From: Escherichia phage vB_EcoM_G4498 | Length of the DNA: 64,000 bases | Sequence record: NC_054918.1 | Reading direction: 5' to 3' (one strand) | Part shown: positions 1 through 64,000 of the stretch, piece by piece | Layout of the letters: each line of letters opens with the position of its first letter | Position numbering within the stretch: the stretch's first letter is position 1 | Notes under the pieces: generated by a model | Told to the model about the DNA's origin: nothing | Database searches by the model: none | The model's input: only the letters and a program-made list of their open reading frames with translations | Made by a program: the position numbers and the translations under genes

Positions 1-2178
1 TTAGGCCGCAAGGGCCTTCATAGTTTTAGCGATTTGGGAAACTTCATCATCACTCAAAGAGTTGCGATAACCGATGAAGTCGGAAACAATACGGAATTTC
101 TTGGTAAACTCAGCAACCATTTTATCACTGTTTTTTGAAGCATTATTTGATAATACATCAAAAAGATTAGTTACTGTCCAGATGTCATGACCGATGGTAT
201 CTTTTCCACCATTAAAATATACACCGCGCAATGAACTAACTATATTAGCGAGTCGTGTATATTCTTCAGAAACTTCATCTGTACTGAAGTACTTCATCAT
301 AAAATCTAGTTCAGGATACTTGATAATTTTATCAATATATCGTTGAGCTGAACTTGAATAACCTACGTACTTATCATAATCTACATCATCAAAAGCATCT
401 ACATATAAATCACGCAGAGTTTCAAAAATACATTGGCACTGACCGAGTTCTTTTACCTTTTTCTGCAAAAGCGGACGAATAACATAAAACTCATTAATGC
501 CAATAAGATTAGCCATACGAATCAAAATATTCATAGATGGATGACAAAGAGATGTAGTACCATCCATAGAGAAAATATCAGAACGATGCATATACGCTAC
601 ATACCCAGTAATTTCATCTGCTTCTGATGTGAGCGTAAATAATTCCTCTTTTTCCCAGCGCCCGTCTTTAATTTCAAACTTAAATGCTGTAGCAGCTTTA
701 GGACGAGAAGCTTTACTTTTAACTACCTTTGGAATATAGCTTTTAACTAAAGCTTCAATTTCTGACAAATAATGAATGTTAACTTCATCACTTTCAAACA
801 TCGCCATAATATCAGGAAGTAAATCAATCTGCGATTCTACTTCTGGATTAATAAACAGAAGACGCTCATTATGATGAATATTCAAAGTGTTATTAAATTC
901 ACTATCATCTAACGCTCGTGCTAATCCACGAACAATATTAACACGATTTTTAATATTATCAATAACGATATTAATTTTTGTTGTATTAATACCAAACAGA
1001 CGATAACTTGATGCAACGGCTGAAGTTTCATGACTTTGCTTAATGCGCTTCAGTCGAGGGTCAAGATTTACTTCATACACAACTCCTGCATTACATAACT
1101 TATTGTCAGGTTCAAACATGCTCTGCATCTTTTTATATGACAGATTTTTAGTCGTGAATTTGACTGAATTACTAATCATATAATCTCGAGCAGAATATCC
1201 CATCTTCATCAATTCACGATATGTGTGACGAGGAGATGTAGATTCTTTAAATCGTTTTACATCTTCATTAAATGCTTTCTCACTGAGTTCTTTAACTCGT
1301 TCAATAATATTTTTACGAGTACGATCATCTAGTGAAAGAGCTTCGCGTGATGGAGCAATATCAAGCGAACCCATTGGAAACTTAATGTAATTCACTTCAT
1401 TACGAATGCTTAGCCAGTTACGGTCTTTAATAACACCATCGATAGGATAAACAATACCGCCATAGATAGCATATAATCCACCACGATCAGGCCAGTATCT
1501 TTCTGGATTTATGCCGTAATAATCATCAAAATCCGGAAAATAATCAATTTCGCGGTCAAGACCATTAATGATAGCCAAATCTTTGAATGGTCGCATGATA
1601 TAAGAAACTTCATAAGCAAAGTTTCTAAAGTCTTTTTCTTCAACTGGAACTACGATTTCAATACCAGTTTTATCATCTGGACCCATTTCTTTTACGAATG
1701 TAGGTTTAATCTGTGGACCATCACCATCCATGTAAGCTACATAACCACGAATTTCACCTTTATGATACGAAGTAATACTAAATGTATCAGTATAACTAAA
1801 CGGAGATTTAGAACCTAAACCAAACCCGCCAATAAAGTCATTAGATTCAGCCTTAGATGAACTGAAGTATGAATTATATAACCCAGGAGAATTATCATCA
1901 CCCTGAATATCAAAATCACTCATACCCGGACCAAAATCTCGACAAACAAATCGCGGATCTAATCGTCCTGGAACTTGTATGATAAATTTTTCAGGATTTC
2001 CATTAAGTGCATGGGCATCAATCATATTAGTAATTAATTCACGGACTACTGCACGAATCTTGTTTGTATACAAATCAGATGACAGAATTTTAAATACTTT
2101 AGGAGATGCTGTGATGCTAAATGCTTTTGATTTAGAACCATTGCCAAGAATTGTTTCTTTTTCAGTGGTGATAATCAT
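1..2178 (-). CDS. rIIA: rIIA membrane-associated protein (rapid lysis / lysis-inhibition locus), complete 725 aa
   Basis: 725-aa ORF, same length as T4 rIIA and at the same genome position; stop codon is at window positions 1-3. Identified from memory of the T4 protein. Confidence 0.85.
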
Positions 2179-2188
2179 AATTTCCTCA

Positions 2189-2392
2189 TTAATTCATATT
2201 ACGCTTAATAACTTCAGCAACTTCTAGTAATTCATCTTTAGTTGCAGTGTCGGATTGAATTTTATCTCTAATATCTTTAAAGCGGTTTTTAAATTCTTCG
2301 GCTTCTCCCATATCGAAAAAGCGTTGAATGATTCTATATTCTCGATGAACTGCTTTATCAAAAAGTTCTAAATTTACTTTATATGATTTCAT
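2189..2392 (-). CDS. small hypothetical protein (rIIA.1 position)
   Basis: 67-aa ORF directly downstream of an early promoter and upstream of rIIA; synteny only. Confidence 0.5.
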
Positions 2393-2414
2393 TTCAATAT
2401 CCTCATTTGCCCAA

Positions 2415-2448
2415 TTAATTATACCACATCCTTGTGGTAAAGTAAACT
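2415..2448 (-). promoter_or_regulatory. early (sigma70-type) promoter
   Basis: Minus strand reads GTTTAC-N17-TGGTATAAT (plus strand: attataccacatccttgtggtaaagtaaac). Confidence 0.7.
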
Positions 2449-4267
2449 ACTGGCTCATCCATTCTTTACGAAGGTCAGCATTATCTCCCATGAGCATTTC
2501 AAAAAGCTCTTTCCAGTTCTCAGGAAGTTTAACAACATCATATACTGGATTTTGAATCATCTCACGATATTCAGATTTTTCCAAAGAGCCAAGTCCTTTA
2601 ATATAACGGATGCTATGTTTAGGTAGAGCATCTTTAGCACTCTCATATTCAGCGACTGTATAAAACCATTCTTGTTTTTTACCAATCTGTGCGATGATTA
2701 CAGGAGTTTTGACAAAGCGAATTCGTCCTTGCTCAAACAGTTCTGGCCAATTACTAAAAAATCCAAGCAGAGAAGGATAAATGCTTCCTAGACCATCATG
2801 GTCAGCATCAGTCATAATAGCAATATTATGATAATTCAAGTTTTCAGCTTTTTCACCGAGAACTAATCCAGTGATTGCGCAAATATCAAACAGTTCTTTG
2901 TTTTTAAGCATGTCAGCATATGACATACCCCAACTGTTGAGAACTTTACCACGTAATGGATAACCACCGTGAAGTTCTTTATCACGAACATCAATAAGAT
3001 ATCCGATAGCCGAATCACCCTCAGTCAAGAAAAGAGTAGTATCAGCATCTTTACCACAAAGATTCGCTTTAATATGTTTATGAACCTTAGCTTTAGAAGC
3101 CTTTTTAGCTGCTTTAGTTTCTGCTGCTTTTTCTGCCGCCAATTTACGAGCCAAAGCAGCTTCAATAATCGGCATTAGAATTGCTTCATTATTTAGAATA
3201 GCGCGTGAAATCTTTTTAGCATCAAGTTGAATATGACTACGAATTTCGCCAAATGGAGAAGTCAAACGCTCTTTAGTTTGAGAATCAAATCGCATGTTTT
3301 TCATATCACGAACAAACATAACGATAGTCAAACATTCTTTAACACGCGCTTTAGTTACATCAATTTTGAACTTACGTTTGATTTGTGGAATAAGGTCTTC
3401 ACAAATATCATCCATAACACAGTCAATGTGATGGCCACCATTCTTAGTGTGAATGTTATTGACGTATGTTAATTGACGAAAACCATCCGGTGAACGACCA
3501 ACCGCAATAGAACAATTTTCTTGTTCTTGAACAATAGCATGCTCATCATATTGGCGTGCATATTTCTTAAAATTGCCCTGAACCTTTTTACCATTAAAGG
3601 TAAATTGAATATCAGGATAAACAACAGCAAGTGTCTGGAGACGATCTAATGTAATGTCAAGATAAACTTGAGATAATTCATTAGTTTCAAATGACATAAA
3701 ATCTGGAATGAAAGTAACACGAGTTCCTTTCCATTTTCCAGGAATAGTTTCCCATGATTTATTTTCCATGCCATTTGAACAACGAACTACAATATTATTT
3801 TGACCATCGCCAGTTTCACCGACAAACATCACAGAAAAAATGTTAGTTAAACTAGAACCAACACCATTCATACCACCGGTGACGCGTTCTTTATCATCAC
3901 CAAAGTTACCACCTGCTTTTGGAATAGTCCACGCAGCAACTGGACCAGGAATTTCTTCACCGGTAGGTGTTTTGACCATCGCTTGTGGAATACCACGACC
4001 GTTATCTTCAACTGTTACTTGATTGTTTTTAATAGTAACATTAATTTTATTTGCGAATTTAAACTTAGTACGAATACCTTCATCTACTGAGTTATCGATA
4101 ATTTCATCAATAAGCTTAACAAGACCAGGTACATACTGAACACTTTCCCATTTACCAAACAGAAAGCGCTCATGCATTTCATTAGCGGAAGAGCCAATGT
4201 ACATGCCGCTACGCTTTTTGATATGTTCAATATCGCTCAGAATTTTAATTTCATTCTTAATCATCAC
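2447..4267 (-). CDS. 39: DNA topoisomerase II large (ATPase, GyrB-like) subunit, unsplit 606-aa form
   Basis: 606-aa ORF with GHKL ATPase region (EDNGRGIP, GGMNGVGSS) and TOPRIM-like region (LFLTEGDSA, DADHDG); single continuous frame. Confidence 0.9.
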   Translation of the reverse strand: MMIKNEIKILSDIEHIKKRSGMYIGSSANEMHERFLFGKWESVQYVPGLVKLIDEIIDNSVDEGIRTKFKFANKINVTIKNNQVTVEDNGRGIPQAMVKTPTGEEIPGPVAAWTIPKAGGNFGDDKERVTGGMNGVGSSLTNIFSVMFVGETGDGQNNIVVRCSNGMENKSWETIPGKWKGTRVTFIPDFMSFETNELSQVYLDITLDRLQTLAVVYPDIQFTFNGKKVQGNFKKYARQYDEHAIVQEQENCSIAVGRSPDGFRQLTYVNNIHTKNGGHHIDCVMDDICEDLIPQIKRKFKIDVTKARVKECLTIVMFVRDMKNMRFDSQTKERLTSPFGEIRSHIQLDAKKISRAILNNEAILMPIIEAALARKLAAEKAAETKAAKKASKAKVHKHIKANLCGKDADTTLFLTEGDSAIGYLIDVRDKELHGGYPLRGKVLNSWGMSYADMLKNKELFDICAITGLVLGEKAENLNYHNIAIMTDADHDGLGSIYPSLLGFFSNWPELFEQGRIRFVKTPVIIAQIGKKQEWFYTVAEYESAKDALPKHSIRYIKGLGSLEKSEYREMIQNPVYDVVKLPENWKELFEMLMGDNADLRKEWMSQ

Positions 4268-4289
4268 TTATCCTCGTTTGGTTTCGGGA

Positions 4290-4316
4290 ATATTATACTC
4301 CGGTAATCATAAAGCT
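4290..4316 (-). promoter_or_regulatory. putative MotA-dependent middle promoter for gene 39
   Basis: Minus strand: aGCTTTA (MotA-box-like) - 12 bp - TATAAT inside GGAGTATAATAT; sits just downstream of a terminator hairpin. Confidence 0.45.
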
Positions 4317-4335
4317 AAAGGCCCGAAGGCCTTTT
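4317..4335 (-). terminator. GC hairpin with CGAA/UUCG loop between 39.1 and 39
   Basis: aaaGGCCcgaaGGCCttt, flanked by a U-run on the minus-strand transcript. Confidence 0.55.
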
Positions 4336-4603
4336 ATTTAAAACGAATAGTCGAATCCTTGAAGAATAGTCCAGAACATACTGTTCCTTCTACTTTCTGC
4401 CCAGTAGGTCCAATAGCACGAAATCCAGTATGTTGGAAATCATTTTCAGAACAACCGAACCAGTTATATCCAGTGATTTCAATATTAGTAAAACCGCTTG
4501 AAGACAAAACTTTGGTTGCATTATCAGCATCAGTACATCCTACTAAAGACACTGCTAATACTAATGCCGCGATAGAACGATTAATATATTTCATAATTTT
4601 CAC
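4334..4603 (-). CDS. small lipoprotein (39.1 position)
   Basis: 89 aa; N-terminal signal peptide with lipobox LVGC. Confidence 0.55.
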   Translation of the reverse strand: MKIMKYINRSIAALVLAVSLVGCTDADNATKVLSSSGFTNIEITGYNWFGCSENDFQHTGFRAIGPTGQKVEGTVCSGLFFKDSTIRFK

Positions 4604-4971
4604 TTAAATTTAATGGCTTGAAGAAGACTAATAATTCTCAAGCGACTTCCTTCATCTTTAACTGTAAAAGAAAGAGGGTCACCAGATTTCATAGTGATAG
4701 TGCATTCAAAAGCAAAACCTTCGGGAACTTCTTCGAAGAAGTCAAATTCTTCATCATAAATTAGAACATTACTCTGAAAACTGTGAAGAATTTTTCCGTC
4801 ATTTCCAGATGCTGTACTAATCATTGTAACATTATTACCTTTCATATCTTCAACGATAAATTCGCTTGTAGATATTACAGCATTAATAGAACCATTCCTA
4901 TAAATAGCAGAAAATAGATATTTCTTTTCTTCACCTTCGCGAATGCGATATTTCTTACCGATTTTAAACAT
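4600..4971 (-). CDS. hypothetical protein (39.2 position)
   Basis: 123-aa ORF, start overlaps upstream stop; synteny. Confidence 0.5.
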   Translation of the reverse strand: MFKIGKKYRIREGEEKKYLFSAIYRNGSINAVISTSEFIVEDMKGNNVTMISTASGNDGKILHSFQSNVLIYDEEFDFFEEVPEGFAFECTITMKSGDPLSFTVKDEGSRLRIISLLQAIKFK

Positions 4972-5152
4972 AATTACCCTTTAAGTAAGTCGTAAAATCC
5001 GCCATTCACATGCTTAGGGGCAGAGACTAACCGAATAGCAATCCGATGACAATCAGGACATACATCAGTATCTCTTTCAGAAATTTTCTTGATTTTTTCG
5101 TATTCTTTTGCGCAGTCTTTTGATTGACATTTATAATCATAAAGCGGCATAA

Positions 5153-5566
5153 TTATTCCTTAAAGTGAGCTTTCAACATCTGATACAAGGACCATGCCTG
5201 TTCATCATTTTCAATAGTAACTTTCATTACAGGGAATTTAGATTGATCAGTTATCGGTGCAGATTCTTCCTGCTCTTCAGCTGCCTGGTATGGATTTTCA
5301 ACTTCATTAAAGAATTCAGCTTCATTCGATGAAAGCCAAATAAAATCTTCATCCAAAATATCTTTACCAGAAGATAGTACTAAATTTCCAGCAAATGACA
5401 TAATTTTAATAGGACGCCCAAGAGCATCCACATCTAAAATTTTAAAAGGATGCATACCTAAACGGCGTGCATAGATTCCGTTATCAGTATGGTCTTTAAT
5501 AAAATTTTCTTGAGCTTGTTTATTTTTAAATTGATACCATTTATTAACTTCAAATTTAATAGCCAT
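5153..5566 (-). CDS. hypothetical protein (goF/comC-alpha position)
   Basis: 137-aa ORF; size and position resemble T4 goF, sequence not verified. Confidence 0.45.
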
Positions 5567-5781
5567 TAATAAATTTCCTTCCAGTAAGTTGTACCATCTT
5601 CAGTGATTTCACGAAATACACCGTAAATTGGTTGTTTATCCCCAACCTTTTCATACACATAAACCGAAGTCAAGTGAGTAAACTTAGCAGTGTGTTCCTT
5701 TTGAACTACTACCAAATCTGGATCGAATAACACATCTTCAAATTCGTCATTAGTGCAGTTCTGAACAATTTTACGTTTCAT
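5566..5781 (-). CDS. small hypothetical protein (cef position)
   Basis: 71-aa ORF with SD GAGGAAA upstream. Confidence 0.45.
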
Positions 5782-5880
5782 TACAATTTCCTCGTTAATT
5801 GAACATTGGAGCGATGCGTTTCAGAAGAGTAGCAGCACCTTTGGCAAATTTTCCATTTTATTCTCCAAGTTATTTTCTGT

Positions 5881-5923
5881 ATCAGTAGTTGATATTGATA
5901 TAGTACCATAATCAACTACTGAT
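5881..5923. repeat. 13-bp perfect inverted repeat (atcagtagttgat / atcaactactgat) bracketing a promoter -10-like core
   Basis: Arms at 5881-5893 and 5911-5923 with a 17-nt spacer containing tatagtacca; lies in a 170-nt ORF-free gap. Confidence 0.6.
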
Positions 5924-5952
5924 GTATATAGTTTTATGAAAAATTTTAAACT

Positions 5953-6444
5953 TTATGCATAGCGAGCTTTGCTGTAGTGTTTAATCCAACTTTCAGGAAT
6001 GACTTTGTATGTTCCTAAAAATACCGCGTTGTATAACTTAACGCCATCTTCTACCCATTGATCAGTAATGTATGCACACATAGCGCGAGTACGGTTAACA
6101 ACACCTTCCTCACCTTCAGTAAATTCAAACTCATAAGGAGCAACGAACTTGATAGCTTGACCGAGTTTCCACTTAAAGTCTACACCTACATGCGAAGTAT
6201 CAATCGTTTCAATTCCTTTAGCGGGAACAGCTTTCAAAAACGCAGGCTCAAGAAATTTCCATCGAACATAACCAAACTGAGGTTTAGACATTCCATCTTT
6301 AGGAATGATACGCACTTTTACTTCAGAATCTTCATCTTTAACACCATGTTTAAGCTGAATGCTTACGACTTCAACCAATTTTCCTGCTGCTTTAGAACGG
6401 GATTTATCAGATACACGAGCAATTTCACCGATATTAATATTCAT
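5953..6444 (-). CDS. motB: MotB-like protein
   Basis: 163 aa (T4 MotB is 162 aa) at the syntenic position; sequence identity not verified. Confidence 0.5.
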   Translation of the reverse strand: MNINIGEIARVSDKSRSKAAGKLVEVVSIQLKHGVKDEDSEVKVRIIPKDGMSKPQFGYVRWKFLEPAFLKAVPAKGIETIDTSHVGVDFKWKLGQAIKFVAPYEFEFTEGEEGVVNRTRAMCAYITDQWVEDGVKLYNAVFLGTYKVIPESWIKHYSKARYA

Positions 6445-6520
6445 AATTATCTCTCACTTGTTAAAAAGATTTTATACTCCGCAGGACCATTATACTCTGG
6501 TCCCAAGAGTTTGTAAACTA

Positions 6521-7063
6521 TTAATTCAAAATAGCTACCACTGCACTACGAGGTACTACACTAAAATCACCTGCATGAACAACGTTCAGAAGTTCAACAC
6601 CATCTTCAATCCACTGGTCTGTTACCCAACCACAGACCGAAATAAATGGGGTCTTGATAGCTACAGCACGAGTTAGAAGGTCAGTAGGATCGCATTCTTG
6701 GAAGAGGATAAGCTCTGCTTCAAAGACTATAGTTTTAATTACTTCATCATTATCTAAGCGTTGTGCTCGAATCACATAAGCTTTATTCTTATCATGCCAA
6801 TTACTTTTTGAAAAACTTTTAACCACAAACTCGCCTTCACCCAAAACACTGGTCAATGCTTTATAACCCAAACTTAGTTCAGTAGTTTTAATTTCAGTTT
6901 CAACCAGTTTGTAGGTTTTGCCAATTTCGATGGTTCGAGCAGTCATAAAGGTTTCCTTAATTTCTAATGGTTTAACAAGAGTGCCGTACATGCTTGCTAT
7001 ATCCATATCAAATATTTTATCTATAGGATTTGGGGTGTATTCAGGATTATAATTAAATTTCAT
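6521..7063 (-). CDS. MotB paralog (hypothetical)
   Basis: 180 aa; C-terminal segment CGWVTDQWIEDGVELLNVVHAGDFSVVP parallels CAYITDQWVEDGVKLYNAVFLGTYKVIP of the neighbouring ORF. Confidence 0.5.
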   Translation of the reverse strand: MKFNYNPEYTPNPIDKIFDMDIASMYGTLVKPLEIKETFMTARTIEIGKTYKLVETEIKTTELSLGYKALTSVLGEGEFVVKSFSKSNWHDKNKAYVIRAQRLDNDEVIKTIVFEAELILFQECDPTDLLTRAVAIKTPFISVCGWVTDQWIEDGVELLNVVHAGDFSVVPRSAVVAILN

Positions 7064-7065
7064 AA

Positions 7066-7566
7066 TTATCTCATTTCAATAAAATCTACAAGTTCAGCAT
7101 GGGATTTGCGGAACATTACTTGGTGCCCGCCAATGATAACTTGGTCATCTGGCACTTCGTATACAGCAAGATAAAATCCTTTAGAAGATAATTCTTCACG
7201 CTCTTCTCGTGTGAACCATCTCATCATATCATATTCACTAGCGAAAGCAAAATGATAAAGAGCTATAAACCATCCTGGAATATGATATTCTACTCCAACA
7301 TAATCTTTCTTGAACTTAGTATTAATTGCTGTATTAGCGTTTTTAACTAATAGTTTATCTTCATGCGGTACAGGAATTCTTTTATTATTATCGCTATGAT
7401 GCATAAAATTAGGTCTGTCATAACCTACGCGTAATAACCACTCTTCGCTCCATGAATCTATTATACTCCTGTATGGTGTTATTTGAACACAAAGATTTCG
7501 ACGCATTGTTATAGCATCTTCACAATTAAGAATACTAAAAGATGATTCAACACGATAAATTTTCAT
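7066..7566 (-). CDS. hypothetical protein
   Basis: ORF track gives 7066-7605, but that start lies inside the upstream promoter; ATG at 7566 (MKIYRVESS...) with SD GAGGAT is the likely start. Confidence 0.5.
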   Translation of the reverse strand: MKIYRVESSFSILNCEDAITMRRNLCVQITPYRSIIDSWSEEWLLRVGYDRPNFMHHSDNNKRIPVPHEDKLLVKNANTAINTKFKKDYVGVEYHIPGWFIALYHFAFASEYDMMRWFTREEREELSSKGFYLAVYEVPDDQVIIGGHQVMFRKSHAELVDFIEMR

Positions 7567-7589
7567 TTTATTATCCTCAGTAGCTATGG

Positions 7590-7625
7590 TGTTATAGTAC
7601 CACAACTAACCGAGGAAGTAAACAA
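7590..7625 (-). promoter_or_regulatory. early promoter
   Basis: Minus strand GTTTAC-N17-TGGTACTATAAC. Confidence 0.6.
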
Positions 7626-7629
7626 CTTT

Positions 7630-8313
7630 TTATCGTTTTGTTGGAAGAGACAGAGGATCGCACTCTTCCTCTGACGGAGCATCTTCAAGACCCATAGCAT
7701 ATCGCAAAGCGTACTTCATCATCAGGATGTCTTTCGCACAGTCATGAATAGAATCATGTGCAACGAATCCATCTAAAGTTCCCTTTGGAAGAGGACATGT
7801 GGTCATATCACGAACAAGCAGAAGTGCTTCAATTCTGGTACGAATATCACGCTGATTCCAGAATTTACATGGTTCTAACTTAAATGTGTCAAGCTCATTC
7901 TCAGATACACCATTAAGGCGTTGAATATCACGAATGAGATCGACTAAAATTGGAAAATCAAACGACATTCCACGGCACCAGCCTTGAGATTTCCAAGGAT
8001 CGATATTATGTGCATTGATGTAATCATTAAATTTCGCAATACCGTCGATAGTGCTTACATCTTCATCGGACGGTGCAATATTTTTTCGAGCTTCAGGAGA
8101 TTGATTCTTCCACCATTCGATAGTACTTTTAGTAAAAAGACGATGTCCTTTTTGGCTTTTTAAATCAAATTTGATTTTAATGCCACGTGAAACTAATTCA
8201 TCGAATGTTTCAACCACTTCTGGATTAGGGTCAAAAGCAATTACAGCTAAATCAATAACCGCTGCTTTTTCACCGCTTCCCATTGTTTCAAAATCTATAA
8301 TAAAATCAAACAT
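7630..8313 (-). CDS. dexA: exonuclease A (DnaQ/DEDD-like 3'-5' exonuclease)
   Basis: 227 aa (T4 DexA length); N-terminal FIIDFETMG exonuclease motif I. Confidence 0.8.
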   Translation of the reverse strand: MFDFIIDFETMGSGEKAAVIDLAVIAFDPNPEVVETFDELVSRGIKIKFDLKSQKGHRLFTKSTIEWWKNQSPEARKNIAPSDEDVSTIDGIAKFNDYINAHNIDPWKSQGWCRGMSFDFPILVDLIRDIQRLNGVSENELDTFKLEPCKFWNQRDIRTRIEALLLVRDMTTCPLPKGTLDGFVAHDSIHDCAKDILMMKYALRYAMGLEDAPSEEECDPLSLPTKR

Positions 8314-8570
8314 TAAATTTTCCTCGCTAAATCACGAATTTGACCTACAGTATAGTCTTGAATATAAACTTTATTAATAGGCTCATCAATAAATTTTGCC
8401 ATAGATTCAATATCTTTTTGTATCTCTTCAAGACTGTATACTATCTTTAAAGCTTTTTCGCGAATAGTAACATTATCAGGTCCTGAATTTTCTTGAATGA
8501 CAGCTTTAACATTTGCCATAAGAGATTTAAACTGGTACCAACTTAATTCAATCATTAATAATCGCCTCAT
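8313..8570 (-). CDS. small hypothetical protein
   Basis: 85 aa; paralogous to the adjacent 8548-8808 ORF. Confidence 0.45.
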   Translation of the reverse strand: MRRLLMIELSWYQFKSLMANVKAVIQENSGPDNVTIREKALKIVYSLEEIQKDIESMAKFIDEPINKVYIQDYTVGQIRDLARKI

Positions 8571-8808
8571 AAAGATAGCTAATTTCGCCTAAAACGTAAT
8601 CATTGATTGTAACAGTTTTCACTTCACCACAAAAGAATTCTAACGCAATTAAATCTCGTTCAATTTCTTCTAATTGAAGCATCAACTTACTAGATTCAAT
8701 TTTTACAGTTTCACGATTTTTACCATGAGCAATTTCATAAATTTCGCTAACTTTATCCTGAAGAAGATAAAACTGATCTTTAGTTATTTCCACGAATAGC
8801 TTCCTCAA
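8548..8808 (-). CDS. small hypothetical protein
   Basis: 86 aa; shares N-terminal pattern MRxL...QF and central EEIxxDL with the 8313-8570 ORF. Confidence 0.45.
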   Translation of the reverse strand: MRKLFVEITKDQFYLLQDKVSEIYEIAHGKNRETVKIESSKLMLQLEEIERDLIALEFFCGEVKTVTINDYVLGEISYLYEAIIND

Positions 8809-9040
8809 ATTTAATTAGTAATTTACAGACACTTTCATCTAGTGTAATTACCGTATCTGTATTACTGTGATATGATTGTTTTTCAATTCGTTTAATTGCT
8901 AATATAGTATCACTTATAAGATAAAGCTTATGAAGGAGCTCAGCTCCTGTTACCATAACATTAAGATTATCTTGCTTATTAGTATGCTTCCTTATACCAT
9001 CTATTAGACGATTTAAATATTTTGAATTGATGTTAATCAT
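8780..9040 (-). CDS. small hypothetical protein
   Basis: 86-aa ORF between dda and dexA. Confidence 0.45.
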   Translation of the reverse strand: MININSKYLNRLIDGIRKHTNKQDNLNVMVTGAELLHKLYLISDTILAIKRIEKQSYHSNTDTVITLDESVCKLLIKFEEAIRGNN

Positions 9041-9046
9041 ATATCC

Positions 9047-10366
9047 TCACACATAAAATACGTCATAACGACCACGGGTAACACCAACATAAAGAAGTTG
9101 TTGAGCCAATTCAGCATCTGCATAATGAATACAAGGCGTATAAATGAAAGCACGGTCTACAGACATACCCTGAGCTTTATGGAATGTTGATGCAGGAAGT
9201 GCTTTCACTTTACTAAACTGTGATTTAGCATCCCAAAAATCACTCCACGGAGCTTTTCCGCCTTTGTTCCAATTTTTATAAGTTTCTGCAGTTTTACCTA
9301 AAAATAGGTTAAACTTATATAGCTCTTCATCAGATGAAATTATTTTAATCTTTTCACGATAATATTCATCATCGCCGTAAGTTTCTACTGTTAAATCCCA
9401 ATGACGAATTAAGTATTCTCCAGGAACACCACGGGCTTTAACAAACGTTGATGTATACTCTGCTTCTATAATACGAACTAATTGTCCGTTATTAAAAATA
9501 ATTTCTGACACAGGCTTTCCATCAATTTTATATGTTTTAATTAATGGTTCCTGCATTACAATAATTTCACCTACAATAAAATCTTTATCAGTTTCAAAAA
9601 TCTTTTTACGAATAATGCTATTTAACTTGTCAACAGATTTATTCGTAAATGCCATCACGCGATTTTCAAACAAATCATCTAGAGATTTGACGATTGAAAA
9701 ATAATTTACCATAAAATCGCGTAAAGCGGTATCACCAGTAAATCCACGTACTCCATGCCCGTCAACAACTTTATCATAAATCCACTTACCGTTACGAACG
9801 TCAGTAGCTACATCAATAATAGGAGCATTACTGCGTTTAACTTCAGTAAGTTCACACTGATAAAAATCTTTGTGTGTAAAGAATGGACTGATATAAGCAG
9901 TATTTTCTCCTGGATCAACAGGTCTAATTTGCTTATTATCACCTATTCCAATTATAGTACACCAAGGTGGAATAGTTGAAAGCAGAATTTTAAATAGCTT
10001 TCTATCATACATTGACACTTCGTCGCAGATTAATACCCTGCATTTAGCTAAATCTGGTACTTCCTTCTGTTCAAAAAGAACGTTTTCTTCATACGTAACT
10101 GGGTTAATTTTAAGAATACTGTGAATAGTACTCGCTTCTTTCCCCGACAGTTTTGAAAGAATCTTTTTAGCTGCATGTGTAGGAGCTGCCAAAATGATAC
10201 CAGTTTCGCCTGTTGATATTAAAGCTTCAATGATGAACTTAGTAAGAGTAGTCTTACCAGTACCAGCAGGTCCATTAATAGTTACATGATGTTTCTTTTC
10301 TTTAATAGCCCTCATAACGATGTTAAAGGCATTTTTCTGGCCTTCTGTCAAATCATCAAATGTCAT
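9047..10366 (-). CDS. dda: Dda DNA helicase (SF1B)
   Basis: 439 aa (T4 Dda length); Walker A GPAGTGKTT, Walker B LICDEVSM. Confidence 0.9.
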   Translation of the reverse strand: MTFDDLTEGQKNAFNIVMRAIKEKKHHVTINGPAGTGKTTLTKFIIEALISTGETGIILAAPTHAAKKILSKLSGKEASTIHSILKINPVTYEENVLFEQKEVPDLAKCRVLICDEVSMYDRKLFKILLSTIPPWCTIIGIGDNKQIRPVDPGENTAYISPFFTHKDFYQCELTEVKRSNAPIIDVATDVRNGKWIYDKVVDGHGVRGFTGDTALRDFMVNYFSIVKSLDDLFENRVMAFTNKSVDKLNSIIRKKIFETDKDFIVGEIIVMQEPLIKTYKIDGKPVSEIIFNNGQLVRIIEAEYTSTFVKARGVPGEYLIRHWDLTVETYGDDEYYREKIKIISSDEELYKFNLFLGKTAETYKNWNKGGKAPWSDFWDAKSQFSKVKALPASTFHKAQGMSVDRAFIYTPCIHYADAELAQQLLYVGVTRGRYDVFYV

Positions 10367-10674
10367 CGGAAAGTCCCTGCAATTGGAATACTAACAATAC
10401 GCCCAGTATCTAGAATTCGTTGATATAATCTTTGTGTATCTACATCAGGCTTAACATGTTTAACTTCTATTTTATTAAACCAAAACTTGCGTGGAGTCTC
10501 AACTAGTCTTGGAATTCCCATACCTAAAGCTAGTTTATATTGGTCTTTGAGAGTAGTAAAAACTCTATCAGCAATCTCTCTTTCAAAAAACACAGCAGGA
10601 CGATGTTCATCAAGTGGAACTGGCGCCGTAAATCCGTCTTTGTCTCGGTAAACTATCGCATATACATAAACCAT
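10363..10674 (-). CDS. hypothetical protein (dda.1 position)
   Basis: 103-aa ORF, stop/start overlap with dda. Confidence 0.5.
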   Translation of the reverse strand: MVYVYAIVYRDKDGFTAPVPLDEHRPAVFFEREIADRVFTTLKDQYKLALGMGIPRLVETPRKFWFNKIEVKHVKPDVDTQRLYQRILDTGRIVSIPIAGTFR

Positions 10675-10675
10675 A

Positions 10676-11422
10676 TTATCCTCGGATAAGTTTAAAAATT
10701 GAACAATTTAGCGGGTATCCTCTTTTCAGTTTAAGTTTATCAATAAAAGACAAATTTTGATACCGCTCTACACCTTGAATAATTTTATCACACATATCAT
10801 ATTGCATTTCTGCTTCTGACAGCTTTTTCACAATTTTCCAATCCGAGCCTTTAAGAAGAACGTTCAATTTAACAACTTCAGCGCCTTCTGCTATGCGAGA
10901 ACCATCAATACGTGCTTTAAGTGCTATAATCCTTAGCTTAATGTCAGAGGTCTGTTTTGATTTAGAAAGCTGAGAAATGTGTTCAATTCGGTTTTCACGT
11001 TTTTTCTGTATAGCTTTAATTTGATTATAAGTCTTTTTGATTTTAGCCCATTTCTTTTCATCTAAATTTAGTTTATGAACTTTTTTCGCAGATGAACGAC
11101 CAATTCGCAAAGCAAATAAATCCCGTTTTTCAATCAACTCTTCTAAAGTATAATCAGAACGAAATGTATTATACTTTTTCTTTACTGCAATAACATTCCC
11201 TTTAATGTATCCAATGTTATTATTAAAACGTTCTAATGATAATTTCTCTCCTTCAATACGATTATCAAAAGGTTCTCCCGAGTAAGCACAAACTTTTTGA
11301 TCTAAAATGTTCTTAATGTAATTGAAGTCTAAGTTAAAATCTTTAGAACGTCTTTTTGCAGATGCCTGAGTATGCTCTAGACGACGTTTAATTTTACGAA
11401 TTTGATTATTAGACAGCTTCAT
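10676..11422 (-). CDS. hypothetical basic protein (Srd position)
   Basis: 248 aa, Lys/Arg-rich; size and position resemble T4 srd, not verified. Confidence 0.45.
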   Translation of the reverse strand: MKLSNNQIRKIKRRLEHTQASAKRRSKDFNLDFNYIKNILDQKVCAYSGEPFDNRIEGEKLSLERFNNNIGYIKGNVIAVKKKYNTFRSDYTLEELIEKRDLFALRIGRSSAKKVHKLNLDEKKWAKIKKTYNQIKAIQKKRENRIEHISQLSKSKQTSDIKLRIIALKARIDGSRIAEGAEVVKLNVLLKGSDWKIVKKLSEAEMQYDMCDKIIQGVERYQNLSFIDKLKLKRGYPLNCSIFKLIRG

Positions 11423-11452
11423 ATTTTTCTCACATCTTACGGACGGTTAACT

Positions 11453-11490
11453 ACTTATACTATAACATTTTTACCTTAACTTGTAAACAA
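11453..11490 (-). promoter_or_regulatory. early promoter upstream of 10676-11422
   Basis: Minus strand GTTTAC-N17-TGTTATAGTAT. Confidence 0.55.
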
Positions 11491-11545
11491 CTTTATGTAA
11501 AAATGCTTTAAAACTTTCATGGTATAATGAATCTAAGTCCTTCCA

Positions 11546-12148
11546 TTATAGATTAAATCCTTCAAAATCAAGAGTATAGATAGTGTATGTTGAATACTTT
11601 TTGTACTCATATCTATCTGCAATTCTAAATACACTTCCAGCTGGTATCATTACTTCTTGTTCATCTGAAACTAATTCCATATTACGATAACGATGGCTAT
11701 CTGGAAACTTAAAGTTTGGATTGTATTCTTTACAGCGTAGAGCTTTTATAGCATACTCCTGGAAATTGAATACCATAGGAGCTTTGAATTCAAAAATAAC
11801 TTGTGTGTTATACTCTAAACCGGAAGCAAAATGTAGAGCTATATTTTTATCATATGAAGCTGATACTACTTTATCAAATGTAATAATATCAATTCCTTGA
11901 TTTAATATTTGTTTAGTCTCAGCTGGAACACCTCTCCAAAGAGGTTTATCGTTTGGAACCAAACGAGATTTGATTATTTCATTTAACCAAGTATGGTCAT
12001 CTGGCTTATTAGTAATACAATGAATTAAAAGTTCAATTTCAGATAAATTAAACCCTTCAGAAAGTAATTCTTCACGAATAGAAGCACGCACCGATGCATC
12101 CATTGATTTTATTTTAAAATCTTTTAGTTGCATTACTGAGTATTTCAT
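11546..12148 (-). CDS. modA: ADP-ribosyltransferase ModA
   Basis: 200 aa (T4 ModA length); R-S-E pattern (LWRG, SASYD, SDEQEVMIP). Confidence 0.75.
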   Translation of the reverse strand: MKYSVMQLKDFKIKSMDASVRASIREELLSEGFNLSEIELLIHCITNKPDDHTWLNEIIKSRLVPNDKPLWRGVPAETKQILNQGIDIITFDKVVSASYDKNIALHFASGLEYNTQVIFEFKAPMVFNFQEYAIKALRCKEYNPNFKFPDSHRYRNMELVSDEQEVMIPAGSVFRIADRYEYKKYSTYTIYTLDFEGFNL

Positions 12149-12768
12149 TCAACTACCTCAATATCATAAACTTTAAATGTTCCAAATGAATCGTGTAATT
12201 TTTCTTTTGAAATAGAAGTTATTTTATACTTTCCAATTGGAATCATCCATTCTTGTTCACGCACAATCATCATTAAGTTATCAGTACGCTCTGAATCTAA
12301 TCCATCAGTATCTTCATACGTGTACTTAAACTCAGTATTAGGAGAAGAAAGTATAATATCGCTGATATGGTCAGAATAATTAAAAGCTTTATTAGTTTTT
12401 AAGCGAAGTATTATTTTAGTAAAATATTCAGCGTAAGAAAAAGAACATGCTGTGAGCAAACTAGTAGTAAATGAATCTACTCTATTCGTTGAAAACACTT
12501 CTCCGACTTGTAAATCTTTAATGAGTTCTTTTGTCGATTTTGATATACCACGATATAGCTGATAAGGCGATTTAGTTAAATGCTTTTTAACGATTTTATT
12601 CAACTGCCGATGAAGAGCTTCATTCTTTTTGGCTTCCATACATTGCCAAAGAACTGACTGCTCAAAGTCAGTAAATTTTTCACAGACCTTTTTATACATA
12701 TCATATTGAAAATCAACGCTTTCAGCTTTTATAGATAACTGTTCAACATCTGCAAGATTAATAATCAT
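12145..12768 (-). CDS. modB: ADP-ribosyltransferase ModB
   Basis: 207 aa (T4 ModB length); QLYRG, STN, REQEWMIP motifs; SD GGAGG upstream. Confidence 0.75.
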   Translation of the reverse strand: MIINLADVEQLSIKAESVDFQYDMYKKVCEKFTDFEQSVLWQCMEAKKNEALHRQLNKIVKKHLTKSPYQLYRGISKSTKELIKDLQVGEVFSTNRVDSFTTSLLTACSFSYAEYFTKIILRLKTNKAFNYSDHISDIILSSPNTEFKYTYEDTDGLDSERTDNLMMIVREQEWMIPIGKYKITSISKEKLHDSFGTFKVYDIEVVE

Positions 12769-12791
12769 GATAGCCTCCGTATACTTCAGAA

Positions 12792-12826
12792 GCTATCATA
12801 TCATCGTTAGAAAGGAAAGTAAACAA
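12792..12826 (-). promoter_or_regulatory. early promoter upstream of modB
   Basis: GTTTAC at -35 (plus 12819-12824) with an A/T-rich -10 region. Confidence 0.5.
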
Positions 12827-12835
12827 CTTTTTGAA

Positions 12836-13018
12836 TTATTTTGCCCAGGGAGCCCAAGGCGGAGGGTCAAGATGGTATGAAGCTAGTTCTTCTAGAAGAG
12901 CATCTGGGGCTTCAATTCCATAATTCTGTAATACTATACGGTACTCTTTCTTATAATCACTAGAATCATTCTGGATATTCGTAGAATGATTATCTTCTAA
13001 CATCTCAAATAAATCCAT
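12836..13018 (-). CDS. small hypothetical protein
   Basis: 60-aa ORF. Confidence 0.4.
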   Translation of the reverse strand: MDLFEMLEDNHSTNIQNDSSDYKKEYRIVLQNYGIEAPDALLEELASYHLDPPPWAPWAK

Positions 13019-13026
13019 ATTAATTC

Positions 13027-13497
13027 CTAGCGATAAAAACCAAAGTGACGATTAGCTTCAACAATCTTTCTTTCTTCTTCAGACATTCTCCAGCGTAGTC
13101 CAACATCAAAATGAGCCCAGACCATCTTAACAAATGCGTGTATGTCTTTAATATCTTCAATAATGAATGTTTTACTTTTAAAAGGCTGACTCGCTAATTT
13201 AACTTTATCATCTTCAAACAGGTCAAAAAGACCATATTCATGAGCTCTTTTATAGCCTTTAATAGTTAAAGCTTCAGAAGAAGAAAACGGTGAATCAGTA
13301 TTCTGCAAAATATCTTCAGTATGCTTTATAATTAGAATAATATTTTCTGGATATTTTCTTTCTTTTATATCTTTAATTAAAAAATCCGGATTTTCTGCTA
13401 AAGGAATAATTAATGAGCATTTTTTATCAAGTGTATTTACTGATTTACCTTCTTTAGACATAAATTCTATTGAATAATGTTTTGCTACTTCAATCAT
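13027..13497 (-). CDS. hypothetical protein
   Basis: 156-aa ORF in the mrh/srh-equivalent region. Confidence 0.5.
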
Positions 13498-13650
13498 GGG
13501 ATTTCCTTTTGCCTACTAATGGACCGTCAGGAATTTTGTTTTCCTGAATGTATTTCTCATTTTCTTCCATCATTTTACTACCGATTTTAAGAAGCAAATC
13601 TAACGCTTCATTTGCTTTAGCCTTAGCCTCTTCTAACGTCATGTTCTTGT

Positions 13651-13854
13651 TCATGATTTATCCCCATAGATGTCTCTCATCAATTTAAGCGCTGAGCGCT
13701 CTAATTTCTTTTCTTTCTCAGCACTAATCATTGATTTCATCCATTCTTCTGATTCGTTCTGCATTTCTTTATTTGCCTGTTCAACCCAACCGTCATCAAT
13801 ATACATTGAGTTTGGTCTATTGAACCATTCAAGCATCTTCTTCAGAACTTTCAT
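13651..13854 (-). CDS. small hypothetical protein
   Basis: 67-aa ORF. Confidence 0.4.
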
Positions 13855-14347
13855 TCGTTTTACCTAAAACAATAGTAGGAGCATCGTCAAATTTATGAAT
13901 TTTTAGCAAATTTGGATTTAAACTATTCCATAAAGAGGTAATAAAATATGATAGCGCATTTTCTTCCGTAATTATAAATTTATTTCCCTTATCTATTTTC
14001 CAGTCATATATTGAATCATATGAATATAATGGCAGCGGTTTATTATTATAATATGCTTCAGCAACATCAATATAGTTAGATTTAGTAAATGCTTGAATTG
14101 CCATAAATGGAGAATTTTGTACAGTTTCAATAATTCCGATCTTTTTAAGTTTTATTTCAACATCTTCTGGAATTGGCATTGAAATAAAATCTTCTACTAG
14201 ATACATGTCATTGTCATATCTTTTATCAATCATTACTGCTACGGTAATTGGAACATCCTTGACAAACGCCATACTAATACTATTGATAGACATTTCAAAC
14301 AAAATTGCTTCCATAATTTTCCTCAATCGCAAGATGTAGATGAACAA
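13829..14347 (-). CDS. hypothetical protein
   Basis: 172-aa ORF; true start may be an internal Met. Confidence 0.5.
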
Positions 14348-14664
14348 CTAGAATCACAAGAACTTCCGCATGAATCACCTGCCCATACATGAACAGGAAC
14401 ATTAGTGTCATATGAATCAGAACTAGACTGTGTATTCTGTGTGTTAGATGATGTAGTAGGTACTGACCATCGCCAAGGATTTTTATAATATTCTTGGGCT
14501 TCTTCATAAGTCATAGTAACTGCTTCTACTGTTCCATCTCCCATATAAACATACTCAACTACAGTTAAAGGAAGGTAGTCATTTGAAATAGGAACTACAC
14601 CTTCTCCCGGAGTTGTAGAGAAAAAATCTGTAAAGAAATTTTTAAACCAATTAAAGATAAACAT
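14323..14664 (-). CDS. hypothetical protein with Cys/Ser-rich C-terminus
   Basis: 113 aa ending [15 protein letters not shown]. Confidence 0.5.
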
Positions 14665-14870
14665 TACAAAAAGCCTCTTTTGAATTCGACTTGCTTCTCA
14701 CCATAATCATATCGAATCTCTGCATTAAATTCGACAGAACCATCTGCGTACATCATAAATGAATGAACAACAACTTCTGTAGACCATGGTTGCAGTTCAT
14801 ATTTCTTCATTACATGCCGTGAAATGATAATATCTAAATCTTCATTTGGTTTAATCCAACGATTTAACAT
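14664..14870 (-). CDS. small hypothetical protein
   Basis: 68-aa ORF directly downstream of an early promoter. Confidence 0.5.
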   Translation of the reverse strand: MLNRWIKPNEDLDIIISRHVMKKYELQPWSTEVVVHSFMMYADGSVEFNAEIRYDYGEKQVEFKRGFL

Positions 14871-14895
14871 AGTGCTCTCCTCTATAAGATAATTC

Positions 14896-14927
14896 TATTA
14901 TACCATACTCATTTTGGAAAGTAAACC
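14896..14927 (-). promoter_or_regulatory. early promoter
   Basis: Minus strand GTTTAC-N17-TGGTATAAT. Confidence 0.7.
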
Positions 14928-14941
14928 GTTTAAATGAAAAA

Positions 14942-14961
14942 AGGACTCCCGAAGGAGTCCT
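14942..14961 (-). terminator. rho-independent terminator after soc
   Basis: AGGACTCC-cgaa-GGAGTCCT hairpin followed by a U-run on the minus-strand transcript. Confidence 0.7.
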
Positions 14962-14966
14962 TGAAT

Positions 14967-15212
14967 TTATTCACCAGTTACTTTCCACAAATCTTCATTT
15001 GCAGCAATCCATTCAGTACGTTGATTTTCTTCATATACTGTAGAATATGCTGCTTTTTCTGAAGGGAATGTCTGGTAATGTGCACCAGAAATTTTGTGAA
15101 CGTCAGAATAAAGAGGGAAAGCTACGGAAATTTCCTTTCCTTCAATTTTCTTATTTCCATCTAATTTCTGCTCAAATGTTTTGATATTAACATAACCGCG
15201 AGTACTAGCCAT
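14967..15212 (-). CDS. soc: small outer capsid protein Soc
   Basis: 81-aa ORF MASTRGYVNIKTFEQK... matches T4 Soc as I remember it. Confidence 0.9.
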   Translation of the reverse strand: MASTRGYVNIKTFEQKLDGNKKIEGKEISVAFPLYSDVHKISGAHYQTFPSEKAAYSTVYEENQRTEWIAANEDLWKVTGE

Positions 15213-15242
15213 GTAATTCTCCTTTTATTTAAATTACATGAT

Positions 15243-15250
15243 TATTTATA
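15243..15250 (-). promoter_or_regulatory. late promoter (TATAAATA) for soc
   Basis: Minus strand TATAAATA about 30 nt upstream of the soc ATG. Confidence 0.65.
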
Positions 15251-15280
15251 ATAAATTCTCGCGGCTTTTAAGACGAGCTG

Positions 15281-15799
15281 TTAATAACCTCGGTCTTGAC
15301 GAGCGAAATTTTCAGCATTTTTCAGATAATAAAGTTTAAAGATTTCTTCTGCTGTAAGACCAAGACCTTGAAACATGTTCAGAACAAAATGGAGAATATC
15401 AATCATTTCGAATTTGATTTCTAACTGGTCCTGTGGAGACAAATCAGTAATCAGAGTTTCACGACGTTCACCATGCTGAGCTTTCCACGGCTTCCATACA
15501 GCAGATGCATCTTTTTCGCCATTACTCATACCACCAAGAGAAGTCAGAAGTTCGCGGAATTCATCATCAATATAATCTTTCTGATTACGCAGCCAATCAA
15601 CAACTTCACCTGCAGTAGCCAAATCATCAGGATGACGGTTATATTCAGGTTTATCTTTAGCTAAACGAACTTGCAGAGATTTCTGCATATCAAGCATTAC
15701 CTGCAGCGGGTCTTTTTCATCACCGAGAATATCCCAATATTCATTTTGAGCTTTATCAGCGCCTTCGATCAGTTGACTACATTCGTTGAAATGTGGCAT
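15281..15799 (-). CDS. 56: dCTP pyrophosphatase (dCTPase/dUTPase, MazG-like)
   Basis: 172 aa; size and position of T4 gp56. Confidence 0.8.
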   Translation of the reverse strand: MPHFNECSQLIEGADKAQNEYWDILGDEKDPLQVMLDMQKSLQVRLAKDKPEYNRHPDDLATAGEVVDWLRNQKDYIDDEFRELLTSLGGMSNGEKDASAVWKPWKAQHGERRETLITDLSPQDQLEIKFEMIDILHFVLNMFQGLGLTAEEIFKLYYLKNAENFARQDRGY

Positions 15800-15800
15800 G

Positions 15801-16451
15801 TTATTTTTCCTTTCTTATGAAGTTTTCTATCATATGTCTATAGCAGATATTAGGATAACCTGCCTTGACAGCTATTTTATTAAATTTTGTGCGCTTAGGT
15901 CTATTATTATAAACCCATAATTCATAAAGCGCATCATAACTATTCCATATTTCTCCTCGCCTAGGATTTGGTAAACCATATCGAGGTGAATTTTTACCGC
16001 TAAATCTTCCTTTTCGGGCTTTACTCATATTAGCCTTGGCTTCATCGGATATAATTTTACCTTTATGAGCTAGACGCATTTTGGCTTTAGTTTCTTCTGG
16101 GGTCTTTTTGCCTTTAATCCATGACGGCTTGCCATATCTAGGATTATTTTCACCCGAGAAAAGAACAGAGTTTTGGATTTTAAGGGTTTCTATTAATCTA
16201 CTTGTTAATTTAACACCTTTATTATATCGCATTAAATTTACAGCATAATGCAATCCTCTCACATCTGGATATATTTTAGTTAATAATCTATGAGCTATAA
16301 AATGCTCACGCGCAGTTAACTCAACAAGATTGTTTTTGTCATCTGCTCCTCCTATACATCTAGGAATTATATGATGGCGTTCTTTATATCCGCCAAGATG
16401 CCGGCATTTAGCTTTTGTAATTAAAGCCGAGTAAATTTTTTGGTAATTCAC
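15801..16451 (-). CDS. HNH homing-endonuclease-like protein
   Basis: 216 aa; HHIIPRCIGGADDKNNLVELTAREHFIAH HNH motif; NUMOD-like GENNPRYGKP / GKNSPRYG repeats; GTG start with SD AAAGGA. Confidence 0.75.
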   Translation of the reverse strand: MNYQKIYSALITKAKCRHLGGYKERHHIIPRCIGGADDKNNLVELTAREHFIAHRLLTKIYPDVRGLHYAVNLMRYNKGVKLTSRLIETLKIQNSVLFSGENNPRYGKPSWIKGKKTPEETKAKMRLAHKGKIISDEAKANMSKARKGRFSGKNSPRYGLPNPRRGEIWNSYDALYELWVYNNRPKRTKFNKIAVKAGYPNICYRHMIENFIRKEK

Positions 16452-16483
16452 ATATATCCTTTCAATTCATGGGTTAGTAGATT

Positions 16484-16508
16484 AATTATACAATAAATAT
16501 ATAAAGCA
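16484..16508 (-). promoter_or_regulatory. MotA-box middle promoter upstream of the HNH gene
   Basis: Minus strand TGCTTTA - 11 bp - TATAAT. Confidence 0.5.
16492..16499 (+). promoter_or_regulatory. late-promoter-like element (AATAAATA)
   Basis: 7/8 match to TATAAATA, about 22 nt upstream of the plus-strand small ORF. Confidence 0.35.
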
Positions 16509-16521
16509 ATAAGGAGGACAT

Positions 16522-16722
16522 ATGGTACAAAAATTAATGGCACTTGTTAATGCCATAAAAGGTAATAAGAAACGTATAGCTTTTACTATTTCTGCTATGG
16601 TAGGAATTTTACTCTGGAACTTTATTTTATCACCTGTTGCAATTGCACATGGTATTAATATTCCAGTAGTTACTCTTGATACATTCGTAGATTTAGCATT
16701 TGCTTTAGTTGGGTTAATTTAA
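16522..16722 (+). CDS. small hydrophobic (membrane) protein, plus strand
   Basis: 66 aa; strong SD AAGGAGGA 6 nt upstream; hydrophobic segments; convergent with gene 61. Confidence 0.5.
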   Translation: MVQKLMALVNAIKGNKKRIAFTISAMVGILLWNFILSPVAIAHGINIPVVTLDTFVDLAFALVGLI

Positions 16723-17747
16723 ATCTTAGCATATTTAGATAGCCGCATTTTAGCCATCAACCCCTGGGCAATATTATTTTTCATATATTCCATAATTTGT
16801 TCAGGGGTTGCACCTTCCTTTCTAATCATATCATTAACATCTTTTGATTTCCAGGGAGATTTATCCCAAAACATAACCCTTTCTCCTACATCAACTAATT
16901 TAGTCATTCGCTTGATAGTGTCAGGGTGACGAGGTTCATTATCTAAAACCCACACTCGTCTATCTTTAAATGGAACAACTTCTAGGTCTAATTGACCACC
17001 CGTAATAGCTATACCATTTTCAATAAAAAGTGAATCTATAGGTCCTTCTAGAACATATACATCACCATCTTTAACTCGTTCAACACCGTAAATTTTTGTT
17101 GCCTCAGGATAAGCTTTAATGGTGATATATTTTTGAGGAGCATCTTTCTTTAATGCACGTCCTTGAAAAGACTCAGCTTTTCCATTAGCATTATAAATTG
17201 GAATAACAAGACGAGGCTCAGAAATTTCCTTTTTGTATGTTCCCGGTGCTATGCTATTAACTAATTTAGGCCATTCGGTTGTAAACCAAAGATATTTCCA
17301 TTTATCCTTTGGAATACAACGAGCTTTTACATATTTTATAATTGGATGGTCTTCCGCCAGTTTATCTAATCTAACACATGACGGAAGAGATTTAATTATT
17401 TTCTTCTCAGGTTGCTTAGGAAGTTCTTTAGGTTTTTCTACTGGACGACTTTTACCTTTTTCTTTTCTTATTTCAAAAATATACTCACGATATAAATCAG
17501 GTTCAAACTCCTTTAAATATATTCCGATTGGTGCATGATAGTTACAGTTATAACAATGAATATTTCCTTCATTATTATCGCCGTAATACCATCCACGGGC
17601 TTTATTTTGGTCGGTTTTTGAATCTCCACAAACAGGGCATCTAAACCGTAATTTAAAAGTTGAACTATTATTTACTTGTGTGAATTTAGGTAAATGAGCT
17701 AGCGCACGGTATGCAAACTCATTATCAATCCAAGGTATTGATGACAT
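16719..17747 (-). CDS. 61: DNA primase
   Basis: 342 aa (T4 gp61 length); N-terminal zinc ribbon CPVCGDS...CYNC; TOPRIM-like core. Confidence 0.9.
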   Translation of the reverse strand: MSSIPWIDNEFAYRALAHLPKFTQVNNSSTFKLRFRCPVCGDSKTDQNKARGWYYGDNNEGNIHCYNCNYHAPIGIYLKEFEPDLYREYIFEIRKEKGKSRPVEKPKELPKQPEKKIIKSLPSCVRLDKLAEDHPIIKYVKARCIPKDKWKYLWFTTEWPKLVNSIAPGTYKKEISEPRLVIPIYNANGKAESFQGRALKKDAPQKYITIKAYPEATKIYGVERVKDGDVYVLEGPIDSLFIENGIAITGGQLDLEVVPFKDRRVWVLDNEPRHPDTIKRMTKLVDVGERVMFWDKSPWKSKDVNDMIRKEGATPEQIMEYMKNNIAQGLMAKMRLSKYAKI

Positions 17748-17749
17748 TT

Positions 17750-17914
17750 TTACTCTTCTTTTTCTTTAGATTCCTCTTTTTTCTTTTTAGGAATCTGTTC
17801 AGGACCTTTATTTACTACAGCGCCTGATGCTGTTCCAGTAGAGATATTTTCAGGATTACCACCTGAATCTCCAGCGACCATATCTTCTTTGATAAATTCT
17901 TTATATGTTTTCAT
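17750..17914 (-). CDS. small ORF (54 aa) with capsid-targeting-sequence-like N-terminus
   Basis: Not in ORF track (<60 aa). ATG 17914 with SD GAGGT; translation MKTYKEFIKEDMVAG...EKEE; N-terminus resembles MKTYQEFITE of the ip gene at 63049-63522. Confidence 0.45.
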   Translation of the reverse strand: MKTYKEFIKEDMVAGDSGGNPENISTGTASGAVVNKGPEQIPKKKKEESKEKEE

Positions 17915-17915
17915 A

Positions 17916-18542
17916 TTAACCTCTATTCATAAAAGCATTAAAAATTTGGTCATCAATAGAAACATTCACTTTAGACTGTTTTTCTGATGGTAATTCATAT
18001 CCACATATTACAATTTTATGATCAATATCAAAATACACAGAAGCAATATGATTAATGATGTTTTCAGTAAAGTCTAAATCAACATCAATATCTTTTTGAC
18101 CACAGCCCAAAGGATAAATAATGCGAGTAATTCGATTATCTTTAACAAAGATTCCACCGATATACTCTGTGCTGCGTTCAAAGTCTACACGCCGACGAAA
18201 TGAAAAATATTCAGGCTCTTTATGAGCTCGGCTCATAGGACACAACGAGTAACTAGAATAAGAGATGTCAAATCCTACGCCTTCAATATGAGCCAAATTA
18301 TCATGATTAAACCAATTATAATCGTACGCCAAGTCCATTAGATTATAATATGTGAAAGGCACCGGATTAACATCACTAGTCGCAAGCATGTAATTAGCAA
18401 CTGCTATAATTTCGTTGTTTTTAACGAATACAAACCGCGATTGATGCGAATGACCTGGACCTGCGTTTTCACGATTAATGATATAACACTGGGCACCTTT
18501 ATATTTGTACGTGTCTTTGCACTTGTGCATTTGATAAAGCAT
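17916..18542 (-). CDS. hypothetical protein (61.1 position)
   Basis: 208-aa ORF. Confidence 0.55.
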   Translation of the reverse strand: MLYQMHKCKDTYKYKGAQCYIINRENAGPGHSHQSRFVFVKNNEIIAVANYMLATSDVNPVPFTYYNLMDLAYDYNWFNHDNLAHIEGVGFDISYSSYSLCPMSRAHKEPEYFSFRRRVDFERSTEYIGGIFVKDNRITRIIYPLGCGQKDIDVDLDFTENIINHIASVYFDIDHKIVICGYELPSEKQSKVNVSIDDQIFNAFMNRG

Positions 18543-18835
18543 TATTCACCTACCACTTCAGCGATGATATTTTTATTATTGAAGTTTTTATCACAATACA
18601 GAACGTAATTATACTGCATTACACCACCAGACTTAAGCTGTTTTTGTACTTCAGCTTTCATTTCAGGGCGATCACGCTCAACGATATTCATAATATCTGC
18701 TTCAATCTGAGTTTCAACCTCAGTCTGATCTGCGGTCATAGACCATTCACACAAATCTTTATCATAACCTGCCATAGCAGGCTGAGCAGCACAAGAAGCC
18801 AAAGCAAAAATTGCAGCAAAAACAAATTTTTTCAT
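18542..18835 (-). CDS. sp: Spackle periplasmic protein (superinfection exclusion)
   Basis: 97 aa with signal peptide MKKFVFAAIFALASCAAQPAMA; matches remembered T4 Sp. Confidence 0.8.
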   Translation of the reverse strand: MKKFVFAAIFALASCAAQPAMAGYDKDLCEWSMTADQTEVETQIEADIMNIVERDRPEMKAEVQKQLKSGGVMQYNYVLYCDKNFNNKNIIAEVVGE

Positions 18836-18892
18836 GATAATCTCCTCAGTAGTTTATGTTTATATAGTATCTCAATTTCCAACAAAAGTAAA

Positions 18893-19147
18893 CTATTTTA
18901 TTTCCTCAAGTTCGTTAATCAATAAAAGTTCTCTGACGCTAAAAACAAAGAAAAATGTGTTCCCATCAACCAGAGCATGACCGCTAATAGAACACCCTCT
19001 GCGGAATTTAGAAACTTCACAATCTAGAACTGTAAAGGGTTTTAATCCTATGACTTTAGCTATGCGTCTATTCAGTTCACAACCACTTGCGAATTTTTCC
19101 AAATCTTCTTCTGATTTAAACTGATATTCTCTATTAACTAGCATCAT
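18893..19147 (-). CDS. small hypothetical protein
   Basis: 84-aa ORF downstream of an early promoter; SD GGAGA. Confidence 0.5.
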   Translation of the reverse strand: MMLVNREYQFKSEEDLEKFASGCELNRRIAKVIGLKPFTVLDCEVSKFRRGCSISGHALVDGNTFFFVFSVRELLLINELEEIK

Positions 19148-19177
19148 TTTCTTTTCTCCGCGATTAGCTGATAGAAT

Positions 19178-19210
19178 TACTATAACACAACTCTATCAGC
19201 TTGTAAACTA
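19178..19210 (-). promoter_or_regulatory. early promoter
   Basis: Minus strand GTTTAC-N17-GTGTTATAGTA. Confidence 0.55.
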
Positions 19211-19453
19211 CTATTTTACTAGCATCAATAACTGTTTCTCTAACTTGACGATTTTACGAAAGTATCTTTTGCATTGGCGAATCTGCCGCTTCGTAGGGCG
19301 CACAGCAAACTTAATAAATTCAACTCGACCAAATGGAGGACTTTCTTCTGCTGGAATATCTAACACCAATTCCCACGTATCTGCAATAAGTGCTTTGAAT
19401 TGAGTATTTTTCCTGACATTATACGGAGTAGGTTTAAATAAAACAATGTGCAT
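19211..19453 (-). CDS. small hypothetical protein
   Basis: ORF track gives 19211-19495 with a TTG start; ATG at 19453 with SD GAGGA, 1 nt after the dmd stop, is more plausible. Confidence 0.45.
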   Translation of the reverse strand: MHIVLFKPTPYNVRKNTQFKALIADTWELVLDIPAEESPPFGRVEFIKFAVRPTKRQIRQCKRYFRKIVKLEKQLLMLVK

Positions 19454-19454
19454 A

Positions 19455-19637
19455 TTATCCTCGGCAATCCACTTCGCATACTTTCTTGTCATCAATGAAA
19501 GCTTTAACTAATGCTTTATTAACTTCAGCATATTGAGTAGTAGCCCATTGAACGTCGTCTTTCATCATTGTGATTTCTTTAGTAAACATGCTTTCATTCT
19601 TAAACCACCCCATAAAAACTACCTTTACCAATTCCAT
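19455..19637 (-). CDS. dmd: Dmd, antitoxin against host RnlA/LsoA
   Basis: 60 aa MELVKVVFMGWFKNESMF...; matches remembered T4 Dmd. Confidence 0.85.
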   Translation of the reverse strand: MELVKVVFMGWFKNESMFTKEITMMKDDVQWATTQYAEVNKALVKAFIDDKKVCEVDCRG

Positions 19638-19665
19638 AACAATCTCCTCATTTAACCAACAAGAC

Positions 19666-19698
19666 TACTATACCATAGTCCTGTCAGCTTGTAAACTA
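19666..19698 (-). promoter_or_regulatory. early promoter upstream of dmd
   Basis: Minus strand GTTTAC-N17-TGGTATAGTA. Confidence 0.65.
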
Positions 19699-21123
19699 AA
19701 ATTTTAATTCATTTGCCAAAGCATCTAACTGGGCTCGAGTAGATTCGTTTCTTTGATAGCGATTCTGCTCAGCCTGAATCTGCTGTGAACCTGCTACTTC
19801 GTTAACTTCAGTTGGAGTAGAATCTTGCTCAATTTCTACCCATTTTTGATTTCCTTTTTGAACACCCATCAAAAACTTATTCCATTTATTCTTATCACCA
19901 TATCGTGATTTGATTTGCTTAATGAGTTGTTGTTCAGCAGCTGCTAACTCCTCGGTTTCAATGACCGCAAGCATAAAATCAGCTGTTGCTGGAAGACCAG
20001 CAGATTCTGCAATATCGCTCATGTTAACATCAGAAGAATCCCAAGCTTGTTTACCAACCTGCGCTGCAGTCCAAAGAACAGTTTCGGTTTCAACAGCCAG
20101 AGCACGCAATTCCTCTGCAATAGCTTTAACAGTTGTGTAACTATTTTCTGAATAAACTCTAATGCGGCAAGATTTACAAATACCTAGATAGTCGACAATA
20201 ATGATTGTTGGAACAAAATTCTTCTTGAGCTTCAATTCGTTTAAAAGTGATCGAAATGTATTAGCATCTGCTCCACCGGTAGGATACTGTTTAACGATTA
20301 AACGACCGAGAGTAGATTTCTCACGCCATTTTTCCATTTTTCCTTTATACTCAGCGTAAGAAATATGCCCATCATCAATGTCATCAAGAGAAACATCAAG
20401 CATATTAGCATCAATACGCTTAGCACAGACTTCTTCTGCCATTTCCATGGAAATGTAAAGAACGTTATGACCAAGCTGCAAATAATCTGCTGCCAATGAA
20501 CACAATCCTAATGACTTACCAACGTTAACGCCAGCCATTAAAACGTTCAGTGTTCCAGTCTCAGCTCCGCCTTTAGTAATTTTGTTTAGAATTCTGAGTT
20601 TAAATGGAACCTTACGAGCTTTATTCATATAAGATAGCCAACGCGCTTCGTAGTCATCCATCCAGTCATGACCAACGTAGCTATCAAATGAAATTGATAA
20701 TGCTTGCCGCATGATGTCAGGAATAGCACCAACATCCGGCATTTTCTTATTTCGTTTTTCCGGAGGAAGCTCAGCATTAGTTTGAATTTCGATTATTTTA
20801 GACGTAGCATTAAACATCGCCCTTTGCTGAACATATTTTTCTGTTTCTTTTACTAACCAGCTGTGGTCTTCCGGAGAATCAGCCAGTTTTGAAATAAGTG
20901 TTTTTACACCAGAATATTCTGTTTCAGTAAATGAACTATTTTCTAATGCAACATTTAACGCATTAATAGATGGAACGCTATGATACTCATTAACATGAGA
21001 TTTAATTAATTTGAATGTATTTTTAGCTGGACCACTTTCAAAATATTCTGAATCCATATATGGCCAAACTTTTGAAAAATAAGCTTGATCAAATATGAGA
21101 TGAGAAAGAATAATTTCTACCAC
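19696..21123 (-). CDS. 41: replicative DNA helicase (DnaB-like)
   Basis: 475 aa (T4 gp41 length); Walker A GVNVGKS. Confidence 0.9.
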   Translation of the reverse strand: MVEIILSHLIFDQAYFSKVWPYMDSEYFESGPAKNTFKLIKSHVNEYHSVPSINALNVALENSSFTETEYSGVKTLISKLADSPEDHSWLVKETEKYVQQRAMFNATSKIIEIQTNAELPPEKRNKKMPDVGAIPDIMRQALSISFDSYVGHDWMDDYEARWLSYMNKARKVPFKLRILNKITKGGAETGTLNVLMAGVNVGKSLGLCSLAADYLQLGHNVLYISMEMAEEVCAKRIDANMLDVSLDDIDDGHISYAEYKGKMEKWREKSTLGRLIVKQYPTGGADANTFRSLLNELKLKKNFVPTIIIVDYLGICKSCRIRVYSENSYTTVKAIAEELRALAVETETVLWTAAQVGKQAWDSSDVNMSDIAESAGLPATADFMLAVIETEELAAAEQQLIKQIKSRYGDKNKWNKFLMGVQKGNQKWVEIEQDSTPTEVNEVAGSQQIQAEQNRYQRNESTRAQLDALANELKF

Positions 21124-21132
21124 ACTTACTCC

Positions 21133-21501
21133 TTAAAAGAATTTAAATTTTTTCTTTGACCTTTTATTAAATGCATCTTGTAGTTGCATTGTAATACATT
21201 TTTCTACATGAGGAGCTAACTCAGCTTTTCTTTCTTGGTCAAGAACAGCAAAGTCCATTACAACCTTTCCATCAACCCAATCCAGTTTAGTTACATACAC
21301 TATATGTGTAGAACCATCTTCTAGTTTAATGACAATCTCCTGGATAACATTTTCCATAGCGGATTTAATTATCTTAAGAGACTCATTAAAAAGACGTTCT
21401 TTTCTTTCTTCTTCCCCCTCCGAAGAGGGGGATTCATCGATAATTTCTAGATCTAAATCTAAATCTAAATCATCTTTATTCATTAAATTCTTCCATATCA
21501 C
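21133..21501 (-). CDS. hypothetical acidic protein (gene 40 position)
   Basis: 122-aa ORF between uvsX and 41; contains DLDLDLDLE repeat; assignment by synteny only. Confidence 0.45.
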   Translation of the reverse strand: MIWKNLMNKDDLDLDLDLEIIDESPSSEGEEERKERLFNESLKIIKSAMENVIQEIVIKLEDGSTHIVYVTKLDWVDGKVVMDFAVLDQERKAELAPHVEKCITMQLQDAFNKRSKKKFKFF

Positions 21502-22657
21502 TTAACTGTTCGAGGTCAGTTTCTAAATCAGCAGCTGATTTACTTTTACTTTCTGGAGATTTAAATTTTTCAACCTTTGAGTTAATCAATTCATCAACTT
21601 CAGCTTCAACAATTTCATTGCTATCAATAGCACCTAACTGATAAGCACGTTTAATAGCATCTCGGAATGGTTGATGCTTAAATAAAGGACCCCAGAATGT
21701 AGTGCAGTTGGTATCTTTTGCACGCCAAGATTTTTCTTCGCGAATCATCTCACCGGTTTCTTCATCAAGAAATTCACGAGCATACCAACCGTTCTTAGGT
21801 TTTACCACGAATCCTAATTCTAGAGCCATATCTAACAATCCAGAATAAGGATCGATACCACCGTCAAATTTAACATCAATAAAGAATTTACTTTTTTCTT
21901 TAACGGTACGAGATTTTTCTACATTTAGAACAAATTGATACCCCTGAAGATCAGAACCATCTTTAATCTGGCGCTTACCGATAATGAATACGGTATCAGC
22001 TGAATACATTACGCCTGTACCACCTGTCATCACGGTTTTACTAAACATTTCAATTGTTTCAATTGTATGGTTAACCGCAACGCACGGAATATTTTTAATG
22101 CTAAAATAAGGAGTAACAATACGGAATAATGACTTCAGTGATTTAGCACGAGTCATATCTGCCACAGATTTTTCATTCAAGGCATCTTCCGTTTCTTTCT
22201 TAGAAGCCATATTACCGATTGAGTCGATGAATACAATAACCTTTTCACCACGCTCAATAGCTTCAAGCTGGTTCACCATATCAATTTTCAGTTGTTCAAC
22301 TGACTGAATCGGCGTATGAATTACTCGTTCCGGGTCAACTCCCATGGATCGCAAATAAGCTGGAGTAATACCAAATTCACTATCATAGAATAGACAAACC
22401 GCGTCAGGATATTTGTTCAAATATGCCGCAACCATAGTCAAAGACATATTTGATTTAAAGTGTTTAGAAGGCCCTGCGAAAATAGTTAAACCAGACTGCA
22501 TACCGCCATCAATCGCACCAGAAATAGCAATATTAAGCATTGGAATTTTTGTACGAATTACATCCTTTTCATTAAAGAATTTAGATGTAGTCAGTTCAGC
22601 AGTCATTTTAGAAGTGGAAGCTTTAATCAAACGGGATTTTAAATCTGCAATAGACAT
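21476..22657 (-). CDS. uvsX: UvsX RecA-like recombinase
   Basis: 393 aa; RecA-fold P-loop GPSKHFKS; size and position of T4 UvsX. Confidence 0.9.
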   Translation of the reverse strand: MSIADLKSRLIKASTSKMTAELTTSKFFNEKDVIRTKIPMLNIAISGAIDGGMQSGLTIFAGPSKHFKSNMSLTMVAAYLNKYPDAVCLFYDSEFGITPAYLRSMGVDPERVIHTPIQSVEQLKIDMVNQLEAIERGEKVIVFIDSIGNMASKKETEDALNEKSVADMTRAKSLKSLFRIVTPYFSIKNIPCVAVNHTIETIEMFSKTVMTGGTGVMYSADTVFIIGKRQIKDGSDLQGYQFVLNVEKSRTVKEKSKFFIDVKFDGGIDPYSGLLDMALELGFVVKPKNGWYAREFLDEETGEMIREEKSWRAKDTNCTTFWGPLFKHQPFRDAIKRAYQLGAIDSNEIVEAEVDELINSKVEKFKSPESKSKSAADLETDLEQLSDMEEFNE

Positions 22658-22735
22658 TCATTTTTTTCCATAGGCATCATTATATTTTCCTCACTGGTTA
22701 AAGATAGAGTAATTATAACACAATAAATTTAGGCA

Positions 22736-23578
22736 TTAATCAACTGCTATTGGATGAATAGCATTAAACTTATGAAATGCTTCTGATTTTTCTTTACGCG
22801 AAACGCACATGCGAAGAACCTTTAATGGCTCGTCTTCTTCACCCAACGATTTTCGTTTTTCAATATTAGAAGTTTTCCAACGAGCTTGCTCTGGAAACTC
22901 TCTATTGATTTGCTCAAGCGCTCTATTATGTTTAGAATTACTACGAATTGAACTGCACCCTCCAGGAGCTTGTGCTTTTCCAGATACAACCAGATATTTG
23001 AACAAGGCCAAATGCGGATAACCTTGATTAATTAAATTGAGAAATGCATACATATCTTCGCACAAATCAATTTTTCCATACCCAATTTGTTCTGTCGTAA
23101 GTTTTCCAAGGTCATACCATGTATTCGTGAATCCATATGAATTTTCACGATAATTACCCCAAGATGAAGTAATTTTAAAAATTGGTAGGCGAGCATGACC
23201 GTGATAATACCCACAATCCATGGCATCTTCGACGTATTGAATCAATTCATAGAACTGTTCACGAGTCAATTGATTGACTTTATCCACACAACGACGATCA
23301 TCTCTTTTTCGCATTGAACTCATACGAATAGTAGTATCATCGTCAATCATCCAGATTCGTTGACCTGCATACATATCAGTAATTGCTTTACGAGTACCGG
23401 CAATTCCATTAACATCATCAGGAATAGTTACAATTTTAGCTTTAGACCCATAGGCATCATAATAAGCTTTTTCTTCATGTTCACGTACTACGATATGAGG
23501 TTCATAATCAGTCGGAAACATATCAAGGGCAGAAACTGCCCCTACACGTTGATAGCTCGGAATTACGAATTGAATCAT
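22736..23578 (-). CDS. glycosyltransferase at the b-gt locus (GT-A-like, DxD); candidate b-glucosyl-HMC-a-glucosyltransferase
   Basis: 280 aa; WMIDDDTT DxD motif; unlike the 351-aa T4 b-gt. Confidence 0.55.
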   Translation of the reverse strand: MIQFVIPSYQRVGAVSALDMFPTDYEPHIVVREHEEKAYYDAYGSKAKIVTIPDDVNGIAGTRKAITDMYAGQRIWMIDDDTTIRMSSMRKRDDRRCVDKVNQLTREQFYELIQYVEDAMDCGYYHGHARLPIFKITSSWGNYRENSYGFTNTWYDLGKLTTEQIGYGKIDLCEDMYAFLNLINQGYPHLALFKYLVVSGKAQAPGGCSSIRSNSKHNRALEQINREFPEQARWKTSNIEKRKSLGEEDEPLKVLRMCVSRKEKSEAFHKFNAIHPIAVD

Positions 23579-24216
23579 TTAAGTGCCTTACATTTGTCAA
23601 AATGGTATCTTGTCATATTTGGCCCACGTCCTTTTAGTCCGCAATGCGGACATATTTTTTCTATCAAATTATGAGGTTTTCCTTTACGATTTTTAGACAT
23701 CGTTTCTTTAATTATTTTAGCTTTTTCTACGCCAAAAATTTCTTCATAAGTTTTACCAGAATTTTCCTTGGCTCGATTTATAATTCCATATGCCTGCTCA
23801 TTTTTACCATACATTGGATTACCTTCGCCTTTCATTCTTTTAGAATGATCAGGACGCTTGATTCCACGAAAGGCATTTCCGCACTTATATCTTTCTTCTG
23901 GAGATAGTTTTTTACCGTACATTCCATTTAATTTGCCTGGAAAACTTCCTCCCCATGCTTCATTCTTTAAATTATATGAATCCGGACAATTAGCAGCATC
24001 TAAACAAGTTAAAATAATTTCTTCAACCTGTCTAAACATTGGTCCTTCATATAATATTTCTTTATTAAAGGATTTTATTCCATATTTCTTTTTAGCATGT
24101 TGCCAAACTACACCCGAACCATCATAATTCGGGTTGTGACCATCATGACTTCCTATATACCACTTTTTAGTTTTAGGATGTTTATACTTATAAACATGCG
24201 GCACATTTACTTCCAT
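23575..24216 (-). CDS. GIY-YIG homing-endonuclease-like protein (Seg-like)
   Basis: 213 aa; N-terminal VYKYKHPKTKKWYIGS...YDGSG; NUMOD-like GKLNGMYGKK / GNPMYGK; C-terminal CPHCG...HFDKC zinc finger. Confidence 0.7.
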   Translation of the reverse strand: MEVNVPHVYKYKHPKTKKWYIGSHDGHNPNYDGSGVVWQHAKKKYGIKSFNKEILYEGPMFRQVEEIILTCLDAANCPDSYNLKNEAWGGSFPGKLNGMYGKKLSPEERYKCGNAFRGIKRPDHSKRMKGEGNPMYGKNEQAYGIINRAKENSGKTYEEIFGVEKAKIIKETMSKNRKGKPHNLIEKICPHCGLKGRGPNMTRYHFDKCKALK

Positions 24217-24947
24217 TTTCCAGTATAATCCTTTTTAGCAATATGAGTCTCACCGGTGTTCCACCAATGGTCAACTAAATAAAACTGATTTTCGTACACA
24301 TGAAGACTTCCAACGTTCCATATAATAGAACCTGCTTTATATTGCCGCGATGGGTCGCCTGCATTCAAATCAGATACTAATTTATCTAGTACGTATTTTT
24401 GCCAAGCATAATCATTACGATAGCCTGCCCAGCAATCATTGCTTCTCATGCTAACAACCGCATTGACTTTCTTATCACGAATCAGGTACTGTACTGTATT
24501 AGTACACATGAAATCTGACATACCATCTTTATTGTAGTCAAATTGCATGGATGGACGAGTATAAATCATGATACCACGCCGAGAATCAGGATTTTGACCA
24601 AGTTCAGCTAAACACATATCATACTGGGCATAGTTATCTTCTGACCAAATAGCCCAACCATAATTCGAGTTAATTTCGCCTTTAGAAGATGCTACCTGCT
24701 GCCAAATCTTTGGTGTTTCACCTGGAATATCTTTAACAAACAAGCTCTTAGATTTATACCATTCAAGTTCACGCTGAATGTATTCATCATTAAGAGCGCC
24801 AAAAATAAACGGTTCATCTGCTACAAATGATGCGCCAATAATTTCAATAGTTTTAACACCAGTTTTATCAACTACGAAATCTTTTTCTTTTAATGCAAGC
24901 CCCAAATGAAGACGGATTTCTTCAACTGTCATAGAGTCACTAATCAT
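24207..24947 (-). CDS. 42: dCMP hydroxymethylase
   Basis: 246 aa (T4 gp42 length); thymidylate-synthase-like fold. Confidence 0.85.
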   Translation of the reverse strand: MISDSMTVEEIRLHLGLALKEKDFVVDKTGVKTIEIIGASFVADEPFIFGALNDEYIQRELEWYKSKSLFVKDIPGETPKIWQQVASSKGEINSNYGWAIWSEDNYAQYDMCLAELGQNPDSRRGIMIYTRPSMQFDYNKDGMSDFMCTNTVQYLIRDKKVNAVVSMRSNDCWAGYRNDYAWQKYVLDKLVSDLNAGDPSRQYKAGSIIWNVGSLHVYENQFYLVDHWWNTGETHIAKKDYTGKWK

Positions 24948-25100
24948 TTAAACCTCAATTGATACATTCATATTTAACTTGTAACAGTAATAAACCCCAA
25001 CCTAAAATAATAGTTGGAATCATAAGAGGAACCGTTACACTATAGTATATACTTATTATAATCATCAAGATTAAAAGCAACACTGTTATAATTTTGCTTT

Positions 25101-25352
25101 TCATTCCTTCTCTCTGATGATAATTACCTGGTTTGGTTGTGCAGACTTTTTAGTTTCACCCGCAATTGACCAAATAAATGTAATAAACCAACCAATAATT
25201 GACCAGTTAAACAGTAAAGACGTGAAAAAGATTCCTACTGTCGATTTTGACCCACGCATCAAAGCAATAAACCATGGAAGCATGTATATAATAATAGCCA
25301 ACACGCCTGAAACTAAAACCATAAAAATTGAACCTGCTACTAAAGTTTCCAT
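25101..25352 (-). CDS. imm: Imm superinfection immunity membrane protein
   Basis: 83 aa with two hydrophobic helices; size and position of T4 Imm. Confidence 0.8.
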   Translation of the reverse strand: METLVAGSIFMVLVSGVLAIIIYMLPWFIALMRGSKSTVGIFFTSLLFNWSIIGWFITFIWSIAGETKKSAQPNQVIIIREKE

Positions 25353-25359
25353 GTTTTCC

Positions 25360-25740
25360 TCACTTAGTCAAATTTTTTACACATGAATTATAAGAATTCA
25401 CTACATACTCCATCGGAGCATTTTTACCAGTACGCCATTGGTAATTATTAGCCCAATTAGCCCAAATTTCGGCGCAGTAGTTTTCAATTTTTTCTTCGTG
25501 TGTAATTACATCAGAATTACGATATGCTTGAGCAGATTCATCTGGACGAATAGCTTCGTCAAAATTCGCCTGCATTTGTTCGACTGTTTGCTTTGGAGCT
25601 TCTTTATAACACTTGACATTAGGATTATAAAATTTGCTTGAACAGTTTACAATTTTTCCTGCATCAGACTGATTTACTACCGGTCCTTGAGCTACACAAC
25701 CAGTAAGACCTAATGCAATAACCAAAATAGCGATTTTCAT
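25360..25740 (-). CDS. lipoprotein
   Basis: 126 aa; signal peptide with lipobox LTGC. Confidence 0.55.
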   Translation of the reverse strand: MKIAILVIALGLTGCVAQGPVVNQSDAGKIVNCSSKFYNPNVKCYKEAPKQTVEQMQANFDEAIRPDESAQAYRNSDVITHEEKIENYCAEIWANWANNYQWRTGKNAPMEYVVNSYNSCVKNLTK

Positions 25741-25750
25741 AATAATTTCC

Positions 25751-25987
25751 TCAAATGCAAGTAGTAATTACTCCAGTAGTGCTTATGCAGGTATTACCCA
25801 TTTGCACACCTAAAGATCCATTTGTATTCACATGAAGATTATCATCAATTTTAACTGATATTTTACCATTAGTGTGAATAACAGTGCTAGATTCAATCAC
25901 AGGTTGAGTATCATTTTCAACACTAACAAATGGAACTGCTGCTAATGCAACTAAACAAACTGCTAAGCATCCCATAACAATTTTCAT
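25751..25987 (-). CDS. small secreted/membrane protein
   Basis: ORF track start 26044 lies inside the promoter; ATG at 25987 (MKIVMGCLAVCLVALAAV...) with SD GGAGAA is the likely start. Confidence 0.5.
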   Translation of the reverse strand: MKIVMGCLAVCLVALAAVPFVSVENDTQPVIESSTVIHTNGKISVKIDDNLHVNTNGSLGVQMGNTCISTTGVITTCI

Positions 25988-26022
25988 TTTATTCTCCAAA
26001 TCCGTATCAGTAGTTGATAGTT

Positions 26023-26056
26023 GTATAGTACCATGGAAGAACATTCTTGTAAACAG
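26023..26056 (-). promoter_or_regulatory. early promoter with conserved leader cassette
   Basis: Minus strand GTTTACA-N17-TGGTACTATACAACTATCAACTACTGATACGGATTTGGAGAATAAAATG. Confidence 0.65.
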
Positions 26057-26142
26057 TTTTGTGAAAATTTTTTAGGGAATTCTAAATGTCCAGAATCATC
26101 TGTTTTTCATAAGTATAGATTTATATTACTTGTATGAAAAAG

Positions 26143-26158
26143 GGACCCGGAGGTCCCT
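26143..26158 (-). terminator. terminator hairpin after gene 43
   Basis: GGGACC-cgga-GGTCCC followed by a U-run on the minus-strand transcript. Confidence 0.6.
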
Positions 26159-26170
26159 AGATTTATTCTA

Positions 26171-28867
26171 TCAGCCAAACAGGAAGTCTAACGAAGCTTT
26201 TTCTTCATAGTCCATACCAGCCGATTCACACATGCCCGCAAGCGGTTTAACAAACGATTTTTGGAACAAAGTTGAGTAGTCAATCCAAGACAGTACGTCA
26301 GAACGAATTTCTTTTGGAAGTTCTGTACCCGACGGCCAAGCAATGCATTTGTCACCAAATGGATTTCCTTCACGCAATGGAAGAACCATTACTTTATTTC
26401 CATCCAAAATTGGAGCTACACCTAAACCGCTAACAGCTCGACGATAAGTTAGCACACCACGAATATGGAACGGACATTTAAATCCTGGCCAACCTTTATC
26501 ATCATATTTCGCTATATCGTTCGCAGTTTTTACTTCAGCAATAACTTTATAGTCAAGTTGACGATATTCTTTCTCGAAGTTCTTGTAATATTCTTGGACA
26601 GACTCTTCACCTTCCTGAAGAATACGACGAATACTTTCTTCGAGAGCTTCTTGGACCGCTTTAGGCGTTGAACTTTGCTGAGTTTCCATACCCATGATTT
26701 TTAGATGCGGTTCAGCAAATCGCTTATCTTCCATATCATAAACGTTCAGAGCATAACGCTTTTTCGCTTTCCAAAATCCACCAACACCCTTTGAACCAAG
26801 TGGAGGGCAAGAAATAGCTTCACGGTCCATATGCATCAGATGCTCGCGGTTATTCATATAATCACATAACTCACGATATGCAACATCAATCATAGGTTCC
26901 ATCTTTTTCTTACCGAACTGATTCATGAATTCAACTAAATCGTTCTGCTCTTTGAATCGGTCAAGACCAACTTTTTCAATAACTTTATCTACACAAACAT
27001 ATACCGAATCAGTATCACCTGCTGCGATGAAATCTTCACCATTAGTTCCGCATACTTTATTCAGATATTCATTAATTTTACGAGCAATCCACTGAATACC
27101 GACTTGGCCGAAAATTGTGATAGCAGTAGCATTTCGCAGATCATAATAACGGAAATGAATATTACCAAGAGCACCATAAAGACTATTAATGAGAATTTTA
27201 CGGTTCAGCTGATTTGTGTTAGCAAGTGTAGCTGCTTTTTCACATTCTTCAATCAAACTATTGAGAACAGATTCAGTATAATTCGATAGTTCATTTAAGA
27301 AATCATCACTGAACTTAACATATCGTTCAACTTCAGGTTTAGTTGAACAAGACCCTGCGCCTTTCATAATAATCTTTTTAATAGCTTCGGCATTCATTTC
27401 TTCAGCGAACATTTTCTTTTTCCAATCTTTACGCTGGAAAAATACTTTAGCGATTTCCTTTGGAATGATACCTTCTTGATGCTTATCATACATCCATCCA
27501 TTCGGAGAACAAGAATATTCATCACTTGGTTTAGGAGCTGTTCCTGCGATATATTCATGAATTGGATGAACTTTAAACTGTCCACGAATAGTCTCAGGAC
27601 TAATGTTAACCTGACGAATAATGCTCGGATACAGAGACGTCAAGTCAAAACTCATAATATATCGACGAGCAATTGGTTTAGGTTCAAACACAAATGCACC
27701 CGGAAAACTCTGTTTAACGTGCGAACCTTGTTGAGGAATAACCTTGTGTTCACCTTTCAATGAGTTAAAAATAATAGCATCCCAAGTTTTAATAGGACTC
27801 ATTACACCAGAAAAAGGCATTTTAGCGTAATAAGACATACTTAAAACTAGATCGATAAACCCGCGAATTTTATCAATTGCTTGAACTGATTCTACGTCAA
27901 TGATGTTATAACTAATGTATCGTTGATGATTAGTCTCACGAAGTTTATTAATAGGACCGTCGTATGGTAATTTACCTTTTTTGGTTTCATGTTGAGCAAC
28001 TGATTCCAAAGAGAATGACGGCAAATTAGTAAAAGCGAATTTCTTGTACAAATCTAAATAATCAAGAATAGATACGCCATCAATAGAATAAATTTCTTTG
28101 CTACCGTACATATTTTGAATTAGTTTAGATTTTACTCGACCGATTGGAGAGAAGCGTTTCATACTGCGTTCACCTAGAATCATTTTAACACGATTCATGA
28201 TATACGGAACGTCAAACCCCTCAATATTCCAACCAGTAAAAATAGCAGGTCGTTTCTGTTCCCAGAGATTAATATATTCCATGAGCATATCACGCTCATT
28301 ATCGAATGGCATATAAATTACTCGGTCAAGAATTTCTTGAGGAACTTCATCACCACCTTCACAGTCAAGCTTAGCAGCTAACTTTGCATCCCATTTTGAT
28401 ACTGAACCGTACATTGAATTCAAAAGGTCGAAAACATAAAAACGGTCATCAATTGAATCGTAATGAGTGATAGCATCAATTTCATATTCAGCTTTCATTG
28501 GGTCAGGAAATTTATCACCAGTAACCTCAATGTCGCAGTTAGCTACACGAACAAATTTTCGGTCATAAACAATTTCTGAACCATACGTATCACTGATATA
28601 AGCGAGTTTAAAATCGTTCATACCGAGAGCTTCGAGACCGATGTCTTCCATTCGTTTCATCCAATCTCGAGCATCTTTCATTGATGGAAATTTTTGAGGA
28701 GCACAGTTTTTACCATAGATGTCTTTGTACTTTGACTCTTCCTTACAATGTCTAAACATAGTTGGAAGATATTCTACTTCACGAGTACGTTCCTTTCCGT
28801 TTTCATCAATATAACGTTCAACAATGTTATTTCCGACTGTTTCGATAGAGATATAAAATTCTTTCAT
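26171..28867 (-). CDS. 43: DNA polymerase (family B) with 3'-5' exonuclease
   Basis: 898 aa (T4 gp43 length); DIE exo motif (NCDIEVTG), DxxSLYPS, YGDTDS. Confidence 0.95.
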   Translation of the reverse strand: MKEFYISIETVGNNIVERYIDENGKERTREVEYLPTMFRHCKEESKYKDIYGKNCAPQKFPSMKDARDWMKRMEDIGLEALGMNDFKLAYISDTYGSEIVYDRKFVRVANCDIEVTGDKFPDPMKAEYEIDAITHYDSIDDRFYVFDLLNSMYGSVSKWDAKLAAKLDCEGGDEVPQEILDRVIYMPFDNERDMLMEYINLWEQKRPAIFTGWNIEGFDVPYIMNRVKMILGERSMKRFSPIGRVKSKLIQNMYGSKEIYSIDGVSILDYLDLYKKFAFTNLPSFSLESVAQHETKKGKLPYDGPINKLRETNHQRYISYNIIDVESVQAIDKIRGFIDLVLSMSYYAKMPFSGVMSPIKTWDAIIFNSLKGEHKVIPQQGSHVKQSFPGAFVFEPKPIARRYIMSFDLTSLYPSIIRQVNISPETIRGQFKVHPIHEYIAGTAPKPSDEYSCSPNGWMYDKHQEGIIPKEIAKVFFQRKDWKKKMFAEEMNAEAIKKIIMKGAGSCSTKPEVERYVKFSDDFLNELSNYTESVLNSLIEECEKAATLANTNQLNRKILINSLYGALGNIHFRYYDLRNATAITIFGQVGIQWIARKINEYLNKVCGTNGEDFIAAGDTDSVYVCVDKVIEKVGLDRFKEQNDLVEFMNQFGKKKMEPMIDVAYRELCDYMNNREHLMHMDREAISCPPLGSKGVGGFWKAKKRYALNVYDMEDKRFAEPHLKIMGMETQQSSTPKAVQEALEESIRRILQEGEESVQEYYKNFEKEYRQLDYKVIAEVKTANDIAKYDDKGWPGFKCPFHIRGVLTYRRAVSGLGVAPILDGNKVMVLPLREGNPFGDKCIAWPSGTELPKEIRSDVLSWIDYSTLFQKSFVKPLAGMCESAGMDYEEKASLDFLFG

Positions 28868-28905
28868 AGATATTCCTTAGTTTATAGCCCGAGTTATTAG
28901 GCTCT
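28868..28905 (-). promoter_or_regulatory. gene 43 translational operator (RNA hairpin plus SD)
   Basis: mRNA reads GAGCCUAAUAACUCGGGCUAUAAACUAAGGAAUAUCU-AUG: 5-bp stem, 8-nt loop, next to the SD, as remembered for the T4 gp43 autoregulatory operator. Confidence 0.65.
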
Positions 28906-28927
28906 TGATATATTATACTCCAAATAA

Positions 28928-28941
28928 GGGGCCGAAGCCCC
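28928..28941 (-). terminator. GGGGC-UUCG-GCCCC hairpin after regA
   Basis: Perfect 5-bp GC stem with tetraloop, followed by UUAUUU and then GGAGTATAATAT. Confidence 0.55.
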
Positions 28942-28945
28942 TTGC

Positions 28946-29314
28946 TTAATTACCAATCGTATATTTAGGAACGAGTTTCCATTCATGTTTTTGTTTAAAA
29001 GAAATAACTCGGAAGTTATTAGTTAAATCTTTCATAAAAGTTCTTTGACCAGGAACGATTTCAATCAGTCCCCAATCTTCTAATAGCCATGCAATCGAAT
29101 CACGACGAACTTCATCTTCTTCTGTCATTTCAACTTGGCGACCATCCATACGAAGCATTTCTTTAAAATGAACGATATAGTATAGTCCTTTTTTCTGAAG
29201 AATATGACAGGACTGATACAGAACTTTATCTTTATTATTAGCAATTCCCATACGAGTCAAAGTTTCTTTTACTTTCAGAAAATCTTCAGGTTTTTTAAGA
29301 GTAATTTCAATCAT
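28946..29314 (-). CDS. regA: RegA translational repressor
   Basis: 122 aa MIEITLKKPEDFLKVKETLTRMGIANN...; T4 RegA length and sequence as remembered. Confidence 0.85.
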   Translation of the reverse strand: MIEITLKKPEDFLKVKETLTRMGIANNKDKVLYQSCHILQKKGLYYIVHFKEMLRMDGRQVEMTEEDEVRRDSIAWLLEDWGLIEIVPGQRTFMKDLTNNFRVISFKQKHEWKLVPKYTIGN

Positions 29315-29315
29315 T

Positions 29316-29879
29316 TTACCATTCCAATGCTAGTTTTTTGAGTTGTTTCTGTTCTTTTACGTTCTTAGTCACTTCTTTCAAAAAATCATCCGTGACTAAA
29401 CCTTTTAGTTCTTTTAATACTAAAGGAAGTTTTCCATTTTTAGTAAGAATTGATTTATAGTTAATTGCATCATTTGTATTAACTTGATACCGCTTAGCAA
29501 GTAACCTAATAATCAATACTTCGGTGGAATCTTCAACCAGTTTTGCCCATTTACCATATCTTTTACCACGAGGAACTGCAGCCATTAGATAATTAAAATG
29601 AGCTTCATCACTTAAACCTGATCCAATTAAATTCATAGCATATACAGCTGGCATGCACTCTGGAAATTGTGATAATGCATTTTCAACCATGAATTTTGAA
29701 TAATCTTTTTGAGCAATAGAGCATTTAGTTTTATTATTAATAGCTCCAATTATTTCAAAAAACTCATTTTCAGCTTTTTCTTTAAAAGAATCAGCAGCGG
29801 ATTGGACAGCTGTCCAATCTTTTGAATACCAAGCAACTTGATGCTCGTTTAATTGAATATCATCTTCAAATAAGCTCAT
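29316..29879 (-). CDS. 62: clamp loader small subunit
   Basis: ORF track 29316-29900; start at [20 protein letters not shown] (ATG 29879) gives 187 aa as in T4 gp62. Confidence 0.85.
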
Positions 29880-29880
29880 A

Positions 29881-30840
29881 TCACTTCCACTGCATTTCAC
29901 ATGCTAATTGAATGAAAAGATAAGCTAAATGCAATTCAGTATTAGCTGCAATTCCATGATACTGATTATTTTCACCAACAATTTCGTACATACGAATAAT
30001 ACTTTGTGGAGTTACGCGTGAATAGATTTCTTCGGCAAGTTTACCCACGAACCACGAATAATCAGCCGCATATTTTGGTGCTAAAGCTCTGAGTTGTTTA
30101 ACATCTTTATTTTTGAGAGACTCAAGAACATCATCAATAGCACCACGATCGTTAGTAACCAGTGATAAAATACCAGCATCCAAAACACCTTTAGATGAAT
30201 AACTATCGAGCTCGCCAATAGTTTTACGAAAATCAGGAAAATTCTTTTTAACCAAAGCTGCTACAACTTTCATATCAGCTATAGCAATTCCTTCATGCTT
30301 GCAGATTTCAGTCAATCGACGAATCATCTGCTTCATCATTTCAATTTTATCTTCATCAGTTGGTTGACCGAATGTAATAACTCGGCAGCGTGACTGAAGC
30401 GGTTTAATAATACCATCAATATTGTTAGCAGTAATAATAATACTACAGTTTGAACTATAAGCTTCCATAAAGGAACGAAGATGTCGCTGAGACTCTGCTA
30501 GCCCTGAACGGTCAAATTCATCAATAACGATTACTTTTTGACGACCATCAAATGAAGCGGCACTGGCAAAATTAGTCAAAGGACCACGAACGAAATCAAT
30601 TTTACAATCTGATCCATTCACAAACATCATATCAGCATTTACATCATGACACAATGCTTTTGCTACAGTTGTTTTACCTGTTCCTGGAGAAGGAGAATGA
30701 AGAATAATATGTGGAATCTTACCTTTACTTGTAATAGATTTAAAGGTTTCTTTATCAAAGGCGGGAAGAATACATTCATCGATAGTAGATGGACGATATT
30801 TCTGTTCAAGAATGTGTTCTTTTTCATTTACTGTAATCAT
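29881..30840 (-). CDS. 44: clamp loader large subunit (AAA+)
   Basis: Track start 30855 is TTG; ATG at 30840 (MITVNEKE...) with SD GAGGAAA gives 319 aa; Walker [11 protein letters not shown]. Confidence 0.9.
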
Positions 30841-30874
30841 AATTTCCTCATTCAAGTTTTAGTGTAAATTATAA

Positions 30875-30888
30875 AGGGCCGAAGCCCT
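30875..30888 (-). terminator. GGGC-UUCG-GCCC hairpin between genes 45 and 44
   Basis: agGGCcgaaGCCct; may act as partial terminator or mRNA stability element. Confidence 0.45.
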
Positions 30889-30891
30889 CTA

Positions 30892-31578
30892 TTAAAAATC
30901 GTGGGTAGAATCAGCTTCAAGAGCTACTACATAATTCGCGTGTTCACCTTCAAATTTAGCAGCGCCTTGTTTACCTTTTGCCCAGAGCAGAAGTTTATAA
31001 TTTCCTGGTTGCATTTTCATATTTGCCATATTGATAATGAAATTAAATGTATTTTCACCATCATAATCACCAAGAGTCAAAGAATATTTAACACGGGTCA
31101 GAGCAGAATCTTCTACTTTATTAAAACCGTTAATTACGATTTTACCTTCTTTTACCGTGATAGCAATTGTATCAATTTGCAGACCACGAGATACACGCAA
31201 CAGTTGTTGAAGGTCTTCAGCTTTAATTTCAGTAACAACAGATGCTACCGGGAATGGAATTGGTTTATTAGGAGCAACTACTGTACTCGGATCGGCTGCT
31301 GGCCAAAAAATTGTTGAACGAGCATCAGCAATTTTAATATTTCCATCTTCTGACTGGGAAATTTCTGCATCATCATTAACTAGCGACAGAATACCGAGAA
31401 AACCGTTCAAATCGTAAATTGCTACATCAAAATCAATAACGTCAGAAATATTTGCTTCCGCATAAGTTGTACCATTAACTGCGCGAGTCATAATAAATTG
31501 ACCGGATTTAAGCATAATACCGGAGTTAATAGTAGCGAAATTTTTAAGCAGAGCAGTAGTATCTTTAGACAGTTTCAT
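30892..31578 (-). CDS. 45: sliding clamp
   Basis: 228 aa (T4 gp45 length) MKLSKDTTALLKNFA... Confidence 0.9.
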   Translation of the reverse strand: MKLSKDTTALLKNFATINSGIMLKSGQFIMTRAVNGTTYAEANISDVIDFDVAIYDLNGFLGILSLVNDDAEISQSEDGNIKIADARSTIFWPAADPSTVVAPNKPIPFPVASVVTEIKAEDLQQLLRVSRGLQIDTIAITVKEGKIVINGFNKVEDSALTRVKYSLTLGDYDGENTFNFIINMANMKMQPGNYKLLLWAKGKQGAAKFEGEHANYVVALEADSTHDF

Positions 31579-31607
31579 GTAATTTCCTTCAATTCAAATG
31601 AGATTTA

Positions 31608-31634
31608 ATTTTATAACTAATTTAATAAAGCAAT
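31608..31634 (-). promoter_or_regulatory. MotA-dependent middle promoter for gene 45
   Basis: Minus strand TGCTTTA - about 10 bp - TATAAA, about 30 nt upstream of the gene 45 ATG. Confidence 0.55.
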
Positions 31635-32023
31635 TAACGATTAAAATCAGCCGCAATTGTTTCCGCAACAATTTGAGCAGCAACAATTAGACGTTCATCT
31701 GCATTACCACAATAATCATCTTCAAGGCGTTCACCACATGAAGTCATAATAAATTTAGCACCGGCGTTTAGGGATTCTGTAGTATGTTTGCGCATTAGTT
31801 CAATCCATTTATTACTTACTTCACGATCGATAGCTTCATAATACGCATGACGAGCAGGTGCAGATTTAATTTTGTTCTGAATAACTTCCATTGCGTTATC
31901 AGAAAGAGACAAAACCCATGCTCGACGAATTTTATTTTGGTTTTGTGGATTTGATTCAGAACGCACGTGTTTTGGCTGAATATCTTTTACGTCAACAGTA
32001 TAATTCACAGTAATTTTAGTCAT
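31634..32023 (-). CDS. rpbA: RNA polymerase binding protein RpbA
   Basis: 129 aa at the T4 rpbA position. Confidence 0.7.
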
Positions 32024-32032
32024 AATACACCT

Positions 32033-32224
32033 TTAGTCATAATAATCAGTAACAGTCCAAGCTTCATTTCTATTGGACATTATTTTTGTATATTCTGCTT
32101 TAAATGCATTCCTAAGCATAGATTCAGTAACTATATGCTCTTCATTAGAAAAATTATTTCTCAGAATATATCGTTTTATTTCAGGAATAGTTAATAGATG
32201 CTGTCCAGTTGAATATTCTGCCAC
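32033..32224 (-). CDS. small hypothetical protein (45.2 position)
   Basis: 63-aa ORF. Confidence 0.5.
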   Translation of the reverse strand: MAEYSTGQHLLTIPEIKRYILRNNFSNEEHIVTESMLRNAFKAEYTKIMSNRNEAWTVTDYYD

Positions 32225-32234
32225 AGTTCCTCCG

Positions 32235-32242
32235 TATAAATA
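32235..32242 (+). promoter_or_regulatory. late promoter TATAAATA driving the plus-strand HNH gene
   Basis: Exact TATAAATA 34 nt upstream of ATG 32276; SD AAGGA. Confidence 0.6.
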
Positions 32243-32275
32243 TGTTTATCACTCGCTGTATCAAAAGGATATGTT

Positions 32276-32992
32276 ATGAATTATAAACTAATTTATGAAA
32301 AGTTAATCTCTAATGCTAAATCTCGAAAACTTGATTGCTATACTGAATCTCATCACATTATACCACGCTGTTTAAACGGTAGTGATGATGCTTCAAACTT
32401 AGTAGATTTAACGCCAGAAGAGCACTATGTAGCTCATCAACTTTTAGTAAAAATTTATCCTTCTGAACCAAAATTAGTCTATGCTGCTAACATGATGACA
32501 GTTTCCACGAAATACGCTAAACGCAACAATAAAACTTTCGGTTGGATTCGTCGTAAACTCTGGGAAATAGAAAAGAACAAAGAATTCTCCCAGGAGACAC
32601 GAAAGAAAATGTCTGATGCAGTAGCTAATAAAGCAAGACTAACTTGTCCTCATTGCGGTAAGTCTGGATTAAGCGGGAATATGAATCGTTGGCATTTTGA
32701 TAACTGTCCAAATCACCCTAATCCTAAAGTTAGACCACCATTGTCTAAAGAACACAGAAATAATATCTCAAACGGGCTTAAAGCAATCGTTCTTGAAGAA
32801 ACATCCTGCGAATTCTGTGGAATGATAGGCAAGAAATGCGTTATCGCAGCGCATAGAAATTTCTGCAAGAAAAATCCAAATGGACGCAAGAAAACTGAAA
32901 AGACTGGTACTTGCGTCCATTGTGGTAAAGTTACCACTTTCGGAAATTTATCAAGATGGCATAATGATAACTGTAAATATAAACCTAGCTAA
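32276..32992 (+). CDS. HNH homing-endonuclease-like protein, plus strand
   Basis: 238 aa; HHIIPRCLNGSDDASNLVDLTPEEHYVAH; repeated CxxCG...W-H-x-D-N-C zinc-finger modules; N-terminal ~70 aa paralogous to the 15801-16451 HNH protein. Confidence 0.75.
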   Translation: MNYKLIYEKLISNAKSRKLDCYTESHHIIPRCLNGSDDASNLVDLTPEEHYVAHQLLVKIYPSEPKLVYAANMMTVSTKYAKRNNKTFGWIRRKLWEIEKNKEFSQETRKKMSDAVANKARLTCPHCGKSGLSGNMNRWHFDNCPNHPNPKVRPPLSKEHRNNISNGLKAIVLEETSCEFCGMIGKKCVIAAHRNFCKKNPNGRKKTEKTGTCVHCGKVTTFGNLSRWHNDNCKYKPS

Positions 32993-34673
32993 TCTTAGCT
33001 AAACTAAATCTACCAACTTTTTCCATCTGAATATGCTGACCATATTCTTGTGGGTCATGGTCTTTATGCGAAATTATGAAGAAGTTGGTATCCTTCAAAC
33101 CATCTAAAATTTTAGCTACATTTTTAATACCTTCAGCATCAAATGCACCGTCATATACTTCATCAAGAAATAAACAGCTTATTTTAACACCTGAAACTTT
33201 TTCAGCAATATCACGCCAAGTAAATAAAAGAGCAATATCAATTCGCGCTTTTTCACCTTGACTGAATGAAGCATAACTAAAATCTTCACGACCACGGGAT
33301 TTAATTGTCTCATTAAATTCTTCATCTAATGTAAACACATAATCCGCTTCCATTATTTTAAGATAATGGTTAATCTGCTTATTAAATAATGGAATGTACT
33401 TTTTAATAATAGCACCTTTAATACCAGAATCTTTGAGCATATCAGTCAAAATTCCTCGGTGGTATTTTTCCATTACTAAATTAGTTTTTGTCTTAACAAT
33501 TTTATCAAGTTCTTCTTGAAGCAGTGCTATTTCATCAGCATGGTCAATAAACTCAGAAGATGCTTTTTCTATAGCTGCTTTAACTTTTTTAGCTTTATCT
33601 ACTGTCGTGATTAGAGATTGCTTTTTATTGCGAATATCATTTGCCAACGACTGCTGGGTTTTAATATTATCTCGGTATTCATCAACAAGAACTTTTAAAT
33701 TATCACGATGTGTTGAAAGCTGTTCAAACGAATGCGTGCATTCAGAAACTTTATCTTTAATTTTAGAAACAACTTTATCACCGGAACTTAATTGCGACAA
33801 ACAGGTTGGACATAATCCACCTTCGTGATACATATTAATGACTTTATTATATGAGTCAATTTTTGATTTAATTAAAACTGCTTCTTGACCGATTTTATTA
33901 AATGCATCAGTCGGGTCTTCATCCAAAACAATATTAACTAATCTTTCATTAGCTTCTTCTATTTCCGATTTTAGCGTTCTAGCTTCTTTTGCCAAATCAT
34001 CGTACATATTTTGCAGACGAGTAAGATTGTCACCCGTTAATTTTTTCTGGCGTTCAACGTTATCATTATATATTTTAATTTGTTGGATAATACTATCTTT
34101 TTTAACATCAAGCACTTGGTTTTGTGAATTTAATTCACGTATTAGTGCTTTATTAAGCTTATCCATTTCAGCTAATGTTCCTACCTCAAGCAGGTCTTCC
34201 ACAAGCTTTCTTCGCGCAGGGGTCGACAAACCCATGAAAGGGGTATACCCTGCTGTACCAAGGACAACAATCTGCTTGAAACTGGCATATGACATTCCGA
34301 TAAGCTGTTCAAATTCTGCTTGGAAATCTTTACTGCTGGCAGATTCATTAAGACGTGTACCGTTAACGGTGATTTCGAAAACGTTTGGTTTTTGTCCTCT
34401 TTTGATATAGTACTTTTTCTCATCATATTCCATCCACAGTTCAACTAAAAGTTCTTTCTTATTTGTGCTGTTTATTAATTGACCTTTCTTTACATCACGA
34501 AATGGTTTGCCAAAAAGCCCAAATGTGATGGCTTCTAACATAGTAGACTTACCACCGCCATTTCGGCCAGTAATAAGAGTTTTTTGAACCTTATCTAGTT
34601 GAATGTCAATAGGATTTCCACCTACTGACATTATATTTTGATACCTAACTCGGTTTAGTTTAAAATTCTTCAC
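32985..34673 (-). CDS. 46: recombination endonuclease subunit (Rad50/SbcC-like)
   Basis: 562 aa; Walker A GRNGGGKST, central coiled coil with CPTC zinc hook, signature FSQGEK, Walker B LFLDE. Confidence 0.9.
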   Translation of the reverse strand: MKNFKLNRVRYQNIMSVGGNPIDIQLDKVQKTLITGRNGGGKSTMLEAITFGLFGKPFRDVKKGQLINSTNKKELLVELWMEYDEKKYYIKRGQKPNVFEITVNGTRLNESASSKDFQAEFEQLIGMSYASFKQIVVLGTAGYTPFMGLSTPARRKLVEDLLEVGTLAEMDKLNKALIRELNSQNQVLDVKKDSIIQQIKIYNDNVERQKKLTGDNLTRLQNMYDDLAKEARTLKSEIEEANERLVNIVLDEDPTDAFNKIGQEAVLIKSKIDSYNKVINMYHEGGLCPTCLSQLSSGDKVVSKIKDKVSECTHSFEQLSTHRDNLKVLVDEYRDNIKTQQSLANDIRNKKQSLITTVDKAKKVKAAIEKASSEFIDHADEIALLQEELDKIVKTKTNLVMEKYHRGILTDMLKDSGIKGAIIKKYIPLFNKQINHYLKIMEADYVFTLDEEFNETIKSRGREDFSYASFSQGEKARIDIALLFTWRDIAEKVSGVKISCLFLDEVYDGAFDAEGIKNVAKILDGLKDTNFFIISHKDHDPQEYGQHIQMEKVGRFSLAKIS

Positions 34674-34933
34674 AAAAGATTCCTTTTAATGTATCTTTTA
34701 GACCATTCTATCATATCATCATAATCTAAAAAGTATTCATCAAATTCAGCCATGCAAACAACGCCTTGTGCTGTTTTTGATGTAATATAAATTATTCCAA
34801 CATATCTAGAATCTTCTTCGGTATAATCAATGTTTGCTATGAATTCATCATTAATGTCAAATGTCGAAAACTTCACAGTATGCATCCTTAATACAAGATA
34901 CAGCCATATCTCGTAATGATTTAGGTGTGTCAT
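34670..34933 (-). CDS. small hypothetical protein (46.1 position)
   Basis: 87-aa ORF; start uncertain, overlaps neighbour. Confidence 0.45.
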   Translation of the reverse strand: MTHLNHYEIWLYLVLRMHTVKFSTFDINDEFIANIDYTEEDSRYVGIIYITSKTAQGVVCMAEFDEYFLDYDDMIEWSKRYIKRNLL

Positions 34934-35120
34934 TATCTAAAATGTTGAAGTTAAAAGATACAGCCCAGTCAGTGCAGACTGTAACCTTTTTAATACAATT
35001 ATCTTCAACCTCTAACGGTTCAAACCAATATTCAATAATTTCTTTATGCCCAATATCATCTTTTACTTCGCATTCAAAATGCTGACTCATCATAACATTT
35101 TTAAATTCATCAAAAGTCAT
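34857..35120 (-). CDS. small hypothetical protein (46.2 position)
   Basis: 87-aa ORF. Confidence 0.45.
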   Translation of the reverse strand: MTFDEFKNVMMSQHFECEVKDDIGHKEIIEYWFEPLEVEDNCIKKVTVCTDWAVSFNFNILDNDTPKSLRDMAVSCIKDAYCEVFDI

Positions 35121-36136
35121 TGTGTTGCCTCTACATATAGCTGATTTGCATATTGAATAAGTGCTTCACGGTCAGAATCGGTGATGTCTGGAATTGCATT
35201 AATGTATTCTTCCATCAACGTCTGAAGAGATTGAACTTCAACTTCTTCACTGTCATCTGACTCGACAGAGTTATCAATTTTTGACACAACTCGTAATGAA
35301 TGCACAACTTTTTCTAGTTCAGATTCGAACTTCGTTAGATTTTTGTCTACTTCAGTTACTATAACACGTACTGATAGATTTGTAAAATCTTTATAGTCAA
35401 TTTTTCCTTTAAATGGATAATGAATTCTACGATGCCAGGTAGTGTTGTTTGGAATAAATTCCATTCGTTCTGTTTCTGTATCAAACATCCAGAACCCGCG
35501 AGGGTCATTCTCGTCACCTGCAGTTAGTGTCCATGGTGTCCCAATATATCTGACGTTAGCAGCCTCAGAAATAGTATGGAAGTGACCAGACCACACCTCT
35601 TTATAAGTCTTAAGGAAATCAGGTTCAAGACCATGAGATTTCATTCCTTTATAAAAATAAAATCCATTCAGCTCCCAGTGACCAACACAAAAAGAAGCAG
35701 AAGAAGTTTTTATGTGCTCGAGAATTTCACCAGTATTTTCTTCACACATCCAAGGAATTAAATCAATCAAACATCCGTCAAAATCTACTGTAGTAGGCTT
35801 ATCATATACTTTAACATTATGATATTTAGCCAAAAGCTCAGTAGAGGCATTTGGAGTTAAAGTATTTTTAAAGTGCATATCATGGTTTCCTACAACAGTA
35901 TGTAGGGTAATACCAGCATCATCAAGCATTTGAACTATTTCACGAGCGAACTCCATAGTTTTATGCGTGATTGCTTTTCGCACATCAAAAATATCGCCGT
36001 ATTGAATCCAGGTAGTAATTCCATTTTTCTTAGAATATTCTATCGCTTGCTTAATTCCATCCAACTGAATGGATTGAACCCATTCATCATCGGCTTTAAC
36101 ACCTAAATGCCAATCACCTAAATTTAAAATTTTCAT
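35117..36136 (-). CDS. 47: recombination endonuclease subunit (Mre11/SbcD-like)
   Basis: 339 aa; calcineurin-like phosphoesterase motifs GDWHLG, GDIFD, GNHD, GHFH. Confidence 0.9.
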   Translation of the reverse strand: MKILNLGDWHLGVKADDEWVQSIQLDGIKQAIEYSKKNGITTWIQYGDIFDVRKAITHKTMEFAREIVQMLDDAGITLHTVVGNHDMHFKNTLTPNASTELLAKYHNVKVYDKPTTVDFDGCLIDLIPWMCEENTGEILEHIKTSSASFCVGHWELNGFYFYKGMKSHGLEPDFLKTYKEVWSGHFHTISEAANVRYIGTPWTLTAGDENDPRGFWMFDTETERMEFIPNNTTWHRRIHYPFKGKIDYKDFTNLSVRVIVTEVDKNLTKFESELEKVVHSLRVVSKIDNSVESDDSEEVEVQSLQTLMEEYINAIPDITDSDREALIQYANQLYVEATQ

Positions 36137-36270
36137 ATATCAAGAACCGTCATTGAAATGCAAAATAAAATTATTGAAATAAATCCATCTGGAGTGCTAA
36201 AGAACCCAATCCAACATGCTCTAGTGAATAGATAAAATGCAAGAAAAAGTATCACATATCCAAGAAATAT

Positions 36271-36298
36271 CATTATATCAAACTCCGTATAAAGCTAA
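36271..36298 (-). promoter_or_regulatory. putative middle promoter for gene 47
   Basis: Minus strand aGCTTTA - 11 bp - TATAAT immediately after the terminator hairpin. Confidence 0.45.
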
Positions 36299-36315
36299 AG
36301 GGCCGAAGCCCTTTA
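36298..36315 (-). terminator. terminator hairpin after a-gt
   Basis: AAAGGGC-cgaa-GCCCTTT with flanking U-run. Confidence 0.6.
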
Positions 36316-37515
36316 TTTTGTAATAATGTCAAACTGTTCTTTAAAACAGAAGCTTGAATCTTGGTGCTGATACAAAAATTCATATGCTTTTTCTCGCTCA
36401 CGGTCATAAAGAGCTCGGTCAGATGACAGTTCTTTAATACGTTCAAACGCTGATTCCATATCATTTTCATCAAACCAAATGATACCGCTATCATGCGAGG
36501 TCAAAGGAGTATTATCAACACGGAATTTTAAATTTTCGCCAGTAGATTTCCAAAATACCGGAATTGTTCCACATGCACCAAGCTCGAGATGAGTATATTC
36601 TAAAGAGCGCTGTAGATATTTTTTATCCAACTTACTCAACTGATAACCAAATCCGGATTTACTCATACGTTCAAGCATTTCGCTATTTACATAACGATCG
36701 AGAATTTGCGTTGGTAAATTAGGAGCAATTTTAATTTGGTCTACTTGATGAAGACGATAATACTCGTATGGAATTCCTTTTTCTTTAATAGGAATGAACG
36801 CTGGAGAACGTTCCAGACCTTCCATAATAGTACTTAGTCCTGCAGGTTTAAGATGTTTTTCGTGAAAATCAAACATCTGATAAAAACCTTTCCATGTAGT
36901 CGTACGACCAATCCAACGGTTGACATTCATGTTAATTTCAGAAACATCTTTCCAGTAGGTTGACCGAACCTTCGCAATATCCATAGGAGGCTGAAAGTTA
37001 TATACGGTCGGCGCTTCTTCAATATCATCAAACAGAGAAACAGTTTCTGGATACCATTCTTTCATCAGAACTTTATTAAAATCACCATTATCAGAATGGC
37101 TAAAAATAACATCAGCTCGACGAACAGTTTCTTCTAATCCCAAATTTCGACGCAAAGAAAGAGAAGAATGGTCATGTTGATAAACTACAACACGAACCGA
37201 AGGTTTAATGTTATCAATAATTTTTTTATAGTTATTAATAGTGTCTTCTTCAACTGAAGTAGCAGGAACTGAATTGATAATTAGAATATCACAATCATTT
37301 ACCAGCTTAAGTGTTTTATCGTATTCTTTTGCCAATAAAACCGGAATTGAAAATGATTTATAATCATGCGCACAGTTACGAGTAAATGATTTATCTTTGG
37401 CATAAACCAAAGTTACTTCATGACCATTTTTAATAAACCAATCACGTTGCTCGAGTGAGAATTTTGTTACACCACAACCTTCAAGACCTCGAGCCATAAA
37501 AATACATACTTTCAT
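36313..37515 (-). CDS. a-gt: DNA alpha-glucosyltransferase
   Basis: 400 aa (T4 a-gt length); N-terminus M-K/R-x-CIFMARGLEGCGVTKFSLEQRDWF as remembered. Confidence 0.85.
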   Translation of the reverse strand: MKVCIFMARGLEGCGVTKFSLEQRDWFIKNGHEVTLVYAKDKSFTRNCAHDYKSFSIPVLLAKEYDKTLKLVNDCDILIINSVPATSVEEDTINNYKKIIDNIKPSVRVVVYQHDHSSLSLRRNLGLEETVRRADVIFSHSDNGDFNKVLMKEWYPETVSLFDDIEEAPTVYNFQPPMDIAKVRSTYWKDVSEINMNVNRWIGRTTTWKGFYQMFDFHEKHLKPAGLSTIMEGLERSPAFIPIKEKGIPYEYYRLHQVDQIKIAPNLPTQILDRYVNSEMLERMSKSGFGYQLSKLDKKYLQRSLEYTHLELGACGTIPVFWKSTGENLKFRVDNTPLTSHDSGIIWFDENDMESAFERIKELSSDRALYDREREKAYEFLYQHQDSSFCFKEQFDIITK

Positions 37516-37527
37516 TTAATATCCTCT

Positions 37528-37556
37528 TTGTTTTGGTTTATTTTACCAAAAATTTA
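37528..37556 (-). promoter_or_regulatory. MotA-dependent middle promoter for a-gt
   Basis: Minus strand TGCTTTA - 11 bp - TAAAAT. Confidence 0.5.
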
Positions 37557-37566
37557 TAAAGCAATA

Positions 37567-37584
37567 TAGGAGCCGAAGCTCCTA
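37567..37584 (-). terminator. hairpin TAGGAGC-cgaa-GCTCCTA
   Basis: Perfect 7-bp stem with tetraloop; overlaps the stop of the small ORF below. Confidence 0.5.
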
Positions 37585-37698
37585 TCCGCATAATACGCCA
37601 TACAAAGGCTCATTAGAACTTCTAAATTTTATGCGCTTATATGTTATAGTTCCTTCTGCTTTAGCTTTATCATAAGACTCTTTAAAGCGTCTCATCAT
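37582..37698 (-). CDS. small ORF (38 aa), not in ORF track
   Basis: ATGATG start with SD AAGAGGAA; translation MMRRFKESYDKAKAEGTITYKRIKFRSSNEPLYGVLCG. Confidence 0.35.
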   Translation of the reverse strand: MMRRFKESYDKAKAEGTITYKRIKFRSSNEPLYGVLCG

Positions 37699-37758
37699 TT
37701 CCTCTTTAGAGGAACGAATTTTATTATAATCTATTTCAGAAGTCTGGATGTTCATCTT

Positions 37759-37965
37759 TCATAACTGCCACCATTTTTTGACTTGATAAGAATCAACCCA
37801 CACTTTCATATTAGGGTCTGCTCTTACAATAGGAGGATTAACTTCTTTAATTGAACTATCATGGTATTCTTTTTCAGAAATTTTCACACAAAGATGACCA
37901 TTCAAAGATTCAGTAAATCCTGCATTAATTTTAAGACGCTTGAATTTTACGTGTGTAAGCATCAA
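37759..37965 (-). CDS. small hypothetical protein
   Basis: 68-aa ORF. Confidence 0.4.
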   Translation of the reverse strand: MMLTHVKFKRLKINAGFTESLNGHLCVKISEKEYHDSSIKEVNPPIVRADPNMKVWVDSYQVKKWWQL

Positions 37966-38248
37966 TCATATCCTCAATTTGCGATCTAGTAGTCTTCCAA
38001 AGAATACTGATGAGTTCATCGTTATATGGCTGTTTTAGAATATCCCGACTTTTCTTGATAGCATATTCGTATTGAGCAAAATTATTATTTTCAGCCGCAA
38101 TCTGAGCATGCTTATAAAGACGATTCAGTTCGCGTTTGTTTTTAGACAATAACTTATTTGCTTTTCTTTCTGCTTCAAGACGGTTCTTTTCTTCAATAGA
38201 AGAAATAAGCTTTTCCACTTCATCATTAATTTCGGGTTTATCAATCAT
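37931..38248 (-). CDS. small hypothetical protein (coiled-coil)
   Basis: 105-aa ORF. Confidence 0.45.
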   Translation of the reverse strand: MIDKPEINDEVEKLISSIEEKNRLEAERKANKLLSKNKRELNRLYKHAQIAAENNNFAQYEYAIKKSRDILKQPYNDELISILWKTTRSQIEDMIDAYTRKIQAS

Positions 38249-38249
38249 A

Positions 38250-38468
38250 TTATTTCTCTAATATAAAATAAAAATCATCATCTGTTAAATGATACCTGTA
38301 ATTTAATTCTACACCATTAGATTTAAAAGCGGTATCATACGGATTTTCTGGATCAATATCAATGTCAAGAGCTAAAACTTCCCTGAGATACATTTTAAGT
38401 AAATAGGGAATAGCTTCAACTTCAGGTATTTCTTCCAAGAATCCGGAGAGGTTAATCGTTAGCCTCAT
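38250..38468 (-). CDS. small hypothetical protein
   Basis: 72-aa ORF. Confidence 0.45.
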
Positions 38469-39009
38469 ATAAAAAATCCAAACTAGGAGAATCGTCTACA
38501 ACACTTTTCTTTTCAGCCCCCGGTGTTCTATAGGTTGATTCTTCGTAATGCGTCATTTTATCATAGATGTCTTGAATAAAAGTTTCATCTACTAACGCAA
38601 CCATATCGTCGTCACGGCTGTCATAGACATTGTGAACGAAGTAACTATATTTCTTTGCAACTTCCTTACGTTCTTTTTTAATACGTTGGACGAATGCATT
38701 AAAACAAGCTTGAGTTATATATGCATGTGGGTTTTTATATTTCGTTTCATCAAAATTGTGAAGCCCCTTAATAGAAGCTTCTATACCATCTGCAATCATT
38801 TCTTGTTTCCAAGACTGGGTGTATCCTGAAAAGTTGAAACGTTTAGATAAGCCTTCTGCAATAAGCATAATGGCTAATCCGATAGTATCATTCTGACGAA
38901 CTACTTTATTTGGGTCTTTATTATTTGCTAATTCTGTTTTCCAATCAATAATAGCCTGTAAAAGCTCTTTATTGTTTACGTAATTATATTTAGGCTTAGT
39001 TTCTGACAT
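38452..39009 (-). CDS. 55: late-transcription sigma factor
   Basis: Start at [24 protein letters not shown] (ATG 39009) gives 185 aa as in T4 gp55; ORF track adds 2 residues. Confidence 0.85.
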
Positions 39010-39087
39010 TTTCACCTCTTAGCTCAATTCATAGATCTATTATATCATAATATTTGAAGATCTATCTTAAAGCATAGAGGATATCAG

Positions 39088-39357
39088 TTATCTAAGTAAG
39101 CAGTATGCTTGGAACACTTTCTCCATCATCTTTTTAAATTCATGAATATCTATATAATGACTAGTTAAATCAGCATGATATAAAAAGTCTAAAAACTTTT
39201 CATGTGTGCTAACATATTCACTTTCATTTAATTCAGAAACATGACTTTCCCAATATCCAACACCAGTCTTATTTGGGAAAAATGAAATTTTCATATATTG
39301 GTCAACATAGAAAATGCCATAATTTTCAATAGTAATAGAAATATTAATAAATTTCAT
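39088..39357 (-). CDS. small hypothetical protein
   Basis: 89-aa ORF. Confidence 0.45.
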   Translation of the reverse strand: MKFINISITIENYGIFYVDQYMKISFFPNKTGVGYWESHVSELNESEYVSTHEKFLDFLYHADLTSHYIDIHEFKKMMEKVFQAYCLLR

Positions 39358-39569
39358 ACATTCATCAACTTAGCCGCTTCGAGAGCTGCATCTAGTGAAT
39401 CAAATTGGTCAACATATTCAATCAATTCGCCGTAATTAGCATATAACCACCATTGGCTAAATTCATACTCAAGGATGAATCCGTTTCCTTCAATTTGAGT
39501 TAAACCAATGCCATTTGTATTTACTTCATATCCAGCAAGACGCAAATCGTTAATAAGAGCTTCGTTCAT
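39354..39569 (-). CDS. small hypothetical protein
   Basis: 71-aa ORF. Confidence 0.45.
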   Translation of the reverse strand: MNEALINDLRLAGYEVNTNGIGLTQIEGNGFILEYEFSQWWLYANYGELIEYVDQFDSLDAALEAAKLMNV

Positions 39570-39571
39570 AA

Positions 39572-39898
39572 TTATACCTTAGCAATTTTCAGGTCTGCAA
39601 ATTTTTTCTTGCGTTGATTTTTCATGCGACGAATAGTTTTATCGGAAATTTCATGCTTTTGATAAGCTTTAGATTCTACACCAAAAGCTTTAACATCAAA
39701 TTCTGACAAGATATATTGAACCAACAATTCACGGACAGTATTGCGTCCAATCTTCTGATCATTCTGTTTCATCGTCTGATGAAGCTCTTTTTCCCATTTA
39801 TCCAAAATTTGAGGAGTTACAATATCGCCTTTTTCTAGCAAAGAAACTACTTTATCGTATGCGTAAGAATTGATGGCGTTTTTAATTTGAATAGTCAT
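39572..39898 (-). CDS. small hypothetical protein
   Basis: 108-aa ORF; SD GAGGATAAT. Confidence 0.5.
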   Translation of the reverse strand: MTIQIKNAINSYAYDKVVSLLEKGDIVTPQILDKWEKELHQTMKQNDQKIGRNTVRELLVQYILSEFDVKAFGVESKAYQKHEISDKTIRRMKNQRKKKFADLKIAKV

Positions 39899-39937
39899 AC
39901 ATTATCCTCAATTGCGTTAAAATTTTATTATCCAAAA

Positions 39938-39953
39938 AGGGCCGAAGCCCTTA
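39938..39953 (-). terminator. hairpin AAGGGC-cgaa-GCCCTT
   Basis: GC stem with tetraloop, flanked by A/U runs. Confidence 0.5.
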
Positions 39954-40151
39954 GCTAAACTTTTTGGCACCCTTCCAGCCTTCATACATCATTGCGGCTG
40001 ATATTAATATTGCTCCTGAGCAACTTGAATATTTGTGATTCCAAAACCAGTTTAGAAAAACTTCGTCATCAATACCTTGTGCTATCATATTTTCAAAGAA
40101 CTGACGACGAGCTTCGGCAATTCGCTGCGATAATTTAGATTCAGGATTCAT
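39951..40151 (-). CDS. small hypothetical protein
   Basis: 66-aa ORF. Confidence 0.45.
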   Translation of the reverse strand: MNPESKLSQRIAEARRQFFENMIAQGIDDEVFLNWFWNHKYSSCSGAILISAAMMYEGWKGAKKFS

Positions 40152-40283
40152 TTAAATTTTCCAATTACCGTTTTCATCAATGAATTTAATCCAGTCATTT
40201 ACTGACCACTTAGTTGTATCGCCTTTTGGAGTAACATTTAAAGTATATAGCCCTTGCTTAAAAAGCATTCGTTTGATATTCAT
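40152..40283 (-). CDS. small hypothetical protein
   Basis: Track ORF 40152-40367; ATG at 40283 with SD GAGGAAAAT (MNIKRMLFKQ...) avoids the overlap; start uncertain. Confidence 0.35.
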   Translation of the reverse strand: MNIKRMLFKQGLYTLNVTPKGDTTKWSVNDWIKFIDENGNWKI

Positions 40284-40290
40284 ATTTTCC

Positions 40291-40584
40291 TCAGCTGTAA
40301 CGATAACACTCGTTTGATTTACGTTTAGCAACTCGTTGAGAAGTATTATAATCAAAATCATCGTCAATGTAAACTGATTTTTTCAACTTTCTTACTTCAC
40401 CACGTAATTGGCGATTTAGCTCATCTTTAACTTCTGAATCAATACCTTTCATTCTACGCCATTTATCTGAGCGAAAAATGTTTTCAACCATATCTTTATG
40501 ACTTACACCATCAGGAGCTTTACGCTTTCCGAAATAGTCATAATCACGTACTTTTAAATCTTTACGACGATACGTTTTACCCAT
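40291..40584 (-). CDS. small basic hypothetical protein
   Basis: Track ORF 40291-40629 has a GTG start overlapping its neighbour; ATG at 40584 is an alternative; start uncertain. Confidence 0.4.
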   Translation of the reverse strand: MGKTYRRKDLKVRDYDYFGKRKAPDGVSHKDMVENIFRSDKWRRMKGIDSEVKDELNRQLRGEVRKLKKSVYIDDDFDYNTSQRVAKRKSNECYRYS

Positions 40585-40759
40585 GGAGTTTAATTTCCTT
40601 AGCAACTGAACTAAATACAGCACGGTCACAAATCATGTGTTTATGTAACTTAAGTATAAGATAATAAACATCATAACCATTTACGTAAGTAACGCGAACA
40701 GCATTACCATTAATAAGATAATACTGTCCCTTTTTAATTTCTTTATCAATCATAACCAT
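40577..40759 (-). CDS. small hypothetical protein
   Basis: 60 aa; SD GAGGAA; downstream of an early promoter. Confidence 0.5.
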   Translation of the reverse strand: MVMIDKEIKKGQYYLINGNAVRVTYVNGYDVYYLILKLHKHMICDRAVFSSVAKEIKLHG

Positions 40760-40786
40760 ATCAATTCCTCAAAGGCAATTCATGTG

Positions 40787-40821
40787 TTAATAATACCACA
40801 GTTTGAGCTCGCTGTAAACAA
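40787..40821 (-). promoter_or_regulatory. early promoter
   Basis: Minus strand GTTTACA-N17-TGGTATTAT with an A/T-rich UP region. Confidence 0.65.
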
Positions 40822-40900
40822 CTTTGTGAAAAATATTTTAGGGAATGATAAGAAAGGAACGATAGCTTAGAATGGTAATATACAGAATGTGAGAAAGAAA

Positions 40901-40914
40901 GGCCCAGAGGGCCC
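40901..40914 (-). terminator. GGCCC-aga-GGGCC hairpin after the nrdH-like gene
   Basis: Short GC hairpin flanked by A/U-rich sequence. Confidence 0.4.
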
Positions 40915-40917
40915 GTC

Positions 40918-41226
40918 TTAATCTTCTATGATATCTCTATCATATCCAAGTGAAATGAGAGTTTCTTTGAAGTGTTTAATGTTCTTTTGTCTAGAATCAT
41001 TAATGAAAATGACTGGATAACGAATGTTAAGAGATGTGAATCCAGCTCGTTTAGCAAGAGATACAATCAGTGGACGATCATACTCAATCTTACCATTATT
41101 TGTAAGAACTTTATAGAAAGTAAAAGGAGCATTGAGCTCCTTTAGAAGTTTTGTAACTGATTGACATCCAGGACAACGACCTACTTCATCTGGAATTCCA
41201 TAGACTTCAATCTTATTTTGTTTCAC
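40918..41226 (-). CDS. nrdH: glutaredoxin-like protein (NrdH-like redoxin)
   Basis: 102 aa with CPGC redox motif near the N-terminus. Confidence 0.6.
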   Translation of the reverse strand: MKQNKIEVYGIPDEVGRCPGCQSVTKLLKELNAPFTFYKVLTNNGKIEYDRPLIVSLAKRAGFTSLNIRYPVIFINDSRQKNIKHFKETLISLGYDRDIIED

Positions 41227-41228
41227 AA

Positions 41229-41441
41229 CTATTCCTTACTAAGAGCAGCATTCAGCTTGTTAGTAATTTTATCCAGACGCTCATTGAACTCACTAGAAGA
41301 TAATCCCTTTTCTGGAGAAATCAAACTAATCACGAAAAATATAGCAATAAAAGGAATAAGGAAAATAGCTCCAACTGCCATAAACAGAAAGAATGTTACA
41401 GTTGTAAGAAAATCAGCTAAACCTTTACGAAATTTATACAT
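41229..41441 (-). CDS. small membrane protein
   Basis: 70 aa with one long hydrophobic segment. Confidence 0.5.
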   Translation of the reverse strand: MYKFRKGLADFLTTVTFFLFMAVGAIFLIPFIAIFFVISLISPEKGLSSSEFNERLDKITNKLNAALSKE

Positions 41442-41556
41442 ATTTTACCCTTAATTAATTAACCAAGCATTGATAAGCACTAAACTATACTGCGAATAAA
41501 ATTCTGGACCAAAATGAAAAATCATATCATTTATAGTATCCATAATGTAATTCAAT

Positions 41557-42027
41557 TTAATCATGTTTCCACACCCCATCGGTATTTGACCAAAGTCGCT
41601 GATTATCTGATCCTCGCCACAGCTTTTTAGTCGGAAGATTTTTCTCATACTTCCCATCAATAATAACATCAACATATTTAAGCATTTCTAGTTGTTTAAT
41701 ATCTTCAAACTTATATCCTGTCCACAACCAAATGCTTTTATTGGGATAAAGATTTTTTACTGTTTGAACAATGCAATGAATAACATCTCGATTGTCAGGA
41801 TAGAGAGGGTCTCCTCCAGTTATAGTTAATCCTTCTATATAATCATTATTCAAACATTCAATCAATTGTTCTAGTGTTTCACCAGTGAATGGAATACCAT
41901 TTCTAGCATTCCATGTTGATTTATTATAACACCCTTCACATTTATGCAAACAACCTGTAACGAAAAGAACGACCCTGCAACCAGGGCCATTCACAAAATC
42001 GCAAGGATAAAATCTATCATAATTCAT
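41557..42027 (-). CDS. nrdG: anaerobic ribonucleotide reductase activating protein (radical SAM)
   Basis: 156 aa; CxxxCxxC cluster (GCLHKCEGCYN). Confidence 0.85.
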   Translation of the reverse strand: MNYDRFYPCDFVNGPGCRVVLFVTGCLHKCEGCYNKSTWNARNGIPFTGETLEQLIECLNNDYIEGLTITGGDPLYPDNRDVIHCIVQTVKNLYPNKSIWLWTGYKFEDIKQLEMLKYVDVIIDGKYEKNLPTKKLWRGSDNQRLWSNTDGVWKHD

Positions 42028-43841
42028 TGGTGCTTAACCCTATGCATGATTTCTTTATTTTTACCGAGATTAAATCCGCGTTCGTTCGGATTTCCCAAAT
42101 AACCGCATGTTCTTCTTATGGTATTCATCTTTTTAGGATCAGTTTCTCCACAAATAGAACAAACAAATCCGTTTTCAGTAGGAATCATTTCATGGGTACT
42201 TCCGCATGTAAAACATTTATCTACTGGCATATTAACACCAAAATAATCTAAATGTTGTGCAGCATAATCCCATACAGCCTCAAGACCTTTTAGGTTATTT
42301 TTCATATCAGGAAGTTCAACATAAGAAATGTGACCACCTGTCGCAATGAAATGATATGGCGCTTCACGAGAAATCTTTTCAAACGGAGTAATATTTTCTT
42401 CTACTGAAACGTGGAAACTGTTAGTGTACCAGCCTTTATCGGTAACATCTTTTACACTTCCATATTTTTCTGTATCAAGTTTACAGAAGCGGTAACAAAG
42501 GTTTTCAGCAGGAGTCGAATATAAACTAAAAGCAAATCCGGTTCTTTCAGTCCACTGTTTAAGATGAGCATTCATTTTAGTTAAAATTTCTTGTCCAATA
42601 TCACGACCGACAAGAATATTCAATTCGTGAATACCAATGTATCCCAAAGACACTGAACTTCTGCCGTTTTTAAATAACTCAATTATATCGTCATCAGGTT
42701 TAAGACGAACCCCGAATGCACCTTCTTGGTAAAGAATAGGAGCAACAGTCGCTTTAACTCCTTTTAAGGAACTAATTCTACACATCAAAGCTTCAAAACA
42801 CAGATCCATTCGTTCATTAAATAGCTCAACAAATTTCTGCTCATTGAATTGAGTTCCAATATAAGAATCTAATGCGATGCGAGGAAGATTCAATGTTACA
42901 ACACCAAGATTATTACGTCCATCAAGAATTTCATTACCGGTTGAATCTTTCCACACACTCAAAAAACTGCGGCAACCCATTGGAGAAACAGGAATAGATG
43001 AACCGGTGATAGCTTTGTTATTCTTAGCCGAAATGATGTCAGGATACATTCTTTTGCTTGCACACTCTAAAGCAAGCTGTTTAATATCATAGTTAGGATC
43101 GTCTTTATAAAGATTAACACCTTCTTCAACGAACATAACAAGCTTAGGGAAAATAGGAGTTATCCCATCACGACCAAGACCTTTAATACGATTTTTCAGA
43201 ATTGCTTTCTGAATCATTCGTTCAGTCCAGTCAGTTCCTGTACCAAATGTAATTGTTACAAAAGGTGTTTGTCCGTTTGAACTAAAGAGAGTATTTACTT
43301 CATATTCATAAGCTTGGAATGCATCGTATACATCTTTTTCTGTTTTAGATTGAGCATAATTTAACGCATCAGCGATTTGCCATTTTTCTGCATCCTCAAT
43401 ATGTTTTGCATAGGTGCGTTTAACATAAGGAGAAAGTACTTTATCTACATTAGCAAAAGTCGTTCCGCCGTATTGATGGGAAGCAACCTGTGCAGTAATT
43501 TGTGCCATAATTGCAGTAGCAACACCGATTGATTTAGGAGTTTCAATCTGTGCATTACCAAGCTTAAATCCATTCTCAAGCATTCCTTTTAAATCTACTA
43601 AACAACAATTAGTAAATGGAAGAGCAGGGGAATAATCAATATCGTGGAAATGGATAATTCCGCTTTCATGCGCTTTCATAATAAAAGACGGGACCATATT
43701 TTTGGCAATGTGTTTAGACACAATACCAGCCATAAGGTCCCGTTGAGTTGGAAAAACACGAGAATCTTTATTAGCATTCTCATTCAAAAGGTCTTTATTA
43801 GTTTTATGAATCAATCCTTCAATTTCTTTTTCAATTGTCAT
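42024..43841 (-). CDS. nrdD: anaerobic ribonucleoside-triphosphate reductase (glycyl radical enzyme), uninterrupted
   Basis: 605 aa; C-terminal Zn ribbon CFTCG...CSICG and glycyl-radical motif RRTCGYLG. Confidence 0.9.
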   Translation of the reverse strand: MTIEKEIEGLIHKTNKDLLNENANKDSRVFPTQRDLMAGIVSKHIAKNMVPSFIMKAHESGIIHFHDIDYSPALPFTNCCLVDLKGMLENGFKLGNAQIETPKSIGVATAIMAQITAQVASHQYGGTTFANVDKVLSPYVKRTYAKHIEDAEKWQIADALNYAQSKTEKDVYDAFQAYEYEVNTLFSSNGQTPFVTITFGTGTDWTERMIQKAILKNRIKGLGRDGITPIFPKLVMFVEEGVNLYKDDPNYDIKQLALECASKRMYPDIISAKNNKAITGSSIPVSPMGCRSFLSVWKDSTGNEILDGRNNLGVVTLNLPRIALDSYIGTQFNEQKFVELFNERMDLCFEALMCRISSLKGVKATVAPILYQEGAFGVRLKPDDDIIELFKNGRSSVSLGYIGIHELNILVGRDIGQEILTKMNAHLKQWTERTGFAFSLYSTPAENLCYRFCKLDTEKYGSVKDVTDKGWYTNSFHVSVEENITPFEKISREAPYHFIATGGHISYVELPDMKNNLKGLEAVWDYAAQHLDYFGVNMPVDKCFTCGSTHEMIPTENGFVCSICGETDPKKMNTIRRTCGYLGNPNERGFNLGKNKEIMHRVKHQ

Positions 43842-44311
43842 TTTAAACTCTTTCTAAGCTGCTTCTTAAATGAAGCTATTAACTGTGTTTTAGTGTCAGA
43901 TTCATTATATTCAAATCCTCTTTGAAGCATCTCAGCCATCATTTCCTCTTTTCCTAAACGAGAAAATTCCTTTGATTTATCTCCAACAAAGTTAGGGTGA
44001 ATATTATTTTGGGTGTAATCGGATTTTAAGTAAGTAAGTAAATTTTCTAACCATTCAAGATAATCAACACCTTGTCCCTTTAAGCCAGAACGATTAAATT
44101 TATGCTTCATTTGACCTTCTGCGGCATTGCATAGATTACAAAGCAATCCACGCACCTTTCCTGCTTTTGGTCCATTTAATTCATGGTCATGGTCGAGGTG
44201 ATTAGCTTGAACATCAGGATTTAGTTCTCGTTGGCAAATTAAGCATTTACCGTTTTGTGCATTATAAAATTTTTGTTTTTCTTCTTTATATAATTTGCCA
44301 GTCAATAACAT
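43838..44311 (-). CDS. 49: endonuclease VII (Holliday junction resolvase)
   Basis: 157 aa MLLTGKLYKEEKQKFYNAQNGKCLICQ...; matches remembered T4 gp49. Confidence 0.85.
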   Translation of the reverse strand: MLLTGKLYKEEKQKFYNAQNGKCLICQRELNPDVQANHLDHDHELNGPKAGKVRGLLCNLCNAAEGQMKHKFNRSGLKGQGVDYLEWLENLLTYLKSDYTQNNIHPNFVGDKSKEFSRLGKEEMMAEMLQRGFEYNESDTKTQLIASFKKQLRKSLK

Positions 44312-44353
44312 AATAAAACCCTTACCTTAAATAGATAAGGGTATTTATTATTT

Positions 44354-44857
44354 TCAAGTATTGTAAAACATTTGATGCAATCGCTTATATTGCTGAATCA
44401 TTCGGTCAGAAAAAGAAATTTGAGTTTCAAGCCATTCAATGTATTCTGCAGCAGCTTGCATCAGGTTACCTTCATAGCCATCGTTATTTTCTTGTGCAGC
44501 TAATTTAGCTAATGCGTATGAAATACGTTCACCTTGAAAATCGGCTTTAGGCTTCTGAACAACTTGATTAGTTCGCTCTACAACTTCTTCAATTTCGCCA
44601 TTTTCGACTGATTCAGTATTCCACAAACACCAATACGTAATTGGCTTATCGTAGATGTTAATAATCTTTCCGTCGGAAAGTTCAATTTCAATAATTCCAG
44701 TATCAGGTTCTATATCATCTTCGCATTCTTTTGCAAGTTCACGAACTTTAAAGACAGTACCTGCACTAAGTTCCGGCCAGTAATTACACAGCCCTGTATC
44801 AGCACGATTAATTCTAAACCACTTATCTACTGTAATCATGTCCCATCTCCATATCAA
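44354..44857 (-). CDS. hypothetical protein (possibly pin-equivalent)
   Basis: 167-aa ORF next to gene 49; assignment by position only. Confidence 0.4.
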   Translation of the reverse strand: MIWRWDMITVDKWFRINRADTGLCNYWPELSAGTVFKVRELAKECEDDIEPDTGIIEIELSDGKIINIYDKPITYWCLWNTESVENGEIEEVVERTNQVVQKPKADFQGERISYALAKLAAQENNDGYEGNLMQAAAEYIEWLETQISFSDRMIQQYKRLHQMFYNT

Positions 44858-44962
44858 TTAAATCATTTATCGTTGGTTCATTATATACTGTTTCTTCATC
44901 AGTGTAAACCGGTTCTTCCGACTCTGGCTCTACAGTTTCCCATCTAGCCGCCCACCAAGGTT

Positions 44963-45283
44963 TTATAGCGTAATCCATTCTCGTACTGTCTGAGTTACTA
45001 CACGTTCTCGAAGCTCGACTAGTTCAACAGTCGGAACTGCATAATACCAGTCAGAATGATAAGAACCCGAACGGCATTCATTTACGGAAACATGTACGTT
45101 ATGTTTTGGACTAAAATAAACACACTGACGATATTGACATTTGCCGTCTTGCACCCAGTCTTCTATTTCGACAGGTTTAAGATAATCGGAAAAATCGAAA
45201 TCATAGTTTTCTGAAAATGCATCATGGTCTTCAATGATTTCACTCAGAACTGCATCAACATCTAATTTATTTTCAGTATTCAT
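44963..45283 (-). CDS. hypothetical protein
   Basis: 106-aa ORF. Confidence 0.45.
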   Translation of the reverse strand: MNTENKLDVDAVLSEIIEDHDAFSENYDFDFSDYLKPVEIEDWVQDGKCQYRQCVYFSPKHNVHVSVNECRSGSYHSDWYYAVPTVELVELRERVVTQTVREWITL

Positions 45284-45293
45284 TTTTCACCAA

Positions 45294-45503
45294 TTAATTT
45301 CGCAATTTATTAAGTTCTTCATAATCAATCCAGGATTCTAATCCTGATGGCAAATCAGATTCAATTTCCCAAAGAAGTTCTTCAATTTTATGAAGACGAT
45401 CTAGTTCTTCAGCAGGAATAGTAACCACTGACGGAGCTCTTGCTACATTAATATCGTAAATCATATTTACCCCAGTTTGACCATACAATCGCCGTATTTC
45501 CAC
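45294..45503 (-). CDS. small hypothetical protein
   Basis: 69-aa ORF. Confidence 0.4.
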   Translation of the reverse strand: MEIRRLYGQTGVNMIYDINVARAPSVVTIPAEELDRLHKIEELLWEIESDLPSGLESWIDYEELNKLRN

Positions 45504-45682
45504 TTAGAAATAGACTTTTCACCATTAGAATAATAAACTTCAAGTTTAGCACGATTATTTTTAATTTGAATAACCTTTGCTGCCATCAAAGTTCCATACC
45601 CATAATAAACTGCAACTTCATCACCTACATATACCGCGCTTCCGCGGTAATCGTGAATATAGTCAGTTCCTTCGAGCATCAT
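45467..45682 (-). CDS. small hypothetical protein
   Basis: 71-aa ORF. Confidence 0.4.
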   Translation of the reverse strand: MMLEGTDYIHDYRGSAVYVGDEVAVYYGYGTLMAAKVIQIKNNRAKLEVYYSNGEKSISKWKYGDCMVKLG

Positions 45683-45942
45683 TTAAAATATTCTCGCAGT
45701 TGGTCAAATCCACCAATATGACTTCCATCAGGAGCAAATACCTGGGGCATTGTCAAGCCGATTTGAGTATCACGACCTAATTTAGTCAGAAGCTCAGCGA
45801 TTTTCTCATCATCAAAAACACCTTTTTCCGGCATAATGTTGATAAATTCAAACGGCTGTTTCTTCACGATCAAAAGACGTTTTGCATTATCGCAATACAC
45901 ACATTTATGAATGTTACTATCATAACCATATACTTTAAACAT
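45679..45942 (-). CDS. nrdC: thioredoxin/glutaredoxin (RNR reductant)
   Basis: 87 aa (T4 NrdC length); CVYC active site. Confidence 0.85.
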   Translation of the reverse strand: MFKVYGYDSNIHKCVYCDNAKRLLIVKKQPFEFINIMPEKGVFDDEKIAELLTKLGRDTQIGLTMPQVFAPDGSHIGGFDQLREYFK

Positions 45943-45943
45943 A

Positions 45944-46345
45944 TTATTCCTTAATTCCTAGTACTTGTTTAAAAGTCTCGTCGTAATCAAGACTTTGGCC
46001 CGTTTGTTCTTTATGTTTGTATATAATATCACTTACTTCTGATAGCATATTTTTATATGAACGAGTTAAAGCAGATTTAAGCACGCTGTATCTATCAGGA
46101 AATTTACCATGTTCATTATAATAAGCTATTGCTAATTCACGGACTGCCTTTTCAGCAGCCTCCATATATTCTTTACGCTTGGTCATTTTCTTCTCGGTCA
46201 AATCGGTGTTTACAATGGCGACATTTATAACGAAGATTACTAGTCTGCCAATGGACCAATTGCACCTGTTCAGTTCCACATTCAGGGCAATTAGGAACGT
46301 TTTTAGAAGCACGTTCGCGACGTTCAACCATAACCATAATGGCAT
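45944..46345 (-). CDS. hypothetical protein (start uncertain)
   Basis: ORF track gives 133 aa but its 5' part overlaps the next gene; an internal Met ([13 protein letters not shown]...) is the likely start. Confidence 0.4.
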
Positions 46346-46490
46346 CCCAAGCAGGAGGTTTAAAGTCTAAATCGTCACAACCATGAATCTTTCCACGCAT
46401 TTCCAAATCGTCTTCTTCACCAGCCATAATAATTTTAATTAGACTAGAATTACTTGAAGCTGCAATGTCTTCTAATAGACGCTTTTTCAT
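46173..46490 (-). CDS. zinc-ribbon hypothetical protein
   Basis: 105 aa with CPECG...CRHCKH. Confidence 0.5.
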
Positions 46491-47416
46491 TTCAATACCT
46501 CAATAGCATTACGTAAACCATTTGCTTTTGCATTAAGAGCTTTTAACAATTTGGTGTGTTCTGCAATTTGGGCTTCAACTTCAATCAAACGAGCATTGAG
46601 ATATTCGCGTTCTTCACTCAGATTATCAACCTTTTCTACTTTAGGCTCTTTTACAACTGTCTTATATGTATTAGGGTTCTTCAGTTTAATTAGAATGCGT
46701 GAACTGTATAACATTGAACCATTATTTTCGGTTTCGTCATACATTTCTACTACATCCATAATTTTTAACATCATGCGGAGTTTATAAGACAACGAACGAA
46801 TAGTTTTGTTGTGCTTATTAATTTCTTTAGCTGTCATGGTGCCGAGATTACGTGAGTAATAATAAGGAACCTGGATATTAATTAATACTGATGAACCACC
46901 TGGCTTGTGTGTTACTTCATCAGCAATAACCCAGTCCTTAACATGAACTGTATTTGTACGGTCATCACCCGCGGTAAACAGTTTGCGAGCATGCTTAAAA
47001 AGCATATTCACTTGGTCATTGAATTGACAAGCAAATTTATCAGCAAATTTAGTTTCAGGAATGGTAGATAACCAATCAGCCAAATGGGTCTTTTTAACAT
47101 CGTTAACAATAGTAAATTCAACCAAATCGGTTATAGATGTCGCAGATTTAACAAAGTTCGGCTTCATAAAGTTTTTAATGTTATCGTGAGCTACAGTAGA
47201 AGATAACATACGAGAACGTTTAAACCATTCAAGCAAATTGCCTAACGAATGAGAATAAGCGTTTTGAGTATCTTTACAGATATGATTTTCCTGGCTAACA
47301 TATTGAAGGAAATCACGAAGAATATTATTGATTACTGCTCTGTGTCCGATCTGATAATTACGATGTTTAGTAATAAGACTGTCAAAATAATCAATATAAT
47401 GTTTACGAGTTTTCAT
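46487..47416 (-). CDS. hypothetical protein with C-terminal coiled coil
   Basis: 309-aa ORF; C-terminus [42 protein letters not shown]. Confidence 0.55.
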   Translation of the reverse strand: MKTRKHYIDYFDSLITKHRNYQIGHRAVINNILRDFLQYVSQENHICKDTQNAYSHSLGNLLEWFKRSRMLSSTVAHDNIKNFMKPNFVKSATSITDLVEFTIVNDVKKTHLADWLSTIPETKFADKFACQFNDQVNMLFKHARKLFTAGDDRTNTVHVKDWVIADEVTHKPGGSSVLINIQVPYYYSRNLGTMTAKEINKHNKTIRSLSYKLRMMLKIMDVVEMYDETENNGSMLYSSRILIKLKNPNTYKTVVKEPKVEKVDNLSEEREYLNARLIEVEAQIAEHTKLLKALNAKANGLRNAIEVLK

Positions 47417-47470
47417 GTTCTTCTCACTTGGTTAATGATTTATACTCCGAGCCATCCTTGGCTTTAAATT

Positions 47471-48472
47471 TTACTTAATTAACTGTAAAGCCTGTTCTAA
47501 ACGATCAAGACGATTAACAGATTCTTCCCAAATCCTTTTAGCCTGCTCATATTCTTTCTGCGCTTTATTAGAAATTTCTAGAACTTCTTTATAAGCTTTT
47601 TCTAATGCAATAACTTCTGGACGAATTTCTACCTGTTCAGGTGAATCATCAAGACATTCCATTAGTTCCTCAAGGGTAGTTTCTTCTTTAGGAGTATTCA
47701 CAATTTCATCACATTTTTGTTGGTAAATTTCTTTATTAGTCGGTGAGTACGCACACTTTACTTCACGAAGACTAATTATAATTTTATATCCTTCCCATCC
47801 ACACATATTTTTGAAAGGATATGTATGAATACTTTTTACAGTTTCCATACAGCCCAAAGCCGTCTCTAATTGATGAGTTATAGTGCTAGCAATTGAGAAA
47901 AATTTATTAATGTTCTTTTGATTAGCTGCTGGTGTAAAAAATCCATAATTCACAAAAATAGCTACTTTATTTTTATCAAGCTCATATTCTTTTACGATAA
48001 TCATATCAGAAGCCAAAGGATGAATTTGACGATAATCGCCATAACATAATTTAGAAGCTGATTTTAGAATTTGTCCTTTGAAAAGTCTGAAATTACTAAT
48101 CCAACGACGAGTAAAAATATTCTCAGGGTCTTCTTTGATATTAAGATGATAAGAATTAACATCACCGAACCAATTATATCCTACTACATCTTTGGTTCGT
48201 TTAATTTCTTTCCCAAAATTACCAAGAATATCCCGATTAACCAAATATGAAAGAAGACGAGATCCTTTAAAGGTTTTCTTAATGGCATCTTTATTTGTAC
48301 GACTAGAAATTTCATGAACTTCATGAATAAATTTGCCGGAAGAAACAATACTTGCATCAATATTATTGAGCCATTGATTGATAATAGAAAGAACACTATT
48401 TTGGCCAAACAGCGGTATAACTTTATCATCAATAACGCTATTGAATGATTTGATATATTCGTTACGAGTCAT
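47471..48472 (-). CDS. hypothetical protein with C-terminal coiled coil
   Basis: Track start 48502 lies on the promoter -10; ATG at 48472 (MTRNEYIKSF...) with SD GAGGAG is likely, giving 333 aa. Confidence 0.55.
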   Translation of the reverse strand: MTRNEYIKSFNSVIDDKVIPLFGQNSVLSIINQWLNNIDASIVSSGKFIHEVHEISSRTNKDAIKKTFKGSRLLSYLVNRDILGNFGKEIKRTKDVVGYNWFGDVNSYHLNIKEDPENIFTRRWISNFRLFKGQILKSASKLCYGDYRQIHPLASDMIIVKEYELDKNKVAIFVNYGFFTPAANQKNINKFFSIASTITHQLETALGCMETVKSIHTYPFKNMCGWEGYKIIISLREVKCAYSPTNKEIYQQKCDEIVNTPKEETTLEELMECLDDSPEQVEIRPEVIALEKAYKEVLEISNKAQKEYEQAKRIWEESVNRLDRLEQALQLIK

Positions 48473-48498
48473 ATTAATCTCCTCAGTAGAAAGTAAGA

Positions 48499-48530
48499 AC
48501 ATTATACCACATCCTTGTGGCGAAGTAAAC
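48499..48530 (-). promoter_or_regulatory. early promoter
   Basis: Minus strand GTTTAC-N17-TGGTATAAT. Confidence 0.7.
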
Positions 48531-49549
48531 TAGTTCAGTGCATTTAGTGCGTTGTTCAGTTTAGAACGTTGCTTCGTGAGATTTTTGACTTTTTCTTGAG
48601 CTTTTTCTAGCATCTTTTCAGCTTCTAGCACTTCATTGGTCGCTTTAACGAGTTCATCATCTACTGCCTTGATAGACTTCTCAATCGCATCCGCGTGCCA
48701 TTTTTCAACAGGTTTAAGACTCGGATTTTCAATAGGAAGAAAATTCACTTTATTGAATTTCCATGCATCTTTATTGCCTGAACTATACATCCAAAATTTA
48801 GGATCGTTTGATGAGTAATTAGATAAATTTAAGTTATCTTGCACTTCTTGCTTTTTCTCTTGCGGGACTTCATCCTTTCTCAAAAAATCGTATTTAAATG
48901 AAACGATCATATCAAGTTCATATGTTGTTGTATGTTCCCAATTTCGCTCAAAACGAGGTAAAATCTTAGAATGAACAGCGGCAACAACATCCATATACTT
49001 AAATGCTTCTGTCAACTGCGATTTAAGGCATTCGCAAATTGAAAGAGAATTTTTTGTATTAGGTTTAAAGCTAATTCGTGCAGTTCTATTATTTTCTTTT
49101 AATGGTCTTACTTCCATCTGAAGAGTATAACCATCAAATTTCAGGTTCTTTAAGTTAATGTCAGAACCTTTTAATCGACTAGCCGTCGACAAAATTTGCT
49201 TTAATTGTTTACGGAATAGAGCAATAAATCTCCATTCAATACGATAATGATTTGGATTGAAAAATCCAGATGATAAATCGACCTTACTCTGACCAACACC
49301 TTGAACAAACAGAGGATTTTTATAATCAATAGTTTTACAGAAATCGGTGAGCTGCTCACGAGCAGTCATTTGTGTAATATACCCCGCTTTACTAAAATGA
49401 CGTAACCATTCACTGCTATTCATATATTTAAAGTGAATATCACGATTAACTTTATCAGGGTCTAAATTATTTTGGCACAAAAATGTCATAACATCACGAG
49501 TATAGCTGGCATTACGAACCATATCTTCAATTTGAGAACGAGTTTTCAT
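48530..49549 (-). CDS. hypothetical protein with C-terminal coiled coil
   Basis: 339-aa ORF. Confidence 0.55.
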   Translation of the reverse strand: MKTRSQIEDMVRNASYTRDVMTFLCQNNLDPDKVNRDIHFKYMNSSEWLRHFSKAGYITQMTAREQLTDFCKTIDYKNPLFVQGVGQSKVDLSSGFFNPNHYRIEWRFIALFRKQLKQILSTASRLKGSDINLKNLKFDGYTLQMEVRPLKENNRTARISFKPNTKNSLSICECLKSQLTEAFKYMDVVAAVHSKILPRFERNWEHTTTYELDMIVSFKYDFLRKDEVPQEKKQEVQDNLNLSNYSSNDPKFWMYSSGNKDAWKFNKVNFLPIENPSLKPVEKWHADAIEKSIKAVDDELVKATNEVLEAEKMLEKAQEKVKNLTKQRSKLNNALNALN

Positions 49550-49557
49550 GGTGTTCC

Positions 49558-50466
49558 TTAAGATTTAAGTAAATCAACAATTTTAATTAACTTTTCACGC
49601 TCAGATTTAGCTTTACTACTCAATCCAGATAGTCTGAAAATTTCATCGTCATACTGTTGAATAGAAATATTCAGCTCTTCAATTTGCTTATTAAAATAAT
49701 CAATTTGCTCAGAATGTTTTTCATTACTGCGAACTGGTACAGGTTTTGTAGGCAATTTAGTTAAACTGGATTCATCCGGGCGATAAATTAAAATACAACT
49801 TGAACCAATCGGGCATTTAGCACCAGACACATATTCTAATGTTCCGGCTTCTTTTAAAACTTCAAAAGCTAAACAGAGATGATGCCCCATATTAACATAA
49901 TCTGTAGAGCGAGCTCTGACGTAATAATCATCGCCGCGAATACTAAATTTAAAGCATTTAAGGTCTTCTGTATTATTGGTCTTAAAAATCATTTGTTTAT
50001 CTAGACCTTTAGCTAATCGAGCGCCTAATGCTAATAATCGTCGTTGATTTTCCCACAAATCTGCGATCATTTGGTCAAATGATAATTTCGGCATTAGTCG
50101 ACCGTAAAGATCATAGCCTTTATTATAATTGCGAAGAATTTCACTTGCATTAATACGAGACAATGCTCCAATTTTATTAAGGGCTTTCATAATGCGATTA
50201 GATAAACCCATTCCAGACCCGTTTGTTCGCTGTAAATGTTTTTCTAATCCAAATCCAATATCAACTTTAAACTTATCTAAAATTTCTGCATGAACATCTC
50301 TGTCAATAACATTCAAATCCAAAGTTGGGTTAAATCTATGAAAAAATTTATCTGGCTCTCCACGACGAAGTACAGTCCATTCATTCAATTTTTTATTAAC
50401 TAAAGATTTAATTACTGCATTGACATTATTAATTACTACTGACATATTTTCCTCACTCAATTTCAA
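49558..50466 (-). CDS. hypothetical protein with C-terminal coiled coil
   Basis: 302-aa ORF. Confidence 0.55.
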   Translation of the reverse strand: MKLSEENMSVVINNVNAVIKSLVNKKLNEWTVLRRGEPDKFFHRFNPTLDLNVIDRDVHAEILDKFKVDIGFGLEKHLQRTNGSGMGLSNRIMKALNKIGALSRINASEILRNYNKGYDLYGRLMPKLSFDQMIADLWENQRRLLALGARLAKGLDKQMIFKTNNTEDLKCFKFSIRGDDYYVRARSTDYVNMGHHLCLAFEVLKEAGTLEYVSGAKCPIGSSCILIYRPDESSLTKLPTKPVPVRSNEKHSEQIDYFNKQIEELNISIQQYDDEIFRLSGLSSKAKSEREKLIKIVDLLKS

Positions 50467-50860
50467 TTTTACTAAATACGCAGAATATGATGGAAAAGAC
50501 TATATAAGCACCGCATACAGATTGAACTAATACCATTCCAAAGAACCAAACAATATTATCAAACAATGTCTGTTTTACGTCGAAAGGACGTAAACTTACA
50601 GTAATATTATCGCCTTTTTCTATTGATGAATACATCTCTGGGGAAATATATTCGCTAAATCTATAACCGTCTTTGAGTTCATATACGGCAATAAACGATA
50701 AACTAGACCCCTTTCCTTGAGTTCCTGTAAGGGTATTAACTACAGTAACATCATAATCTTTATAATGCATATAATCATTAATTGCGTAATAACCATATGC
50801 AATTACTATACATAAACAACATATCAATAAATTCAATCTTTTAATTATCAACTGTTTCAT
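50453..50860 (-). CDS. membrane protein (N- and C-terminal TM segments)
   Basis: 135 aa; hydrophobic stretches LLICCLCIVIAYGYYAI and IVWFFGMVLVQSVCGAYIVFSIIFCVF. Confidence 0.55.
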   Translation of the reverse strand: MKQLIIKRLNLLICCLCIVIAYGYYAINDYMHYKDYDVTVVNTLTGTQGKGSSLSFIAVYELKDGYRFSEYISPEMYSSIEKGDNITVSLRPFDVKQTLFDNIVWFFGMVLVQSVCGAYIVFSIIFCVFSKIEIE

Positions 50861-50915
50861 AATAATCTCAATTAAAAGGGCTTAGAACCATTATACCATC
50901 CTTGGTATAAAGCGG

Positions 50916-51443
50916 TTATGCGAGTACCGTCTTTAACCGTTCTTCAAACTTCCGAAGAGTATTTTGGCGTTCAGCTCTTTGCTTTTTGTAAGTTTCAATA
51001 CGCTCTGAAATGAGAGTGTATCGTTCATTTACTGATTCTTTCATAAAATCAGGAATTTCACGAGAAGCTTTAATCTCGTCAAATTTATCAATAACAGCTT
51101 GCTCTTCAGCAATTAAGTTATCATACATCAAAATATCTTTCTTGATGAACTCAATATCTTCTTGAGTTACACGAGATAATTTAGATGCTTTATCCTTTTT
51201 GTACTGTTCGTTAGTATCACGAGACCAGTGTAATGTACGATTTTTATTCATATTCTTGTAAATTTCTACAATACCAATCTCATCGATAATAACGATCCAA
51301 TTCCAACGGGATTTGTAAATTTGTCCTCCATCAACAGTGATTTCACCTCCGATTGAGATGTCATTAAAGAACTTGCTTTGTGCTTCAGATTTAAATTTAC
51401 CATCATTGTAGTTTACCAAGTTGAAAATATCTTTAGCATTCAT
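50916..51443 (-). CDS. hypothetical protein
   Basis: Track start 51503 reads through the promoter; ATG at 51443 (MNAKDIFNLV...) with SD GGAGGA gives 175 aa. Confidence 0.55.
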   Translation of the reverse strand: MNAKDIFNLVNYNDGKFKSEAQSKFFNDISIGGEITVDGGQIYKSRWNWIVIIDEIGIVEIYKNMNKNRTLHWSRDTNEQYKKDKASKLSRVTQEDIEFIKKDILMYDNLIAEEQAVIDKFDEIKASREIPDFMKESVNERYTLISERIETYKKQRAERQNTLRKFEERLKTVLA

Positions 51444-51467
51444 TTTCTGTTCCTCCGTAGTTGATAG

Positions 51468-51503
51468 TTGTATAGTACCACAGAGGAACGGTCTTGTAAA
51501 CAA
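51468..51503 (-). promoter_or_regulatory. early promoter with conserved leader cassette
   Basis: Minus strand GTTTACA-N17-TGGTACTATACAACTATCAACTAC. Confidence 0.65.
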
Positions 51504-51818
51504 CTAAAAGAAACTTCTTTCACAATTTTTTCCACTGAACCACGCACTCACTGCTTTCTTAGTCTCAGGAGCAGTGTTATCCATAAACCATTCAAAGGCA
51601 GCCTTTTTATGATTCTGGAGGGCTTCTCGGGCTTTAATCTGCTCACGGTCTATTAACACTAACATATGAGCCTTTCTTGTCACCAGGGGCTTCTTATGAT
51701 TTTTTGAATACTCCCAATCATTTGTCCATCGCATCGTTGTTGCGAATTGAAGTACAGCTTCCTTAATCTTAGTTTCGTAAATTTCACGAGCCTTTGAGTA
51801 TAACATCACTACCTCCAT
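51504..51818 (-). CDS. hypothetical protein
   Basis: 104-aa ORF. Confidence 0.5.
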   Translation of the reverse strand: MEVVMLYSKAREIYETKIKEAVLQFATTMRWTNDWEYSKNHKKPLVTRKAHMLVLIDREQIKAREALQNHKKAAFEWFMDNTAPETKKAVSAWFSGKNCERSFF

Positions 51819-51907
51819 TTACCAGTTTAATTCTAGTCATCTTTTTGATGGCAGTCCATATAATCTATTTCTGAACTGCCTTTTTGTCATAGAAATCCTC
51901 TTATGAA

Positions 51908-52876
51908 TTATTTCAGAAGAGTAACCTCAGCGATTTCTTCCCAACCGTTTTTGTCGGTCATAATAAAGTCAGCAAGATAAAGCGCAGTACGCAGTGAAAC
52001 ATTGCGTAAACGATTAACATTGACTTTCATCCATGATAATGCTTTATAAGTTTCTTCATCAGAAAGACCACGCTTTTGCATCATGTCAGTTGAAAGAATA
52101 ACATCTTCAACCCTGACCATAATTTCTTCATTAGTGTGAACACCCAAATCCAAATAAACTGAGCGGGACACTAATGCTTGTAAATGTGGAGCAAGTTTAG
52201 TACCACGGTCTAATTCGCGGTCAATGTCAACGTTTGTGATAAAAACAATCGTTCCTTTAAATTCAAACTCACGCTCAATGCCTTTTTCTTCTAAGTAAGA
52301 AGATGCAGTGCTCCAGCAGACTTTACGGGTCTCTCCAGTGTCCAGAGCAGCTTTCAGAAGATTAAGAATGTCCATATCAGAGAAAACATCCACATCATCA
52401 ATCAAAAGGACAGAATTCTCTTCACGATTATTCCAGAGCTGTTCATAAAGACCGATACCAGAGATTTTACCGTTAATGCTTTTATATTCAATGTATCCAA
52501 TATCATTTGCTTTATTTAAAGCTTTATCTAAAGAATACGTTTTACCAATGCCTGCTGCGCCAGAGATAATTAATGAACGAATGTTTCCGTTAATAATACC
52601 ATTCGTCATCATTCCCATAACATTAAATCTTTTATTAATACGGGTTTTCATATCTTCATATGATTCTTTAACTTCTTCAACTTTTACGCCATCATATGAA
52701 ATGTCTGATTTGTAAACCCAAACACCGCGACGTTTACCGTCAATTTCAACAAAAACTTTACCATCTCCTTGTGCATCTACCGGAGCATTATCAGGGAACC
52801 ACTCACCTAAGAGTTCAAAAGTTCCAGAGATTTCTTTACCGAAGTAGATACCCTTATTGATAGTTACAGTTTTCAT
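51908..52876 (-). CDS. P-loop (AAA-like) ATPase, function unknown
   Basis: Track start 52942 reads through the promoter; ATG at 52876 (MKTVTINKG...) gives 322 aa; Walker A GAAGIGKT, Walker B VLLIDDVD. Confidence 0.6.
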   Translation of the reverse strand: MKTVTINKGIYFGKEISGTFELLGEWFPDNAPVDAQGDGKVFVEIDGKRRGVWVYKSDISYDGVKVEEVKESYEDMKTRINKRFNVMGMMTNGIINGNIRSLIISGAAGIGKTYSLDKALNKANDIGYIEYKSINGKISGIGLYEQLWNNREENSVLLIDDVDVFSDMDILNLLKAALDTGETRKVCWSTASSYLEEKGIEREFEFKGTIVFITNVDIDRELDRGTKLAPHLQALVSRSVYLDLGVHTNEEIMVRVEDVILSTDMMQKRGLSDEETYKALSWMKVNVNRLRNVSLRTALYLADFIMTDKNGWEEIAEVTLLK

Positions 52877-52907
52877 TTTATTCTCCAAATCCGTATCAGT
52901 TGATAGT

Positions 52908-52942
52908 TGTATAGTACCATAAAGCTTTATGCTTGTAAACAA
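52908..52942 (-). promoter_or_regulatory. early promoter with conserved leader cassette
   Basis: Minus strand GTTTACA-N17-TGGTACTATACAACTATCAACTGATACGGATTTGGAGAATAAAATG. Confidence 0.65.
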
Positions 52943-52970
52943 CTTTGTGAAAAAATTTTGAAATAAAAAA

Positions 52971-52989
52971 GGGAGCCCGAAGGCTCCCT
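52971..52989 (-). terminator. rho-independent terminator
   Basis: GGGAGCC-uucg-GGCUCCC followed by UUUUUUAUUU on the minus-strand transcript. Confidence 0.7.
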
Positions 52990-52990
52990 A

Positions 52991-54004
52991 TCATTTATAA
53001 TAACTTCGATGGTTTTCAAGATAGACCTTCTCAAGGAAGTCATCCCAGAAACCCATGTCAACTTTTTGTTGCATACCGTTCTTAGAAGCTTCAGTAGATG
53101 CTGCTTCTACTTGATCGACCACATCTTCCAAAAACTCTTGAACCGTTTTAAATGGATGTTTACCCAACTTCACGTCGAGAATAAATGGAGCATCTTGGAG
53201 TGGATAAATCAAGTCGCCAGTTTTGTAAATTTCCAATAGTTGAAGTCCACCACGACAAGCATGACTCAGAGCTTTCCAGTCAATACCTTCGTTGGCTTCG
53301 GCCTTACGAGCGCGTTCACCGTATTCAGCATCTAATTTGTTCAGTGACTGCTTAAGCTCAATAAGAGAAAGCGTTGTCTGATATTTACGACCCAACACAG
53401 TGTAAAACGTCTGTGGGCCTGTTTTCTCATGATTATGAAACACCCATTCACAGAATTCGTTTTCTGGAAGACGATGCTTAATATCTTCAACTTTAGTGCG
53501 ACGCTGCTTAATAGAACCATCTTCTTGGTAATCAATCCATTGCTCAGGGATTTGATTAACTACTTTCAATACATCACGTAATGCAGCCAAACGAGAACCC
53601 TTGACACCGTATTTAGAAGCTTGCTTACGGACATATCCTAAATAGGATTTCATGTTAGTCGTATAAAAACGAGAACGGTTGTCTTGAATAAACTTCCACA
53701 CATCAGGCAAATCAGATTTAACCACTAGCTCAGGTGGAGTGTGAAGCATATCTAATGCTACAGTTTCACCATCTGCTGCTAATTTAAAGAAATATTTAAG
53801 ACTGTATAGTTCATGGTCAATATCATCTTTAGTGTTTTTAGATGATGTGTTGTTAGTGTTTTTACTCATGTGCTCTTTGACATTTCCGATAAGAATATCA
53901 CGAGCAGGAGGAACAAAAATTTCTTTAAAATCTACATCAGATTCTGGGGTAGAAGTTCCATAAAGATGACTACCAAAATAGCTTTTCATTACTGTTTTCA
54001 TCAT
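52991..54004 (-). CDS. nucleotidyltransferase-fold protein (Pol-beta-like NTase motif), function unknown
   Basis: 337 aa; N-terminal YFGSHLYGTSTPESDVDF fits the hG[GS]-x10-DxD minimal NTase signature. Confidence 0.5.
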   Translation of the reverse strand: MMKTVMKSYFGSHLYGTSTPESDVDFKEIFVPPARDILIGNVKEHMSKNTNNTSSKNTKDDIDHELYSLKYFFKLAADGETVALDMLHTPPELVVKSDLPDVWKFIQDNRSRFYTTNMKSYLGYVRKQASKYGVKGSRLAALRDVLKVVNQIPEQWIDYQEDGSIKQRRTKVEDIKHRLPENEFCEWVFHNHEKTGPQTFYTVLGRKYQTTLSLIELKQSLNKLDAEYGERARKAEANEGIDWKALSHACRGGLQLLEIYKTGDLIYPLQDAPFILDVKLGKHPFKTVQEFLEDVVDQVEAASTEASKNGMQQKVDMGFWDDFLEKVYLENHRSYYK

Positions 54005-54462
54005 TCAGCCTTATATTCAATAACAGGACATACTTTAGCTTTACGAGCTTTTAAAAATTCGACGATAATCGATTTCTTGGGTTGAATAGGAGGTAAACCT
54101 TTATACGCTCTATCAATATTTTCTACGTGTAAAGCATAATCCTTTTTCCATTTATAATCTTTATATTTTTCATGCAAATGTGCAGGAATAACAAATGAAC
54201 CGATAATAAGTAAAACAACCAAAAGCGCAAGTATAAATGCCGATGGAAGAAGAGTCCATAAACTACCGAAAATAAGCCAACGATGTAGGCTTTCTGCACA
54301 AATAATTGTTAGCCCTACGAGTATAGCACATCCAAAAATAGAAACGAAAAATGTAGGAATGGCAATAGACCAAAAATATGCGCATAGTGTCTTAGGTCGT
54401 TGCCATTCATCGTTAAACAATTTGAATAATTTATAATGCCAAGAGTTTTCATTAATAATCAT
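54001..54462 (-). CDS. integral membrane protein
   Basis: 153 aa with at least three hydrophobic helices. Confidence 0.55.
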   Translation of the reverse strand: MIINENSWHYKLFKLFNDEWQRPKTLCAYFWSIAIPTFFVSIFGCAILVGLTIICAESLHRWLIFGSLWTLLPSAFILALLVVLLIIGSFVIPAHLHEKYKDYKWKKDYALHVENIDRAYKGLPPIQPKKSIIVEFLKARKAKVCPVIEYKAE

Positions 54463-54464
54463 AA

Positions 54465-54986
54465 TTATCCTTTCATTGAAGGCGTAACAGTTGTTAAATA
54501 CTTAATCATAGCTTCAGCTTCTGATTTTGATAATGAAATTTCTCCATTGTTTTGACGAATAGAAATAAAATCCGGATGACGGTCACCACCAGCTTTTAAA
54601 ACACACATATAAGTATCAACTTCATCTTCAATATTTGAAATGATTGAAGCAGTTCCACATGAATGCGGTTTTTGATAAATCAATGCAGCCTTTCTTCCGC
54701 CATTTGACTGTTCATAAACTTTTAATACATCAAACAAATCACTTCTTTTATCAATAGCTAAAATGTTATTTTCATCTTCAATGTTAAATCCTTCGGATAC
54801 TTCATAAAGTGTCACCCATAAATCGCCAATATCAATAACAGCGTTCACTTTTCCATGATTTTCAAGAGCATGACAAATTTTCTTGATTTCGTCATAACTC
54901 ATTTTAATAATATCATCTCCTTGAATAAGAAAGATGTCATTTTTAAATTCAACACGAATTAAACCACTTCCACTTGAAATAAACAT
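54465..54986 (-). CDS. hypothetical protein (paralog pair, member 1)
   Basis: 173 aa; C-terminus ISLSKSEAEAMIKYLTTVTPSMKG. Confidence 0.5.
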   Translation of the reverse strand: MFISSGSGLIRVEFKNDIFLIQGDDIIKMSYDEIKKICHALENHGKVNAVIDIGDLWVTLYEVSEGFNIEDENNILAIDKRSDLFDVLKVYEQSNGGRKAALIYQKPHSCGTASIISNIEDEVDTYMCVLKAGGDRHPDFISIRQNNGEISLSKSEAEAMIKYLTTVTPSMKG

Positions 54987-54992
54987 ATTTCC

Positions 54993-55547
54993 TCACTTTG
55001 AAATCATAGTTGGAATGACAGAATCAAGATAAGTCTTTAGCGCAATAGCTTCGTCTTTGGTAAATGTGACAATATGTGCTCGAGAATCATCATTTTGGCG
55101 AACAAGTACGACATCGCCATCTTCATAAGAAGTCTTGACATCCAAAGTCGTAGTATAGTTTGCAGCTACTGGATTAATAATGTTAGCACCGCGATCTTTA
55201 GCCCATTGAAGTTTAGCCTTTTCGGGTGTTTCGACTGTTTCAGATTCTAAGAATTCTTTCACCTTGGCAACGAATGTTGCCCAATTGTTGATAGAAAGAC
55301 ACATAAATTCAGTTTCAATATTACCGCCGTAAAGGCCACGATAAAAACGAACTTGGAGGTCGCTTGTAATATTAGTTACACCGGTAACTCCTGAGGGAGC
55401 ATAAGATAAAATCGCAGCCAGTTCCATAGGAAGAATAGTAATACTATCGTCTTCCTGCGTCAGAACGTATACATTATCACGTTTTTCGATAACCAGGTCA
55501 CCGAACAAATCAGTTGTTTCAATTACAGCTTTCATATTATTTACCAA
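54993..55547 (-). CDS. hypothetical protein (paralog pair, member 2)
   Basis: 184 aa; C-terminus VTFTKDEAIALKTYLDSVIPTMISK resembles the neighbour. Confidence 0.5.
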   Translation of the reverse strand: MVNNMKAVIETTDLFGDLVIEKRDNVYVLTQEDDSITILPMELAAILSYAPSGVTGVTNITSDLQVRFYRGLYGGNIETEFMCLSINNWATFVAKVKEFLESETVETPEKAKLQWAKDRGANIINPVAANYTTTLDVKTSYEDGDVVLVRQNDDSRAHIVTFTKDEAIALKTYLDSVIPTMISK

Positions 55548-55722
55548 TTAAAGTTTCAATATAAGAATCAAGATTTACTTTAGCTTCTTCCATAAGAGTT
55601 TTGTATTTAATCTTGTTAGCATGTCCGGAGAAAGCTGATTCATCAATAATTGTTGATGTATGAACAGCTTTACTATACGTCTCAATTAATTCTCTTAATT
55701 TAAAAGCCTGCTCACTTGTCAT
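55537..55722 (-). CDS. small hypothetical protein
   Basis: 61-aa ORF; its ATG overlaps the stop of an upstream 34-codon ORF (TAATG). Confidence 0.45.
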   Translation of the reverse strand: MTSEQAFKLRELIETYSKAVHTSTIIDESAFSGHANKIKYKTLMEEAKVNLDSYIETLIGK

Positions 55723-55826
55723 TACATACTCCTCTGAATCATATCAATAATGTTGTTTACCAAATTATAAGTAAACATTGGGTAATTATATTGAATCATC
55801 ACATACACAACAAACAAAACTTTCAT
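55722..55826 (-). CDS. tiny ORF (34 aa), not in ORF track
   Basis: SD AAGGAG 7 nt upstream of ATG 55826; MKVLFVVYVMIQYNYPMFTYNLVNNIIDMIQRSM; directly downstream of an early promoter. Confidence 0.3.
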   Translation of the reverse strand: MKVLFVVYVMIQYNYPMFTYNLVNNIIDMIQRSM

Positions 55827-55852
55827 TCTCTTCTCCTTGGCAGTTGACAAGA

Positions 55853-55885
55853 TTACTATACCATAACCTTGCCAACTTGTAAACC
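55853..55885 (-). promoter_or_regulatory. early promoter
   Basis: Minus strand GGTTTACA-N17-TGGTATAGTA. Confidence 0.6.
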
Positions 55886-55886
55886 A

Positions 55887-56060
55887 TTAAATGACGTTTT
55901 CGATAAAATTCTGAAGCTTTGTATGAGCATCAACCATGATTTTCAATTCTTCTTTAGCGAAAGCCGTACCTCTTTCCCGAGCAGAATACTCATAGTCAGA
56001 AACTGCATTAGCATATTCTTCAATTAGCTTCATTAAAAACATCTGCTTTTCAGTTTTCAT
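55887..56060 (-). CDS. small ORF (57 aa), not in ORF track
   Basis: ATG 56060 with SD AGGTGG; MKTEKQMFLMKLIEEYANAVSDYEYSARERGTAFAKEELKIMVDAHTKLQNFIENVI. Confidence 0.35.
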   Translation of the reverse strand: MKTEKQMFLMKLIEEYANAVSDYEYSARERGTAFAKEELKIMVDAHTKLQNFIENVI

Positions 56061-56244
56061 TATTCCACCTAATCATTTCAAGATATTGAACTAACTTAGC
56101 TTTGGATTTATCCAAATCCTTTTTAGCTGCTTCTATACCGTCGTATGAATATCCTTCACAATGCTCAACTGCTAATTGATATGAATCTATTTCAATATCA
56201 CGTGCTAATTTAATGATTTTTTCAAACTGTTCACGTGTTAGCAT
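56050..56244 (-). CDS. small hypothetical protein
   Basis: 64-aa ORF. Confidence 0.45.
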   Translation of the reverse strand: MLTREQFEKIIKLARDIEIDSYQLAVEHCEGYSYDGIEAAKKDLDKSKAKLVQYLEMIRWNNEN

Positions 56245-56246
56245 AC

Positions 56247-56486
56247 TTAAACTCTCGTATTATGATCGATAATTTCATCAAGAAACATATCTAACGCTTC
56301 TACAGCATTATTAACTTTATCTTCAAGTTCTTCAATACTTTTATTTGCAATGCCTGACGAAAACCAAGCAAAGTCACTAAGTTCCTCGTCTGCTTTACGA
56401 ATTAAAGCTACTAATTCCTTAATTTTATCTGCTTGTTCGATACTAATCATTATTCCACCACATATGAAAGAGAGAATATTGCACAC
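56247..56486 (-). CDS. small hypothetical protein
   Basis: 79-aa ORF. Confidence 0.45.
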
Positions 56487-56638
56487 GCCATGTGAGTTGC
56501 AACTTCATCACACATATTATAACGTTTCTTAAGAAGTTCTACAAGTTCTTCACTAGTAACTTCATCCATGTCGACGAAAAAATCACCATTAATGATGACG
56601 TAGATATTTCCTTCTTGATTGAGTGCTTCAATTTTCAT
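56450..56638 (-). CDS. small hypothetical protein
   Basis: Track start 56683 reads through the promoter; ATG at 56638 with SD GAGGAG ([10 protein letters not shown]...) gives 62 aa. Confidence 0.45.
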
Positions 56639-56664
56639 GATGTTCTCCTCTTTATCCGATAGTT

Positions 56665-56698
56665 GTATAGTATCACAGCTCAAACGGAAAGTAAACCG
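56665..56698 (-). promoter_or_regulatory. early promoter with conserved leader cassette
   Basis: Minus strand GGTTTAC-N17-TGATACTATACAACTATCGGATAAAGAGGAGAACATC-ATG. Confidence 0.6.
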
Positions 56699-56712
56699 GT
56701 AAAATGAAAAAA

Positions 56713-56728
56713 GTCTCCCGAAGGAGAC
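56713..56728 (-). terminator. rho-independent terminator
   Basis: GTCTCC-cgaa-GGAGAC hairpin followed by a U-run on the minus-strand transcript. Confidence 0.65.
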
Positions 56729-56733
56729 TAATG

Positions 56734-57120
56734 TTATTCGAGGGAAAGAAGATACTTACTCTGATAAAACATTCCAGTAATATCATCTATCGTGCTTTGG
56801 ATGGCTGGAGGCATTTCTTTATAAATGCTGTTAGATTGGTCTAGTATGCGATCAATCATTTTAATTGTGTCGGTAGGAAGTTTACTGGCATCTGGAATTG
56901 AAGGTGTGTATTTTCTACCAGAATACCCCAAATATTGCTCACCAAATTTATCAATCAAATCTGGCAACTCGGAGAAAATAAAATCGTATGCTTTGTGTCT
57001 AGCATAATTTTTAGTTTCAAAATGTGCAGAATGAAAATAAGCTTGTGCAGCCATTAATAAACCTAAGTATTCATCTGCCTTTGAAGGTTTTCCACTTTGT
57101 GAAAAGTCGCTGAATTTCAT
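56734..57120 (-). CDS. hypothetical protein (rI.-1 position)
   Basis: 128-aa ORF directly downstream of rI. Confidence 0.5.
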
Positions 57121-57410
57121 TCAGTCTCCAATTTAATGTTCATAATTCTAGCGTATGATTGTGCCATCTCCGCGCCTCGTTCTATACATTCAAAATCAGA
57201 AGAGCACGGGTCATTTTTATAGGTCGTTCTCATAAAACTATAGAACTGTTCAGACGATTCTACGCTTTTATTTTCAAAAAGCATATAAACGTGCCTAATA
57301 CCAGATTCCATAAATTTATCAAAATGAGGATCGACATTCGCTTCAATCGATGGAGATAAAACAAATGACAATCCTAGCATGGCAAAAAGTGCCGTTGCTT
57401 TTAAGGCCAT
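57117..57410 (-). CDS. rI: RI lysis-inhibition regulator (antiholin)
   Basis: 97 aa with N-terminal signal-anchor MALKATALFAMLGLSFVLSPSIEA; matches remembered T4 RI. Confidence 0.8.
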   Translation of the reverse strand: MALKATALFAMLGLSFVLSPSIEANVDPHFDKFMESGIRHVYMLFENKSVESSEQFYSFMRTTYKNDPCSSDFECIERGAEMAQSYARIMNIKLETE

Positions 57411-57422
57411 AAAGGCCTCCTA

Positions 57423-57635
57423 TCATTTTTGTCCTGTATTTACTTTATGCCGATGCACGGCCTTAACTTTATCAAGGTATTTTTCAAAATTTCGCAATCT
57501 AGTATAGTCTGCCGGAGATTGGTTGAGTGATACTTCTCGACGCAAAGCTGAAATGATATTTCCAACTTCCCTACGAATTTCATCTAATTGAAGCACAGTA
57601 AGATTGCGAAGTTGCTTTTCAGTTAATTGTAGCAT
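57423..57635 (-). CDS. small hypothetical protein (rI.1 position)
   Basis: 70-aa ORF. Confidence 0.45.
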
Positions 57636-57677
57636 ATATACCCCTTTAGTTAGATAAACCTATTTATAACTTTTGCA

Positions 57678-58259
57678 CTAACCGAGCTTTTTAGTTAATT
57701 CATTCCAATGTTTTCTACACAAAGAAACATAAATTTCATCACCAATACAGATTTGATTACCTTCTTTAACTGGTGTTCCATCTTCCATTAATCGAGCTGT
57801 CATAATCGCTTTTTTACCACAATGACAAACTGCCTTTAGTTCAATAAGTTTATCTGCAATCGCTAAAAGTTCTTTAGAACCTTCAAATAATTTTCCAGCG
57901 AAATCAGTCCTTAGCCCATAAGCCATAACAGGAACATTATATGTATCAACAATTCGGCTCAATTGATGCACCTGTTCAGTTTTTAAAAACTGAGCTTCAT
58001 CTACAAATACGCAATGAATATCTTTTTGTGCTTCAGCCCATTTATAGAACTCGAAAATATCCATATCATCTGTAATAATATTCGCTTCCTGCTTAATTCC
58101 AATGCGAGAAACGACTTCACAGACAGAATCGCGAGTATCAATAGCAGGCTTAAGAACTAATACACTCATTCCACGTTCTTTATAATTATGTGCAGCAGTC
58201 AAAAGAGAAGCAGATTTTCCAGCATTCATTGCTGCATAAGTAAAAATTAAACTCGCCAT
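57678..58259 (-). CDS. tk: thymidine kinase
   Basis: 193 aa; P-loop YAAMNAGKS; C-terminal zinc ribbon CHCGKK...C. Confidence 0.9.
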   Translation of the reverse strand: MASLIFTYAAMNAGKSASLLTAAHNYKERGMSVLVLKPAIDTRDSVCEVVSRIGIKQEANIITDDMDIFEFYKWAEAQKDIHCVFVDEAQFLKTEQVHQLSRIVDTYNVPVMAYGLRTDFAGKLFEGSKELLAIADKLIELKAVCHCGKKAIMTARLMEDGTPVKEGNQICIGDEIYVSLCRKHWNELTKKLG

Positions 58260-58268
58260 ATCACCTTC

Positions 58269-58454
58269 TTAAAGCGTATTCACATAAGCTATTAATTCAT
58301 TTTCTTTCTTATCAAACCGATCAGCAAATTCTTCCTGCTGTTCGGGAGATAGCGGGCCGTATTCATCATAAAAGGTGTTTGCTTCTGTATGCTCATCTAG
58401 AAGTTCATGGATAAGCTCAAACAATTTATCTTTTTGTTCTTTGCTTAGACTCAC
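58269..58454 (-). CDS. small acidic hypothetical protein
   Basis: 61-aa ORF. Confidence 0.45.
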   Translation of the reverse strand: MSLSKEQKDKLFELIHELLDEHTEANTFYDEYGPLSPEQQEEFADRFDKKENELIAYVNTL

Positions 58455-58623
58455 AGTATGTCAATCCCCAAAAGTTTTAAAATGACTCGTTTCTGATTCA
58501 TAACCGCTACGATTGAATGACCGTTAGGGTCTTTTTGACCCGATCCAATTATAAATCCTTTTTGTGCAGAAAGTTCAATCAAAACATCAAGTTCACGTAA
58601 TAATTGATATTTTAAATCATCAT

Positions 58624-58851
58624 TCATTTTGGTTTACCTTCTTTAACGAAATCAGGATAAGGATAAAATCCCGAATAAAATCCTTCACCTTTATGATTGA
58701 TGCATCCTTTATTAGAACAATAGCACCAATAATCGAAATCACAAGCCATTTCATCATTACATAAAGCAAAAACAACAGGCCATTTACACTTTTCACAATG
58801 GGCATTTTTAAGAATACTAGTTTGGCTCATAACCATGTAACCTTTAAGCAA
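58624..58851 (-). CDS. small Cys-rich hypothetical protein
   Basis: 75 aa with many Cys/His (CEKCKW...CNDEMACDFDYWCYCSNKGCINH). Confidence 0.45.
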   Translation of the reverse strand: MLKGYMVMSQTSILKNAHCEKCKWPVVFALCNDEMACDFDYWCYCSNKGCINHKGEGFYSGFYPYPDFVKEGKPK

Positions 58852-59054
58852 TATTCTTCTACGTGCTGTTTACGACCTTTCTTATCAATAAAGGTATATT
58901 CAACGAATGTTCCAATGTAGTCTTTATCTACATCATGTGGACTATTAATTGGACATTTAGTACGGCAAATGCGTTCCCATTGACGAATAATTACTGCTTT
59001 ATTCTTTGGGTCATATGGATGTGGATAATGTATATTCATAATAATGGTTCCCAA
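58827..59054 (-). CDS. small hypothetical protein
   Basis: 75-aa ORF. Confidence 0.45.
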   Translation of the reverse strand: MGTIIMNIHYPHPYDPKNKAVIIRQWERICRTKCPINSPHDVDKDYIGTFVEYTFIDKKGRKQHVEEYCLKVTWL

Positions 59055-59503
59055 TCAACAATCACAATTTCTAATTTAGAGGAATATGCATCTAAAATCC
59101 CCTCAATAATATCCCAGTTCCCTTTACCTATGCCTGCACCAATCCTAGGCATATAGATTGTAGGTTTAATCAGTTTATTTTCACCAAACTCATTTAATTC
59201 TAACATACAATTCATTAAAGCGGAATACTCAAAATTTGGCCCTGGTTGAAATTGAGTATAAAGGTTGAAGCAATACGCTTTATGAGTCCTAAAGTATTTT
59301 TCATAGACTGAGTAAGAACCGAGTTTAGTTACATCACCCCATTCAGTCTGTAATTTATCAGCTTCCAAAATTTTAGGGAAAGCTTTGGTTAATTGACCCG
59401 CTACGCCTGAACCCATAGTATGAAAACAATTACATCCATGCGCAATATTTTTACCTTCAGCGAAAAGGGCGACAATATCGCCCTTGATATATTTTACAAT
59501 CAT
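59036..59503 (-). CDS. macro-domain-like protein (candidate ADP-ribose binding / ADP-ribosylhydrolase)
   Basis: 155 aa; Gly-rich loops NIAHGCNCFHTMGSGVAGQ and PRIGAGIGKG resemble macro-domain signatures. Confidence 0.5.
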   Translation of the reverse strand: MIVKYIKGDIVALFAEGKNIAHGCNCFHTMGSGVAGQLTKAFPKILEADKLQTEWGDVTKLGSYSVYEKYFRTHKAYCFNLYTQFQPGPNFEYSALMNCMLELNEFGENKLIKPTIYMPRIGAGIGKGNWDIIEGILDAYSSKLEIVIVDWEPLL

Positions 59504-59847
59504 CTAGTACTCAATCCTCGATTATAAGAATCTACCAAACGGTCAACCATTGAATGACAAGCGGCTTTATCTTTCTCCTCCGCAACTGAGCATTCTAAGG
59601 TATTCCACTTTTTAGCATATCGTTTTAATAATGTATCGTTTTTGTATCTGCTTGATTTATCTCTTTCTCCGTCTTTATATGCATATATTAATTTCTGTGC
59701 AAATTCAGCTTGGCATGCTTTATTTTTCCCACAATAATCTGCCGCAGTGCGGTTTACATATTCTCTAATTTCAGTATATGATGTATCTGCTGATGCAGAA
59801 GCAGAAAATGAAATTAATCCTATACATAAAACCAAAATTTTAGTCAT
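59500..59847 (-). CDS. secreted hypothetical protein
   Basis: 115 aa with cleavable signal peptide MTKILVLCIGLISFSASASA and conserved Cys pairs. Confidence 0.5.
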   Translation of the reverse strand: MTKILVLCIGLISFSASASADTSYTEIREYVNRTAADYCGKNKACQAEFAQKLIYAYKDGERDKSSRYKNDTLLKRYAKKWNTLECSVAEEKDKAACHSMVDRLVDSYNRGLSTR

Positions 59848-60385
59848 TTACTATTTCCAAAAGTTTATTATTTTTAAGGTAATTAGCCTTTTCTAGGACT
59901 TCAGAAGCATATTTAGAACCTGCTTTAACATTCCATCCCGAATTATAAGAGGATATTGCTTTTCTTATATCGCCCTTATGTATATTTAACCAATAAGAAA
60001 GTTCAATGTACGCCCAGGAAGCTGAATTGGATCGTTTATTCAACATTCTTTTTATTTCAGCATCAGTCATATTATAACCAAGTTCCTTAACTCTCGCTCG
60101 CATAGTAGGCAAATAATTTTGGAACATTCCGTAGGCGTGATGCTTTGGTTTAGATTTTAAATTAACTCCGCCAGAGCTTTCTTGCCATAAAATGGCTGCC
60201 ATTATATGACCTAATCCGCTCTTGTGGATATTTTTGTGTGTTTTATATTTTCCATCCTTAGAAAATTGTTCCCCGAATTGATACGCGTAACGCATGTTAT
60301 CGAGTTGGACATTACTGAAAGTATGCTCGGAGCTATGTGCCATCATTGAAATGGCCAATAGACCAGCGAGTAGTGCTTTTCTCAT
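59840..60385 (-). CDS. secreted lytic-transglycosylase-like (SLT domain) protein
   Basis: 181 aa; signal peptide; ILWQESSGG resembles the SLT catalytic E-S motif. Confidence 0.55.
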   Translation of the reverse strand: MRKALLAGLLAISMMAHSSEHTFSNVQLDNMRYAYQFGEQFSKDGKYKTHKNIHKSGLGHIMAAILWQESSGGVNLKSKPKHHAYGMFQNYLPTMRARVKELGYNMTDAEIKRMLNKRSNSASWAYIELSYWLNIHKGDIRKAISSYNSGWNVKAGSKYASEVLEKANYLKNNKLLEIVND

Positions 60386-60392
60386 GCTTACC

Positions 60393-60854
60393 TCATTGAG
60401 TTTTAATTACTGCTTTAGAAGCCTTTCCTGGTAAACGACGACTGTTAATAATTGCCATCCTACATTGAAGCGACGGGTCTTTGAACTTCTCATTAGGTTT
60501 ACAAACTGTAAATCCGAGCCAAAGATTTCCATCTGTGATTTCTAAACGTCCAGGACGATATTCAACCCCATCAATAAAATCCTCGTCAATGTCAGGACGC
60601 GGAGGCATACTTAGGAATTCATTAACTTCTAAAACATGGTCTTTTATTTTATGGAATAATTCAAAAACGTATGTCTCATCAATCTCCCGTTGAATTGCGC
60701 GATCAAGAAGATGCTGAGAATATTTTAGATGAAACGATGAGACTCCTGCTGCTTTTGATGCCTCACGAATCTCATTGTTAATTTGACGAAACTCCGACTC
60801 AAAGTGACGACGAAGCTTATTTCGACGGATAAAAACTTCTGTATTGATAGTCAT
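60393..60854 (-). CDS. regB: RegB sequence-specific endoribonuclease
   Basis: 153 aa (T4 RegB length); SD GAGGAG; early promoter upstream. Confidence 0.8.
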   Translation of the reverse strand: MTINTEVFIRRNKLRRHFESEFRQINNEIREASKAAGVSSFHLKYSQHLLDRAIQREIDETYVFELFHKIKDHVLEVNEFLSMPPRPDIDEDFIDGVEYRPGRLEITDGNLWLGFTVCKPNEKFKDPSLQCRMAIINSRRLPGKASKAVIKTQ

Positions 60855-60879
60855 GTTGTTCTCCTCTTAACTGATAGAA

Positions 60880-60913
60880 AAATTATACCACAGTCAAGAG
60901 GAAAAGTAAACAG
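60880..60913 (-). promoter_or_regulatory. early promoter for regB
   Basis: Minus strand GTTTAC-N17-TGGTATAAT. Confidence 0.7.
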
Positions 60914-61234
60914 TTATTCTTTAAATCTAATCAATTTATTCATAGACTTTGAAACTTCTGCACGAACCTCATGTAGATTTTTGAGCTGTTCAAGACGCTG
61001 CGTATAGTAAGCAATTTCATCTTCTTCGAGACAGTCCTGTGAATCTTCTTTAAGATAACGTGCATAGTCCTGAAAAGCGTTACGAACTACTTCCTGGAAA
61101 TCATCAAGACTTTGAATTTTCTTAGGAGCAGCAGATACACGACGAGGGGCAGTATAATACTCATAACCAAACCCTGCGCTTAATTGAGCCATTAGTATTT
61201 TTCCTCTGGTTGGAACACTGCACGACAAGCCCAC
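60914..61234 (-). CDS. hypothetical protein
   Basis: 106-aa ORF. Confidence 0.45.
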
Positions 61235-61494
61235 ATACTGGCTTCTTTGAGTTTCGTTTTAGCAATAGTTAACTGATCGAGGCTTTCAGCATAATTCTTC
61301 GCGAATTCACAGTCTTCACAATTATCTAGTGCTTCCCAGAATTCATCGTATAAAGCGTCAAAGATAAGTCCTAAACGAACTTCAGCGTCTTTGATTGCAT
61401 TCACTTTACCGATTTTCTCTTCAGTATGTGGCTTATAACCCTTAATATCTTCAATCATATTTGACTTCCTCACCAGTACATAAATCATATTCAA
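61192..61494 (-). CDS. small hypothetical protein (vs.4 position; candidate Acb2-like nucleotide sponge)
   Basis: 100-aa ORF two genes upstream of the GrcA-like gene; assignment by synteny only. Confidence 0.35.
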
Positions 61495-61672
61495 CTAAAC
61501 GAATGGGTTCATGAATGCCATATCCCTGAACAGAAATTTCTGTCGTAGGATAAATTCCATCAATATCACCCATATTCCACGCTTCATTAAATTGCTGTTC
61601 GCCTGAATTACTAAACCACTCGGCGAAAGCATTTAGCACATCTTCAGAACCTTCAATAATTATCTTTGCCAT
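61451..61672 (-). CDS. small hypothetical protein
   Basis: 73-aa ORF. Confidence 0.45.
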   Translation of the reverse strand: MAKIIIEGSEDVLNAFAEWFSNSGEQQFNEAWNMGDIDGIYPTTEISVQGYGIHEPIRLVEYDLCTGEEVKYD

Positions 61673-62034
61673 TACAAACTCTCGGTAAAGGTACGAGCGA
61701 TAACGTCGCGCTGCTGTTCCGGAGTCAGAGAGTTAAAGCGAACTGCATAACCGGATACACGGATGGTCAGCTGCGGATATTTTTCCGGATGCTTAACTGC
61801 ATCTTCCAGAGTTTCACGACGCAGAACGTTAACGTTCAGGTGTTGACCACCTTCAATTTTAACTGTAGGCTGTGGCTCAATTTCAATTTCACGGGCATGC
61901 AAACCATAGAAAATTTCTGGGTCTACAAAAGAGTCCTCTTTAAAGGTTTTAGAAACGATAATTCGTGCTTGAATACCATCTTCAAAATAAATAGTACCTT
62001 TATGTGTTCCTTCAAGAATTTGATATGCTTTCAT
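61672..62034 (-). CDS. autonomous glycyl-radical cofactor (YfiD/GrcA-like)
   Basis: 120 aa; C-terminal [25 protein letters not shown] glycyl-radical motif. Confidence 0.75.
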
Positions 62035-62041
62035 ATAAACC

Positions 62042-62419
62042 TCAATTAGAAAATAAATTTATCCAGGATTGTTCTTTAATTAAAAATGGCTCAGAATCAT
62101 ATGCCATTAAACTTTGGGTAATTAACCCTTTAAAAGGTCCATCAATAAATTCCATGGTAAAATATGGAATTTTATTCATTAGCCGTGCATTAGGAGCAGT
62201 ACATAAAACTCTGCATCCTTTGAATACACCTTTTTGTAATTTGTATTGCTTGGGATAAAATTCGCTCAAAATGTTATTATTTGCTAAAATTTCAAAATGA
62301 TTCACCAATTTATTTTTAATAGTTTTTGGCGAAAAATAAAGATATTCGAAAAGCTGAGTGTCTGTCATCATTGCATTCCGATTATGAAAAACTGTGGACG
62401 AGTAATACCACCAATGCAA
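62042..62419 (-). CDS. hypothetical protein
   Basis: 125-aa ORF. Confidence 0.45.
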
Positions 62420-62955
62420 CAGTTAATATTACAGCAGTGGTGTACAGTGTCAATATGGACACTATAAATCTTATCCATATCAGGAGATTTGACAGGCTCA
62501 TCAATTATATATAAAATTCGCGAAAGCGATAAACCTCTGAACTTGCTTCCTTTATTACCAATAAAACTGCGCACAGAATCAGTAAATAAACGAAAACGTA
62601 TATCATCATTAGAATAACGCGAAAATTCCTTTTTAATGTTATTTGCAGAAATTTTAGCGTAAGCTGAAGTATTAGAAAGAACAATAACTGTTCCGCCATC
62701 ATATAACCAATTAGCAGCAAAATTAGTCACAGCAATTGATTTACCGGATTGACGTCCACCATCTATACGAAGTGTGCAATACTGTTTAAGTAAGTCTTCA
62801 AATGGTGGGATATAATCGTTTTTACAAATTTCTTCTACTCTAGCATCAGAATGGTGTGTAAAAGCATTCATCAGGGATAGATAAGGACCAGTTAAAAATG
62901 TTCTCATTTTATTCTCTCTAGGTTTGGGCCATTCCGTGGCGCATGAATTGTCCAT
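62368..62955 (-). CDS. P-loop NTPase-like hypothetical protein (start uncertain)
   Basis: Walker-A-like GGRQSGKS and Walker-B-like LYIIDE; real start may be MRTFLTG... Confidence 0.45.
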   Translation of the reverse strand: MDNSCATEWPKPRENKMRTFLTGPYLSLMNAFTHHSDARVEEICKNDYIPPFEDLLKQYCTLRIDGGRQSGKSIAVTNFAANWLYDGGTVIVLSNTSAYAKISANNIKKEFSRYSNDDIRFRLFTDSVRSFIGNKGSKFRGLSLSRILYIIDEPVKSPDMDKIYSVHIDTVHHCCNINCCIGGITRPQFFIIGMQ

Positions 62956-62975
62956 TTCTGTATTTACCCATTACC
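62941..62975. repeat. 35-nt repeat, copy A (ip-locus flank)
   Basis: gcatgaattgtccatttctgtatttacccattacc; 33/35 identical to copy B at 63577-63611. Confidence 0.7.
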
Positions 62976-63048
62976 GCACTTGGGCTCGACCTTATTACAT
63001 GTTGGCGGGAATCCCTCACAAAATCATGAGGTCCAGGTTGTTCCCATG

Positions 63049-63522
63049 TTATTTGAACGATTTAACGTACTGAATAGAACCTTTACTATTCACAAAGGCA
63101 ATTTTACCATTTTTGTTATACATAGTAGCAGTACGTTGATAACCGTAAGTTTGTTTACCAGATTGATAACCAACTAATGCGAAATTATCTTCACCCATTT
63201 TATTCTGTTTAGCGCGAATGCGTTCATGACCATGTGCCATAAGAACCTTAGCATCACCAGTTGCAATGGATCGACGAGTTTTTTCATCTTCAGCTGTATT
63301 AACAAAGTCGTCAAATGAATCAAATTTAGCATGAGATTTATTATACAGTTTTCCATCTACTGCATAATTATATCCTTGTACATCCATCTCAACTTCTGTA
63401 CCATCATCTAATACAGCAGTAATTTTCTGTCCTTTTTTAAATTTCAAAAGATCAGTAAAAGATTCAGCAATAATTTGAGAATTAATAGCTGCCTCAGTAA
63501 TAAATTCTTGATATGTTTTCAT
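63049..63522 (-). CDS. internal protein (IPII/IPIII-like) with capsid targeting sequence
   Basis: 157 aa starting MKTYQEFITEAA, resembling the T4 internal-protein CTS. Confidence 0.7.
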   Translation of the reverse strand: MKTYQEFITEAAINSQIIAESFTDLLKFKKGQKITAVLDDGTEVEMDVQGYNYAVDGKLYNKSHAKFDSFDDFVNTAEDEKTRRSIATGDAKVLMAHGHERIRAKQNKMGEDNFALVGYQSGKQTYGYQRTATMYNKNGKIAFVNSKGSIQYVKSFK

Positions 63523-63563
63523 GTATATCCTTTAAATGTAAATAGTTTTATTCTTTAAGTTTT

Positions 63564-63589
63564 GGACAATTCACACGCATGAATTGTCC
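63564..63589 (-). terminator. perfect 10-bp hairpin GGACAATTCA-cacgca-TGAATTGTCC
   Basis: Inverted repeat between the upstream CDS and the ip gene; overlaps repeat copy B. Confidence 0.5.
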
Positions 63590-63611
63590 GTTTCTATATT
63601 TACCCATTACC
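63577..63611. repeat. 35-nt repeat, copy B (ip-locus flank)
   Basis: gcatgaattgtccgtttctatatttacccattacc. Confidence 0.7.
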
Positions 63612-63630
63612 AGGTTCGAACTCGGCTTTA

Positions 63631-64000
63631 TTAAGAATTACCGCGGGCTGCATTAGCAACGGCGTAAGCGTACTGAACATTAGCGTCTTTAAACGTACCT
63701 TTAGAGGTATCTATTTCTGCCCTAAAGCCGCCTTTAGTCATAACATCGGCAAATTCTTTACGGAAAGCCATTGCATCAAGACTTCTCCATGATGATTTGT
63801 GCTTGGCAAATTCAAGACCTGCGAAGTTGACAGCTTTAGCCAATTTATTATCAATGACCCATTTACCGGCTTTAGGCACAAACTTCGGGCCTTTTTGTTT
63901 AGAGAACAGTTTTAAATTCCAGCGACGAAGGTCACTGTCGGCTTTAACAAAAGCTGCGTCTAAGTTACTAGCAACAACATCTTCAATATGAGCAAATTTA
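63631..64000 (-). CDS. hypothetical protein, 3' part only (CDS continues past window end)
   Basis: Minus-strand frame stays open from 64000 down to the stop at 63631; C-terminus ...KGGFRAEIDTSKGTFKDANVQYAYAVANAARGNS. Confidence 0.5.
   Translation of the reverse strand, partial: KFAHIEDVVASNLDAAFVKADSDLRRWNLKLFSKQKGPKFVPKAGKWVIDNKLAKAVNFAGLEFAKHKSSWRSLDAMAFRKEFADVMTKGGFRAEIDTSKGTFKDANVQYAYAVANAARGNS

Follow-up and report, generated by a model that had tools for sequence, protein, structure and literature searches.

In the genome of Escherichia phage vB_EcoM_G4498 (NC_054918.1), we analysed a window of 64,000 nucleotides and identified the minus-strand open reading frame at 59036..59503 as the ortholog of T4 tk.4 (adfM). 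The gene would provide an early-transcribed, stand-alone macrodomain serving as an orphan-antitoxin-like counter-defence against DarTG2, and its product is likely an eraser of the ADP-ribosyl-thymidine made by DarT2, acting through Gln-dependent chemistry. The public T4 record has long carried the macro annotation, and the role against DarT was reported in 2025, so both are already known. The only new element is mechanistic, namely the Gln of T4-type AdfM at the position where DarG, TARG1 and the AdfM of PhiKZ have a catalytic Lys.

The coding sequence runs from ATG to TGA and encodes 155 aa, followed by the stop codon, with a single macro domain. The first-pass annotation had placed a 155-aa ORF here and left out its strand, which we found to be the minus strand. 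The protein of the window is identical to T4 Tk.4 (NP_049723, NC_000866; both 155 aa) at 154 of 155 residues (99%), the sole substitution being A139 in the window and T139 in NC_000866. At codon 36 (59398-59400), which lies in the loop-1 helix GVAGQ, both the window and NC_000866 have Gly36; in published work on T-series phage stocks aged 48 years, T4 sublines are listed as differing in tk.4 by a Ser36Gly missense change. The 3-kb stretch around tk.4 showed 99.4% identity to Escherichia phage 121/2022-2B, and 351 further phage records, mostly of Escherichia and Shigella phages, matched the same stretch at 95-99% identity.

The neighbourhood of tk.4 in the window contains the genes for thymidine kinase, vs, vs.1 and regB and is syntenic with that of T4, with vs upstream, tk.3 downstream and the start/stop overlaps likewise shared. 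From the sequence, the stop codon of vs and the start codon of tk.4 overlap in an ATGA (59500..59503, minus strand; T4 is annotated alike), an arrangement that provides translational coupling, and a Shine-Dalgarno-like GAGGA is located about 11 nt upstream of the tk.4 start codon. A second ATGA (59036..59039, minus strand) joins the tk.4 stop to the tk.3 start, and the ATG at this site is taken as the real start of tk.3 because the PHROG 2008 match begins at the sixth residue of the downstream ORF. Between tk and tk.4 there are three small ORFs in T4 and four in the window and its closest relative, OR958571; the extra one is a small Cys-rich ORF (58624-58851, minus strand, about 68 aa from the likely ATG, PHROG 2306) between the tk.2-like ORF and tk.3. 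Sequence scans returned 14 sigma-70 promoter sites against 16 expected from shuffled sequence, and 3 terminator sites against 1.8 expected, and thus nothing above expectation in either case. One of these three sites is a perfect 8-bp hairpin (AAGGGCGA / TCGCCCTT, 5-nt loop) at 59465-59485, within tk.4 codons 7-13, which was called as a plus-strand terminator-like site although every local gene is on the minus strand; it probably reflects chance or structure at the 5' end of the mRNA. In T4 omics data, tk.4 falls among the early RNAs and the middle proteins, which fits a factor needed when replication starts.

Profile search, the predicted fold and the conservation of the residues aligned to ADP-ribose contacts all indicate that Tk.4 is a macro domain. 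The Pfam Macro family PF01661 matched residues 22-132 with 27.7 bits (E 2.8e-6; gathering cut-off, 22 bits), and PHROG 335 matched the protein at 3e-65. The AlphaFold2 model (pLDDT 93.1, pTM 0.89) was an α/β/α sandwich with a mixed β-sheet, and not the non-macro fold that the first-pass annotation had named as the outcome speaking against its macro-domain call. Both of the Gly-rich loops on which that call was based are present in the translation, at residues 22-37 and 120-128. A Tk.4 profile built from 52 homologues and searched against the PDB matched Bt_1257 (2.3e-18), TARG1 (2.1e-14), SCO6735 (4.2e-14), Poa1p (7.4e-14) and DarG of M. tuberculosis (5.6e-13), and the nearest relatives in both structure and sequence belonged to the ALC1/TARG1-like macrodomain class. 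In public records the T4 protein (NP_049723) is labelled by RefSeq as 'phosphatase; contains A1pp phosphatase motif', and 'macro domain protein' and 'Poa1p-like family protein' are found elsewhere; the word 'phosphatase', used by both RefSeq and PHROGs, derives from the motif.

The predicted ADP-ribose site is formed by two loops, N-x6-GxGxA and GxG, which carry the expected ligand residues. Alignment to SCO6735 and TaqDarG placed the substrate-binding loop (loop 1, HGCNCFHTMGSGVAGQ) at residues 22-37, encoded by 59393..59440 on the minus strand, and the phosphate-binding loop (loop 2, PRIGAGIGKGNW) at residues 119-130, encoded by 59114..59149 on the same strand; the RIGAGIGKG stretch within the latter corresponds to residues 120-128. 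Of the 11 TaqDarG residues for which hydrogen bonds to ADP-ribose have been reported, Tk.4 shares seven: its N25, V34, Q37, T83, G122, G124 and G126 correspond to the ligands N22, V31, Q34, T79, G117, G119 and G121, respectively. The hhalign results likewise matched H22, N25, Q84, G122 and G124 of Tk.4 to H24, N27, Q85, G126 and G128 of SCO6735. We evaluated conservation in 258 fetched homologues drawn from many 50%-identity clusters. N25 and G33 of loop 1 were each kept in 257 of these and H22 in 245, and P119, G122 and G124 of loop 2 were each present in at least 255.

The third element of the site is the N80-L-Y-T-Q84 motif, whose last four codons (L81-Y82-T83-Q84) occupy 59252..59263 on the minus strand. 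Q84 was found in all 258 homologues, Y82 in 257 and T83 in 244. By hhalign and HMMER profile alignments, the Q84 codon (59252-59254, minus strand) takes the place of the catalytic Lys, Lys80 in DarG and Lys84 in TARG1; the catalytic Lys84/Asp125 dyad of human TARG1/OARD1 becomes Gln84/Gly126. For the position of Q84 we used these profile alignments, since they reproduce the equivalence already published for Q85, K80 and K84. A MAFFT alignment of Tk.4 and its PDB relatives was set aside because Bt_1257 and SCO6735 were out of register by two columns near the NxxxQ motif, and the single-sequence phmmer alignment of Tk.4 and Bt_1257 was ungapped and offset in the NxxxQ loop. A further residue, Asp49 (codon 59357-59359), was invariant in the Tk.4 family (258/258); the aligned residue is Tyr in DarG, in SCO6735 and, judged by motif, in Bt_1257, and it is Asp49 in yeast Poa1p.

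Homologues of Tk.4 are widespread. Using tblastn, we found them in 2845 of 50,697 phage records (about 5.6%) spanning many genera, with hosts including Escherichia, Klebsiella, Salmonella, Pseudomonas, Vibrio, Acinetobacter, Aeromonas, Campylobacter and others. The profile search yielded 17,739 representatives at E<=0.001; with the cut-off tightened to E<=1e-30 there were 1138 clusters (50% identity). Together with the Pfam and PHROG matches, the confident model and the expression in T4, this wide occurrence places tk.4 far beyond a chance ORF. Two homologues (P0073 and P0113; on contigs L002, 1927-2397, and L003, 6001-6480) are filed under bacterial MAGs; the contigs are in fact T4-like phage contigs, on which the homologues sit near the Rnl1 and PNKP RNA-repair genes, and no darT was found near either of them.

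The role against DarTG2 comes from genetics done by others and made public in a preprint; it was worked out in T4, not in vB_EcoM_G4498, and the growth conditions were special (M9 glucose, 30 °C). HIDEN-SEQ screening of T4 transposon mutants on DarTG2-expressing E. coli gave tk.4 as the single significant hit, a clean tk.4 knockout made T4 sensitive to DarTG2, and the gene was named adfM, anti-DarT factor Macrodomain (bioRxiv 10.1101/2025.11.20.689424). These results lend direct genetic support to a proposal of the first-pass annotation, that the protein counters DarT-like toxins, and the knockout is the very experiment, a deletion mutant on a DarTG host, that had been put forward to check it (bioRxiv 10.1101/2025.11.20.689424). 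The same text says of enzymatic ADP-ribose removal from DNA by Tk.4 only that it 'seems likely' (bioRxiv 10.1101/2025.11.20.689424). The literature searched yielded no biochemical assay of Tk.4, and the Aravind-lab survey of NAD/ADPr functions in viruses does not contain tk.4 under that name. The identity of the gene, its macro fold, its conserved binding site and the dependence of T4 on tk.4 when the host carries DarTG2 are thus established here or elsewhere, and we infer the removal of ADP-ribose by the Tk.4 enzyme and the role of Gln84 in it.

In the mechanism that we propose, host DarT2 would ADP-ribosylate thymidines in the single-stranded DNA of the infecting phage and so block replication. 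The two Gly-rich loops of Tk.4 would bind the ADP-ribose, and the enzyme would hydrolyse the thymidine-ribose bond, restoring the template. Its chemistry is likely Gln-dependent and Lys-independent, as in Streptomyces SCO6735: Gln84, held by Asn25, would position the distal ribose for attack by an activated water. Tk.4 would thus differ from DarG and TARG1, which use Lys as the nucleophile. Q84, N25 and D49 are clear targets for mutagenesis. Because Tk.4 has neither the Lys of DarG and TARG1 nor the Lys34 and long Lys89 loop of SCO6735, efficient DNA de-ADP-ribosylation is not guaranteed.

The absence of the canonical catalytic Lys would also suit a chiefly non-catalytic Tk.4, an antitoxin mimic that counters DarT2 by attaching to the toxin itself or by covering the modified or target DNA. 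In line with this, the dead Q85A mutant of SCO6735 still inhibits DarT in vitro (PMC9411070), and AdfB of ICP1 counters DarT, likely by direct interaction. However, the K80A form of the isolated TaqDarG macrodomain gave no DarT inhibition, which required the C-terminal domain that Tk.4 does not have. Moreover, Q84, N25 and the phosphate-loop glycines are kept over 258 homologues of many phage groups, which points to an active site and not to a toxin-specific interface. We therefore regard a mainly non-catalytic Tk.4 as unlikely.

It is decidedly unlikely that Tk.4 acts primarily on small molecules in the manner of Poa1p, as an ADP-ribose-1''-phosphate phosphatase or O-acetyl-ADP-ribose deacetylase. 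To our knowledge, T4 has no pathway generating Appr-1''-p, since its RNA repair leaves no 2'-phosphate, and we count this against such a role. The same applies to the residue of Poa1p at the Q84 position, presumably Ser and not Gln; the alignment of the two proteins reaches only residue 98 of Tk.4 and is offset where the Q84 stretch is covered. What suggests the role is the 'phosphatase' label, which was taken from a motif and not from an assay, and the only tk.4 phenotype found in the accessible part of the preprint is specific to DarTG2.

The first-pass annotation had noted genes for ModA and ModB in the same phage, and we located modA at 11546-12148 (minus strand, 99% identity to T4 ModA) and modB at 12145-12768 (minus strand, 96% identity to T4 ModB), in a region (11546..12768) matching PHROG 832, RNA polymerase ADP-ribosylase. 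Their co-occurrence with tk.4 in one genome, and the precedent of Legionella MavL as an arginine-specific macrodomain, would be in keeping with the suggestion that Tk.4 takes off the ADP-ribose (or RNA) that Alt, ModA and ModB of the phage itself attach to host proteins, and so makes the marks reversible. The residue modified by Alt, ModA and ModB is arginine. For the ALC1/TARG1 class, in contrast, the substrates on record are Glu/Asp esters and ADP-ribose linked to thymidine in DNA, and modA/modB lie about 47 kb from tk.4, with no co-transcription. In addition, the homologues occur in 2845 phage records of many genera, a count made on tk.4 alone, and the accessible part of the preprint describes tk.4 depletion only for the DarTG2 host (bioRxiv 10.1101/2025.11.20.689424). 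The suggested reversal of own marks thus gained no support and is very improbable, and modA and modB are genomic context outside the proposed tk.4 mechanism. Hardly any credence can be given to the degradation or sequestration of NAD-derived immune signals (e.g., the gcADPR of Thoeris) or other ADP-ribose messengers, likewise raised and likewise left unsupported: the ThsA match was much weaker than the hydrolase-class match, and no genetic evidence was found, tk.4 being a hit for DarTG2 only in the accessible part of the preprint (bioRxiv 10.1101/2025.11.20.689424).

Returning to Tk.4 as a probable eraser of DNA thymidine marks, we compared it with the known systems. Within T4 itself, AdfN (gene 30.3) and AdfA are other counter-defences against DarT toxins that follow the same orphan-antitoxin logic. 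AdfN has a NADAR fold unrelated to the macro fold and acts on the guanine-linked ADP-ribose made by DarT1; it covers DarTG1 and, according to the preprint, gives no protection against DarTG2 (bioRxiv 10.1101/2025.11.20.689424). We rejected tk.4 as a candidate for the published T4 orphan antitoxin against DarTG1, which is AdfN, the NADAR protein of gene 30.3. Yeast Poa1p, a small-molecule phosphatase, shares with Tk.4 an H-x-C-N-C motif (HSCNC aligned with HGCNC) and Asp49; the His mutated in its H23A structure (PDB 6LFS) belongs to this motif.

The preprint calls Tk.4 a homolog of DarG, the antitoxin of DarTG2 (bioRxiv 10.1101/2025.11.20.689424). The DarG macrodomain (PDB 5M31/5M3E/5M3I) has the catalytic Lys80 where Tk.4 has Gln84, and the K80A mutation inactivates TaqDarG. 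DarG further carries a C-terminal DarT-binding domain and has darT next to it, whereas Tk.4 consists of the macro domain only and has vs and tk.3 as neighbours. The NCBIfam DarG equivalog NF048014 matched Tk.4 with 30.4 bits (equivalog cut-off, 250 bits) and only over its macro part, 2-147 of 338, and the PADLOC DarG model gave 36.1 bits. With weak, macro-only matches far below the cut-off and neither Lys80, the C-terminal domain nor darT, Tk.4 was rejected as a DarG, and the Gln in place of Lys makes 'DarG homolog' an imprecise description.

PhiKZ gp104, also named AdfM, is like Tk.4 a stand-alone phage macrodomain directed against DarTG2 (PMC13309987), and it de-ADP-ribosylates DarT2-marked DNA in vitro (Cell Rep 2026, PMC13309987). 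It is DarG-like, with the Lys motif FPTKDNW, whereas Tk.4 is of the Gln type; it also enters the phage nucleus, a structure that T4 does not have. BLASTP aligned only 23 residues of the two proteins (E 0.005), and hhalign gave 96%. Judged by their sequences, T4 Tk.4 and PhiKZ gp104 are non-orthologous members of different subclades that were independently given one name, AdfM.

SCO6735 of Streptomyces coelicolor (PDB 5E3B) and Bacteroides Bt_1257 (PDB 2FG1/2AFC) are Gln-type ALC1-like macrodomains with 20-29% identity to Tk.4, which are defined by the exchange of Lys for Gln (PMC9411070). SCO6735 cleaves the dT-ADPr formed by DarT, both in vitro and inside cells. Activity is lost in the Q85A mutant and almost lost in N27S, a water-mediated mechanism has been proposed, and Lys34 and the mobile-loop Lys89 help to hold the DNA (PMC9411070). 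Q84 and N25 of Tk.4 match Q85 and N27 of SCO6735. However, the mobile loop of SCO6735 with Lys89 (and Lys93/94) is five residues longer, the insertion lying directly after Q84 of Tk.4 by hhalign, and Bt_1257 has a six-residue insertion relative to Tk.4 by HMMER. Lys34 of SCO6735 is Ser32 in Tk.4, and the invariant Asp49 of the Tk.4 family is Tyr in SCO6735 and Bt_1257. By these alignments, Tk.4 fits the subclass only partly, with the Gln present and the long loop absent. Gln84 and Asp49 in all 258 homologues, the short loop and the Poa1p-like HxCNC may tentatively be read as marks of a distinct, phage-specific ALC1-like branch, a Lys-independent eraser of thymidine ADP-ribose in DNA unlike DarG and PhiKZ AdfM and perhaps with wider substrates. 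If so, a range extending to other nucleic-acid or small-molecule ADP-ribose adducts would explain the presence of Tk.4 in about 5.6% of phage records. With Tk.4 as the thymidine eraser, T4-like phages would possess separate erasers for the two DarT chemistries, the NADAR protein AdfN for guanine and the macro protein Tk.4/AdfM for thymidine.

Follow-up and report, generated by a model that had tools for sequence, protein, structure and literature searches.

The stretch of DNA analysed here (the window) comprises 64,000 nucleotides (nt) of Escherichia phage vB_EcoM_G4498, and contains a tightly packed run of genes on its minus strand in the order vs.8-vs.7-vs.6-vs.5-vs.4-vs.3-regB (Table 1). 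The vs.4 gene, hereafter acb2, is 267 nt long including its stop codon, and encodes an acidic 10.2-kDa protein of 88 amino acids (aa). Between regB and vs.6, acb2 is flanked by vs.3 on the regB side and by vs.5 on the vs.6 side; such head-to-tail packing of acb2 with its neighbours is typical of T4 early-gene clusters. At its upstream end, the ATG at 61458 is located in an overlap, ATGATTGA, with the TGA stop codon of vs.5 (61453..61451). This arrangement of the vs.5 stop and the acb2 start is typical of translational coupling, and the two genes are probably coupled. At its downstream end, the TAA stop codon of acb2 (61194..61192) overlaps the ATG of vs.3 (61192..61190) as TAATG, the sequence of this junction being AAATACTAATGGCT.

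Table 1. Positions of acb2 (vs.4), its start signals, its neighbours and other elements in the window.
Feature	Position	Strand	Description
tk.4	59036..59503	minus	99-100% identical to T4; Macro domain, 27.7 bits
vs.1	59840..60385	minus	99-100% identical to T4; SLT lytic transglycosylase domain, 25.1 bits
regB	60393..60854	minus	Pfam REGB_T4, 230.8 bits; 100% to T4T (tblastn)
vs.3	60914..61192	minus	Downstream of acb2; 98.9% to T4T Vs.3 over 92 aa (tblastn)
acb2 (vs.4) CDS	61192..61458	minus	88 codons plus TAA stop; cyclic-dinucleotide sponge Acb2
vs.5	61451..61672	minus	Upstream of acb2; 100% to T4T Vs.5 (tblastn)
12-codon TTG extension	61459..61494	minus	3' end of vs.5 in another frame; outside acb2
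GAGG, Shine-Dalgarno-like	61468..61471	minus	Within the 3' end of vs.5; 9-nt spacer to the acb2 ATG
vs.6, GrcA-like	61672..62034	minus	Pfam Gly_radical, 66.8 bits; 100% to T4T (tblastn)
vs.7		minus	99.1% to T4T (tblastn)
vs.8 region	62368..63019	minus	216-aa Vs.8 of T4 split over two frames (tblastn)
Direct repeat, first copy	62940-62997		58 nt; 81% identity between copies; just upstream of vs.8
DUF7412 gene	63049..63522	minus	157-aa internal virion protein; DUF7412, 316.8 bits; phrog_3155
Hairpin	63563-63590		The upstream repeat copy runs into it
Direct repeat, second copy	63576-63633		Just after the ipIII stop
ipIII	63634..64000	minus	93% to T4 IpIII residues 72-193; runs off the window end

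The open reading frame (ORF) listing of the window contains a longer version of the gene, a minus-strand ORF of 100 aa (61192..61494) that starts with TTG, and it was in this form that the original prediction placed a gene at the vs.4 position. The position and the ORF proved to be real, but the length did not: the gene model of acb2 is that of 88 aa starting at ATG 61458, which is useful for annotating the genome, and the 100-aa model was dropped. Firstly, the TTG at 61494 comes directly after an in-frame TAG, and no purine-rich ribosome-binding site precedes it, while a GAGG is located at ideal spacing from the internal ATG; read directly, the sequence ahead of this ATG is ...CTGGTGAGGAAGTCAAAT ATG, and a ribosome_binding_site is annotated with the homologous T4 ORF in record X04567. 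Secondly, the start M(x)IEDIKGY is common to 38 of 38 aligned homologues, and the 12-codon extension is absent from every homologue compared. Thirdly, vs.4 starts at the internal ATG in the T4T annotation, and the annotations of T4 and T2 as well as the crystallised protein all begin with MIEDIKG. The suspicion, already voiced in the original prediction, that the true start may be an internal methionine was thus well founded.

It might be argued that the true product is nevertheless a 100-aa isoform of Acb2, extended at its N-terminus and translated from TTG 61494 or from the ATG two codons further on, because the frame is open from 61494 and TTG can be used as a bacterial start codon. The extended ORF would overlap vs.5 by 44 nt. 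Besides the start signals and homologues described above, the position of Y8 at the N-terminal edge of the ligand pocket (PMC10097602) speaks against this, since the addition of 12 residues there would presumably not be neutral. Taken together, we consider such a product to be highly improbable. We attach just as little probability to the weaker version, in which occasional translation from TTG 61494 or ATG 61488 would generate a longer isoform and, speculatively, alter the Y8 pocket. If true, it could for example allow the phage to moderate its sponge in the face of defences that sense it, such as Panoptes, but the sequence lends it no support, given that a ribosome-binding site is lacking and that homologues do not share the extension. 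We therefore keep to the 88-aa model. A 106-aa version of vs.3 starting with GTG was also rejected, being a mechanical extension. On the plus strand, no ORF of 30 aa or more is listed that overlaps positions 61192..61458, and in the region 58000..64000 all Rfam families stay below their gathering scores.

The acb2 product is identical to a protein of known structure. It matches chain A of PDB entry 7UQ2, the cGAMP-bound "Vs.4" of phage T4 (6 chains in the entry), at 88 of 88 positions (E 1.9e-57), and it is the exact sequence of the UniProt/UniRef entry ACB2_BPT4, "Anti-CBASS protein 2", which an exact-sequence look-up located on 615 contigs. In addition, it matches the Pfam family PF24729 (Acb2_Tad1_hairpin) over profile positions 1-58 of 58 with 71.4 bits (E 7.1e-20), the curated cut-off of this family being 27 bits, and it matches phrog_717 (E 2.3e-32); PHROG 717 has been named as the Vs.4 family by Jenson et al. 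in 2023 (PMC10097602). The equation of T4 vs.4 with Acb2, on which the original prediction had relied, is borne out by these matches, and the alignment with T4 Vs.4/Acb2 that it proposed as a check could not have been closer. At the DNA level, the vs.4 gene of T4T (record HM137666, locus 3393..3659) corresponds exactly to positions 61192..61458 of the window, with a tblastn match of 100% identity at 61458..61195, and in phage 215Ecol030PP the equivalent ORF is labelled 'anti-CBASS protein 2'. Thus, the two findings that would have told against the original prediction, namely a lack of similarity to Acb2 proteins and the mapping of T4 vs.4 to another ORF, were both looked for, and the opposite was obtained in each case.

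The gene neighbourhood leads to the same assignment. The original prediction arrived at the vs.4 position by counting ORFs between regB and a GrcA-like gene that it took to be vs.6. The Gly_radical match of the latter gene and its full identity to T4T vs.6 confirm that it is vs.6, and with regB and vs.6 as markers, together with the tblastn identities of the genes in between, the counting is seen to be correct. About 2.2 kb around acb2 is 98% identical to the genomes of T4, T2 and many other members of the genus Tequatrovirus. No sequence evidence against the acb2 (vs.4) reading was found, and positions 61192..61458 are almost certainly occupied by acb2 (vs.4) from a T4-like member of the genus Tequatrovirus, its translation probably being coupled to that of vs.5. 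Our scan of positions 59800..64000 for sigma-70-like promoters returned 15 sites, compared with 15.7 in shuffled sequence, i.e., no excess. In the same region, four terminator-like sites were identified (2.3 expected), none of which is placed such that it would isolate the minus-strand acb2. Because the promoter sites are no more common than in shuffled sequence, the transcript of acb2 is deduced from the organisation of the T4 genes, and we infer that acb2 is expressed and active in Escherichia phage vB_EcoM_G4498.

Comparison with T4T showed that acb2 differs from vs.4 at 8 of 267 nt (3% divergence), and that all eight differences are synonymous. With about 19% of sites being synonymous, the chance of obtaining eight synonymous changes out of eight is about 1.5e-6, which argues that acb2 is not a chance ORF. 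Divergence of this kind, confined to synonymous changes, is what continuing purifying selection leaves behind, and acb2 is under such selection. The protein is also widespread: tblastn detected it in 1,234 phage records, mostly of phages of Escherichia, Klebsiella, Shigella and Enterobacter, at identities from 100% down to about 30%, and 149 clusters were returned for it from a large protein database. Conservation was evaluated in an alignment of 39 family members reaching down to 55% identity. Residues Y8, H11, K23, A66, S74, A77, R79 and F82 are invariant in this alignment, T12, L29 and A73 are conserved in at least 90% of its members, and the variable stretch is located in the middle of the protein, at about residues 34-65.

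The phage T2 gene at the same locus (NC_054931; DNA 97.9% identical over 2.2 kb) has had another fate. Codons 7/8 of T2 vs.4 have lost 2 bp (GGTTAT -> GG--AT), so that the frame that starts at the ATG ends after the seven residues MIEDIKG, and the annotated T2 ORF of 86 aa (locus 1093..1376) corresponds to a restart at a TTG in another frame, which does not include Y8, whereas the copy in the window is intact. The deletion and the loss of Y8 agree with a remark in the Panoptes paper that the acb2 of T2 is probably defective in cyclic-dinucleotide binding (PMC12657218). We also observed that vs.5 of T2 is annotated shorter (138 nt) than that of T4. The fact that relatives lose acb2, and that selection against acb2 has been argued for in the Panoptes paper (PMC12657218), raises the question of whether acb2 of vB_EcoM_G4498 could be a silent or decaying copy too, contributing nothing to infection. 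However, its reading frame, its ribosome-binding site and both of its coupled gene junctions are intact, and the protein has remained that of T4 despite a nucleotide divergence of 3%, all of it synonymous. It is therefore hardly to be expected that the gene is silent, and below we treat it as a functional acb2.

A large body of experimental work is available for the T4 protein. The vs.4 gene of T4 was found in a genetic screen as a counter to type II CBASS that signals through cGAMP (PMC10097602; commentary PMC10449767), and T4 vs.4 mutants gain sensitivity to CBASS (PMC10097602). Analytical ultracentrifugation, isothermal titration calorimetry (ITC) and loss-of-function mutants provided evidence that Vs.4 forms a hexamer with three cGAMP molecules, its Kd for 3'3'-cGAMP being about 30 nM (PMC10097602); a Kd of about 84 nM was reported for T4 Acb2 by Cao et al. 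(PMC10312549). In the structure, base stacking is provided by Y8 and F82, and the polar contacts by Y8, H11, K23 and R79, while mutagenesis showed that L29, A66, A73 and A77 are required for hexamer formation (PMC10097602). Moreover, recombinant Vs.4 blocks the activation of the CapV phospholipase by cGAMP (PMC10097602). Finally, T4 acb2 has been shown to be necessary and sufficient to trigger the Panoptes system OptSE by sequestering its decoy, 2',3'-c-di-AMP, and the mutants Y8A and F82C lose this ability (PMC12657218).

Residues Y8, K23, D61, T68 and F82 of the acb2 product were confirmed by position, and H11, T12, L29, A66, A73, S74, A77 and R79 are present through the identity with 7UQ2. 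The product thus possesses the full set of cyclic-dinucleotide pocket residues (Y8, H11, K23, R79 and F82) as well as the full set of hexamer-interface residues (L29, A66, A73 and A77). Because its sequence is identical to that of T4 Acb2, the published binding and assembly properties carry over to it. What is said here about the hexamer, the affinities, the ligand spectrum, the antagonism of CBASS and the triggering of Panoptes rests on published experiments with T4 Acb2.

A more distant relative, the founding Acb2 protein from Pseudomonas phage PaMx33 (p26; PDB 8H2J, 8IXZ and others; Huiting et al. 2023; Cao et al., PMC10312549), permits the ligand specificity to be narrowed down. This protein belongs to the same Pfam family, PF24729, and is about 24-26% identical to the acb2 product. 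In the alignment of the two, which covers residues 4-85, its residues Y11 and K26 correspond to Y8 and K23. In our PDB searches, PaMx33 Acb2 was found weakly with the single sequence (E 0.026), and with E 6.5e-5 when we used a profile of the T4-like clade that was built without the PaMx33 sequence. Like T4 Acb2, PaMx33 Acb2 forms a hexamer with three cyclic dinucleotides (PMC10312549). PaMx33 Acb2 has a second pocket, involving R67 and T74, through which it binds cA3 with nanomolar affinity, but T4 Acb2 does not bind cA3 (PMC10312549). The range of cyclic dinucleotides bound by T4 Acb2 is the same as that of PaMx33 Acb2, and neither cA3 nor cAAG is bound by the T4 protein (PMC10312549). The substitution D61R does not restore cA3 binding to T4 Acb2, the helix lining the pocket not being kinked (PMC10312549). 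Proteins of the PaMx33/JBD67 type, which bind cyclic trinucleotides too, constitute the broad-spectrum Acb2 subgroup.

A trinucleotide pocket of the R67/T74 type is not found in the acb2 product, in which position 61 is occupied by D rather than R, and position 68, the counterpart of PaMx33 T74, by T. Since D61 is present as in T4 Acb2, where PaMx33 has R67, the acb2 product should, judging from its sequence, bind cyclic dinucleotides and not cyclic trinucleotides, and D61 and T68 together with the published T4 data place it in the dinucleotide-only subgroup. The candidate cyclic-nucleotide sponge of the original prediction can accordingly be specified further, as a sponge for cyclic dinucleotides only, a specificity published for T4 Acb2, which has the same sequence (PMC10312549). 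The gene is an already known and fully characterised one, and it is a T4-type, dinucleotide-only Acb2.

Based on these data, the following sequence of events would be expected during infection. The Acb2 protomers would assemble into an interlocked hexamer. Each of its three pockets, built from a pair of protomers, would accommodate one cyclic dinucleotide, the bases of which would be stacked upon by Y8 and F82, while Y8, H11, K23 and R79 would provide hydrogen bonds and salt bridges. In this way 3'3'-cGAMP would be held at about 30-85 nM without being degraded, and the signal produced by the host CD-NTase/cGAS would be kept from the CBASS effector, for instance the phospholipase CapV. With the effector not being activated, abortive infection would not take place and the phage could replicate. 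By virtue of this activity the phage should also become sensitive to Panoptes (OptSE), a system that fires once 2',3'-c-di-AMP, its decoy, has been sequestered.

The protein might also be an Acb2 by sequence whose main value for the phage lies in other signals, such as cUA, cUG, c-di-AMP, 2'3'-cGAMP or even the Thoeris signal 3'cADPR. T4 Acb2 has a broad cyclic-dinucleotide spectrum like that of PaMx33 Acb2 (PMC10312549) and binds 2',3'-c-di-AMP (PMC12657218), which fits this possibility. It has also been reported that some distant Acb2 homologues bind 3'cADPR, and that ten divergent ones inhibit type I Thoeris (PMC12393519). However, the one of these homologues with a solved structure, Acb2_43, has extra N- and C-terminal beta-strands, relies on other contact residues and fails to inhibit CBASS (PMC12393519), an architecture that differs from that of the acb2 product with its canonical Y8/K23/F82 pocket. 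Furthermore, the anti-CBASS activity of the identical protein has been demonstrated genetically in T4 (PMC10097602). We therefore regard a main role in handling other signals as unlikely, and favour the antagonism of CBASS through the sequestration of cyclic dinucleotides.

Two other anti-defence proteins deserve mention. Tad1 (Thoeris anti-defence 1) is a signal sponge as well, and has in common with Acb2 the hairpin domain after which PF24729 is named. This shared domain name made us consider Tad1 as an identity for the product; this was rejected because no Tad1 chains were present among the PDB matches (E up to 1), either with the single sequence or with the profile, which leaves the name of the Pfam hairpin domain as the sole link between the two. 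The other protein is Acb1, whose gene (acb1, T4 gene 57B) is presumably located beyond the end of the window, judging from the T4 map. Acb1 is a phosphodiesterase and the other anti-CBASS protein of T4 (PMC12657218; PMC10312549); it degrades the signals, whereas Acb2 sequesters them.

Compared with T4 Vs.4/Acb2, the gene described here encodes the same protein at 88 of 88 positions, has the same length, start context and neighbours (regB, vs.3, vs.5 and vs.6), and differs only by the eight synonymous nucleotide changes. The T4 protein already has a crystal structure, affinities, a ligand spectrum and in-vivo phenotypes, and an allele that encodes this identical, well-studied protein is nothing new for biology at large. 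What it does provide is a predicted phenotype for the phage: vB_EcoM_G4498 would evade CBASS systems that signal through cyclic dinucleotides, would not evade cA3 or cAAG systems through Acb2 alone, and would be restricted by hosts with Panoptes (OptSE). The disrupted acb2 of T2, a close relative, should be borne in mind when T-even phages are matched to hosts whose defence repertoires are known.

Judged by its overall sequence, the window is that of a Tequatrovirus which is close to T4 but is not T4 itself. The best match of 25 kb is with phage vb_EcoM_bov9_1 (97.4% identity, with 98% of the query covered). The departure from T4 lies upstream of vs.8, and tblastn gave no match to T4 denV anywhere in the 64,000-nt window. 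The place of T4 ipII is taken by the DUF7412 gene, which is bracketed by the two copies of a direct repeat. The DUF7412 gene and its repeats (62940-63633) look like a cassette that is exchanged by recombination between repeated intergenic elements. An 82-aa ORF that starts with GTG (63631..63879) was discarded as a gene in its own right, being just the C-terminal part of ipIII.

In the vs.8 region, residues 1-36 of T4 Vs.8 are found at 63019..62912 and residues 35-216 at 62916..62371. Both PHROG 1488 and phage 215Ecol030PP start vs.8 at MRTFLTG (ATG 62907; 179 aa), and the frame change is therefore probably located upstream of the true start of vs.8; the long N-terminus of T4 Vs.8 may be an over-extension. 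On the other side of regB, the vs.1 product has a hydrophobic N-terminus resembling a putative signal peptide. The Macro domain of tk.4 is of a type that binds or hydrolyses ADP-ribose, and a phage macro-domain protein could bear on ADP-ribose-based defence signalling.
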